A DNA stretch of 64,000 bases from Carcharhinus longimanus (Eukaryota): positions 80,014,784-80,078,783 of the forward strand of contig JASCQW010000132.1 in the NCBI GenBank assembly GCA_030264375.1, given 5' to 3'. This document shows, piece by piece, positions 1-64,000 of the stretch. How positions within the stretch are numbered: position 1 is the stretch's first letter; every line of letters starts with the position of its first letter. The notes below the pieces were generated by a model. That model did no database searches and was not told the origin of the DNA. It saw only the letters and a program-made list of their open reading frames with translations. The translations under genes and the position numbers were made by a program.

Positions 1-58
1 ATGGACAAGTTGGGCCGAAGGACCTGTTTCCATGCTGTAAACTTTTATGACTCTATGC
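1..58 (+). mobile_element. CR1-like LINE 3' tail
   Basis: ATGGACAAGTTGGGCCGAAGG.CCTGTTTCCATGCTGT...GACTCTATG tail motif. Confidence 0.7.
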
Positions 59-519
59 ATTCATCTAGTCTATTTCTGCTCTTGCTAGCATGTGGCACTG
101 GGAGTAATCCTGAGATCACTTCCTTTGAGGTTTTGCTTTTCAATTAATTTACTAACTTCCTATATTTGGCTTTCAGGACCTCACCCCTCTTTGTACCTGC
201 ATTATCAGTCTCTCTATATATCACAATCTCTAAATGTTCACCCTCCTCTTTTAGAACCATCTTAGCTATGAGCTCAAGTTATTTAATTAATCAATATCCT
301 TTACCTCTGCATTCTTAATTTTAATAATGCCATTAACATACCATTGACAACAATATGCAACGCCAGTACATAAAACTGCAGAAAAAGTTAACAGCAATTT
401 TATAAATAGTGACAGCATCAAGCTAAGATTCACAAAGATGATATTGAGATGAAGAGAGACTTGAGTTACAGNNNNNNNNNNTTACAGGGATTATTTCCAC
501 TTAAACAGACAAGTTAAAA

Positions 520-870
520 GGAAACTCAATAATTTTTTTTAATTTTAAAAGACATTGATAAGGTAGTTCGACAAAAGTTACTATGTCTGCTTTAGGAATC
601 AGTGGCGATTGGTCATAAATTCAAATCTGTCACTGAGGGAGAGTTTAGGAGAAATTTCTTTATGGAGAGAGTTGTTAGGACATGGAATTCATTGCCACAG
701 GAAACGTTTGAGACAGAGACTATTAGATCTTTTCAAAGGAGCATAGATAAACACTTGAAGAGATAAAGATACAAAGCCATGGAAAGACAATGGGATTAGT
801 TTTCGGCTGCTTCTGCAAAGAGCCAGCATAGACACGATCCTTTGGTGTGGACTCTGTTAGTGTTATAAAT
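520..870 (+). mobile_element. Old CR1 3' fragment
   Basis: Degenerate RT C-terminus (RRNFF.ERVVRTWNSLPQE). Confidence 0.65.
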
Positions 871-1789
871 GTCGATGGCTGTATAAGTGCTAAGTACATT
901 ATAAAGACAAGCTGCTTTTATATAGGATTAAGGGGGGTGCTGATGATTGCAGCTCCCGGCATGCTGCTGTCATGCAAGAAAACTCGCCAAAGTTGACTAA
1001 AGCTGGCGACTGGGAAAACATGAATTTTCTGCTGGGGTTGCCACACACATCAGGATCTTACAGCACCAGCAGAGGCATCTGGCATTAGAAAATCAGCTAT
1101 AAGCAGATTGATTTTTAAAGGTTTTGAAAGTATAGCTGCTCTCACTCAAGCTTTAAGAAAAACCTTTTCAATTTACCAGCCAAAAGCAGAGCTCTCTCTC
1201 CCTAACTAAGAGTATATTATGTTGACAGTTGAAAATTAAAATTCAATTGAGATCTAGAGCTTGGTTGTAGTCTCAGATATAAAGGCAAAAACTTGAACTG
1301 CAAACATCCAAATGTTTGACTCTTTTTTCCTTTATAAAGTCCTAAACAATCTTCCTGTGATAGTTCCACTTGTTTTTGCAATTGCTCCACGACTACCACT
1401 AGGCTGTGCTCTTAAACCAGTAACATGCAACTGATACATTTTTGTGAATCACGAACCAGTTGATTCAGACTATACATACTGGCCAGCAGAGAGGCACTGT
1501 TACATCAATTTTCAGTTCACTGGCAATGATATTACTGGCGTTTCTGCATATTTAAGGGGTTATTTTAGTGAAAAGATAAAAACAGGTGCTGTGTACTGTG
1601 CCTGTTCAAAAGTTTTGGTTGAGCAAACGATGTTAAACCTCATTGCCGATTCGCTAAAGGCGCTGAAATACATACCTGCAAATTTATCCCTCAAGCTCTG
1701 GTGAGAAGCATCAGTCACAGAGCTGTAATACATGCACACTCCCACTGAAGGTATCGAATACACAGCTTGACAAACAACAGCAGATTTCA

Positions 1790-1925
1790 AGATGACTCAA
1801 GGACTGAGGGGGAGGGCATGAAGTTCTCAGATGCAGCAGTGCAGTCTCCAGTGAACGAGGTCGGGAAGTGGGGGCCGGGGGGGCGGTGCGGGGGATGCCC
1901 TGTATCCACAGCGGGAAGGAGCCCA
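1790..1925 (+). mobile_element. Harbinger Myb/SANT-like ORF remnant
   Basis: KFSDAAVQSPVNEVGK...DALYPQ resembles the Harbinger DNA-binding protein motif RFSDAALEALVEEV..RRDVLYP. Confidence 0.5.
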
Positions 1926-1982
1926 CTTTGCACTCTGTAGTCCTGTACCTCTGTCCTGGTGTTGTCAGGCTTTTTACTATGT

Positions 1983-2070
1983 AAGTCCCACAACACCAGG
2001 TTAAAGTCCAACCAGTTTATTTGATAGTAAACCCACAAGCTTTCAGGGTTTGCCCCTTTATCAGGTGAGT
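1983..2070. mobile_element. Short dispersed repeat (Penelope-associated terminus), copy 1
   Basis: CACAACACCAGGTTAAAGTCCAA.CAGTTTATTTGAT.GTAA.CCCACAAGCTTT shared with 52545-52615; family assignment from recall. Confidence 0.6.
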
Positions 2071-2674
2071 TTCCTATTGCAGCTGATGCTGCTCGGTCTG
2101 CCCTCATGTCCTCCACCATTTCTTCTCCAGATCAACAGGGTGCCCACCGAATAAGATGACCTCAACCTTTCTCCATTAAAGGTTTTTTTAAAATAAGTCA
2201 AGCTATGAGAATCCTGTTTTAACACAGTCACAGAAAAGACAATCACCACAGAAGCCATCAGAGAATTTCCAGAATAATCATCACTTGAGTGTCAGTGATA
2301 TCTTGACAAAGTCTCCCAAGAAGGTCTATCAAACCTCCAGCAGCAGATGAACAGCGAAAGCTGAGAATGGCTACACTTGAAATTCTCACAAATGATTTTC
2401 TTTTTCACCTCGACGTAGCTGCTTGCTGCCACAAAAAGGTATTAATTGAAGAATTAGCCACAAATTTTTGTGCAGCATCTTTAATGAGCGCTAGTGAAGG
2501 AACAATTTTCCTTTAATGATACTCTGGGCAGTCATTCCTAATGCACATTAATTCTTTTACCAAGATCATATCTTATGTTAAGTGTGGTTTGAGAACTAGC
2601 ATTGCAGTTCAAGACCCCTTCCTGGAAGCTCGTTAGTACCAAAAGAAGCTGGGCAAAATCGCCCACTCAAGTTA

Positions 2675-2980
2675 ACATAGAAATATAAAAGATAGGAGCA
2701 GGAGGAGGCCATTTGGCCCTTCAAGCCTGCTCTGCCATTNNNNNNNNNNNNNNNNNNNNNNNNNNNNNNNNNNNNNNNNNNNNNNNNNNNNNNNNNNNNN
2801 NNNNNNNNNNNNNNNNNNNNNNNNNNNNNNNNNNNNNNNAAAAAGAACAAAGAAAATTACAGCACAGGAACAGACCCTTTGGCCCTCCCCAGGCCTGCAC
2901 GACCATGCTGCCCGATTGAACTAAAACCCTCTACCTTTTCGGGGACCGTATCCCTCTATTCCCATCCTATTCACGCACAT
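2675..2980 (-). mobile_element. Two CR1-like LINE 3' tails either side of a 100-N gap
   Basis: 2675-2739 matches the tail at about 3525-3590; 2840-2980 matches the family at 8108 and 63530. Confidence 0.8.
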
Positions 2981-3102
2981 CTGATGGATGTGCGAGTGTG
3001 TACACATGCACGTGTACACGTGCACCAGTGTTTTTTTTCTTGCGCTTAGTAAAATGCAGCTGAAAGCAGTACTTTTTGATGACACATATTCTTCTTTTCT
3101 AG

Positions 3103-3337
3103 CTGGAGGTTCAGTCATGTTGTGTATTCTTTCCAAATGAGAGCCTCGCCTCGCCAAGCACGATCGTGGCGGGTGACATCCCGGGGACGGTGAGGAATTG
3201 GTATCATACCGAAGCGAGTATGCCGGGGACTTTGGTCGTCTGCTTACCTCAGATAAAAGTGATCAGTGCAGGACACAAATACATGGAACCACTGCAGGAG
3301 ATTCCTTTTGTCATTTCAAGGCCTATTCTAGAAGAAG
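3103..3337 (+). CDS. vps13b: Isolated internal coding exon of VPS13B (COH1), 235 nt
   Basis: Acceptor TTCTTCTTTTCTAG|, donor GAAG|GTATGT; open frame LEVQSCCVFFPNESLASPSTIVAGDIPGTVRNWYHTEASMPGTLVVCLPQIKVISAGHKYMEPLQEIPFVISRPILEE(G), closely matching human VPS13B LEVQSCCVFIPNDSLPSPSTIVSGDIPGTVRSWYHGQTSMPGTLVLCLPQIKIISAGHKYMEPLQEIPFVIPRPILEEG as recalled. No other VPS13B exon recognised in the window. Confidence 0.88.
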
Positions 3338-3516
3338 GTATGTTCCATCTGGTGTTTTGGCTCCTGTTCTCCTGGTCAGTTTCTTTTCTCCCCTTAGTAC
3401 TGAATTTACAAAGTTTTGGGGATTGCACTACTTTAATGTTAATGCACAATTTCTTTCATTGATTCCAGTTACTGAATTAACTTTTAATTTAACTTTTGTC
3501 ATTATCTTTACATAAA

Positions 3517-3876
3517 AACATAGACATAGAAACATAGAAGATAGGTGCAGGAGGAGGCCATTTGGCCCTTCAAGCCTGCTCTGCCATTCATCATGATCAT
3601 GGCAGGTTGTCCAACTCAAGAATCTAATCCTGCTTTCTCCCTATAACCTTTGATCCCATTCGCCCCATGTGCTATATCCAACCGCCTCTTGAATACATTC
3701 AATGTCTTGGCATCAACTTCTTCCTGTGGTAGTAAATTCCACAGGCTCACCACTCTTTGGGTGAAGAGATGTCTCCTCAAATCCGTCCTAAATGGTCTAT
3801 CCAGAATCCTCAGGCTGTGACCCCTGGTTCTGAATTCCCTTACCATCAAGAACATACTCCCTGCATCTACCCTGCC
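3517..3876 (-). mobile_element. CR1 3' end
   Basis: RTRGHSLRI..RPFRTDLRRHLFTQRVVSLWNLLPQE..FKRRLDI and an (ACATAGAA)n tail. Confidence 0.9.
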
Positions 3877-4424
3877 TTAAATTATTTAACTTAAGATGTT
3901 TCAGTGCTCTAGAGGATAATTAAACTTTTGGTGATAATGTAAAACGTGTGTTATAGGACTCACCACTTATAACATTCCCGATTCTAATTTCTATTAGCGG
4001 GGTTTATAACAAGTGACTGATCAAATATTAGCTGGTGTGATTATTGCTAAATGATTTTTAAAAAACCCTTCAAATGTAGCAATTGTTTTACAACAAACAT
4101 TTGCTGAAAACCCCTTTATTTGAATAAGATACTTAAGGACTAACTTTTATTTTGAATAAAATGTTATTGCTGTTTAGTTTGAAATACAATCTGCAATAGT
4201 GACATCTCAGTTGAATGACCACGGGGCAACAAATAGCCCAATATTTTGCAGAATCAAAGTGTATAACATTTTTAAGAATTAGTAATTTCTTNNNNNNNNN
4301 NATGTGAGAAATGAGTAGTTGGCCAAAAATTAAATTTAAATAAATATTTCCATTAACATTTAGCCATTAAGCCATTTTGCTTCTTTTAAGTGTGAGCATT
4401 ACTGTAATTTGTCACAATTCTTGT

Positions 4425-4610
4425 ATATAGAAACATTGAAAATAGAGCCATTTGGCCCTTCGAGCCTGCACCACCATTCCACATGTTCATGCACTTTCAA
4501 TATCTCACTCACGCTTTCCTCACCCCTTGATCCCTTTAGTCTCAAGAACCATGTCCAGCTCCTCTTGGATATATCTAACGAACTAGCCCAACAGCTTTCT
4601 GTGCTGGAGA
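4425..4610 (-). mobile_element. Degenerate CR1 3' tail
   Basis: GCCATTTGGCCCTTCGAGCCTGC tail motif. Confidence 0.6.
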
Positions 4611-5504
4611 ATGTTTTATGCTGGAAAAGAACAGCAACATTTTACGTTTTGGGAGTTCAGTTGTTAATATTAAGTATTCAGTTATTAATATTAAGTATTC
4701 CCAGCTCAAGTGAAATGCAAGTTCAGCTCGTTGTGCACCAGCCAGAAGCCCTATTGTAGAAATTTGACCTTTTCCATTTACCAACCAGTTATCCTACAGC
4801 ATCCTGCAACAAAATTCTGAATTTAGCATCAAGTAGAGCTGATCTAAGGATAGCATTCTCTTTTGAATAGATAAAATAATCAATAAATTAAATTAATGAG
4901 AGGGGGTGACAGCCCCTGGTGGGACACTAAAACAAAAATCAAAACTTTGAAAGGAAGCTTAACATATCAAATTAAAATTGTGTTATGAGGGCTGAATGTG
5001 CACTTTAGTGCCAGTGGTGTCCACCAGTCACAGAAGGCCTCAAGCATACCAGTGGACACAGCATGCTCCCACTGCAGGGTCACCGAATCTAAGGGTCGTA
5101 TCTGTCATAGAGATTGTTATTCAGCAAATTGGAAACTTTCCTCCCATTAAGCAGAGTCAGATTTGAACCTGGGACATAGAATTTAATGGAAAATGTTGAA
5201 TCTATATTTCTGAGATATGAATAAAGACATACAACAGAGTTTCAACTCCCTTCATCTGACAAAAATCAGGAATTAAAATGAGAGCTGTATTCTTCCCTAC
5301 TTCCTGAGTCTTTATCCTCTGTTTCTGTCATTCTAAGTGGCTGTCTCAGCTGGCCATCTCATTCAAAGCTGAGACCTCCCAGCTTTTTAACAGTTTTAAT
5401 GTGCAATTTTACTCATCAACACCTTGGTCCGGCCCTAGTGGGCTGCCTTATTGCAAAAGGAAACCAGTATATTCCACAAAGGTGTAAAAGAGAAGAAAAT
5501 AATG

Positions 5505-5715
5505 ACTTTGGTTGACTGTTTGTGTGGGTTTCCTCTGGGTACTCTGGTTTCCTCCCGTAGGCCAAAGATGATTGGCCGTGTTAAATTGCCCCTTATCATC
5601 AGGGGATTAGCAGGATGTATACATGGGGTTACAGGGATAGGGCCTGGCTGGGATTGTTTTCGGTACAGGCTCGAAGGGCCAAATACCCTCCTTCTATACT
5701 GCAGAGATTCTATGA
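5505..5715 (+). mobile_element. HE1-type SINE, 5'-truncated
   Basis: GTGGGTTTCCTCTGGGT.CTC.GGTTTCC core and a LINE-like tail, shared with the copy at 13575. Confidence 0.8.
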
Positions 5716-6729
5716 TTCTAACTCTCTGTGTCTCAGAATACAATTTGCACCCCACCTGCTCTCAGCTCACCTGAAATGCACTGCGAGTTAAAATTGGCCT
5801 CCATTGTATTCATTTCCTGTTAATAACATGAGTTGTAGGATTTAATCACTCAGAATACTTCTTTCTCACTAGACATAATCTTGCACTACTTTAAACAGAA
5901 TTGACCAAATTACTGTAAAAGTTCAAAACATCAGAAGTCACCGAGGTTGAATTTCTCCAAACCAATAGCATGCACAATAATAACTAAAGTGCAACTTGCA
6001 GCTTTCNNNNNNNNNNGTCAGCAGATGCTGAGCATTTACTGGAAAAACATCAGTCTGACAACATGTCAGATCAGTAAAGAGTAAGTGTTGTTTTGCTTGC
6101 ACCAAATGTTTTAAGAAAATATATCCTTTAAAAGAGATTCTGTACTCAAATTAAAAATCAGCTGCCCCATGTTTTTATCCAGCCCCTAACGCAAACTATC
6201 CAAATGAAATCTTAGGGGCGCTTCTCCCAAATGTGCTGAACTGGCGAGAAAACTGGTCTCAATCACGACTGTTTTTCAGTGATGCCAGCTGGGGGCACCT
6301 CTCAGGATGCTTCTGATCAGTCAGTCTCTCTTCCACCCTGCATTGATCAGTGGTCATTCTGCCACTGTGTAGGAGATTTCCACTACACTGGCTCCTTGCG
6401 GCCTTAGGTGATCAGAGGTCAGCTGCCAAAGTCATCACAGGCGCATGGGTCACCAGCCTGTCTCCATCATAGCTGGCAGTAGGAGGTGGGGTGTGGTTGG
6501 GGGCTGGGGGGAGAGCACAACCCCGCAACACCCAAAAAAGGTTCAAGAAATCCTTAGAGTGGACACATGTAGATGCACGTGGGTATGGGTGACTTTAAGA
6601 CACATTTTATTTGCATATTAGTGAGTTTCTCTGTTCATAAATGAATAATTGATTCTCCATCTTTAGTGCATAAGAACACTGGTATGATAACTGTGTATGT
6701 GACTGCATGGAGATGAATTCTATTTTTAA

Positions 6730-6870
6730 GTTTTTTTATGAGATGCGGGTATCGCTTGTCAGACCAGCATTTATTGCCCATCCCTCATTGCACTTCAGAA
6801 GGTGGTGGTGAGCTGCCTTCTTGAACTGCTGCAATCCCTGAGCTGTAAGTATATCCACAGTGCTGTTAGA
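6730..6870 (-). mobile_element. LINE/SINE 3' tail fragment
   Basis: CCAGCATTTATTGCCCATCCCT..GAAGGTGGTGGTGAGCTGCCTTCTTGAAC; reverse-complement relative at 28790-28895. Confidence 0.65.
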
Positions 6871-7305
6871 TTCTTATTTGAATATATAACAATACACATT
6901 CAAATGGATGACACAGTTTGAATGTTTGAATGTGTCCCTGGGTGACAAACCAGTTTTCCTGTAATGGAGGAGGGAGAGGAAGGAAGGAAGCTATTGGAAT
7001 CTTCTCAGCAGTGAAGTCTCTTTCAATGCTCCCCAGCAGGGCCTTGCACAGCTGGCTGCAGTGGTTCACCCTGCTCTTCCTCTAACCCCTCTTCATAGGA
7101 ACAGTAGGACACCTGCAATTCATGCTAACTCTAGTGTCTAGTGAGGGACACTCTTGATGGTGCAGGCTGGGGAGCTCTGCCAGGTTGGTCAAGGCATTTA
7201 AACTTCCTTTTGAGCAGACCAGTGGTCTACTCATTGGTGGAGCTGGTTGTGCTGTGGCCCTCATTGTATCATCATTCAGGTGCAGCCTGAGGATATCTAA
7301 CAGGT

Positions 7306-9648
7306 AAGGAAATAGCAGAGGAACTGAATAGTTACTTTGCATCAGTCTTCACGCTGGAAGACAGCAGTAGGATGCAGGGCTCCAGGAGAATCAGGGAGCA
7401 CAGTTGAGTGCAATGGCCATCACTAAGGAGAAGGTTTTGGGAAACTGAAAGAGGTTGGATAAATCACCTGGACCAGATGGACTACACCCCAGGGTTCTAA
7501 AAGAGATAGCTGAGGAAATTGTGGCGGCTTTGGCGGTGATCTTTCCGGAATCACTAGAGGACTGGGAAGTAGCTAATGTAACATCGCTGTTTAAGAAAGG
7601 AAGGAGGCAGCAGATGGAAAATTATAGAGCGGTTACCATGACTTCAGTCATTGGCAAGATTTTAAAGTCCATTATTAAAGATGAGATTGCAGAGTACTTG
7701 GAAGTGCACGATAAAGTAAGACTGAGTCAGCATGGCTTTGTCAAGGGGAGGTCATGTCTGACAAATCTGTTAGAGTTCTTTGAGGAGGTAACAAGGANNN
7801 NNNNNNNNNNNNNNNNNNNNNNNNNNNNNNNNNNNNNNNNNNNNNNNNNNNNNNNNNNNNNNNNNNNNNNNNNNNNNNNNNNNNNNNNNNNNNNNNNNNN
7901 NNNNNNNNNNNNNNNNNNNNNNNNNNNNNNNNNNNNNNNNNNNNNNNNNNNNNNNNNNNNNNNNNNNNNNNNNNNNNNNNNNNNNNNNNNNNNNNNNNNN
8001 NNNNNNNNNNNNNNNNNNNNNNNNNNNNNNNNNNNNNNNNNNNNNNNNNNNNNNNNNNNNNNNNNNNNNNNNNNNNNNNNNNNNNNNNNNNNNNNNNNNN
8101 NNNNNNNGCACTGACCATGCTGCCTGACTGAACTAAAACCCCCTACCCTTCCGGGGACCATATCCCTCTATTCCCATCCTATTCAGGTATTTGTCAAGAC
8201 GCTCCTTCAAAGTCACTACCATATCCACTTCCACTACCTCACCGGCAGTGAGTTCCAGGCACCCACCACCCTCTGTGCAAAAAACTTGCCTCATATATCT
8301 CCTTTAAACGTTGCCCCCTCGCATCTTAAACCTGTGCCCCCTAGTAAATGACCCTTCCACCCTGGGTTCTGACTCTGTCCATGCCCCTCGGGATGGGCTC
8401 TGAGCCTCAGTCAGGTTGTTTGGGAACTCACTGGTACATTTGATTCTCAGATGAGTGTCTGATTTGATGCCGGTGTCGGCACTAAGATCAGGCCTTTGAC
8501 AAGGTGTCGCATAGGAGACTGTTAAATAAGTTAAGTGCCCATGATGTTAAAAGTAAGATCCTGGCATGGATAGAGAATTGGTTGACTGGCAGAAGGCAGA
8601 GAGTGAGGATAAAAGGTCTTTCTCAGGATTGTAGCCGTTGACTAGTGGATGTGCCTCAGGGGTCAGTGCTGGACCACAACTTTTCACAATATACATTAAT
8701 GATTTGGAGGAAGGAATTGAAGGCACTGTTGCTATGTTTGCAGATGATACAAAGATATGTAGAGGGACAGGTAGTATTGAGGAAGCAGGGGAGGAGCTGC
8801 AGAAGGACTTGGACAGGTTAGGAGAGTGGGCAAAAAAGTGGCAGATGGAGTACAATGTGGAAAAGTGTAAAGTTGTGCACTTTGGAAGGAGGAATGAAGG
8901 CATAGACTATTTTCTATATGGGAAAATGCTTAGGAAACTAGAAACACAAAGAGACTTGGGAATCATTATTCAAGATTCTCTTAAGATTAATGTACAGGTT
9001 TAGTCGGCAATGGGAAGGCAAATGCAATGTTAGCATTCATGTCAAGCGGGCTAGAATACAAGAGCAGGGATGTACTTCTGAGGCTGTATAAGGCTCTGGT
9101 CAGACTCCATTTAGAGTACTGTGAGCAGTTTTGAGCCCCATATCTAAGGAAGGATGTGCTGGCCTTGGAAAGGATGCAGAGGAAGTTCACAAGAATGATC
9201 CCTGGAATGAAGAGTTTGTCATATGAGGAACGTTTCAGGACTCTGGGTTTGTATTCGTTGGAGTTTAGAAGATGAGGGGGCGATCTTATTGAAACTTACA
9301 GGATACTGTGAGCCCTGGATAGAGTGGACATGGAAAGGATATTTCACTAGTAGGAAAAACTAGAACCAGAGGACACAACCTCAGGCTGAAGGGATGATCC
9401 TTTAAAACACAGATGAGGAGGAATTTCTTCAGCTAGAGATTGCTGAATTTGTAGAACTCTTTGCTGCAGAAAGCTGTGGAGGCAAGGTCGTTGAGTCTTT
9501 GTCTTTAAGACAAAGATAGATAAGTTCTTGTTTAATAAGGAGATCATGGGTTATGGGTAAATGACAGAACAATGGGGATGAGCAAAATATCAGCCATTAT
9601 NNNNNNNNNNGCCAAGTGGCCTAATTCTGCTCCAATGTCTTATGTCTT
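7306..9648 (+). mobile_element. CR1-type LINE, 5'-truncated ORF2 (reverse transcriptase) plus 3' UTR
   Basis: KEIAEELNSYFASVF, DKSPGPDGLHPRVLKE, QHGFVKGRSCLTNLLEFFEEVT, AFDKVSH, GPQLFTIYINDL, FADDTK, CR1 3' tail; flanked by an AGGT duplication (7302-7305 and 9649-9652). Confidence 0.93.
8108..8390 (-). mobile_element. 3' end of a second CR1-like LINE nested antisense inside the CR1
   Basis: Near-identical to 2900-2975 (CCATGCTGCC.GA.TGAACTAAAACCC..TACC...GGGGACC.TATCCCTCTATTCCCATCCTATTCA); interrupts the host RT region. Confidence 0.8.
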
Positions 9649-11029
9649 AGGTGTCAAGTGCTATTCTTTCAACGGTACCTTCATCATCCAGCAGTCATCC
9701 TTCCAAAGTGTCTAGTCCATAAGCTATTCCTGGTGATTGGGAAGGTTCGAGAATGCACCTGTCATGGTTGGTTGGCAGGTACTGTGCACATATCTTCATG
9801 GTACACTGTGGGTGATTGCAGACTATCTAGACATTTGTTAAGTAGTAACCCTCCCTGTTTCTAAACAGGCCTGGCTGCCTGCTATGCCTTGATGGTGACA
9901 TAGGACCAATCAATTACTTCTTGCACTCTTGGAAACCTGCAATGGCCTCAAATCCAAATATTGTAGTTGGTGAAGGCAATGAATTGCTCTGCATTAAAGA
10001 AACATAGCATCTGTAAAAACCTTAATACAGTGGTGTGCTACAAAATGGGTTATGTCACTCAGATCTCCATAGGTGGTGGAAAATAATCCAAGTATAAAGA
10101 AGTTTAGCACTACTATGACTTTTAATGCCATGGGTATCATATGGCCACCCACACAATTGAATGATGTTTTGGGAGCAAGCATGTGGCACAGAGCTGTTAC
10201 AGTGGCTCATGAAAGGTACTGTCTCTCCATCATTTGTAAGTCATATAGACCCCTATACACACAATTGTCAAGGTATGGCTTCCGCCTGTGTCTCTGTGTC
10301 TATGTTGAAGCCTGTCCATAGCAGCCCCTTGCCCCTCAGCAGGTTGTCCTCCATCTTTCACTTCGTGTTGCTCCAGACCCATTCAGCTGGCCTCTTCCTT
10401 CTCCCTCTCCCTCTCTTCCTCCTCCTCAGTGGAGAATGCATCAACAAGAGAATAGACTGGACTACACCCATTCTGGACTCAGCACCAATGTTGTAGTGAT
10501 GTTAGATTACAGTATCAACAAGTGTGCAAACATTAAAATGAACAGTACGACTCATGACTTTCAAAGATTTGCCAGTGAAATGCCTGTCGGCAGCCTCTCC
10601 TGCAGAAGTCAGGCATAGGCCTACTTCCAGCCTTTATATCCACTCTTTCCATTAATATTGGAACAAAAAATAAAGTTCCCACCTGGCATGTTTCATGTGC
10701 AGACAACATATTATGACATTGGGAACATATTATTGCAGTCAATTGGACTGCCAGCAAGCTTTAATGGGCATTAATTAATTAGACAATTCAAAGCGGCAGG
10801 CAGGCTAACGATTTCAGAGCCTGCATGCCTACCGTGTAATTTCCGACTGGCATGAGGCATAGGGTTCATGGTCTGACGTCATCACGCCAGATATTACACT
10901 TTCCTAGACCTACAACAGTCATGCTTTCAGCTCAACGTTTTTGCAGATGTTTTTGCACTTCGAGTGCAGGCTTTGTTCTGATTCCAATGTTCCAGACCAA
11001 GACAAACAGCTGGTTACAATCTACATTAT

Positions 11030-12400
11030 CTTCTCCCTTTAGAATTCAAACAACAGCAATCATATCACTTCTCAACCTTCACTTTACCAGTGAGAACATA
11101 TCCAATTTACATAATCACTCCTTATAATCCAATCCCTTCAACCTCTCAATCATTATGGTTGCTCTCTTCTGTATCCATTCAATAGCTGCAATATTCTTAC
11201 TGTACTGGGGCAATCAGTACTCTGTACAGTACAAATGTTGCCACACCAATGATTTATAATGTGTTGGAATTACTTACTTATTTTGGTTCAATATTGACCT
11301 TTTAATACATTCCAATATCTGACTTCTTTGTTCACTGCCACAAAGCTCTGTCACCACAGCTTCGATTCAGTGTCAATCAGGATTCTCAGTTCCCCTTCAT
11401 TTTCCAAGCACAATACTTTCTTTCCCTTCCTGGTTATTTTCATTCCCAGTTGAGAAACTTTGCATTTCTCTTCACTGAATTCCACCTGCTATCTGTTTGC
11501 CCAATTGGGCAGTATGCTCAAGTCCTCCTGGAGCTTATTTTATTCAGCTTTGGAGTCTGCCACACTCATTAATTTTGTAGAATCTTCAAATTTAGCAATG
11601 TGCTTGCGACTCCTGGCTTTGCATCATCTATGAAAATATTAAACAAAAGAGGTCCTAAAACAGATTCCTGCGTAACCCCATCTGTAGCATTTTCACAGGT
11701 TGACGTCAAGTCCTGTGAATTCTATTGGTCAACAAATTGTGCATCCATAGTAAAATAATTCCCACTTCCTTTACTTTAAGTATCAGCTTTTTCAAAGGAT
11801 GAATATCAAAGGTGTTACTAAAAAACAAGTGCACTTCGTCCATTGCCATATCCCTATCAACCTCATTCGTCACAGCCTCAAAGAAAACCAAACAATTAAA
11901 AAGACAACGAGGCAGACCTTACACTTGCTATTTTTTATGGTTTTATTTCTATCCAAATGTTTCATGATCTTGTCTTTAATAAGGGTTTCCATAACTTTAC
12001 CCACAATGGGGTGGTATGATGGCGCAGTGATTAGCACTGCTGCCTCACAGCACCTGGGACCTGGGTTCGATTCCCAGCTTGGGTCACCGTATGTGTGTAA
12101 TTTCATGTTCTTCCTCTCTCTGTGTGGGTTTCCTCCCAAAGATGTGCAGGCTAGGTGGATTGGCCAAGCTAAATTGACCCTAGTGTCAGGGGACTAGCTA
12201 GAGTAAATGCATGAGGCTATGGAGGATAGGGTCTGAACGGGATTATGGCCGGTGCAGATTTGATGGGCTGAATGGCTTCCTTCTGCACTGTTGGTTTATA
12301 TGGATGTCAAATTCATAGGTCTGTAGTTTCCTGAATCACTTGTCACTATTTATTTTATAAATAGGAGTAACTTCTGTCTTTTTCCAGTCCTTATACTTTA
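11030..12400 (-). mobile_element. Old CR1 ORF2 fragment interrupted by a SINE
   Basis: IVGKVMETLIKDKIMKHL, FFEAVTNEVD..MDEVHL..NTFD; continues on both sides of the SINE at about 12008-12300. Confidence 0.8.
12008..12300 (+). mobile_element. HE1-type tRNA-derived SINE
   Basis: A box GGCGCAGTGATTAGC, B box GGTTCGATTCC, conserved core and LINE-like tail; short ATGG duplication at the ends. Confidence 0.9.
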
Positions 12401-13574
12401 CCAATGAGGATACCCACTTCAGCAACCAGAAATGCAGATCCTGAGGTTATAAGGCAATAAATGGATACAGAATGCTCTGATTTAAAAGCACATAAAATTG
12501 AGTTACTTAGGACAACTGAGTAACAGATCTTGTAGAGATCATGTAGCAATTCCAATACTTTGTCTCTTGCCACTGATCAATAAAGTTAACCATCTTAGCC
12601 TTCTATGATCCCACACACTCTTCCTCTTTGCATCCAAGATAAGACCCTCACCGTAACTCCTCCCTTTCTAGCATCACAAACTTGTGAAGCTCCTTGCTTC
12701 CTTCAGCATTTGCTTCCTCCCACAATCTTTAGTTCTTTAAAACCCAGTGGTGCCGACATTAAGATCTTGTTGTACCTTAATTTCACAATTCTAAGAAAAA
12801 TAGAGCAAATTAAAATTTCTTGATAAAATAGTTGAGAAATGAATGAGATAATGGAATTCCTGAAAAGTAGCAAAAGTTAAATGGTAATTGTAGCAGCATG
12901 GTAGCTTCTTGATAGTTTCATGCCACTATGAAGAAGCCCTTTAAATCAGGTTATTGTTGATGAAGATCGGCATAAAAGGATATACCACCTTTGGCATTCA
13001 CATGTTTCTTATTATCATTATTTCTCAGGTTCTTATTTGCCACTCACTGCTATTTTCTCCAAATTTCCAACTCTTTTCTTTTTACTTATTCATTCCTCTC
13101 TAATAATGTCACTTTGTATTGTCAGTTCTCATCTATTGTCACTTTTTTACACAAAACTGTCATGTGCATGTACACTTTATCATTTTCTTGTCACACCAGT
13201 CAGATGCAAGTGTTCAGAGCACAATCTAAATTGGCGATGTAATCAGTATTTCAACCAAATTACAGTAGCAGTCACTATAAGAAGTGACAGACATTTTGCA
13301 GCAATTTTACTGCAAAATTTTTATTTCAACTAGAAGGATCCTTGGAGCAAAACAATATCATATTTAAATAAAACGCTGTTTTTGTCACTCTGCATTTATC
13401 GTCATTTTGTGACTGAAAGTGACAGTAAGAATCAACTGTGGCAAAATAAAAACAGGACTCTCAAATAATGAACATGCTTTCCACCTTCACTCTATGCCGT
13501 TTTCCACTTCACTTTCACATAAGTTATTTCACTGTATCCTGTTCTTTATTCGTATAGAAAAATTAAAGTACACA

Positions 13575-13903
13575 AGAGAGCACAATGGTTAGCACTACTG
13601 CCTCACAGCGCCAGGTACCCCGATTCAATTCCAGCCTTGGGTGGCTTTCTGGGTGGAGTTTGCGCATTCTTCCCATGTCTGTGTGGGTTTCCTCTGGGTG
13701 CTCCGATTTCCTCCCACACTCCAAAGATGTATGGATTAGGTTGATTGGCCATGCTAAAATTGCCCCTTAGTGTCCTGAGATGCACAGGTTAGAGGGATTA
13801 GCAGATGAATATGGGGGTAGGGCCTGGGTGGGATTGTGGTCGGTACAGTCTCGTTGGGCCAATTGGCCTCTTTCTGCACTATAGGGTTTCTCTGATTCTA
13901 TGA
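13575..13903 (+). mobile_element. HE1-type tRNA-derived SINE, near full length
   Basis: GCACAATGGTTAGCACTACTGCCTCACAGCGCCAGG..CGATTCAATTCC head, core and tail. Confidence 0.9.
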
Positions 13904-14079
13904 ATTGAGCACAGGACCAATATCACAGCAGATTTAGGAATGAAGAGGTTACAAGAAAAGATAAAAAGGGTTTTTTTTTTCCTTCTGTTATCTATTGGAC
14001 AGGCAAAACTTATAGTTTGGAATAAACTTGGAACTTACTGGAGATATTGATCTTTTCCTTCACCATAGATATTGTGTGA

Positions 14080-14710
14080 CCAGTATGAATGCAGCTGAGG
14101 AAACTGAGTACAAAGCTATGAGTTAGGTAAGCGGGGGAGTTTAAAGTGTTAATTTTGTTCTTCAACGTTGTTCTTAAAATCTGATCTGGTCTGTAAATAC
14201 CAGCAACTGGAAAGTACTGTGAAAGTAGATGAAGTTTCCCCTGCCTTGCAGCTTAGGCAGGGTAAACACACTCTGCTGTGAGAGCTGAGTAGTTAATTAG
14301 CTAACTGGTTGAATCTAGTTTCTCCAGTCCCAGGTCTGTTCATTATAAATACAGGGTTCTTGACTGCAGCTGAGGAAACTGAATGCAAACATGAGGGTTT
14401 GGTGAAGAAGAAGGAAGAGTTGCTTATTTCCTTTTGCTTTTCTCATTTGTGAGGATTGGTTCTTACTCTAGGGAAAAGAGCAAGCTGTTTGGTGAATATC
14501 TGGTAAATGGTTAAGCTCTATTCTATACAAAATGGTGGTAAAGTTAAGAAAATATGAAAATAAAGTTAAGCAATATTAATTAGTGAATAATATAATTAAG
14601 TAATGAATTAAAACACATTAAGGATGGTGGAACAGGTGATTTGCCACGGCTAAAGTGTATGGGAGCTCCTGGATAGCATTGTGATCCAGAGCAAACATAC
14701 CTGAGTGTTT
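14080..14710 (+). mobile_element. CR1 5' end (5' UTR with internal duplication and start of ORF1)
   Basis: TGCAGCTGAGGAAACTGA repeated at ~14091 and ~14365; MVEQVICHG*SVWELLDSIVIQSKHT resembles the CR1 ORF1 N-terminal zinc finger (C..C.MWE). Confidence 0.55.
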
Positions 14711-14789
14711 TTTTTAACCTTACAGGATATGGGTATTGCTGGCTAAGCCAGGATTTATTGTCCATTCCTAATTGTAGACTAGAGGGGAA

Positions 14790-15062
14790 CAGAGGGTAGA
14801 CAGAGGGGAACCGGTGGATGTGGTGTTTCTCGATTTTCAGAAGGCGTTTGATAAGGTGCCACACAAAAGGTTGCTTCAGAAGGTTAGGGGGCATGGAGTT
14901 GGGGGTAAGGTGTTAGCNNNNNNNNNNNNNNNNNNNNNNNNNNNNNNNNNNNNNNNNNNNNNNNNNNNNNNNNNNNNNNNNNNNNNNNNNNNNNNNNNNN
15001 NNNNNNNNNNNNNNNNNCTGGATGGGCTCAATGGCCTCCTTCTGCTCTGTAGGGATTCTATG
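14790..15062 (+). mobile_element. CR1 RT fragment, gap, SINE/LINE tail
   Basis: VDVVFLDFQKAFDKVPHKRLLQKVRGHGVGGKVL; tail GGATGGGCTCAATGGCCTCCTTCTG. Confidence 0.85.
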
Positions 15063-16299
15063 AAAGGCACAGAAATAATAAAACGGCCATGAACAGAAAG
15101 TTATGAATTTGTGTTCCCATCCTGATGTTTCAGCAGATAATTTCAGCCAACACTATAATGCAATTTTGTCCTGTCAAATATGGGGACAGATTTTCACTAC
15201 GGAAGTGGGAAGCTCTTGATGCAACAGACCCCTGTATACACAATTATCACATCCAGGAAGACAGGGCAGTAAGTCAGTCACACCTGCCATAATCAATGGA
15301 ATTTTGGAGCGGGTCACAGAAACAGATGACTACCAAGATGGGATGGTTAGAAAGACGCACTTTGGTTCTCTGAGGCTTCAGCCCAGTCTTTTAAAAGGCT
15401 ATTAGGCTCCCTGGCCCACATCTCCTCACCATCATCTACTCATCTGTCATGCAACCTCCTAAGCTATTCTATATCCACAATTGGTATATCTCAGAAGCCA
15501 TGTGGCGATGAAAAAAAATGTAAGTTCTAAAAATCCAGAAGAGTTCTCACACACACAGTTATGAACCCAACTGATGTTACTACTGGACAAGTTAGATACC
15601 TGAGGGGAGCCTAGATTGATAGATCTAAATGGTTTTACTGAAACCATGGAATAAAGTTACTGAACAAATACACATAAATCTGATGATGAATTTTTAACAC
15701 AAAGAAGAACACATTTGTTAAAGAAGAAAATGAATTATATCACCCCAGGCAAAATGTTGGAAATATGTCAATACAACCTGAAGAATTTTTTTCAAAATAT
15801 TTGGTATTTCTTTATTTCAGCTGAATCTTTACAAATACACATAAATTCAGACAAAAAGTTTACATTAACCATCTGATACTCCAATATTCAGGGTGAGTGT
15901 GAGGTATATATGAACTAACAGTGAACTGTGGTCAGACACACCACATTCCAAAGTAAATGACAGATGTAACCAAAACAGATTCTATGAATTTCTTAACAAT
16001 CCACACAGATGCTTGTCACACCGTAAGCCAATGGTCTCAGTGAAATTCTAACTTTCTTAAAAGGGGTTTTCATCTCCATTCTTAAAGGACTTTCCTTGGA
16101 ATTCTCTCTAAATGTTACTCCCACTCACACTGCTGCAACAGGAATGCCTCCAGGGTTTCAATCTCACCTTCTTAGATCTCTTTCCCCTGGATTTGTGAAT
16201 ACACTAAAATATCACCTTCCAAGCACACTTTCAGATCTTTGGCTGTGCCAAGTACAACACAACTGTTTCAAAAGTCTACCTATTCCCTTATTTCCTGCA

Positions 16300-18560
16300 G
16301 CATGGAGTCACCAACCTTTGGATGCCTTCTCGGATATACTGGATTTTCCTCGAGCCAACATCACTTCAACTCTGCTTCCTATGGTTCTTTCTTTAATTTG
16401 AAGACATTTTCTGTGTTCCTGTTGTCTTGGCTCAGTGGGATTTATCTCTGATCCTTACTTTGTCCCTGTCTGGGACTTCCTTCTGGGACCTCATTCTGTT
16501 CCACACTTTGGTTTGGGTCCTTCTCCTTGTCCCCCTCCCTGTGCCCTGTTCGTAATGATGCTGGCTTTCATGTTCCATTATTTTTCTCGTACCATTTCAC
16601 TGTTTGCTTTTTGCTTCTACTCATGTGCGCAAGGCTGATTCCCAGACTGAAGCCATGAAACTAAACAAACCACACTTGTGAAACCAGTTCTAGTTTATGC
16701 ATGCGTCGGAAGTCCAAGATCCCCTGCAATCTGAACTTTCTGGCCTCCAACTACGGAACACGGTAAGTATTTACATTTCTCAACATCTCCCTCTTGGAAG
16801 AAAGAAAGTTTCATTACAGTGAACTGTGAAGGTTTCTTGACAATGGCTTAACACTTTCTTTACAAGGACTTAACATCATAATCTTCTAATATGTGGTTTA
16901 TTGCATAGTAGACATGTAAACTTTTCATTTTGTTTCACATTTAAAGATTATGCAATTTACAAACTTTTAACAAAAGCAAAAATTAATACTTGTAGCCTGT
17001 AGGATTAACAGGTTTTAAATATCATAGAATTATCATAATTCAGAATTTGTATTTTCTTCCAGATCCTTTCTTTGAACCCTGAATAGAACACTAACAATAA
17101 TACAGTTTTAGTCATAATCTTTTCAATGTTTACCAAATGTAGCAAAGATGCATTAAAATTTTCTTCAGCATCATATTGACCTGCTTGTATTTCTATTTTT
17201 ACCAGGGTTTCCAAGCTTGCTGGTGTGACTGCAAACCAATAATCCAATGGTCTTATTCTCTTTGAATATGATTGATATGCATCCATACTTAAGTGATACT
17301 AATGATTTTTGCCAAGATTTCTCAATTTTAATAAAAAAAAACAAACGATTTTTCTTTCTATTTTTTGTTAATGGAAAGATGCCTTTAATGGGGCTTTCAC
17401 ATTTGCAACACAAACTTTAAATGTCAGATTGACAACCAACTTCAAAATTATCTTCCTCATTCATTTCTTCTGGAACAGATTTTCCCTTTTCATTATTTTG
17501 ATCAATACAGACAAATGAACTTGCTCTGATGAACATTTCCATTCTTTGCTTAAATCATTTACTGGTTTATCTAAGAGATGTCCCACAGTCTTTTGCATGT
17601 ATATATTTGCTGTTGACATTTGAGAAATTAAACTTTAAATTTCAGTCCACGTAATTATTTTCTCTCTTCTTTTCCAATTCTTTGCAAAGTTTGTTAACAC
17701 TTAAATTCAGTTCAGTAAGTACTCTGGTAATTCTCGTTGTCTTTTGAAGCCATTAAATAAGGTTAACAACTTTGTGTGGACATTCTGTTAATTTCAGAAT
17801 CTTTATTCCATGGTTACTTGCTGTCTTTTAGACTCCTTCATTTCACTCATTAGATCCTCAATCTGTTTCTTAAACTTTTCCTCATCTGCTTTTAAATTCT
17901 GGATTTGCCCTTCCATTCCACATACCTCATTCTTCCAGTTCTCCACATTGTATCAAAGTTCAAGAATCTCATTGCACTTTTCATTGAAAAATTGTAACAT
18001 TTCATCAGTTTTGGTTTTTAAGTCTACATGCATCCAAGCGCTCTGATTCACCAGGAATTCTTTTTCCAGTTCATGACATCTTCTGTAATTTTTATTCAGA
18101 CTTCCAAATGCTTGAAATCCATCAAGGTTTAATTGAAGATCTATCTTTGTTGAGTTTGCATTTGTAATTTTATCATGTCCTCAGTCAAGTGTCCTATTTC
18201 TTATGCTCAATTGTTCTCATCAATTCTCATGCTTCATTAGCAAACACATTTTTGGGTGTGAAATTTGGTTCTCCACACAGATAAGGCTTTTTTCAGTTGC
18301 TGGTTGTTGGCAATAAGCTTCTCATACTTGGCCACTGTCACTTTTTGGAGTTTTTTAAGATCAGCATGATTAAGCATTTGCTGCAATAGAATCGCTGGCC
18401 TGTTACCATCTCCACTCACCAAATCATTACCCAGAATAAAACCTATCCCATCAATAGGTGACCTAGGAATGAGCCCTCTGTTGGAATAAGTGATTTTGGA
18501 GCTTTTGAAACTCATCTAAGCATTCATAATGGGCTCCATCTGCATTTCCTTGGAAAATGA
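16300..18560 (-). pseudogene. Decayed coiled-coil / gag-like coding sequence with a Gypsy-type protease motif
   Basis: Purine-rich minus strand with interrupted frames: GLIPRSPIDGIGFILGNDLVSG; ELEKEFL..KTKTDEMLQFFNEKCNEILEL*YNVENWKNEVCGMEGQIQNLKADEEKFKKQIEDLMSEMKESKRQQ; later an R/G-rich segment. Many stops, no introns seen. Confidence 0.55.
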
Positions 18561-18899
18561 TAGTAACGAGGTCTATTGAAACTGTGGAAACTGATGACGC
18601 TGCTTCTTTTCCCATAAACTACACCAGGTAGTCTCCAACAACAAATATTTGTTTTTTATTCACTCACACAGCAACAGTCTGTATTCTTCAAGTTTAAAGG
18701 GCTAGGGATTTAAATAACCTGCACTTAAGCAGATCTTATCCACCCCTCAAGAGCATTTGCATCTCCTCCATCAATTTGCACCCTCTACATTCAGATCTTT
18801 GGAACAGCCACAATTAATTTGACACTAATTTCAAATGCTCAAATTTCCCACCTGTGTGATTCACACCCTTTCCCTGTTGGCAAGATGGAATCAGCAATT

Positions 18900-19200
18900 C
18901 CACGCCTTGGTCCTGCCTGCCATCTTAAAGTCCTCTGGAGTCAGCATGACTCCACAAATATCTGGCTCATGATATCCTTTTAATGTGGTTAGTAGAACTC
19001 CCATGGCACTATTCAAAGGTGAATAGAGAGTTCTCTCAGTGCCCTGATTAAAATTCCTCCTTCAAACACCATTACAACTATTGATTCATTTTATGATTGT
19101 TCATGGAATGTTGCTGCTGCCACATGTGTCTTTGTAATAGCCGATGCACTTCAACATTAATTGGTGTGAGAAGTACTTTGAGATGTTAGTGTGTTAACAT
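18900..19200 (+). mobile_element. DeuSINE (SacSINE1-like) relic
   Basis: GAGTTCTCTCAGTG.CCTG..AAAATT.CTCC.TCAA...ACTTCAA..ATTGG.TGTG..A.TACTTTG, similar to the Deu domain and to the copy at 26905. Confidence 0.5.
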
Positions 19201-19934
19201 GCAAATATTTATTATCTTTTTCAGTAGAAAAAACTGATACATTCATTTGAGGTTACTAAAAATGCACTGGATTCTGATTAGGAACATGATTTGTTTTACC
19301 AGCCTAAGGAAGATAGAAAGAGAGGAAGAAGAATTGTATGCAAATAAACAAATTGGGATCAGAAAGCCTCTCTATACTCTATTTAACTAGACTGTAAGCT
19401 AGTTCTCTATAGATTTACATTATTTTTGCAGTTAGCACAAATAGAAAATTGTTCCCCTTGGAAATGCACTTGATATGAGTTGCATAAAAATACACAGACA
19501 TTACAACACAGAAGCCAGCCTCTCAACCTAATCAGTCTTCGCTGATGTTTACTCTCCACTTGATGAAACAGCGTTCATCACTTTTATCCACCCTGGGCTC
19601 ATAGCCCTTCAAACCCTTTTTGTTTAGTCTATTATGTATTTGCAAAGCAACAACATTTGAAAAACATTTTATATTTGGATAATGTCCACACTATAACTAT
19701 CCTCAGTAATCCTGGGCTGGCGAAAAAAGACTTGCATTCATACAGAATTTTTCACAACTATGAAGAAACAATAAAGATCCCCATTTCTACTTGAAAAGTG
19801 CAATGTCATAACACTGGTGAAGATAAGACCAGATTCAGCTGCTGACGTTCATTGCCAACATTATTAACCTGTGTGGATTGAGCACTTGAGTAAGTTACCA
19901 GTACATACCAGTATCTGAGTGCAGATAAAATTTA

Positions 19935-20215
19935 AAGATTACTTTTATTAGTCACAAGTAAGGCTTACATTAACATTGCAATGTAGTTACTGTGAAATTC
20001 CCCTAATCACCACGTTCCGACACCTATTCAGGTAAATGCACCTAACCAGCACGTCTTTCAGACTGTGGAAGGAAATCAGAGCACCCAGTGAAAACCTATG
20101 CAGACACAGGGAGAACATGCAAACTCCACACAGACAGCAATCCAAGCCAAGAATCGAACCAATATCCCTGGCACTGTGAGGCAGCAGCGCTAACCACTGT
20201 GCCACCATGCCACCC
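19935..20215 (-). mobile_element. tRNA-derived SINE (HE1-like head, alternative tail)
   Basis: Reverse complement GGTGGCACAGTGGTTAGCGCTGCTGCCTCACAG..GGTTCGATTC; tail TTTATTAGTCACAAGTAAGGCTTACATTAACA shared with 25600. Confidence 0.9.
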
Positions 20216-21744
20216 CACTGTAGAGGAGGCTAGATAATTGTGGGGATAGACTAGTGTCAACATCTTGCCCATTTAAAAAAAAATTCAAGTTAACAAAATT
20301 GTAATCAGTAAAGTATCACAGCGCCTTAAAATAATAATTCTGGGTACATTTGTTTTTTGGGGGAATGGGGTGGGGGACTGTATCCATCAAAAACCACTGA
20401 TAACCAAAATGGCAAAATAACCCAGTCTTGATGGGTCTAATTGGAAGTGACTTTCTGTGGAACAGATGGAGGGATGCCCAACCGTTACATCCAACCCTCA
20501 GAACGTGATGTCACTTTTTTTGGATATAGAATGCCATATCCAACATAATTCCAATGAGTCCAACCCATACTAACATTGGCATACTTCCTTGGCCAAAACT
20601 AAGAAGTGCAAAACTTTATGGCCTTGAAAATTGAACAAAATTGAATGTCCAGTCCCAGTGAAATGCATTACTTTTATAAAGAGACTGAATTCAAGTGTGT
20701 ACTGTGGGTTCTTGTTGAACTATGTGGAGCTGATCACAGCCATATTCTGCCATGTTACCCTTCACTTTGCAAGCAACCTAACTGTGTTGACACTGGCACA
20801 GGTATCCAGCTGCACACAGGAATCTCCTGACCCCACAGGCAAGTCAGGAGGCATGGAACAGGATTGTGGGCTTTCAATTTTACTTGAATACTGACCACCA
20901 ATTACAGCAACAAGGAAGTTGATTGGAAGGTTTTTTTGCTCCAGCTAAATGAAAGAAGCTAAATCAGCATTAGAGTGATTCACCCAGAGCTTTTCAAGTA
21001 TGTAGTTTACACCATCTGACATGATGGGCAGGATTTTAATTGCCATGGTGGGATGGGCATGGAGGGTTAAACCTCGAGAAATGTGACCGTGCCATCAACC
21101 CAACATCATCCTGCCCGCTTCCAGGTTTCACTGGGACACATTGGGAGATGAATTGGAAACTCGAAGAGCTCCTATTTAAATATTTAAATGATCATGCCAC
21201 TGAATTTGGCTTTAACAGCCAGTGTACGGAGTTCCTCAGTTGTGTGGGATGTGCCAGGGTCAACAAGGCAAGTTGAGCAAGGCAGAGAAATTGATAAGCT
21301 TGAATGTTTTTAAAGAGTGTAGCTGCATAGCTGCTGTCCTGCCTATGGGAAAGGGTTGAACTCACAGTACTTGTTCAGAGCTTGATTTCCAACTTTTGAG
21401 AATCATTTCATCTACTCTACATAATCTCAATTTCCCAACATTGAGGGAGGGGATCCCTGTTGATTGATAAACATTCCAATCTGATCTATGGACACCTTGA
21501 TTGTCTCATGTGTGCAGTCAGTGACTCTCTGAATCTTTAGAAGCCAGTCACTGCAGAAAGTGTGAGAGCCCTCTGTGTCTCACTGACCTCATCAGTGTCA
21601 AAATGGGCATGAGTGTATATTGGAATTCAGGATGATCAAAGTAGATGGCAGGGAAATTAAGAGTTTAAATAAAGTGTTTGTTGATTTTAAGTCAACATAT
21701 AGATAGTATCATGAATGAATATTCATTCATTTGGTAATAGGGAT

Positions 21745-22120
21745 TATTGTGGAAAAGAGAGACATGTTGCCAAAGATTTTTGTCTTATGTTCATCAGGAC
21801 AAGTGCCAGAATGCCAAATTTCAAATTCTCGTAACAGTTTATACCATAAGAGAAAAAGATGCTGATTGGTTGGAAAATCAACACTGATTGGTTAACGTGT
21901 TGCCATGGGGAAAGCAATGTGGAGCTATAGGCTCACCATGCTACTTCAAAAATGATACAAGGCTTGAACATATTTCTTTTGTTGTGTATCAATCAATATA
22001 ATTTCTAGCAAACATAAATGAGCCAAATTGTGTGCTTGACTGATTATCTTAAATTAGTTAATAGTGTAGCTATTAACACACTCAGAATTGTTCAGCAAGT
22101 TGTTCCCAATCACAGAAACA
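21745..22120 (-). mobile_element. Penelope-like element fragment (GIY-YIG C-terminus and 3' end)
   Basis: VIGNNLLNNSECVNSYTIN*FKIISQAHNLAHLCLLE resembles the Penelope endonuclease tail motif SAIGQHLL.NPEC..F.II..A....L..LE. Confidence 0.65.
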
Positions 22121-24050
22121 CAAGTAACAACAGATATACAGTAAAAATCGCCATCTTTTTCGACTAAGTGTCAACTCAAGTGGGAAGGTAGTGCACAGCC
22201 CATCCACAGCTGGTTTTTCTAACTTTTGTTTTCAAAATTTGGTCAAAACATATCCTTGAGGTGGAACCTATGTTGTAACGCTTGCAATGTGGGCTCTGAA
22301 TGAGTCTGCCTCACCAATAATGTAAACCTTCAAGAGATTGGGGTGCCCTTTAAATAAAAATTAAAAAGAGGTTCCCCTCTAATGGACACTGGGAAGCCTC
22401 CCCTGCCTCCCACTCCCACCCAAGCACATGGCTGAACCCCATCAACCTTCCCATCAGAAACTGCCTTCCCAGCACTGTCCCTTTGCACAGTCCCCTAGCA
22501 GGGGATATTTCCTGGGGCCACTGGCTGGACTGCCTGGGTATTGCTGGGGCATGACCCTCTGCCCTGGTGCTGTACATAACTGTACATAACTGTTCTCTTC
22601 ATCAGGTCCCTGTTTGTGAAAAGCTGTTGTAAATCCCATTGATGTCAGCAGTCAAGGGGAAGGGGATGTGGGATACTAACATGGGAGGGGGGAATAATGG
22701 AGTGGAGAAGTCTGCTAATGATATTAAAAAAGCATGGCAATGAAGTTCCCAAGTTTTCACGGTGGAAACACCATTATGTTATTGGCGGGGAGCAGGCACA
22801 AATGGAATGGGAAATACTGATGATATGAAATCCAAATTGGAAATCCCAAAGGATTCTCCATGCCTACTGTCATTCCTGCCCACAAGAGGAAAGCTGCTCA
22901 TTCCCCTGCTCTGACAGATCTGAAGCCTGTTGCAGTTAGATATTCTCTGGGTTTTAGAGTTGTGAGGGCCTCATCAAAGACTGCCCCATCTTCAGTGATC
23001 AACTCGGTTATGGGGCAGGAAGCTGCATGTGAGGCTCTGTCTCTGGGGATCAGGGTAGGGATGAGAAGCACCTTGTGAAGTATCCCCACTTCAATGTGCC
23101 CTTTCGCTGTCTTTCCTCTTATTGAAAACCTGCATTCTCATGCTAGCCAAGAGCTGGAGAACATTTGGCTACATTTCAGTGAGGTGTTGAGCCACCAAAA
23201 AAGGCTTTGTTTCATCCCGTGTGGAATGGCAGACGAGAGAAAATAGATCATTGGTCAGGCCTAACATACACTCAGTGGCACCAATGCTAGAGGTCAACTG
23301 CTCTAACCTCTCTCCCAGAGTGCCCAGTGCCAATGAAGATGCCAACAGAAGCACATACCATTGCTTGTCCACAGTGGATGACCCTGACAGTCAGTATCTT
23401 CATGTTGTTGAGCTGAGCTTGGCGGTTCTATACTCTCTGAGGGGAGTGTCCACAGCCATGCCTGCTTCTGCTCAGATGTGGTGTGACTCACCATGTGACA
23501 ACCTAACTATCTTGATTTGAGCTCCCACTTAGGTATGAATATCTCAGCTGGTAGAGAGTGTACAGGAATTACGTGATGTTTCATCCTCTAAATGTATGAC
23601 CTCCTCTCAGGACAACTCAAACTGATCCCTCTTCTGTTTCTCTGTCACAACCCCCATGGGTGTTGACCGATGGTGATTAGAACTTATAAGCGTATAGGTT
23701 ATATTGTGCAGATCTTGAAATTTAGTCACGGCAGCAATTCAGAATAAGTGAATGCTATATGCCAGCGGCAGCATGACATTTAGTTCTGTCATCAGTTTTG
23801 TGGGAGACCCCTATCTATCACAATGCCCATGAGCTCTGTCATTCTGCTGAACTCCAAGGCATCATACGCTGCTGCAGTCAGTGTGGCAATAACCACTCCC
23901 AAATCCACACCACAGTCCCTCCTCCCATCTTCAGTTCTATGTCTCTCCCTGGAGTTATATGCTCTTGTCCTCTTTTTTAATGACAGTAAAAAGAGTGTTC
24001 TGAATTTGAAAAGTGCAATGTGTCGAATGAATAAATGGACCATGGCTGTG

Positions 24051-24262
24051 AACATAAGAACATAAGAAATGGGAGCAGGAGTAGGCCATCTAGCCCTTCG
24101 AGCCTGCCCCGCCATTCAATAAGATCATNNNNNNNNNNNNNNNNNNNNNNNNNNNNNNNNNNNNNNNNNNNNNNNNNNNNNNNNNNNNNNNNNNNNNNNN
24201 NNNNNNNNNNNNNNNNNNNNNNNNNNNNCACCTCCTCTCTAGTAACAGTAATGTCATTAAGA
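24051..24262 (-). mobile_element. CR1 copy mostly lost in a gap
   Basis: (AACATAAG)n tail plus GGAGCAGGAGTAGGCCATC; after the gap, LNDITVTREEV (ORF2). Confidence 0.8.
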
Positions 24263-25597
24263 CCCTCCAGTCCTACCACCTTTCCATCTCTAACACCCGG
24301 CAAATGGGTGTGACATTTCAAAAAATGAAGGCAATTATCAGTGTGGGTTTTACAGTTGGAGATTTCAGGAGAGAGATGAATGAATGGAGCAGTGTGTTGT
24401 TCTGTGCAGGAGAATGCTGGAGAAGTCAGAGAGTAGTGATTAGCTTCTGAAAGTGCAATACTAATCACCTTTCTTGACCTGGTTTTGTGGTACTGAATTC
24501 ATGTCCCCAGGACCATACACCTACTGCTAACAACTTCCAATCATACTGTGTGGTTGGCATCTTCCGCCTATCCACAGGAAACAGCATGAATCTTAGGGCC
24601 ACCACTCCCTCCAGCAACAACTACAGGGAAAAGTCAGGGAACCAAGGAGCAGTCTATCCACATTTTCCTTCTATTCTTCCACTTCCACTAGCCTTCAAAA
24701 GTAATGTTGGATGCAGTTATTTTAACCTCTGTTGGGGACTCCTTAAATAGAGAGACTTTTATTGGCAGAATGCAGGCTGTCATCACACCTACCCTTTGAG
24801 TTTGCCTGAGAAATCTGGAGGTGGAACAATAATGCCACGGCTGAGTGAACTGCCATAGCAAAACCTATTTCTAGAACAAATGGATTTGTGACCTAATGAT
24901 GTTCCCCCTGCCACCAACTCCCCTCCCCTCCCTCCCCACTCCAAAACTGCAAGTAGGTTTGTTAAGTCTGTTTCAATAATGTTCCATCCAATAGGATTAA
25001 AGCCTGATTTTAGGCCTGAAATTGGCACCAAGCACAAAATACTAGTCAGAATGTCCAAGATTAATCCTCATTAATATTAATTGGGTGAGTTGCCAACACC
25101 CACCATATCTCCATGACAAGCTTGCCAATTGGAGATAATTAACATTGGGCTGACTGCCCGTATCTTGCCATCTAGAAGGCAAGTGCTGTGTTGGTGATGT
25201 GGTAGTGGTTGGGGGGTGAGGGTGGGTGTGGGGGAATGCATGATGGTGGTGGTGGTGGTGGTGAGGGTTGTGGTTGGAGGATTAAGCAATAACAGGAGTG
25301 GGGGCTATCAGGATACTATGGACTCAGGGAAGCCGTCCTGCTCTGTCTGGATCCATAGCAATATTTTGTTTTATTTTGCTCTGAACTTATCTTTTAGTGG
25401 CTTAAAGCCTATCATTCAGAGAATCTGGAGAAGATCAGACCTGATTCCTACCCCACTGGGTGATAGCTGATTTCCCAGAACAGAACATGAATGGGCATTG
25501 GTCAATAATTTATATTTGTAAAAGGCCTCACTGTTGATTTAGGTGCTTGCCAGGGATGACTGAAATATGGCCTGATCCAATATTGGGTGATTGTAAA

Positions 25598-25842
25598 ATT
25601 TATTTATTAGTCACAAGTAAGGCTTACATTAACACTGCAATGAAGTTACTGTGAAATTCCCCTAGTCACCACAATGCATCTAACCAGCACATCTCTCAGA
25701 ATGTGGGAGGAAGCCAGAGCACCCAGATGAAACCCGCACAGACACAGGGAGAACATGCAAACTGCACACAGACAGTGACCCAAGCTGGGAATCAGACTGA
25801 GGTCCCTGCTGTTATGAAGCAGTAGTGCTAACCACAGTGCTG
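25598..25842 (-). mobile_element. tRNA-derived SINE (same subfamily as 19935)
   Basis: Shared tail and core; head GCACTGTGGTTAGCACTACTGC on the minus strand. Confidence 0.88.
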
Positions 25843-26904
25843 GATGTGGAACATTGCTGCCCAAACTAGCCTTTGTTGAACTCATTTCATACCTTTAAAC
25901 TGACTGCAAGACTATTCAACTTCTATTCCTTCTATCCCTTCACAACAGGCTCCAAGTCTCCACTTCTCTGTGATGACATCTAAATAAAAACTATTCCAAA
26001 ATAGACAGAAAAAGGATGATAATGCAAATCATAATTGATTATCACCATGTAACTTTGATTAGGGTGCCTAATGATAAGACTCATTGTTCCAGCATTGACT
26101 TTAAACATTCTAAATTACTTTACAATATCCCTGAAATAGCATTGTCAGTTTTTCAGAATTTCAGATTGGTATAATATTTATTGTAAATATAAGAGTCCTC
26201 TCTCAGTGTTATCAATTTACTAGACCCCTGCAAAGGTGAAAAAATGTGGTTAGACTGCATCTTTTGCTCTTTCTGCCAAAGTATGTAATGTGATCACAGA
26301 ATGGTGTCACTCTGCACAGTGTTACCCAGTTAAAAGATGTTTTTAGATTATGTAGTAATCCACCCCTTGCATTTTTGTCAGCAATATTGTTTCAGAAAAG
26401 CAATTGGCCATTTACAATTCAGAGAATTACCGAATCACAAAGTTGTTACATTGCAGAAGAAAGTCATTGGCACAGGTTCTCTAAATAAGTATTATGACTT
26501 GGTGCCATTCTCCAGCCTTTTTCTCATACCTCAAATAAATTCACAGAGCTTAGCCTATCAAATTATGTGAATGAATTCTTCGATATGTGTGATGAATTAC
26601 ACAGAATTACATATTGGTAAAATGTTCCTAATACGGACCAAAGTAACAGGACTAAGTGTACATCTCCAGCAACATAAAATGTTTATCAGGAAGAAACTTG
26701 GACTATTCAGGATCATTTAAGTTTTCAGGTGAATTGTAGAAATATAAAAACTCTTCTGTCACTGTTTGTGTTTGAAAGGTTAACTTCATATCTGAGAAAT
26801 CTGCCATTGCTTGAATAACATTCAAAGTATATAACATTAAGATGTCAGCAGTACATACTTGTATATCACTACATGGAGCTGCCACTTGCTGTATGGAATA
26901 AAGG

Positions 26905-27460
26905 AAAAGCACTTATATGCATATAGTGCCTTCCATAACCTCAAGATGTCCAAGGCAATGTATTGTCAATTAAATATTTTTGAAGTATAGTTACTGTTGT
27001 AATGTAAGAAATACAGTAGCAAATTTCTGCACAATGTGGGACCACAAACAACAATGTGACAATGACCAGATAATCTGTTTCAGTGATGTTTGCTTGGGGA
27101 TAACTATTGGCCAGGTCACTAGGGAGAATTTCCCTGCTCTTCTTCAAAACAATGCTTCACTTTAGCTGAAAAGGTAAAGTTGACAGATGACCATAGGCTG
27201 CTCCTCATTTTGAGGGGGAGAGCTGATTGGTGGGGATTTAATCTGAGGGTCCCCACACATTAGGTGAGGGGCAAGGTTAAGAAGCCAGCGCCTTCAAGAA
27301 CAACCTCAGCTGGTATAGGAATTGAACTCATGCTGTTAGCATTGCATCACAAGCCAACTGTCCAGCCAACTGAGTTAACCGATTCTCCTGCCTCACTTTA
27401 ATAGTTCATCCAGAAGACCTCAGGCAGTGTAACGCTCCCTTAGTATGACACTAAAACTGG
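26905..27460 (-). mobile_element. DeuSINE (SacSINE1-like) interrupted by a different tRNA SINE at about 27165-27390
   Basis: Deu-domain text TGACCAGATAATCTGTTT..TTGGCCAGG.CAC..GGGAGAA.T.CCCTGCTCTTCTTC; inserted element has a tRNA-like head (GGTTAACTCAGTTGG..GAGTTCAATTCC, minus) and TCACTTTA on both sides. Confidence 0.7.
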
Positions 27461-27661
27461 AGAATTTAACATTTCAACATAAACTTATAACCAAAGTCTT
27501 CAAGTTTTTCCAAATGATCTCTGCAATGATATCTAAAGAAACAATTCAAAAATAGACAGAAAAAGGATGTTAATGCTAACCATAACTTATTATCACCATA
27601 TAACTTTTGCTAGGACTTCTTGAGCCTTGAACCTTAATGCATAACTTCATAAGGCTGTTTT

Positions 27662-27990
27662 TCATAGAAGCATAGAATGCCTATAGTGCATAAGGAGGCC
27701 ATTCAGCCCATTGAGTCTGTACCATCTCTCTGACAAAGCATCTTACCCAGGCCCACTACTCCCCCTAACCTACACATTCTTTGGACACTAATGAGCAATT
27801 TAGCATAGCCAATGCAATTAACTTGCACATCTTTGGACTATGGAAGGAAACCAGAGCACCCAGAGAAAAACCACGCAGAGAAGGGGAGAATGTGCAAACT
27901 CCAGACGGAGTAAATCAAGGCTGGAATTGAACCCAAGTCTTTGGGAACTGTGAGACAGCAAAGCTAGCCACTGTGCGACCATACCATCCT
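27662..27990 (-). mobile_element. HE1-type SINE
   Basis: GCACATCTTTGGACT.TGG.AGGAAACC.GAGCACCC core; head and tail recognisable. Confidence 0.85.
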
Positions 27991-28789
27991 TATAGTGCTA
28001 GAAAAATTGAGGAATCACATGTGTAGCATATTATACTACTACATTTATTGGGCAGAAGCTTATTTTAAGCTGATTTAATGTGGACTTATTAGTAGTGCAC
28101 TGTTTTTGAATCATTTGAAAACACCAAACAAGAAAAGATCAACTTCTCTCTCTAGCCTGTCTCAGAAAGTTGTGATTCCATATGCATCATGCCAAGGAAA
28201 TCTTTTTTCTTGGTTTGGTACCGGCACCTCATGTGAAATAATCTCCATCTTAACAAGGAACTGGTCCAACTCTCTCTTGAAGGTAAACTGTAAACTTGCA
28301 CTCAGCAGCCATGCCAGTAACTTATTCCAACAGTCCAGTTAAATCTGGCATTCCCATCATTAATTTGACTACATACATTTTTATTGTCAATACTTGCGAA
28401 GGACACTGTGTCAATGTGTTACAACCTTGTAAAACAATTATACTTACAAAATAGAACAATTTTGCAATGAAATAATGCATTAAGCAACATATTTGTAAGA
28501 CCCAGCTTCCTGATGGGTAGGACCAAATAATGGGAAAAATGTTAAAATATCATTCAGTCTATCAATTTATTTCAATTAATTTGTCATAAAATCATTGCAA
28601 CATTTGTCTGTAAAGTACTTAGAGCAGATTCTGAGAAATTCCAAATATCTCATCAATTAAAACAAATGTTTCATAGGAGATATTGCTGTTTTTTGCTTAT
28701 CTTTAGATAAATGTAATGTACTGAAGCAATTAAGTAAAATGTGTAGAGTCAAATCATTGCTTCATATGTGGTGTACCTACACCATGTGG

Positions 28790-28898
28790 TCTGCAGCAGT
28801 TTGAGAAAGCAGCTCATCATTTTCTCAAGAGCAATTAGGGACGGGCAATAAATGTTGGCCTAGCTAGCGACACTTTTATCCCAAGAATGATTAAAAAA
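28790..28898 (+). mobile_element. LINE/SINE 3' tail fragment
   Basis: GCAGCTCA.CA...TCTCAAG.GCAATTAGGGA.GGGCAATAAATG.TGGCC followed by an A-rich end. Confidence 0.65.
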
Positions 28899-29719
28899 TC
28901 ATGTTTGTAACATAGTCAGGATAATAATGGTTCATGCTTCTCTACCCCTCCTAATTTGATCTTATTTGGTCCAATGCAAGTGTCTCCATTCACAACAACA
29001 AAAAGGTTGGAAAGCAACTTTTTAGATTAAATCCTTCTGGTAGACTCCCAGCCATGTAATTTTGTGAAAGAGGCTACTTGATAAGTACAATGACATATTA
29101 CGTTAAGAATAAGGAAATAAAATAGCATTATGATGTTAAATATTAAACTATTAAGTTTTCACCATAGTTGTGGATGGAATTTTAGTTAACTATTGATTTT
29201 CCAATTTGTACCACAAGCTTAAAACTCATTTAGGCAGGATGTGTGTTCAATATTCGTGTCAGGCATGTTTTACTGCTTTTCAGAAATGCTTGGCTATGAT
29301 TCCAATAATACATATAGTACTAATTTTCCAACAAACTTGTTAAAATATTACCTGCTTCCTTCAATAACTCACAGACATTTTGAAAATGTTTTGTTCTTTT
29401 ATTGAGCATTACTTGGGAAGCTTATATGTATTAATTGAATGGAATTTTAAATATAATATTTAAGACCAAGATCTGCATTTCACTTCAAAATGTAACCTCT
29501 GCAAACATTGGCTGTAACATCCTTCATATTGGTGAAAATGAAAAATGGTGCTAATGGCAGGATTGATTTCAATTTCGCAATGCCAACATTTCAGTGCAAA
29601 AGGTGTAATTGATTTTCAATTAATAATTAGTTATTTTTCCAAATGTTCTTTAGTCCCTATTTATTTTGCTTAAACTGTTTCAAAATTGCAGACAGTACTT
29701 TTCTCTTTTTCCCTTTTCA

Positions 29720-30930
29720 CAGAATCACAAGATAATTATGGTCATGGAAAGTAATTTAGCCCATCTTAATTCAACAATCCAGACTCTAAAGTCATAAAAT
29801 TGTAATTTCTTAAACTATTCCAATTTTTTGCTTCCAGTTCATCATATCTGTCATGAAAATTAACTTGCTTGTATCAATAGTGAATTTGTCTTCACTAATT
29901 TAAACCAATGGCCATGACATTGGCCTTCAGTGCTAGCACAAACCGGGTGATAACAATATCAACAGCCTGTTTTACAACTTGCAGTTTTCCATAAAGCCAC
30001 TGTAAAGAAAAATAGCACTGGGGGTAAATGGGCTGCTGATTCATCATCACCTGTTCTGCGCTATCGTTGAAGTCTCCTTGACCTACCTTCACAATGTAAT
30101 TTAAAGTAATTTTCCAGATTTAATTTGTCCACTCCCATAAAGATCCATACTTCACCATAGGAAAACCTCTCAAATTCCTCCTTCCCAGGCTGAAAAGGAT
30201 ATGTTCATCTTGCCTAACATGTTAATTCTGGGAATCAGTGCTGTTGCTTTTCTGTTCACTGACTCCAATTCTAGGATATCTTCATTGTGTCTTGGTAATC
30301 AGAATCGGACATGGCACTCAAGACATGGTCTGATCAGACATTGTATAATTTGATCATAGCTTACTCCAATTAGTTTTCTCCTGTTTTGGTTATTTAGTCT
30401 AACATTTTATTGACTTTGTTGATTGATCTAATTTGAAATGTTTAGCATCAACTCTACGAGGATACTTACAGCTCTTTCAATTTCAACTTTGGTTATGCAA
30501 GTGTACCATTTACGAAGTACATCTGTCGCATATTTTTTCTTCCAATGTGCAGCATTGTACAAATGTCTGTTAAATTTGATCTGTCATCATCCCACTTATC
30601 TACATGTTTTGCGCAGCTGTAATTTTTAGACTCCTTTTTCCATTTCTCCTTCTTTAGTATAATCTGTAAATTTGGCAGTCAGGGTTAGCTTTTCAAAATT
30701 AAATCATTGATGGAAACTAAAAGTAGATGTGATCCCAAGATCAATCAATGATTCCATCCTGACATAATTCTCCAATAAGTACCAAGTTTTTTCTACTCTT
30801 CAGATAGTTTCTTACCCATTCCTAAGATGCACCTCAAATTCTCACAACTTAATGCTTAACTAACAGGATTTTTGTGTTCGACCCTTGTCAAATGCTTTTG
30901 GAATTATTGGCATATTGCATCATAGCACAA
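29720..30930 (-). mobile_element. Highly eroded CR1-like fragments
   Basis: Scattered reverse-complement RT motifs (AAGCATTTGACAAGG, TGCCAAATTTACAGAT, TCAGACCATGTCTTGAGT). Confidence 0.45.
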
Positions 30931-31149
30931 ATTATTAAAAGAGCAGTTCTTCAGTTACAGTTGACATAGTATTTCTTATTACTCCATTTCCCTTGAAAAC
31001 AAAGGGATGTGGAAATATTTTGAGCTTTCCAACATTTTCTTGTGTAGAATACACAATTAAACATCTATAGTGACCTTTGTGTAGGGTACTTATTCTTTAC
31101 TTTTCATTTTTTTAAATCATTTCAAAGAATCAGTCAGAAGTACGTTGTG

Positions 31150-31335
31150 AAAATTGACAGGAAATTTTGAAAATATGCAGCAGGCCTACCAACACATCAG
31201 GAAAGAACAAAAAAATAAATTTCAGGTTGTATTTGGACTGAAATGACATTTTCTTTCACAGATGCTCGCAGACATGTTGTATACTTTCAATGTTTTTTTC
31301 GCTCTTATTTTAGATTTCCAGTATCTGTAATTTTT
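31150..31335. mobile_element. Imperfect palindromic Penelope-type/MITE relic
   Basis: CACAGATGCT..CAGAC.TG.TG..TA.TT..A...TTTT..TTATTTTAGATTTCCAG related to 58610-58810, preceded by a degenerate inverted copy. Confidence 0.45.
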
Positions 31336-32969
31336 TTTAAATCTCAACAAAATAAATATGGTCTTGTCATTTGTGACAGGATTTCAGGGATAAAATATAT
31401 AAAACATTTAGAATGGATATACATATTGATTAAATATATAAACTACATGGGACTGAAACAATTCAAATAACTTTCTCTGAATGAAGGACGTTGTTCCATA
31501 GATATTCAGGTTTTTTTGACTTGCTACAGAATATTTCTACTGTTCATTTGCTTCTATTTTTATTGAAAAATATGTTTAGTGTTTTATTTTAATTGCAATA
31601 GTGTTTGCAAACTACTGTAAAATATTATCTATATTCTTATGATTCGTAGATGCAAAACAAGCTGAAATGAGCAATGGATAGTAACGATGCAAAAACATTT
31701 TAACTATGATTTTAAAAAAACATTCTGGACCAGTCAAAAACTCCAGAACAGAAACAATGGATTAACACCGTCAAAGAAAAACTTACCGCCAAGCAATTTG
31801 ATCTGAGATGCTTACCACAGTACATCCATTAACAATTCATCCTTGGCTTTATAAGGTTAGAAATCAAGAGAACAGAATTATTGGAAAAAAGCTGTTCTAT
31901 ATATCATTGATATAATCCTAAAATACATAAAGCTACTAATAATTAACATATTAGCATTTTAAACATTTGTCTTAATTTCGTCTCTTTGCTGTTTTTCTGG
32001 ATATCGTAAATGCATTTATTTTGGTCAGATTGTTCGTCGTGCATTAATGGTGCAAGGCATAATTTCAGAACCGAATTTATGAAGTACATTTTAGTTGTCA
32101 AAAATAATAAGTACCGGATTCCGCATTAGGCATAACATCAGTGCAGTAACCCAGAAATAAAACGGTTTTAAATCTGCTCCTTGTGGATATCCCGTGAGCG
32201 TTTGATACTTGGTACCAGCTGTTTCATTTTGACATTAGCAGAATTAACGTCCTTGTCTGCAACCTCATAACATTCAAAACCAGTTTCCCCCCGGAAGCAA
32301 TGATCTGTGCGTGTGTCCCAAAACCGGTGCAGTTTCAGCTGTACAGGTGAATGCATTTCGAAGTATTGTCCGATCAGCAGTCAAACTCCCGAGTCGTCCT
32401 ACTGTGCGCAGCACACCATAGACATCGGTTTGAATTCAGTAGGAGCAAAATAAACTGACAACAGTGTAAAATGGTCGTTTTAAATAGCTTGTATGAGTAT
32501 GTGTACATACAGCAAGTTACAATAACAAATAAATCTGCCATCATTGCAATATAAAAATTGTTATACAGTAGCAAATAATAAATATCATTACAAAACCATG
32601 GGAGGGTAAGTGAGCCAGCCCGCGTGGCTCACTGTGTTGCTACAATCCTCCAGTACACCTGCATATCAAACATGCCTGGCAAGAATCTGAATTACTTCAA
32701 TATGTACCAAGAGCGTTTTTAAAAATATATAAATATCATTTTTAAAAAACTTCAGTAAGTGAATCTTGCCATAGTGCTTGTACTTATATTCAAGGAATGC
32801 GAACTTTTACAATAATATTAACTACAATCCTCTGAAACAAAAGACCTGGGGAAACGATCGAAATGCGAGTCCATACACTGTGGTGTTAAAACTGATTTTT
32901 GATGTACCCAAAAACACAATTTAAAAGCTACAAAAATATTTCCAGAACAAAGGATTTTTGTTTGTTAAA

Positions 32970-33160
32970 AAAAGTTTCTACAATTCAGGCCAAAACGTTG
33001 TGTGATTTCGAGAAGGGATTAGACATAGCTCCTGGGGCTAAAGAGATCAAGAGATTATGGGGAGAAGGCGGGATGGAGGATTGAATTTGATGATGAACCA
33101 CGATCAGAATGAATGGTGGAGCAGACTCCGAGGGCCTACTTCTGCTTCTATTTTCTATGT
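32970..33160 (+). mobile_element. CR1 3' end
   Basis: AKTLCDFEKGLDIAPGAKEIK and tail GAATGGTGGAGCAGACTC..CCTACTTCTGCTTCTATTTTCTATG. Confidence 0.8.
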
Positions 33161-36100
33161 AAACACCGACAAACGATGCAGAACTTCCACAATGTCAACT
33201 AAAGCACGCTATCACAGCACAACGGGAAGACAAGGTAGTTGTATCTGGCACACACAGGTGCTCACACATCAGTGCCACCCTGGGACGTGTGCTGTAGCGT
33301 TGTAGTAGATCCGCGAGGTGACGCTGTCCAGCCAGGGTACAGGGACCTAAGCATGACTGTGCACAAAGCTGTCAGATATACCTTAAACTGTTTTAATACA
33401 GAATGAATTTTCGCCCTCTCTCTTAAAACAAGCCATGCACAAGGTTCAAGTTATCGGTGGTGCTACAAAAGAATCGAGGAACAGAAAATATTGAACCTTC
33501 CGAAAAAAAAATCCAATGAACGGGAATGTCAGGATTTCCAACCTGAATTTACACATCCGAATAAGCATAATCTCTGGCACCTTTATTTGAATTTTAAGAA
33601 CATAACATTGAACTTGTTCATTCATCCCAAGACGTCCGTGCCCGGACTCAATGCACATGTTGCTCTAGCTTTGCGTAAGTTATTTCTCTATAAATCGCTG
33701 CGGTTCTTTGTATGTTTCTGGTGCCCTAATAAACGCTTAATAGCACGAAAGCTTTCTCTGGAGCGGTTTATAGTCTGCTGGGACTGATTGCTGAAATGAC
33801 TGAAAATGGTTTCAAACCATTTGCGTTTCAACTAAATTGGACCATTATAAATAATTAGTGCAGATCAGTTTGATGCATTTACTGAAAGGAGACGTAAATT
33901 TCCATTGTTTTGCTTCCAAGTATCCACTTTAATTTCGGGGGGTGGGGTGGGGGGGGATGTTTTTTGATGATGCTAATGTTCGGGCCGGAAGCACTGAACT
34001 GGAAATTCGGATCATGCAAGTATCTGCCGTATGCTATAGAGTAATCTATATATACATAATCATTGTTTCAACATAACCTCAAACTCAGCAAAAGTTGATT
34101 CTGTACACAGGAACGCTTTCAGTCGAATTGAGTTTTCCAACGAGTTCTATTTTAACAGCAAATACCAAACTAATATAAAGGACACTTGTTCAAGTTTAAC
34201 AGCCAGGAGGGAAAAAAAACATAATGGCGTTACTCTGGGTTCCACATATTTAGTTATTGATTTCAACATCATTAGCTTTTGACTTAGGAAATCTGGTCAT
34301 CGTTGCAGCAGAACTTTGCCACTGAAAACTTTGAACAGGAAAATGTGCGCGTTCGGAAGTTTGACCTTGATATTGATAGCTGCCCCCCTCCCCCCATCCC
34401 CTCAAAAAAAACCTGAATTGCTATCTGCGTTTTATTGTCCACCATGCACAATACGCACGAATTTCTTTACAAACTTATTGGGCTTTTGAATACAACGCCT
34501 ATTTGCATTGTATTTGCTGAAATACAATGTGCTGGGCCATTGGATTGTAATCATTTACCAAAATTGTGTGACGGCCCGTTTACTTCCCCTTCCAACACAC
34601 ACAGCCCCAATTCTGGGACTTCAAAACCAGAAGGAACGGTTGTCCCAAACGTTTAAAGAAAAACATGGCTAATTCAGAAATGCTCCCTTTATCTACCAGT
34701 TTTCAGATTTTAAAAAAGAAACTACCTAAAATAATATTCAGCGATATTAATAACATACGAGAACTCCATCACATCCCGACCCTGCTCNNNNNNNNNNNNN
34801 NNNNNNNNNNNNNNNNNNNNNNNNNNNNNNNNNNNNNNNNNNNNNNNNNNNNNNNNNNNNNNNNNNNNNNNNNNNNNNNNNNNNNNNNNNNNNNCCCCCC
34901 CCCCCCCCAACCTCGCTCAGTATAAAGCAGCTTTAGAATTTTCCTAATGATCTGTCAGTAGTCTTAACCAAAGGTGAAAGCTGTGTCAGGCGATTGTAGG
35001 AAATAGTTCGTTTGACACGTCGCTTAGGCTATGTCGTTTAAACTAATATTCCAGTAAAAAGAAATCCTGGGGTCTGAAGCTCCGCGGTCACATTAGAGCT
35101 TTAAATCTATATTACGGCTGCTGTGTAAAGTAATTTTCATCACAGGACGATTTCAAAGTGCTTGCATTAAGTGACCTCTCGAGAAGAAAGGCTGTAAATT
35201 GTCCACTAGTCGGGAGTTTACCTGTTGATGGACAACAGGTTGACCCAAAGGGGCAGCAATGATCTCGGTTTTGCCTTGATCTGTGAGCTGTGATCTGCAA
35301 CCTTTGGTCTCAAATCAGATAAGAAACCGTTTACTTTCTACTGCCTCTGTAGCCTTCTCTACATACACCTTGTATTACGATATAATGAGCTTTGAATTCG
35401 GCTGAGCGTGTGCCGTGGAAGAAAACGTAGCTTTTTTCCGCGATTTCAAATAATCCACATCAAAAATAGTCGCAAGAACATGATTTTAAAACGAGGAGGT
35501 TGCTTTAAAAAGGGCACTCCAAAAATCAACAATGAAAATGTGCCGAGCGTGCTATGGTCGGACAGAAATGAAACCCACCAGGAAACAACATATTCCAATG
35601 GGAAAGTAGGACAATAATTCTAGACACCACAAAGATTGTCAAACAGGCAAAACTATTTAGAAAGCGCCCTGACCTTTGACTGGTTCACAGTAGGACTCTG
35701 AGGTGGAAACAAAAGACAAAATTGTGAAATAGATATATTTCATTGTTATCTGAATTCTTATTGCAATGATCCCTATGCAGAAATGTAGACGAGAAAGAAT
35801 CTTACGGTTGCAGCATACTGTATTTGTGTCCTGACTCACATTGTGGCTCTGGACAGTGCAACTACACGACCAGAAAAAAATATATCAGTGACAACAGTAA
35901 TCGATATAAATTGGCTCGAGTTTATAACTTTAATATGAGATCTTTCTGCAAATTTCCTTAATTTATCGTGACATGAAATGTATGCAATTGTAACTGAGTC
36001 TCTATAGGCCAAATCCCATCGCTACTAGTTAATTGGTAATTACTAAGGCAGCAGCTTTATCTAAACGGCACAATGAGTATTGTATTGGCTGGGATAGCTC

Positions 36101-36499
36101 CTTGAGTCTTTTACAACTGGAGTTAACGATATTCAAATAACTTCCCTGGACCGTTTCAGTCAAAACCCAGGCCTTTGAAATGCTCCGCACATATACATAG
36201 GGGGCTTTTAAAATTAACAGAACCCCTTTGATATCAATGGTTGACGGTTGAAATGCAGTCTAGTTACTTGAGATAGCTCTTAGGATGTTTAACATACAAG
36301 TACCTTCTGTTAACGCACACAATGCCTAGAGCAAATGAAAAGGAGATGACTGTTTATAAAGTAAGTCAAACCTTCACCCCCTCCCCCTCCCCAAAAAATG
36401 GAATGTCAATAAGTATTCTCCCTCTCTCTCACTCCTGCCATTTAACTCGGAAAGGAGACAATATTCGGAGCTTTTTTCTTCAACTAAATCACAACATGT

Positions 36500-38716
36500 A
36501 ATTTATAGACAATGAATGTTCAGCATTATTTTTGTTTTATTATGGCAGCAATTCCCCGCTGAAAGTGTGTGTTTTATTCTGTCAATCCATATTCCAAGAC
36601 TCTTCCCACTGCTAATTGGAGTTGCACTTTGCAATAGGATCCTACTTAGATTGCAAGAATTCGTGCAGAATTTAGCTCGTTTCATTTTACGCATTTCTTT
36701 GCAATTGTACATTACGAACTTGTAAAATAAAGGGGTACAGCAATGATCAAGAGTAACAAAAGTGGAGTTGAAGAGACAATTGGATTTTTCCAAAAGCTTT
36801 TTCCCGTCTTAAAATAAAACATTCAGTTATCTTTTTTTTTGTAAAATTATACCTAAAATAGCGTTGACCGTTGAAGTTTGCTGTACATATATTATTTTAT
36901 TTTGGTACACACATTTCATATACAATTAATTCCATGTCTGTGCCGAGATACAAAGAAAATGTATTAAGTACAAGCGAGGGACAGTTTCTCTCCAATGGAG
37001 AGAACTTCACACTTCAAAAGTGCACAGAAGACGATAGAGTTCAAAAACTATAGTACTCGTTGCGTCTTTCCAGTTGTCTATAACGCTGCGTTACTCGAAT
37101 AGGTGCACCTCATTGTATTTTTACAAGTTTGTTATCATAAAGTGGTCTGTTTAAAGGTCATATACTATATTTCCAGTTTATAAGAAAGTTTAAATACTTT
37201 TCTATTTAAAAAAAAACAAATACACGTAGACAACAGGTCAGATCTACTCCAGGATTTATTCTATAATTTGGGGTCTGCTGCAAACCCACTTGTTACGAAA
37301 TAAATGCGAATTGTGCCTTGAAACTATCTGACTGCCAGTATATGCAAATAAGTAGATACATGCTTCATTAAATAAAATAAAAAGCCATTCAACATTTACC
37401 AAACATCCCCTTGCTTCATTCTATAAGTTTTTTTTTCACAATTCCAAAAATAAAAAGAAAACAAGTTCTCGAAGTGCGCACTGGATACACCTCAAGGTCT
37501 ATTAAGTTCGGAAAATCGCAATGAATTCCTCAGCGACATGTCACTGTAACTTTCTTGACAACAACCGAAAGAAAAGCCCCCTTAAATTTACCCTTATATA
37601 TGTTCAAATATTTTTTTCAGAAGAATTTACAGGAAAATACTATACAAATCGTCTCCTGGACAAATAACGTCTCGCACCTACATACTGGTGGAGTAATTAT
37701 TTAATAATTAACTATTGTTAATCATGACCCCAGTTTTACAAAGCCTTGCAGATATTTTACAAAGTTGATCTCCTTCCCATTCTCACTCTACACAGCGCCG
37801 TCCATCGTGTTTAAAATCAATTCGTCACTTTATTATTGTTGGACAACGAAAAGAATAAGTACCTTAATATACATGTTGAAATACTTGTCGAAGGATTTAC
37901 AGGCGAAAAATACTATACATACAAATCGTCTCCTGCCCAAGCAGAATTTGCACTGGTAGCTACAAGTGATGCAACTTCTTTCAGGTAGTTAAGGACAAAA
38001 AAAAGAGGGGAAATCGAATCGTCTTGTGAATCTGCTCCTATTGTGCGTTTTATCGGGTTGAAGGTATGTGAGATTAGACAGCTTACTTTGCCTGCATGCA
38101 AGAGTGGATTTGCTGAGATTATTTTTTAAAAAGAAACCAAACGAATTACCGATTTTGCAGAGATGGGAAGGCACACTGCATTGTGTGTGTGTGAACCCAA
38201 CAAAAGGGTTTGTAATCCAGCCGATTGAAAATAAAATTGAAAAGGGTTAAAAAAAAACTGATGAAAATACTTCTCTAAACTGGATTGCAACGGGTGGGAA
38301 GGTTGGCTCACAGTTTGATGAGAGTGAATTGGAATAACAAGAAAAGCTATTTCTACCTGAAGGGACACATCAGACAATTTCAGATGGAATTTAAGTAAGT
38401 TCGATTTTTTTTTGTCCTCAACTATCTAGTCTATCCTAGCAAAGCGGGTGCGTTTTCTGTTGATTTTTCTTTTAATAAAGCTCCCCCTTTTAATTTCTTT
38501 ACTTACACGTAAATCTCTCTTTAAANNNNNNNNNNNNNNNNNNNNNNNNNNNNNNNNNNNNNNNNNNNNNNNNNNNNNNNNNNNNNNNNNNNNNNNNNNN
38601 NNNNNNNNNNNNNNNNNNNNNNNNNTTTTATTTTCTTTAGTTACACGTAAATATCTCTTTAAAGTTTGAACAATACTTTTTGCTCTTGGTGCTGCCTCCT
38701 GAAAGCGTCTCCTTAT
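36500..38716 (-). other. sp8: Sp8 3' UTR (putative) with candidate poly(A) signals
   Basis: AT-rich, TE-free sequence after the stop codon; minus-strand AATAAA at 36896-36901 and 36536-36541, the latter followed by a GT-rich tract. True end unknown. Confidence 0.55.
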
Positions 38717-40095
38717 TCACTCCAGGCCGTTGTTGTGGCCGTTGAGGGCGGCTGCCGAGCCGCCTTGGGCTGCTGCCTGCAGCAGGTCCGGGGAGTGGCA
38801 GCGCGGGGAGCCGGGGTTGCTGTGTTCGCTGTCGGTGTCGCTGCCTTTCTTGCTGCCGCCGGCTCCTCCGCCGCCGGCTCCTCCGCCGCCCACTCCGCCG
38901 CCGCCCCCCAGGCCGGCCGCCTGGTGGGTCTTGACGTGCTTGCTGAGGTGGTCGCTCCGCATGAAGCGCTTGTTGCAGACCGGGCAGGCGAAGCGCTTCT
39001 CGCCGGTGTGGGTGCGGAGATGGCGCTGCAGCTCGTCCGAGCGGGTGAAGCGCTTGCCGCAGAAGAGCCAGTTGCAGACGAAAGGTCTCTCGCCCGTGTG
39101 CCAGCGCAGGTGAGCCTTCAGGTGAGACGTCTTACCGTACACCTTGCCGCAGCCCGGGATGTGGCAACTGTGCAGCCCTTTCCTCCGCAGGCTGGCNNNN
39201 NNNNNNAATTGGGGCAGTCGCAGGTCGCCCGTCCCGAGTAACGCCTGGCCGAGGAGCGGGGAGATCCGCCCAGGGCGGCCGGGCTACCCAGCATGGAGTT
39301 GGCAGCAGCCAGAGGGGAAGGAGCCGAGTCCTGGTAGGAAGGGGGTAAGACGGGCTTGAAGCCATCCTGGGCAATGAGGTGCTGGCTGCTGCTCAGGAGG
39401 TGCGAGGATGCCCCGTTGATGCCGGCTGTGCTGAAAGCCGAGTGGCTGAGACCCGAATAGTCCGAGTTGTAGGCGCCCAGAGGGGAGTGCAGCGAGGACT
39501 GCAACCCGCTCGAGTGTAAGGAGGATGGGAGGGCCCCGTTGGGGTTCTGCACGTCAATCCAACCCGTTGTCCCCGGGTGGACGTCCCACCAAGTCGATGC
39601 GCTGCTCCCCACGTCCCCTGCTATCCCGGGATGGGACGGTTTGAACCAGGACTCGTACGGGTGTGCCATGCCAACCCGGGGGTAGATGCCCTGCAGGCTG
39701 TTTTGCAGCGTGTCCACTGTGGTATGAACTTTGGAGATGAAGACGGGCTGGGCAGCGTCCTGGGAGCTGCTGGAGACCGGGGACTGAAAGACCGAGTACT
39801 CGTTGCCAAAGGGCGAGGTGGAAGAGGTGTTGGAGGTGAGCGAGAAAGCGCTGCTGCCCGATGAACAGTTCACACTGAACGAGTCTGACAGTCCTGCCCC
39901 GTTCCTGGAGCCGGAGACCCCGAAGCCGGAAAGGCTGGAGCCGCTGTTGCAACTGGAGACGGATCTTTTCCAAGGATGGAATCCTTTTCCAAAGGCCGTG
40001 TTGTCCGACAGGGAGGGAGACGGGCTGGGGCTGCCGATTTTATTGCATGTAGCAGCCAACATTGCCAAGGGAGTTGCTCCTAGTCTCGGTTCTTC
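38717..40095 (-). CDS. sp8: Transcription factor Sp8, main (last) coding exon: Sp box, buttonhead box, three C2H2 zinc fingers
   Basis: Acceptor CTTTGCAG| then [27 protein letters not shown]...[10 protein letters not shown], ...[13 protein letters not shown] (btd box), [84 protein letters not shown]-terminal [22 protein letters not shown]. The SPSPSP and NGLE ends match Sp8 rather than Sp7/Sp9. Split into two ORFs only by the N gap at 39197-39206. Confidence 0.97.
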
Positions 40096-40775
40096 CTGCA
40101 AAGACAGGGGCAGACAACAAAACAACAAATGCACACAATTGTAATAAGCCTAGTTGGATATTTGCACGTTTAGCTTGATTTTACAGCCAGCTTGTACCGG
40201 CGGATTTGAACTTTTGACTGCCAATTTTAAATATGCTTTCGTCCTTTAAGTTAGACTGGCAGCAAATGTGTTAGCGAAAACTTGGTAGCTACGAAACTCA
40301 ATAGAAAACAGCGGCGCATTCTCAGCATTTAAAGTGCCCTCTTTAAAGTCTTTAAACATTATGCAAACTTCAAGATAAAATGCAGAATTGGGCCTCACCC
40401 AACTCCGCAAACTGCGACAGAAAGAATAGAACTAACATACCTGTAGAACCTGGAGGATGGTAAGAATAAATCAGAAGTCAATTTTTTAAAAGAATCTCAC
40501 AGGTAACTCTGCTGAAATGTAAAAAAAGGGGTCTCCCTCTGTCTGTCTCTCTCTGTGGGATCGCGCTTGGAGGAAGTTGGTGCAAATGCCCTCAGAGCGG
40601 TGCCAAACTAAAATGTGACTCGGCCCTTCTTTTACCTCTGGCTTTAAAAAAAACTCACCAGGAGCCTGATAGCCCTGCCTTGACTGGGGACTTTTCTAAA
40701 AAAAAGAAAAAAAGAACCACCTCGATCCCAACAACAAAGAGCTAATTAAACCAGCAAGAAAATCCTTAGACTCAC

Positions 40776-40796
40776 CCCCAGAAGTGAAGTTGCCAT
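40776..40796 (-). CDS. sp8: Sp8 coding exon 1 (MATSLLG)
   Basis: Minus strand ATG GCA ACT TCA CTT CTG GGG | GTGAGT donor; phase-0 join to GAA GAA CCG gives the Sp8 N-terminus MATSLLGEEPRLG. Intron 40096-40775 (680 bp). Total about 473 aa if the gap holds 32 nt. Confidence 0.95.
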
Positions 40797-41010
40797 CACA
40801 AAAAACTGCCCTCCTCAGAGGATCTCTTTTTTTATTATTTATAAATCAGAGCACTTTTTTTTGAGGTGTGCAATACAATGATCAGTTCCGCCCATTCAAC
40901 CACAATTGTAGCGTCTACTCGCCTTTGAAGTACCGCTAAGCCGCCGGCAGCCAATCAGCGGCGCCGCTCTGCTGACACAGGCCATTGTGACGTCAGGCAG
41001 CACGCTCCTC
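40797..41010 (-). promoter_or_regulatory. sp8: Sp8 5' UTR and proximal promoter
   Basis: Directly upstream of the ATG; the UTR (ATTGTATTGCACACCTC...GATCCTCTGAG) resembles tetrapod Sp8 5' UTR as recalled. CpG-rich, with TCF/LEF-type CTTTGAA (40923-40929), CCAAT (40951-40955), Sox-type CATTGT (40983-40988) and a perfect CRE TGACGTCA (40988-40995). Confidence 0.75.
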
Positions 41011-41221
41011 CACTCCGCTCCTCCAGAGGGGGAAGCATTTGCAGCAGGGCTCTGGGGCTGAGTTTGCACTGCAACACCTCTCCGGCACTGCCCTGCCTTG
41101 CATTGCCTCGCCTTTTGTTGCAGAGATTGTCTCATCCAGCGCCTGAGCCACCCAACACCTGAAGCTCAGAGCCCCATCCTTCACCTCTCTCACCATCTCC
41201 AATCCATGCTCTTTTCCACCC

Positions 41222-41905
41222 CTATCTAATACTTTTGGATGTGTGTGTGCATCTAATACTTTTGGATGTGTGTGGGTGTGTGTGTGCATCTAATACTTCT
41301 GGATGTGTGTGGCTGTGCATCTAATATTTTTGGATGTTATGTGTGCACCTAATACTTTTGAAAATGTGTGTGTGCTTCTAATACTTTTGGATATGCGTGC
41401 GCATCTAATATTTCTGGAAATGTGTGTGTGCATCTAATACTTTTGAAAGTGGGTGTGTGCATCTAATACCTATGGATAAGTGTGTGTATCTAATACTTTT
41501 GAAAATGCGCGTGTGCATCTAATACTTTTGGGTATGGGTGTGTGCATCTAATATTTTTGAAAATGCGTGTATGCGTCTAATACTTTTGGATATGTGTGTG
41601 TACATTTAATACTTTTGGATAAGCGTGTGCATCTAATATTTTTGTATGTGTGCATCTGATACTTCTGAAAATGCGTGTGTGCATCTAATACTTATGGATA
41701 TGTGTGTGCATCGAATATTTTTGTATGTTCGTGTGCATCTAATACTTTTGGAAATGCGTGTGTGCATCTAATATTTTTGAATGTATGTGTGCATCTAATA
41801 TTTTGGATGTGTGTGTGCATCTAATACTTTTGGGTGTGTTTGTGTGTGCGCGCATTCAATATTTTTGGATGTTTGTCTGCATCTAATACTTATGGATGTG
41901 TGTAT
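41222..41905. repeat. Minisatellite, ~24 copies of a mostly 27-29 bp unit (GCATCTAATACTTTTGGATGTGTGTGT)
   Basis: The ATCTAATA(C/T)TTTTGG core recurs about 24 times by hand count, separated by variable (GT)n. Confidence 0.95.
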
Positions 41906-44900
41906 GTGTTTGTGTGTGCAAATTGAACACAAATTTGCTCTCTCACACACACCTTAAATAAATATTTGACCCATTTGCCCGCACTTAAAGCATTTACGTG
42001 TTCGCTTGGATTGGTTTCTGTTTTTAGCTGTTGGTGGTTTAAGCCCTTTGACAGTTTCCATATTTACACCCCCTCACCCGCCCCCTCCCTTCCTCGCCAC
42101 CCCCACGCCAACCAACTCTGCTCCCCCCAAAAAAGTTTAACCATCACACCAAAGCCAGGGAATCTGTTCTCAAGCTGAACTGAACCCCCGGTTGGAGAGA
42201 ATCTCCCTTCTCTCAAACCTCAGGTTTCACAGAAGTAATTGTTGCTTTAATTAGATCTCCTTGTTTTGACTCGTTTTGCCAGTTTTTTTTCGCTCTCCGC
42301 GACCTATTAAAGTGCAAAACAGGGTTAAGCTTTGAACGAAAGCAATTCCGCCATTGAAGTTTCTCTGCTCTACTTAAACGCCTGCTGATTTTTTTTTAAA
42401 TCCATAAATAACAATCAATGATCCTGAGAGGAGGCGAAAGAAGTAGTGATGCCCAGGTTAGACAAGCTTCACACCATGTGTAAAACGCCGGCGTTTCCAG
42501 AAATAAGTTTGAAGTTTTGATTTCGCGGGTTGGCGAATGCGAGTGTATTCTATTTCAATATTTAATATATAGATTTTTTTAAAAAAAGAAACTCCGTGAA
42601 GCCTTTGTTGAAACGATCGTGTTCATGAAAATTAATGCGGTGTTTATTTGAGCTTGCTGTTGGTGATGATTTTAGCATGTTGAGAAGGCGTGACTGGACA
42701 GCCCAGAAGGAGGAAGGGGTGGGAAAAGGAGGGAACTCCGTTTAACAAATAAAAGAATTAACTTTGCCTTACCGACCTCTTTAATGATACGTATGTAATA
42801 AATATCTATAGATTAAAATATCTATAATTGATATTTCCCCCAAACGGGCATCACTTATGGTTTGCTTCTGCCTTCCACACTCCTGTCAATGATCTTATTT
42901 GGTCAAATATGTGCGATTCAGGTTTGTTTGAGAACAAGTGCCAAACATATGGGTAAACGACATGCTTACCTTTTCAGAAACAGCAAGTAAACCAGCAATA
43001 AAGGAGACTCCCGAGTCCGCCTTTTCAACTTAGCAAAACATCAACACGAGCTGTTCGGAAACAGAGCAGCGAAAAATATGTAAAGTGTGAAGCACAAAAT
43101 GTGGGTGCGAGCTCCTGCCCAAACAGAACCGAGTGCAGTAAATCAGTCTGACAAAGCATCAGGCACGAAACTACAGACAACCTTTAATGTTTTTGGAAAA
43201 GACAATAGTCATTAAGATACTGCTCCTCATCGAAGCTATTGATTGTGATCGATTTAGGTGAACTATTGCATTATTTTCCAACGCGTCCTTCACTGCGAAC
43301 AATACACAAGGTTGTACTTTTCAACAAGTTACAATGACTTCAAACTCTAAGCCACAACATAAGTGTGCCATTTCATTATAAATATATATAATTACAGCTC
43401 TGCACATTCGGTCACACAGGGGCAATCAAACTTTATACAGCATTCAGGTGGATATTAACAGGATACCAAACATAAATTGCTTGAAGATGGATATGTAGAG
43501 TAGAATCAAACTTGTTGGAGACCTGCATAGTTCAGGCAATCGAACTACAGAATAAAAGAATGCAGTTATTACATTTTATTAGAATGCCGGCTATTTGATT
43601 GATTAAAATGGTTACCAATTTCCAGCATTCATTTTCAAGAGTGCATTTAATCTGTGTGTGCATTTTTGCGGAGTGCCTCCCACCCCCACCATCAAAACGG
43701 CGTTTAAACCGCATACACTTAAGCAAAGTTTGCGGTGTTGTAGATTTATGAATTTGTTGCTGGAGGCGCCGCCGAGTTGTACTCCAGTCAAATCTCTCCC
43801 GGTGCTAGCTTTCCCCCAGCACATAAGAAAAACAAAGGGCAACGGGCAGAAGGCGGACAGCCGAATTGTGTCTGACATTCAAAAATAATCCGAAATATGG
43901 GACCATTATTGATGAGATACAAATCTCGTGCATTTAAATAATTTGGTAACGATTTTACTGTTAGATTTACCTGTGATTCGTACGTCTGCTCAATCTCTGC
44001 ACTTTTGTTGCCTTTGAGTCAGGAATAATTAGGTTAATTAAAGTGGGGAAATAATCCAGATATATTATTGTTTCACTTTTTTCTTATTTATTATTTATCA
44101 CATCGTGACACGAATGGTGGGCGCGTTTCTTTAATAATTATAAGAATGTGTTTCATAAATTTTGGGTGTTTTTTTGGTAATATTTTAACAGCCCTTTGCA
44201 GACTGATAAAGGGGAATAGTCAGAATCCGGGATTGTTGTGTGTTATCCAATTGTAGTCGCCGAAAATAATTTGGAAGAAAATACTTCCAAGCAGATTTTT
44301 TCAGTGTCAGAGGAGAGACTTATCATTCCAGCAGAAGGCAAGTTCTCTCCTAATAAAGAAAGCATACATTAGCATTCTGCATGTGGCTGCAGCATAAATT
44401 TCATTTGAATTTCAAATTTAATAAACCAGGAGGTTNNNNNNNNNNNNNNNNNNNNNNNNNNNNNNNNNNNNNNNNNNNNNNNNNNNNNNNNNNNNNNNNN
44501 NNNNNNNNNNNNNNNNNNNNNNNNNNNNNNNNNNNNNNNNNNNNNNNNNNNNNNNNNNNNNNNNNNNNNNNNNNNNNNNNNNNNNNNNNNNAGGCTATGA
44601 TTGATAGTTGCACAGATTAATTTCTCTGTTTCTTCGATTTGGAGAACAGCTTTAGGTATCTAATTTACATCCTAAGATCAAGCAGAGGCACATCTGGACG
44701 TATCTGTCACTTGATTCTGTAACAGAAAACACGGAGACGTTGAAAAATCCGCCGATCAGACCTTCTGCACTCTGGACGATTTTTGGCGCTGTCTCTGGGT
44801 AAACCGCGACCGTTAGCGGAATTAAGTTTCTGCTCAGGTTCCGACATGATTTAGGCAAAACGCTTGAACCAGGTTGTAATTAATGAGACTGGATCGGTGG

Positions 44901-47900
44901 ATGGACGGTTCTGTAAAACACTTCACGCCCGGGGTATCTGTTATGAAGCTTGCAATAAATTGTGATGTGTTGACATCGCAATTATCCAGTACACATTGTC
45001 ATATGTTTATCTTTGTACTTCCAAGGAGAATAAAACCACTTACTTATTGACCTCTTTCATATTTTGTTTCTTTTCCTCCGTATATCTATTTATCCACCAA
45101 GGTTCCTGCCACTAGTCTCAGTTTCTTCTTCCCTAATTCCCTTTCCCATCCTTTCGGTTTTCCATCCCTCATTAACTCTCTCCATCCCACCCGTATCTCT
45201 TCAACCTGATTCCCGTCTTTCTGTTATTCATTAACTCGCTCCTTCAGTTCCATCGATGCCGCTTTAATCTATTTGTATTTTTTAGTCCCGATATTTATCC
45301 TGCGGTCTTCCTTTGTTGCCTGCTTCCCACTTATCTATCACATCGCTGGCTCAACCATCACTTTTTTTCCCCCATCTATCTAATGTTATTCTCACCAGCC
45401 ATGTTTATCCCCATTCTTTTTATTTATTCTTTCCGTTTCCCGGTATATTTTTGTCCTTGCAGTTTATTGTCCCAAGTGTATCTTCCACGTGTCTCAGACA
45501 CACTTTCCCTTTGATATCTACATCTGTCTTTGTCGTTATCGTTACGCTTCTCGTCTTTCTGGCTGTCTTTTCACAGTTACTACCTCTAAGGGAGAGACTG
45601 ATTCCTGTTTTTGCTGTTGAAAATTCACAGACGCGCGTGTGTGTGTGAGAGAGAGGTACAGAAATGCGTACATACGGATTCTCTCGATGACTCCGCGCAC
45701 CCCTTCATTTCACCCCCCACCCCCACCCCCACAACCGTCTTCAACATTATCGATTAAGCATGTTTGAGCCCTGCTAGAAAAACACAGTGGTACCACAAGG
45801 CGATTATCAACCGTCTCCTCCAGACGGTTAACAATTGCAATCGCAGCTCGAGGAAGATAAATGTTACTTTGGGAATAGTGTTTAATTACAAATAATCTAG
45901 GACCTGTTCGTCCTCTGGTGTAATCAAAACATGTGGTTAAAAAAATCCTTGCTCAAGGTCTTACTGATACTGAGAATCTAAAATGCATGGAACAGAATAC
46001 CTCCTGCATCTCTGCCGCAAAGCATTTTTTACACAATAATTATGTTGCATTGGTTAATTCTTATCAATATATCCCGGCAAACATGTTCGGGAGGGAGAAA
46101 AAAAACTATATTCACGACCTTAAAGAGAATAGCCTGAAATATAAGACACACGACTATGCGCAGTATATAAGTTTATGGTCAACACTGAACAGATGTCCCT
46201 ATTTATACCATCATTTTCCCACATGCCTGTTATACATTGCCATCATGAAATCTTGCTCTAAACCTGTCCCATTCGTTTCCATAATGGGCACGTTATTCTG
46301 GACCACTGAGCACGAACAAATGTGTTTAATATCGCGTGCTTCAGAATAATTCAGTGCGAATCCAAGAAAAAAAGTATTTCAGCATTGATCGCCGGGAACT
46401 TGCTCAAAAGATCTTTGCAAATATGGTATAATTTACAGAGCAACTATATAATACGAGGTGAACTGCGAAGCCCTTTGCGGCGTAAACTGCTTCTAATTAC
46501 CTGCCAGAGCAATTAGCTGACTATCACGAAGAAATTAGATCGCTCAATGTAGCATAAATAATGTGAATAATTTTGTAAGTATAATGGAAAAGCAAGACCT
46601 GTTTTTGTCCATAAGGAAATAACACATCCTGCTGTACAAGCCTTACATGTGTGTGCACAGATATATTAACCTACTGATATTTATGAATTAAGGTTCAGCA
46701 ATCGGCATTCTCTCTGTACTCCGCCGTTTGCTACTATGTATCTATCTGATTGTCCATTTCATAAGTTGGGTAATCGAAATTCATAACACATGCGGTGGCG
46801 AGATAAGATACAGTGGAATAGATAAACAGGAAAAAAGTAGTAAGGGAAAGAGAGAAAGACACACGGGGACAAGGAGGGATTAAAATATAATTGATGCCGT
46901 TACAGATGTATTACTTATGTTTTTACAGGATGGGGAAACTCCTTTAGACAGACTTAATCACGAAAGTCAGCGAGCTCACATTCGACTGTTGCCTGTCCCT
47001 TCTTTTTAAAGCACTACAGGTCACACATATCTTAAGTAACAAAGCAAAACAAATTAAAAGGTTTATTTAACTAAGTTCGCAGGTCAAGCTGAACTTGTGG
47101 GGTCGAGGAATCGCCGCGATGTCTAATAAGAAGAGAAAGATGAGCACTGGCTCTAAGACACTTAGGCAGGTAAGTGGAAAGATGCACATTTGAGATGAGT
47201 TTTTATTGCGTGCAGATGAACTGATGGCAGCAACCAATGCCTGAAACTTAAGACGGCATAAGCCTTGTAGAGCCGTTGTTATATTTTCACAGAGCTATGA
47301 AATGTTCTCGTTATTGCCAACGACGAACTGTAACTTTGATATACAGACCACAGCTTGTACAGTTCAACAGGTTCGTTAGGGTGACTGATGTCAAGCGATG
47401 TATTTTATTCCCAAATAATCAGTGGATTTTTTTTTGAGAAGTACTTACCTTTGAGAAATAATTAACACTGATCCCTTTGAGACAGCTCTTCATTAAAAAA
47501 ATAATATTTGCATGTTTACCAGTCAAACTTGCGGTCTAAGTATATACAATACAAAATACACAAAACATATGGAAAACAAGGTAAAATTCCGCAGCTGCCT
47601 CGACGCGTGTTACTTCTACAGTTGAAGTTAGTGGCAGCACATAGCTATTTCGACATATTTCAGTCATTCCATTTCCCAGAGAGTTTTAGAGTACTTCTAT
47701 CACACCATTCAGTTTCCACGATACCATTCATACCAAACACCTAACTACCTAGGGCAGAATGTATGATTTGATGTTTCACGTTTGAGACACTGTATAACTC
47801 ATTTCTAATTAAAGAAGTAACATTGAGGTTTTATTGAAGACTATTTGATATTTTAGAAGCATAATGCAATAAATGTTTAAAATTGCCCTCTCTTTGATTG

Positions 47901-50379
47901 CAAACTTGTATACGATCGCAGTTGTTTTTTTATCCCTCGCAGGAAAGCATTTGGATTGACTATTATAACAGTCAAGGTGAAACTTCTGGTGTAAAACAAA
48001 ACATTTCGCAAGCATTTCATTTAATTGGGTGAGTTTTGTTTTAAAAATAAAATTCGTTAGACCAACGCACAAGAATGACATTTCCTTCTTTCGCCCCTTC
48101 CAACTTGGTGAATTGATCAACCGGCTTCTTGTATGTTGACGTGCCAACCTGTAAACTTGACATTGGAGCCAATTAATGAAAAGTCTTCAGACAAAGAGTT
48201 TGACGCAAAAAAAAGTTTTTTGTTGAGGGTGTTGGGCGTTTTTTTTTAAATTTCCGCTTGACTACAACTTGTAATCGGATCTCTGCGCTGGAGAGGTCAG
48301 CGATGCTTCTCGATATTATAATCCTGTCGTGTTAAGTTTGAGAACATGATCTCGATTTGTTTTGAAGCAATTAGTGGATTATTCAAAGAATGCAATTACT
48401 TGCAATAAATTACGTGTAGTAATGCAAAACTTTCTACTAATTGTATTTTAAGAAATGGGGCCAAGTCCACTTTTGTCGTTGCATTCTTAAAGAAGTCCAT
48501 AACTCCGTATAACACAATAATGTAGAACATGCATAGAAACAGATCGTATAAAATAACACCAGTGTAGTATTGCAACACAACGCGCTGGCTTGAAGCAATA
48601 GCTTGCCGAAATAATATTGTACACTGGAAAAGTTTGAACCAAAACTTAAGATAGAGCGTAACTCTGTAGATAATTTCATGATAAAAGCTTTCACGGGCAT
48701 GCTGTTATTTTTAAAATACAAGCAACAGAGCTTGCAAGGAATTAAAGTAATTTTCCCAACTTAAAAAAAATCTATAGTGAGGGGTATGGGGAAGGATGGA
48801 GAGTTGGTTGATGATCAATATATCCATCTAATGCTTTCGTCGCATGAGTAAACACAGGTTGTGTAATCCTTGCGTGTTTCTCCCACTGAGAATTCCCTTC
48901 CTCGCGGTCTGATGCGAATATTGGGCGGGCCAGTTGTGGGGAAGATGGTGGGGATTGTACCCAAGTAGATTTGCGACAGGTAAATCCCAAGGTCGTCAGA
49001 AAATTTTCAATGGACCATGGAATTCTTCAAGGCTGTGCTACTGACTGGACAACAATGCAAATAAAATCATTTAACATCTTCAATTCTTTCTTGAAGCTAG
49101 CCTAAACCTAAAATGATTTCCTTCCTGAGCATGTTCTGATTGTCACTTGTGATGTTAATGATATAATGCGAAGATGTCAGGCTGATGCGTCGCTAGTGTT
49201 GCTGCAGTGATTGGAATGTTTTTGTAGAGAACCAAAATCCTAGTGAAACATTGACCCCACTTCTTGACACACTCCTGGGGTTTTCAAGTCCTTTCTTGGA
49301 GGGTACATACCTATCCGGCTGATAGCTGATTTTTGCGCGCGCAATGTAGGAGTAATTAAATAGCGACACCAGACACCCGATTTATGGGCTCTCTACCATA
49401 CACGTTTCAATGTTCATATTAGATAATGTTGGATGGCTGTCCATTGGGAATAACGGCTGGAGAGGAGTGTGAGCAGAACATCACCTCAGCAAGGAGGTGC
49501 ATATATTGGCACTAATTGCAGGTCAAGCTCAAACTGATTTTTTTTATCGACTGGGTTCTGATTTTGATTATTGTGTTAAATTTAAAGATAGCCGTTAATG
49601 ACAAAGGACAGCCAGTTGGCAGGGACTGCGTTCTCACTTCTTCACTAAATTAGTCCCACTTTTGATAATGCAATGTAATTCCCACATTCTTCTAAATGTA
49701 CCCACGTTACAATGTCATCTAGTTAACAACATGTGCTGTCAATCTGGGCATACGAACATTTCTTTCAAGACATAGCGATCAAATCGGGAATTCATTCGGC
49801 ACTCACGCGGTAATTTGATCAACCTATTTGAACTAACGTATTATTAGTTTTGGATCCAAGGACTGGAACCAGAGCCAGTATTCATGGTATAGTACAACTG
49901 TTAATATGGGGGAAAATGTTGTAAAGAATTGCGGATAGTGTTCTGCAATTCGAATTAACAACACAAATTCCACCTACAATGGGAGTCATGTCTGAGGCAG
50001 TGGGATAATGCCCAGTTATGGAAAAGTTAGAAGTAGGAATGCTAAGGCATGTTGCTGCATCAGCAGAATATGGTGATAATTTTACAAATCGGTGTTACCA
50101 ATGGAAAGCCTGAGTCAGTGCCAGCACAAATAATAAATCGCGGCATACGCTTACTATCATATTTTCATGGGCAGCACACATCCACATTTCTATTTGGTTT
50201 ACTATGCAGTGCTGCCTATCACCATTGGAAATACATGATTTGCCTCCTTTATGTCTGAAGTCATCCAGTTGAAGATGCATGGTAGTCTGCTTCGGTAATA
50301 TTTTATGTTCAGCCTGCTCACAAGTAACAAGGAAAACATCTAAGCCTTCAGGAGGGCACAGGAAGAATTTCTAGTAGAT

Positions 50380-50810
50380 TTCATAGAATCCTTACAGTAT
50401 AGAACGAGGTCATCCTGTCCATTGAGTCTGTACTCACCACAATCCCTCCCAGGGATATTCACATATATGTACTCACATATNNNNNNNNNNNNNNNNNNNN
50501 NNNNNNNNNNNNNNNNNNNNNNNNNNNNNNNNNNNNNNNNNNNNNNNNNNNNNNNNNNNNNNNNNNNNNNNNNNNNNNNNGTACTCACCACAATCCCTCC
50601 CAGGCTTTATTCCTGTAAACCCACATATTTACCCTGCTAATCCCCTGACATTGGATCAATTTATCATGGCCAATCAACAATACCTGCACATCTTTGGACT
50701 GTGGGAGAAAATCCAAGCATCTGGAGGAAACCCATGCAGACACGAGAATTGAACCTGGGTCCTTGGTACTGTGTGGCAACAATGCTAACCACTGTGCCAC
50801 CGTGTCACCC
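50380..50810 (-). mobile_element. HE1-type SINE spanning a gap
   Basis: Head GGTGGCACAGTGGTTAGCATTG (minus), core, tail; GTACTCACCACAATCCCTCCCAGG present on both sides of the gap. Confidence 0.85.
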
Positions 50811-51299
50811 TAATTAATAACAAATTTCACTCACAATGGAATTGAACCTAGGTCCCAATTACACTATGAGAAAAAAAAACTCATGGACTCTTTGACTTGA
50901 AACGTGAATGACAAATGACCTTACAGGTTACGAGAAACACTAAGTTAAACAAGGAAGGTTAGTGCGGAACTATATTCCATGTTAAAACACAACTACATCA
51001 CAAGGGGACATAGGTACAAGTTGGTATAAAATAAGATCAGCATTAATGTCAAGAAGCACATCTTCAAGCAGTGATTAGCTCCTGAAATGGCATTCTGGTG
51101 GGGCGATGGAAGCAAAAATGAAAGTCATTCAAGAGCTGTCATAATTTTCTATGGAACAACTCGATGAGGTAAGCGGTTTTCTTCATTTATATTGATTTAA
51201 TTGTCATGAATTTTGATACATACAAGTTTCAGTTTGGCTCTGTTGATAGCATTGATATTTTTGAGACTGCATGTAATGGGTTTCAGCCCTTTCCAGTTC

Positions 51300-51610
51300 T
51301 TGAGACATAATCTGAACTGATATTTCAGCATTGTATGGAGGGACCATTATGGGAGGCTGTGACATTAACCCAAGATCATCTGCTGGTTCAGATGGATGTA
51401 TAATATCCCTTGTATTATTCAAGAAAGAGCAGAAAGTTTTCTCCCCTCACTCATACTGACAAGAAAACAGGTAACTGGCCCTTCTTCTTGCTACTGTTCT
51501 GAGCTATGGCAATGTGCAAATTGTCTACACAACATATACAATTGCAGTTCAGAAGTATGTTGTTGGATGTGAAACACAATGGAATGTTGTAAGAGGTGCT
51601 ATAGTAATAA
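51300..51610 (+). mobile_element. Eroded DeuSINE-like relic
   Basis: ATTCAAGAAAGAGCAG..AGTT.TCTCCCC...TGTGCAAATTG.CT..TTGG.TGTGAAAC. Confidence 0.45.
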
Positions 51611-51764
51611 ACCATTTTTTAATTTATTTTTGTGATACCATGTTTTTCCTAAGATTACTTAAAACACATTCTTGAAGTGCATATCAAGTTATCATGTTGT
51701 TGGCGCTTGCTCGATTTAAATAATACTCATAGAAAAACAGGCAACAACAATGAAGCACATTAGT

Positions 51765-52502
51765 ACGAGGGAGAAATTTACATTCCCCACTGGCAGTTTT
51801 GCAGGCGGGGACAGGGCAGGATGGGGGTGGGTGTAAGATTTCTTAGAAGGTCTTGCCATTGCCCTTCCACTCGCTCTAGGTTCCCCTAGGTTGGCCTGTC
51901 CATCCTTGCCCCGACTGAGGCCCTTAAGTGGCCAATTAATGATGACATAAGGGCCATTTCCATTTAGGCTCAACATTTAGGCTGAGAGGAAGAGTTCAGT
52001 TGTGGGGGGCAGCTTTGGAAATACACTTTGCACAGGCATTGGTTGGGAAGGTGGATACCTCCATTGAAGGTGTCTTTTAACACTGGCCTTGCCCCCTTCT
52101 CCAACCACCCCAACAATATCTGCCACATGCAGATGCTCCCTCCACTACTGGCATCTCCATCATCACCCTCGCCTATCTCCCCCACCTGACTTTTGCCCAA
52201 CACCACCAGATCTCACCACCCCTGAGATCTGATACTTTCCCTGTCCTGGACATCGGGCTTTAGACTCAGAGGACTGTTTGTAATCCCAGTCCTGTCCACT
52301 GGCTTCTGGTGTTGTTGGGGTTAGGGAGTTACTGGCCAATCAAATTAGCTGGAAGCCCTTTGAGGCAGGACTTCCTCCAACCAGTTAAGATTCCTCAAAG
52401 CATTAAATGGCTGCAAGGCAACTAATATTGGTGAGAGTGCATTCACCACTGACTCTTCAAGTGGTAGGGCGGGAAACCCCACCATCTGAAAAATCCTGGC
52501 CA
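51765..52502. mobile_element. Non-autonomous DNA element (Harbinger-like MITE), putative
   Basis: GC-rich block with sharp edges, GAGGCCCTTAAGTGGCCAATTAAT internal motif and an AAAATCCTGGCC terminus; assignment from recall. Confidence 0.45.
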
Positions 52503-52539
52503 TGCTCATCATGAGATGCTGGCATTGCACTGGGGTAAA

Positions 52540-52630
52540 CACAGTTAGAAGTCTCACAACACCAGGTTAAAGTCCAATCAGTTTATTTGATGGTAATCCC
52601 ACAAGCTTTTGGAAACCCTGTTCCTCATCA
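52540..52630. mobile_element. Short dispersed repeat (Penelope-associated terminus), copy 2
   Basis: Matches 1983-2070. Confidence 0.6.
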
Positions 52631-55584
52631 TCACAGCTCTGAAATAACAAAAACATCAATCTTTTTAGGAGCCATTTTCATTAGAGATATTTTAGTTACT
52701 TAAAGTGACACAAACATATGATCATGACATTCAATTCTCAGAATCCTTCTCAGAAGCATGCATGAAATAAGCTAACTTCCAGTTTTATGAGCAAAGTCTT
52801 GAAAACTAAAAATTGCTACAATTACCTACCTATTCCTTATACACATAAAATGTCATGAGTTTGGTGTGATATCATTTTTAAACAACTAATGAACTTTACT
52901 GGACATAACATGAGTTGTTTTAAAATTACACTTAACAGGTGTCATTGAATCAGTGGCAACCCCACAGTAAATCTGTGAGATTCATCAACAACCAAATTTG
53001 TATATATATATTCCTAAACATTGTAAAAAAGGTTATTATGTGCCAAATTAAGATAACCTCAACTAAATGTACCAATACATTATGTGTTCTCACACTTAAA
53101 GCCAGGTGGCAGGTACATTGTTCAAGCTGTGAGGTGAAATTCTCGTTGTCATTCATTTAATGATTAATTAGTTGTGAATATGAAACAATACATTTACATC
53201 ACCAGTGTTGATTAAACGAGCAAAGTCAGGAATTCTGTTCCCTGATGTTCTCATCCAGATTCAGTGGCCAAGTCCACGTTAGCAGATTGATCTGAAAAAT
53301 GCTTTTTACATTGCTAAGCTGTTTTGCTGCTAATTTACCTTTTTTTTGCTATTATATTTTGAGCATCTGCACACACAGGTATTTAAAGCAATGTGTGCCT
53401 ATTCATGCACAAATCATGCAAACACCAGGATATCCAGAAGAGACTGTGGTAATATGTAGAGGATGTAGAGACTGGAGAATGGTCAAGAGAGTATATTGAA
53501 GTCCATTGATACACAATGGGATTCTGGTTAGAGATTCACTGACTATTAGTCTTAAAATAAATCTAAGGGCTCACTTACCTTTTGCAAACAGTGAGTTCCA
53601 GGCAGATTTAGAGAAATAATTTATACTTTATTATATAATAATTTATACTTCCAGACTCATTCCTGTTTCCATTCTGAAGTTGGATTTCAAGTTCAGCGAT
53701 GTTCTTACTTTGTGATATCTTAAGGTTGCCAGAGCTTGGAAGCTCAATACATTCATATATGATCACGGTGGGTTTCAAAACTAAATATTGGAGTTTCATG
53801 TTTTACTTTCAAGTACAGTTAGAAATAGGACCATGTATTGGACTCCACATTTACATTACATCTTCAGCACAGAAAGAGCAAACCTGGTGTGCAAAAGTAG
53901 TTGTAACCTGCATTAACAATTAACCAGATGCAAAGTCAAATATTGAATAATTTCAGGGCCAAATCAATGCATATGTGGCTTTAGAAAAAGGTGCAAAATC
54001 AAAAACAAAAGACCATGTTTAGTATCTGCATGGTTTTTGTTCTGCTTTGTAACATCTATTTCATTTTTTAATCTATTTAACTGATTTATTATAGAATTTA
54101 CACCAAAAATTCAGTGATCACAGATAGCCCATACTTATTTTAATTTATGTTTAGTAAAATCACTTTATTTGTGACATGCAAATGCCATCTATCAATGCCT
54201 ATCAGACACATTGCCTGTGATTTCTGTCTTGAAGCCTGAACTCTATTTACACCTACTGCAAACAGGCAAGTTATTCTTTCCAAAACTATACTTTATTCAT
54301 AAAATTTGCAAAAGTACATCATAAATCATTTCAATTTAGAAATGAAAGGAAATGACATAGAATTCGATTTGTCTCCCTACAGCGTGTTCCACTCTTTGGT
54401 ACTCTGCACAAATGTAATTCTTTTGATATTTACGATATACATTCCATGTCAGGCATACAGCCTGGAGGCAAAACATTTCAGATTGAACAATTATAATAAG
54501 TGCAATAGAATTCAACTTTCCTTCATGCAGCATGTTCCTCTCTGGGGTGCTGGAATACGCATTTCAATACTATTCTTGTTTCTGTTTAATGTTAGACACA
54601 CAGCTTGAGACATTCTATAAATTTGTTTCAAGTTTAATCTTTTAGCAGTAGATCTTATTTTCTTGTCTATTTTTTATTGATGAGTTTTTCACACTGGGAA
54701 CTTTGATCAGGCGACACACTTTCCTGTATTAGTACTATTACAGAGTTGCAAATATAACTGAAGCACTAATAACATTGGATGTAATTGGATGAAGGATGAA
54801 CATTGCTACGGCTCAGCTGCAAGTTCATAGCAAATGAAAATTTGCAGCTGTAGTATGGACTACTGTGATGCAAATGAGACTGGTGTAAATAACAGTAGTC
54901 TGATTCTCATCCCCAGTCATTTCCTGCTCAATGGAAAACTGCACTGCATGCATTGGACTGGCAATCTGAATCTATCCAGTGCAAAAAGTGGAAGGGCTAG
55001 AAGTGAGACTAAATGCAGAGAAATTGTTATCAGTTTGGATCAACTTGATTTGAACTAATTATTTGTTGTAAATGGGACTTAAGAAAGAAGTCTGCTAATT
55101 TTATGTCAGTTGAAAAGATTACTTACCTTCCTGTCAATCCTTCGTGCCAGTCTTGTTCCCCGTTGTGCTGTTGTAGAGAAAAATCATTTGTAATTATGTG
55201 CAATTTTGGCACTGGGGAAGTAACATCATGGCTCTTTTGTACAAAGAATTGTGGGTCCTGTGACAAACTCGACAGCCTCATGCTGTAGCCACAATTTTTA
55301 AATGTCCTAATTGTTTACAGTGCTGCGTGAGAGTGTCACAATAAAACATTGAAATGTAGCATTGAAAACAATCACCAANNNNNNNNNNTTTTCTCCTCGC
55401 AGCAGGAGCCCTTAGATTTAAGGGGGGATTTTAACTCCCAGCAGGAAGCTGGCGGCAAGTGTGGTTTCTCATTCAGGAGCTATTGTGGGAGGCCTGGTCC
55501 ATTTTAACAACTGGGCCTCATGAGCATTCTGCCAGTCAGCTACCTACAAAAACAGAGGTCCAGAGGCAGCTCACTGGCTTGGAA

Positions 55585-56285
55585 CGTAGAATTTTTGAAT
55601 GTTTATAGCACAGAAGGATGCCATTTGGCCCATCATATCTATGCTGGAACTCTGCCTTGCCCAATAGCCCTGCGTTTTTTTCTTCTCAGGAAATTATCTC
55701 CAATTGAAACTGGCCCCTGCCCAGCATTAGATTCTCAAGCAGTACGTTCCAGATCCTAACCACTCACTAAGTAAAACAGTCTTTCCTTATGTTGCTGTTG
55801 CTTCTTATGCCAGTCATCTGAAATCAGTGCCCCTGCTCTTGATTCTTCTAACAATGGGAACAATTTTTCTCTATCTACTGTGTCCAGACTACTCATGATT
55901 TTGAATACCTCTATTAAATCACTTCTTAATCTTCTCTACTCCAAGGAGAACAGACCTAGCTTGCCAATTTATCATACAATTTAAGTTTGTCATCCTTTGA
56001 ACAGCCCTTGTGAATCTTTTCCACACCCTCTCTAATGTCTTCACATTCTTCCTGAAGTTTGGTGCCTTGAATTGGGTACAGCGCTCCAGTTGAGGTAGGT
56101 TTAGCGTAACATCCTTGCTTTTGTTCTCTTTGCTGCTCTTTATAAAACACTGAATCCCACACACTTTAATAATTACTTTCTCACCTTATCCTGACAACTT
56201 CATTGATTTGTGTTCATACACCTGCAGTTTCTTCAGTTGCTACATTCTGTTTAGAATTGTATGCTTTGTTTTATATTGCCTCACC
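55585..56285 (-). mobile_element. CR1 3' ORF2 fragment
   Basis: PQLERCTQFKAPNFRKNVKTLERVWKRFTRAV (CR1 motif PHLEYCVQFW.P..RKD...LERVQRRFTRM). Confidence 0.8.
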
Positions 56286-57579
56286 TCATTCTTCCTACCA
56301 GAAGATCTATAAAGATTAGGCCACCAGGCCAGCAGTCTAGTAAGTATTGGGAGAGAGTTTTCCATGTAGGAATCATAGATCCTAAGAGTGCCAACTGCCC
56401 TAATTTTCTTTATGAGGCCCAAGTGATGGGGAACCAGACAAAAAAAAAGTTTCATACTTAAAAGACCAAGATTTTGCAGGGTGTCTGATANNNNNNNNNN
56501 NNNNNNNNNNNNNNNNNNNNNNNNNNNNNNNNNNNNNNNNNNNNNNNNNNNNNNNNNNNNNNNNNNNNNNNNNNNNNNNNNNNNNNNNNNNNNNNNNNNN
56601 NNNNNNNNNNNNNNNNNNNNNNNNNNNNNNNNNNNNNNNNNNNNNNNNNNNNNNNNNNNNNNNNNNNNNNNNNNNNNNNNNNNNNNNNNNNNNNNNNNNN
56701 NNNNNNNNNCGTTATATTCAAAGATATGATCACTAAATCACTTTATTGTTAACATTTTACTTCTTATGCTACAAGTTTGGAGAGCACTGTTTCAACTTGA
56801 TAGAAATGTTTGCATTTCTTTCCTAACCTAAATTAGCACCAAAGACAAAGAAAAAATTAACAGTTTCAGTAAGCTGTAATGCCTTCAATCAATATTGAAA
56901 TTTGTCTTCTAATTACATCAAACTACATTTATCTGTTTTTCAATTTTAATATTGTATCTTAACACAGAAACATTTTGCTGTAATCAGCAAATAGTTTCAC
57001 ATGCTCATACATTAAAATGTATCTTTTCAAATTATTATTCCTCTGAACTTCTCTAAAATATTACATTATTTTTTGACTATCGTCTTTCGTCATTGTCATT
57101 TCCGCCCCCCCACCCCCATCTTTTCTGAAGGTGCTGATTTATGCTGTGTTATAACTCCACAGCAACAACTTGTCCAACTGTGCTTCAGGCCATTCTTTGT
57201 GTGTGATCCCAGATAGTGAGCATTGGCAAGCTGTGCAATACAATTGGGGCTGGACTGGTTTTGCTGCTGGTAGTAGCTCATAGTGGGATTTCAATCTTCC
57301 TGCCATGACTGACCAGATTTCCTTGGATGTGTCTAATTATACATAAAAGATGGCTCCACACAGAGACTCTGCCACACAGAGGGAACCTAACAGTAATGGT
57401 CAGGAAAGCCTGACAGCACTGCACTGTGACGTTCGAAAGAGGGAGAGACAAAATTGAAAGGGACAAGGGCAACCCAAAGATTTATCAGATTCTTAAAACA
57501 TTGAAAGATCTTAATGATTAGAACATCTTCTGGTGCAGGAAGCAGCAGACGAGAAGAGTTGGCCACAACCAAGCTTTTA

Positions 57580-57720
57580 CATAGAAACATAAGAGAAGGA
57601 GCAGGCCATTTGTTCTTATGAGCCTGCTTCTCCATTCAATGAGATCATGGCTGACCTGATGTGGTCTCAACCCCCTTCTGTCTGCCTCTGTAACTTTTCA
57701 CTCCCTTGTCAATCAAAACT
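57580..57720 (-). mobile_element. CR1 3' tail
   Basis: ACATAGAAACATAAG..GGAGCAGGCCATT..GAGCCTGCT..CCATTCAATGAGATCATGGCTGA. Confidence 0.75.
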
Positions 57721-58589
57721 ATCCCCAAAAATTTATCCCGATAAACTTCTACATCATCAACTTGAAATTTAGTGTAATTTTAGCCCCAAAATGGGTGGCT
57801 TTGGGTTTGGGTAAATGATTACATTTTTAAAATTTCAAACCCAACTCCAATCAACCTGAAACCAACCCATTTCCAAATTTTAATAAAGGTGGGAACAGTT
57901 GAGGCTCCAATATGCTCTCTTGAGGCAATGAGGTCTGTGACAGTATGGAGGCTGCATTCTTTCACTTCAACAAGTAATTTATTTTCAATGAATGTGGCCA
58001 CGGTAACCCAGGAGGCAAAATGAAGTGTGTTGGATGGATCCATCAGGTAAATCCCTTTGCAGTACTCCTGTTGGACCAGGAATGGAAGTGTTTACCCCAA
58101 GCCCAACAAGCTACCTACCTATCTCCACAATCACCAACTTTGCCCTACCACCATATTGCCTCCACTGACCACCATTTCACTACCTGCCCATTACCACCTT
58201 GTCCCACCCCCCACAATTATTGTCTCACCCACTTTGACCATCCTTAGAACCCCCAGCTCCTCCACCAAATGTAACCATCTTCCTGCCATATTCACTCCTC
58301 ACAGCATATCTCTACCCTCCCCATCAATAGACCCCTTCTGCTCCCAACAGTGATCTCTCCTTGCCTCCCTACCTGCTCTCTGTTAAGATGAATTTTTCTA
58401 CTGTAGGTGCATCAGTCTGATAGGCAACCAGACTATCGGTAAGGTTTACTGTCAGGCAGGAAACATACAGCAAAAAATGAAGAGATATCCAAAGTTGAAA
58501 GGATATCTGGTATTTTTGTCTTTCTCATCCATAACTTCACCATCTGTCCACCCCCCCACCCCCCACCCCTTACTGTCCAATAAAATTTG

Positions 58590-58810
58590 GGGTCATTAAT
58601 TCTGAACTCTGTTCTGTCTCCACAGATGCTGCCTGACCTGCTGAGTATTACCNNNNNNNNNNNNNNNNNNNNNNNNNNNNNNNNNNNNNNNNNNNNNNNN
58701 NNNNNNNNNNNNNNNNNNNNNNNNNNNNNNNNNNNNNNNNNNNNNNNNNNNNTGTCTCCACAGATGCTGCCTGACCTGCTGAGTATTACCAACATTTTCT
58801 GTTTTTTCTA
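58590..58810. mobile_element. Penelope-type terminal repeat flanking a gap
   Basis: TGTCTCCACAGATGCTGCCTGACCTGCTGAGTATTACC on both sides of the N run. Confidence 0.6.
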
Positions 58811-59569
58811 TCCTACCTGCCTCTAATTTGCACAACAGGAGCTCCACTATAATTATACATGACATACATGACAAGAATGCCACAAGCATAATAAATAAAA
58901 TGAATGAGTTGGAAGTTATAATAAATTAGGATCTGTGAGCTACTGTAGTAATCCTGAAGCCTGACTAAAGGAAGGTGATAGAGTCAATTTTAATGGAGAG
59001 TAGAAGTGAGTGGGTTGCAGGTTTGTGAGTTGGCAGCACACCTAGATTATATCACCGACACAAAAGCTTGATGCTTTTTACTATTTTATAATATGATTGG
59101 CAGCTCACCTGCTCAACATTTAACATAATTTCCAATGGGGGCCCCGAGGCAACATTCTTGCATCTCTTAATGGAAGATTGTTATCACTAAATTTAAACAC
59201 ATTTGTAATAATTGGGTGTATGATCCTTCTGAATGTTTGGATATTGTGTTCCCATATCTTCCTAGAGCTGTCACCAGCAGAAATCAGAATGAGGAGGCAA
59301 GTACTTTTATCACCAAATGGGAAGGAGAATCCTGAGAGTCTTGCTCAGAAAGTCAACTTGTTATCATTGCTGTGGGTTATAAATAGGGTTGTTCATGATT
59401 GTGGTTTATAGATATTGCTGGAGGGAAGGCTACTAGTAAATTATCAATGTACAATACAGACTTGGCATAAGACTCTACATGGAATTATCTTTCTCCATGC
59501 TCCATTGTCATGTCTTATGTCCCTGATCATATTTCATATTTAATATTAACCCTTTATATTCCAGCCAGG

Positions 59570-60810
59570 ACACAGGTGAAACACGAAGTGAACTGCAGAA
59601 GAATTGTCCAAAGAGTCTGGATCCAGTGTAGTTAGTGATTTAATGATCTCATAAGATCAACAGCATACAAATATTCTTTTGCCTATCTTTTGCATTGCAT
59701 CTTATCATAAGAGCATGAGAAGACCATTCCATTCATCAAACCCACTCCTGCTGCTCTGACTTGTATCTATTATTACCAGGAAATCTGCTGTGACGGTATT
59801 TCACACTCACCTGTCTACAAAATTAACATAGATCAGGTCAAATCTAGAATTTAGAAAATGGATTGGGTGTGAATACCACAAAGACAAAATAACTTTCTCC
59901 TTGTCAAGGAAAAGTTTGTCTCCACATTGAGGATATCCTCTATCATGTTGTGTGGCACTTTCACCACACTAAGTGAAATAGATTTTGATCAGATCCAACA
60001 ATGCAGCTGAGGGCATCCATGGGGCACTGTAGACCACCAGCAGCAAGAGAACTGTATTCAACCACAATCTGTAAACTCATTGACTGGCATATCTCCACTC
60101 CACCATTACCATCAAGACAGATGGTTCAATTATGAGAGCAGCATCAAACATACAGAAAATAGAGTGTCAACCTGGGGAAGTTGCAACACAGAACTACTTT
60201 CATGCAAATCGGTAGAAGCAGCATGTGATAATAGGGTTAAGCAATTCCATAGCCAACAGGTCAGACCTAAGCTGTGAACCCTGCCATACCCAGTTGCAAA
60301 TGATGACAGACAATTAAACAACTAACCAGCTCCAAAATAGCCCCATCCTCAATGATGGGAGAGCCTAGCATATCAGTGTAAAAGACAAGGCACAGGATTC
60401 TTTGGCTGTTCACACCAGCAGGATTTTCTGGCCCTGCTGCAGTGAATGGAGATTTGGCTGAACACCAAATTCTCCATCCTCACTGGCAGTGGCAATATGA
60501 CTGAATGGCTGGAGAAATCCAGCTAAGGTTGAAGCATTTGTAGCAACTTTGAGCCAGAAGTGCCATGTGGATGATTCATTTTAGCCTTCTTCTGAGCTTG
60601 CATCATCACAGATGTCAGTCTTCAGCCAATTCGATTCATTCCATTTATATTAAGAATCAGTGAAGGCACTGTACACTGCAAGGTTATGGATCCTGGCAAT
60701 ATTCCAGCAGTAGCTTGAAGACTTGTGCTCCAGAATTAACCACACCCCTCGCCTGTATAGCCAGAATACTGGCATCTACACTACAACATAAAAAATTGAC
60801 CAGGTATAAC
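59570..60810 (+). mobile_element. Decayed CR1/L2-group LINE ORF2 fragment with an inserted MITE
   Basis: KALYTA..MDPGNIPAVA.KTCAPELTTPLA (family motif KALDTAKA.GPDNIPA.VLKTCAPELA.PLA); IPILNDG.A.HISVKDKA | EAFVATLSQKC split by an insertion at about 60388-60525. Confidence 0.7.
60388..60525. mobile_element. Hairpin MITE
   Basis: Imperfect terminal inverted repeats GGATTCTTTGGCTGTTCA / TGAATGGCTGGAGAAATCC and internal inverted pair CAGTGAATGGAGATTTGG / CCAAATTCTCCATCCTCACTG. Confidence 0.6.
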
Positions 60811-61811
60811 CTTGCAAAGAATCATAGCAAGACTGGGGAGCAGCAGAGTTCTAGAAACCAGCAAACTAGAACCAGAAAAAATCAATATAAGGGTAAACTA
60901 GAAAAAAAAAGTCATGTCCTGAAGACATTAAAGAGACTTGTTACACAATTAAAAAATGGACCTTTGTCAATCAAACAATGGCTCACAGGGCGCCTGATGC
61001 ACAGGTTGGCAATTTCCAACAGTAGTTACAGGACAAAAGTTCAATCCCATCCTTTTGGAATCTCATATCTTCTACTGTGAGGACACATTACTATCAACAA
61101 AAGCAGAGACCAGCAGCCTAGTCTTATTACAAAGGGAGAGCCATCAAAACCCATTATACCTCCAGAAGCAGTAAAAGCCATCATCCATCTCCCACAATGA
61201 TAATGGATTTTGACCAGAGTGTAGAAACTACTTGTTGGCCTGCAGCTGATTTATGAATGGGCAACATCATGTCATGTGACCTAAGCTTCTTTGGAAAGTT
61301 TTTAATATTGCATTTCTATAGTTGCTACTGAGTCTGTTGTTTAAACACCAGCCTGCAACTATTAGAGAGGACTCCAGGCTGACCAACAGCAGGCATTAAG
61401 CCTAAGCCTCCTGACAGCTTGTTTTAACGGCAGATCCTTGCCTTTGCCTGCTGAGCAGGCCAAATCTCTCTGTATCAACCTCAAGTTTCTGTATCCCCGT
61501 TAACTTCAAAGAAATTCAGCAAATCCTGCTTCAATAGCTGAATCTGCCTGAAATACTTATTTTCAAGTTCCTTCATGGCTTTTCCCCTCCCCATCCCTTT
61601 AATCACTTCCAGCCCCACAATTCTCTGAGATATCTGAGCTCATCTCATTTTGGCCTCATGTGCAGTCTATTGCTCCATTCTTGGCATTCATGGCTTCATC
61701 TTTCTCAATCCTAAACTCTGGAGTATCCCCCCTTCTCAAAACTTATTTTCCTCTATATTTTGCATTCATCTTTTAAAACACTTCTTCTAACCTACCTCTT
61801 TGACCAAGTTT

Positions 61812-62135
61812 GATGACTAGTGGAGTGCGGCAGGGATCGGTGCTGGGGCCTTAGCTATTTGCCATTTATATAGATGATCTGGAGGAGGGGGCTGAGTGTA
61901 GGGTGATGAAATTTGCTGATGACACGAAGATGAGTGGANNNNNNNNNNNNNNNNNNNNNNNNNNNNNNNNNNNNNNNNNNNNNNNNNNNNNNNNNNNNNN
62001 NNNNNNNNNNNNNNNNNNNNNNNNNNNNNNNNNNNNNNCTTCAGATCAGCCATGATCTTATTGAATGGTGGGGCAGGCTCGAAGGGCTAGATGGCCTACT
62101 CCTGCTCCTATTTCTCATGTTCTTATGTTCTTATG
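61812..62135 (+). mobile_element. CR1 RT fragment, gap, 3' tail
   Basis: TSGVRQGSVLGP*LFAIYIDDLEEG..KFADDTK; tail (TTCTTATG)n. Confidence 0.88.
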
Positions 62136-62157
62136 TTTCTTGCTCATCTGACTTAAT

Positions 62158-62362
62158 GGCTGGAATTCTCTGGTTGTTCGCGTCAGTGGGATTTTGTGGT
62201 CCCGCCAGCAGCACACCCCCGCTTGTGGGTTTCCCTGTGGCATGGGGTACCTTTTGTGGAAAATCCCATTGACAACAGCGAGATTAGAGAATCCTGCCCC
62301 CAGCAAACAATATGCTGCCTTCTACTGCTGAGAAACATGCGGTTGTGAGGCTGGAGAATCCA
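62158..62362. mobile_element. MITE related to the one at 60388
   Basis: Termini GGCTGGAATTCTC ... GAGAATCCA form an imperfect inverted repeat. Confidence 0.5.
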
Positions 62363-63504
62363 TCACCACCTCCCCTCCGCAACCCCCCTCCGAATCTCCT
62401 AGTTTTATGGCTCAGTGTTGTACGTTGTTTCATAAAGGTTTTGTGAATGATCTTTCATTACATTCAAGTTGCTATAGAAATATAAGCTGTGGTTGTTGTT
62501 GTAAATAAGTGGTTTAAATTGTGCATCACAAATGTGCTGGCACATTTTGCCTGGTGTATTTTGTGCTGCTGGAATACAGAAGGGACTTCTCCCAGGATTT
62601 CCAAGCTCCCCTTATTTGCATGCACTGAACGTTCTCAGCCTGAATTCTTTCATGGTCTGGGAGTGCAGAAGTTAGGATTTTTAGAACATGAGTAGAAATG
62701 TTCTTAAAGTGGCATCTTCACTTCCCATTGGCAGCAGAGTGTGAAATTATACATTTTCTGCTGTGTTTTGTGCTGAGATGGCACAGATGACTTGTTAATC
62801 TCAATGGGTCATGCAGACAGGCTATGAGTTTTGAATGGTGGAGCCCAGCAGTAAAGTTGGAACCAAAGGAAACACCACAAGTAAACGTTTAATCCAAAGA
62901 GACAGGTAAAGGTGCAATGCCAAGAAATGAAAACTGACAAAAATAATGTAAGGACTAATCTCATCAAAGGATTGCAGGTATCTGCTTTGCTCCAACAGTT
63001 AAATGCACATCACTGTCTAGCATTGAGGTTGCATTTGATCAGAATTCCCAGAACATCAACATTGGCCCCGAGCAGACCCCAAATGAATACTGTAATGATG
63101 TTTGTGGCATGCAATGGTGCCAGCCTCCTATGCACAGTTTTCACATCCAGGGGAAACACCAGGGTAAAAGTAAATTGGCTACATTGGCTCAGATCCCAGC
63201 TTTCTGCTCCCTCTGCATGTCTATGCTACCATGGGAATGAAATTTCAGCTGTAAATAAATTCTTTGTTTCAAATATGCCAGGTCTCTGATACATGTAAGG
63301 GTTCTCATAGTTCATGATAGCCCAGCAATTTCTCAAGCATATTACATCTTTGTAACACAATGTCTTATATGACTTCTTTAGTCTCTTTATCAATTAATGT
63401 TTTGCACTGTTTAAACTCAGAAGTAGAAAGGTCATTTGATTCATGATATGCAGGAATTATCCAAAGTTGATGAATCTACATTTTTTAAATACGTCACATT
63501 TTGT

Positions 63505-63965
63505 ACAAGAACAAGAAGAAGAGCAAGAATAAAGAATAGTACAGCACAGGAACAGGCCCTTCGGCCACCCAGTCTATGCGAACACAGCTGCCTCTCTAAT
63601 CTAATACTGTTTTGCCTCTATGGGGTCCATATCCCTCTATTCCCTGCCTATTCATGTTTCCATCCAGATGCCTCTTCAACTTTGTTATAGAATCTGCTTC
63701 CACCAGCTCATCTGGCAGCTTGTTCCAGGTATTCACCATCCTTTGTGTGAAAAACTTGTCCCTTACATCACTTTTAAATTTTCCCCCTCTCACTTTCAAC
63801 CTATGCCCCCGAACAATTGAACCTTTGACCCTGGGAAAAAGACTCTGACTATCCACTCTATCCAAATGAGTCAGAATCTTGTAAACCTCCATCAAGTACC
63901 CCCTCATTCTCCAATGCTTTAATGAAAACAATCCAAGTTTGTTCAACCTTTCTTCATAGCATGCC
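63505..63965 (-). mobile_element. CR1 3' end
   Basis: YEERLNKLGLFSLK.WRMRG.LMEVYKIL..RGHRLKVRG..FFTQRMVNTWNKLP and tail. Confidence 0.92.
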
Positions 63966-64000
63966 ATATACCTTCTTGACAATCTGGTCCATCTGAGTTG

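What the first reader, a model, noticed from the sequence alone, without database searches (positions are those of the whole stretch)
2840..3516. Orphan, intact VPS13B exon beside Sp8, boxed in by LINE tails
Seen: a 235-nt exon with an open frame and canonical AG/GT sites, with only ~120 bp and ~180 bp of non-LINE flank. No other VPS13B exon is recognisable in the remaining 60 kb. The CR1 tail left of the gap (2675-2739) is near-identical to the tail at ~3525-3590, and TTAA flanks the outer ends (2672-2675, 3877-3880), as if one CR1 insertion had foreign sequence placed in its middle. Known: in human, VPS13B (8q) is not a neighbour of SP8 (7p, near ABCB5/ITGB8 and SP4). Inference: most likely a repeat-mediated misjoin; alternatives are a LINE-associated exon duplication/transduction, or Sp8 nested antisense in a very large VPS13B intron.
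Basis: partly seen in the sequence, partly recalled or inferred. Interest (0 to 1): 0.7.

Follow-up and report, generated by a model that had tools for sequence, protein, structure and literature searches.

The report
Misassembled VPS13B exon beside Sp8
This is a genuine exon of the shark gene VPS13B, the one piece missing from that gene on another scaffold, and it was most likely pasted next to Sp8 by an assembly error in repeated DNA rather than moved there in the animal.

Summary
In detail: 3103-3337 is an intact 235-nt VPS13B exon (75 of 78 residues identical to catshark VPS13B), about 35 kb from Sp8, boxed in by repeat tails. The exon and its flanks occur once in the assembly. The rest of VPS13B that I searched lies in order on another scaffold, C61 (26 of 28 and 22 of 24 matches), and lacks exactly this exon; the splice phases of its C61 neighbours fit it. 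In that intron a 1,826-N run is preceded by 51 bases identical to window 2842-2892. A 43-base word from them occurs only there and in the window, though its first 24 bases occur 7,213 times. So about 2840-3547 belongs in the C61 N-run and was most likely misjoined through a LINE-tail word with 51 exact copies. Nesting of Sp8 in VPS13B and LINE transduction are rejected. No read spans either junction, and the N-run could hide a second copy, so a recent real duplication keeps about 4%. An earlier scan note (unchecked) reports a similar misjoin elsewhere in this genome.

The parts
2675..2739 (-). 3' tail of a LINE copy native to the Sp8 locus, cut off by the N-run; inferred to continue into 3589-3877
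   Evidence: contigs of two other samples run from the unique left flank into this tail (records 10 and 18, 2022-2703)
2740..2839 (.). 100-N run, read as a placeholder of arbitrary length
2840..2973 (-). Short copy of a second high-copy repeat; 2842-2892 is identical to the last 51 bases before the 1,826-N run in the VPS13B intron on C61
   Evidence: 43-base word 2 times in G000, its first 24 bases 7,213 times
2974..3102 (+). VPS13B intron end with pyrimidine tract and AG acceptor
   Evidence: single match in G000 (query 2981-3516)
3103..3337 (+). Internal VPS13B coding exon (phase 0 in, phase 1 out), residues 1076-1153 of catshark VPS13B P0002
   Evidence: Pfam VPS13_N only weakly, E 0.012, below cut-off
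3338..3523 (+). VPS13B intron start with GT donor
   Evidence: one contig per run covers about 2946-3545 in 4 of 4 runs
3524..3588 (-). LINE tail; inferred site of the false join. 3524-3546 carries the exon-side variants, and 3547-3588 is a 42-base word also written at 2698-2739
   Evidence: the word has 51 exact copies in G000
3589..3877 (-). 5'-truncated LINE body, inferred to be the continuation of the tail at 2675-2739
   Evidence: Nearest other copies 86-89% identical; 3805-3880 is joined to the unique sequence from 3881 on in 4 of 4 runs
38717..40089 (-). Sp8 main coding exon (context only), broken by a 10-N run at 39197-39206

Best explanation
The exon is the one internal VPS13B exon absent from the gene on scaffold C61, and it was most likely placed beside Sp8 by an assembly misjoin. 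Shown: it is single in the assembly, it fits the C61 slot in order and phase, and its contig starts with the 51 bases that end the C61 contig before a 1,826-N run. Inferred mechanism: the roughly 600 bases of unique DNA are boxed in by two high-copy repeats, so a short-read graph broke on both sides. At the right-hand LINE tail the path crossed, through a 42-base word shared by about 50 loci, into the body of a sister LINE copy at the Sp8 locus. The piece 2840 to about 3547 was thus prepended to the Sp8-side contig, leaving a hole in VPS13B and a 100-N placeholder where 2739 should run on into 3589.
For: (1) One match in G000 for 2981-3516. (2) With P0004, 26 of 28 matches are collinear on C61:7.72-8.34 Mb; with P0035, 22 of 24 are on C61 up to 8.47 Mb. 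The other two in each search are the window exon and a processed pseudogene. (3) The 50 kb around the slot holds the exons before and after but nothing above chance for this exon. (4) Phases fit: the upstream exon ends in phase 0 and the downstream exon starts in phase 1. (5) 51-base exact overlap with the left edge of the 1,826-N run; the 43-base word occurs 2 times in 2.68 Gb against 7,213 for the family's first 24 bases. (6) The size fits: 631 bases (2893-3523) plus about 760 for the LINE whose RT piece forms the right edge (750, 767 and 769 in the 3 of 24 relatives with a clean tail match) leaves about 435, within the 360-677 measured for 24 copies of the 3524 subfamily. (7) Three other runs (X2, X3, X6) each show one contig over the exon, at 0.91-1.18 times the depth of 4 flanking contigs. 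All three carry the LINE end at 3805-3880 joined to the right flank, and X2 and X3 also carry the tail at 2675 joined to the left flank. So the Sp8-side LINE is older than any extra exon copy. (8) 100-N runs in this assembly often have flanks written twice, by 24-51 bases.
Against: No contig laid spans either junction; all break inside the repeats, so the direct join 2739 to 3589 is inferred. The 42-base word is not unique to this pair (51 copies), so the right-hand junction is not pinned as the left one is. In X1, which shows no differences from the window in its long contigs, the exon contig has depth 9.5 against 5.2, 5.2, 6.9 and 8.6 (ratio 1.43 to the weighted mean, 1.11 to the highest), which does not separate one copy from two. 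The C61 N-run may be an assembly gap or withheld letters, and could hide a second copy. The RT piece right of the N-run is not of the same subfamily as the tail at 3524, so my first, simpler model (one LINE filling the rest, about 1,410 bases) failed and a second element had to be assumed. VPS13B beyond about residue 2000 was not searched, and searches used a stricter first look.
Confidence: 0.93

Rival explanations
1. Recent real duplication private to this lineage: ectopic recombination between sister LINE tails copied about 0.75 kb of VPS13B into the LINE near Sp8; the assembler collapsed the two identical copies, wrote one here and left the source as Ns.
For: X1 exon depth is 1.43 times the weighted mean of four flanking contigs. 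A collapsed duplicate would also give one copy plus an N-run at the source. The N-run cannot be read.
Against: The left end would need a second, non-homologous junction exactly where the C61 contig ends (51-base overlap). X2, X3 and X6 show one contig at single-copy depth. No second variant of the exon is listed in any run (tables cut). X1 depth is only 1.11 times its highest flank.
Confidence: 0.04
2. LINE 3' transduction: a source LINE in the VPS13B intron was read through into the exon (antisense) up to the next repeat tail, and the copy was inserted near Sp8 with a TTAA target duplication.
For: On the minus strand the order is 5'-truncated LINE, unique DNA, repeat tail, as a transduction would give. 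TTAA stands at both outer ends.
Against: The LINE 5' end at 3805-3880 is joined to the right flank in three other runs that differ from the window by about 1.5-4% and show only one exon copy, so the insertion is older than any copy. The model leaves the extra tail at 2675-2739 unexplained. The source locus lacks the exon in readable sequence. The TTAA match is only 4 bases.
Confidence: 0.015
3. Sp8 lies nested, antisense, in a giant VPS13B intron.
For: Only the orientation (exon plus, Sp8 minus).
Against: Exons on both sides of this one are on C61 (124 Mb), 43.6 kb apart, while the window is at 80 Mb on C132 (145 Mb).
Confidence: 0.005

Closest known systems
False gene loss by fragmentation in short-read assemblies ('Fragmented' class, exons split on different scaffolds; PMC9516821, passages read)
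   Same: One exon of an otherwise collinear gene sits on another scaffold, next to repeats and N-runs, leaving a hole in the gene.
   Different: Here the piece is embedded 80 Mb into another chromosome-scale scaffold rather than left on a small one, and the overlap with its true slot can still be read.
VPS13B (Cohen-syndrome gene; bridge-like lipid transfer protein)
   Same: 75 of 78 residues identical to catshark VPS13B; splice phases fit the neighbouring exons.
   Different: Nothing in the exon itself; only its assembled position.
3' transduction by non-LTR retrotransposons (PMC8232201, passages read)
   Same: Unique DNA lies 3' of a 5'-truncated LINE on the LINE's strand.
   Different: No second copy, no convincing target duplication, and the LINE is shared with relatives that show one exon copy.

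Membership tests
VPS13B exon | Protein homology to VPS13B | tested here: met
   Named top hits are VPS13B at 94-96%
VPS13B exon | Fits the gap in exon order and splice phase of the genomic gene | tested here: met
VPS13B exon | Spliced to its neighbours in RNA of this species | not tested
   No RNA was laid; relatives' database proteins P0001, P0002 and P0004 contain it in line with the neighbouring exons
Assembly misplacement (fragmented gene) | Single copy in the assembly and absent from the home locus | tested here: met
   9 N-runs (7,342 bases) in the intron cannot be read
Assembly misplacement (fragmented gene) | Contig end overlaps a gap edge at the home locus | tested here: met
   51 identical bases; 43-base word 2 times in the genome
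Assembly misplacement (fragmented gene) | Junctions fall in high-copy repeats | tested here: met
Assembly misplacement (fragmented gene) | Spanning reads contradict the assembled join | not testable with these tools
   All 22 listed runs are held as contigs; in the 4 laid they break in the repeats
LINE 3' transduction | Source locus keeps its copy (two copies) | tested here: inconclusive
   One copy in readable sequence and single-copy depth in 3 of 4 runs, but the source slot is Ns and X1 depth is ambiguous
LINE 3' transduction | LINE and transduced DNA arrive together | tested here: not met
   The LINE end at 3805-3880 is present in X2, X3 and X6, which show one exon copy
LINE 3' transduction | Target-site duplication around the whole insert | tested here: inconclusive
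   Only TTAA, 4 bases; it fits a plain 5'-truncated LINE equally well
Nested gene (Sp8 in a VPS13B intron) | Host exons on both sides of the nested gene on the same scaffold | tested here: not met
CR1 clade of LINEs | RT phylogeny or library match to CR1 rather than L2 | not tested
   RT-like frames seen; clade name is recalled

The most novel reading that the evidence does not exclude
A very recent, lineage-private ectopic copy of a VPS13B exon was captured inside a LINE near Sp8 by recombination between sister LINE tails, and the assembly collapsed it with its source.
Probability: 0.04. Interest if true: 0.4.

Novelty: not a real feature. Interest (0 to 1): 0.07.

Why it matters
It matters only for curation. 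The VPS13B model in this assembly lacks a 235-nt exon, and skipping it shifts the frame (phase 0 to phase 1), so the gene could be called broken or lost. The stray exon could also be read as false VPS13B-Sp8 linkage. Other orphan exons between repeat tails and 100-N runs in this assembly deserve the same suspicion.

Tried and rejected
Laying four runs (X1, X2, X3, X6; 4 of 22 listed) on 1500-5000 gave no contig across either junction. A wider depth baseline for X1 was not obtained, so the copy-number argument rests on four flanking contigs per run, and contig depth is a poor measure. No RNA holder was listed on record; this says nothing about expression. PDB sequence search with the exon: 0 hits. 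The model of a single LINE filling the rest of the C61 N-run was rejected: expected about 1,410 against 1,826, and the RT edge belongs to another subfamily. The idea that the 42-base shared tail word is copy-specific was rejected (51 copies), although 0 of the 24 nearest body copies carry it exactly. TTAA as proof of one insertion: too short to count. Literature searches (listings only, except passages of PMC9516821 and PMC8232201) listed nothing whose title or abstract start concerns this locus; no supplements were read. Earlier findings near this place: 0. No relatives' genomes are held for G000.

Full report
Observation. The sequence shows a 235-nt exon at 3103-3337 with AG before and GT after it and an open frame. 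A protein search returned 114 hits among 128 candidates; the best are whale shark (94%) and catshark (96%) VPS13B, 75 of 78 residues against catshark residues 1076-1153. Pfam gave only a weak VPS13_N match (E 0.012). The large ORF at 39.2-40.1 kb is Sp8, about 35 kb away. The tails at 2675-2739 and 3524-3588 agree at 62 of 65 bases, and TTAA stands at both outer ends. No other VPS13B similarity was found in the window or 20 kb upstream, using two proteins that cover residues 1-1999.

Where the gene is. The window is G000:C132:80,014,784-80,078,783. DNA 2981-3516 has one match in the assembly, itself. A 1,411-residue cartilaginous-fish-like VPS13B (P0004) gave 28 matches: 26 in order on C61:7,715,854-8,340,485, the window exon, and one at C132:6.96 Mb. 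A 1,999-residue horse VPS13B gave 24 matches: 22 on C61 up to 8,469,753, and the same two others. Both searches used a stricter first look, so these counts are floors, and the C-terminal half of the protein was not searched. On C61 the matches jump from P0004 residue 1069 (ending 8,222,929) to about 1141 (starting 8,266,580). A permissive tblastn of the 50 kb around this slot found nothing above chance for the stretch between. The upstream exon ends in phase 0 and the downstream one begins in phase 1, the phases of the window exon. This refutes the nested-gene reading.

The exact slot. The intron holds nine N-runs (7,342 bases). The contig left of the 1,826-N run (C61:8,248,943-8,250,768) ends with 51 bases identical to window 2842-2892, that is, the first bases after the window's 100-N run. 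This is a repeat, so I counted: its first 24 bases occur 7,213 times, but the 43-base word that includes this copy's own variants occurs exactly twice, at C61:8,248,900 and in the window. The two pieces are the same repeat copy.

The right-hand side. The contig right of the N-run starts with 188 bases of antisense LINE RT. My first model was that the tail at 3524 runs on into this RT, which needs about 1,410 bases. It failed: relatives of the RT piece match the 3524 tail at only 73-79% where they match it in the same direction, and relatives of 3589-3880 hardly match the RT piece. With two elements the size fits: 631 bases of window sequence, about 760 for the RT element (750, 767 and 769 in 3 of 24 relatives), and about 435 left over, against 360-677 for 24 copies of the 3524 subfamily (a sample chosen by likeness). 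This is a fit, not a proof. One irregular N-run could be checked against another copy and was near true size (165 against 162); 100-N runs were not (about -154 to +263, often with flanks written twice). The 42 bases at 3547-3588 are also written at 2698-2739. The word has 51 exact copies in the genome: it is a crossing point for an assembly graph, not a unique tie, but two of 51 copies lying 849 bases apart across a placeholder is what writing one copy twice would give.

Independent sequencing. 22 runs hold part of the stretch, all as contigs; 4 were laid. Each has one contig over about 2946-3545 that stops in the repeats, so none spans a junction. In X2 and X3 the unique left flank runs into the tail at 2675. 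In all four the LINE end at 3805-3880 runs into the unique right flank, in three of them across the 10-N run at 4292. Exon depth relative to four flanking contigs is 1.43 (X1), 1.18 (X2), 0.91 (X3) and 0.92 (X6). So relatives have the Sp8-side LINE and one copy of the exon, which argues against transduction, where LINE and passenger arrive together (PMC8232201, passages). X1 has no differences from the window in its long contigs, and its ratio is ambiguous; contig depth is a poor measure of copy number.

Mechanism. Shown: identity of the exon, single copy in readable sequence, absence from and fit to the C61 slot, and the 51-base overlap. Inferred: that the assembler crossed from the VPS13B-intron LINE tail into the sister LINE at the Sp8 locus inside 3547-3588, that 2739 truly continues into 3589 as one 5'-truncated element of about 355 bases with a possible TTAA duplication, and that scaffolding then closed the inconsistency with 100 Ns. 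I cannot tell whether the C61 N-run is an assembly gap or withheld letters. If it hides a copy, the window piece is a false or real duplicate rather than a moved piece; the coincidence of its left edge with the start of the window contig favours a gap.

Comparison and verdict. This is the 'fragmented gene' class of false gene loss described for short-read assemblies (PMC9516821, passages). Searches of the paper library (listings) showed nothing on this locus. An earlier, unchecked note on this genome mentions a piece of an unrelated gene wrongly assembled elsewhere (e1-8573952). Verdict: assembly artefact, confidence 0.93; interest 0.07.

Noticed in passing
L006:1551-1833 (G000:C132 about 6,961,060-6,961,345, minus strand): Processed pseudogene of the VPS13B 5' end: two C61 exons about 6 kb apart are joined without an intron, 85-86% identical, with a stop and a frameshift. 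It is 73 Mb from the window and unrelated to the orphan exon.
   Followed up: partly
window 39197-39206: A 10-N run inside the Sp8 coding region shifts the frame just before the zinc fingers; probably a placeholder, not a real lesion.
   Followed up: no
window 38526-38625, 50481-50580, 58653-58752: 100-N runs whose flanks are written twice (38-51 bases), so small false duplications.
   Followed up: partly
window 2974-3023: Short inverted repeat and alternating purine-pyrimidine tract in the intron upstream of the exon; no function tested.
   Followed up: no
G000:C61:8,260,723-8,264,871: A further 4,149-N run in the same VPS13B intron; its content may likewise sit elsewhere in the assembly.
   Followed up: no
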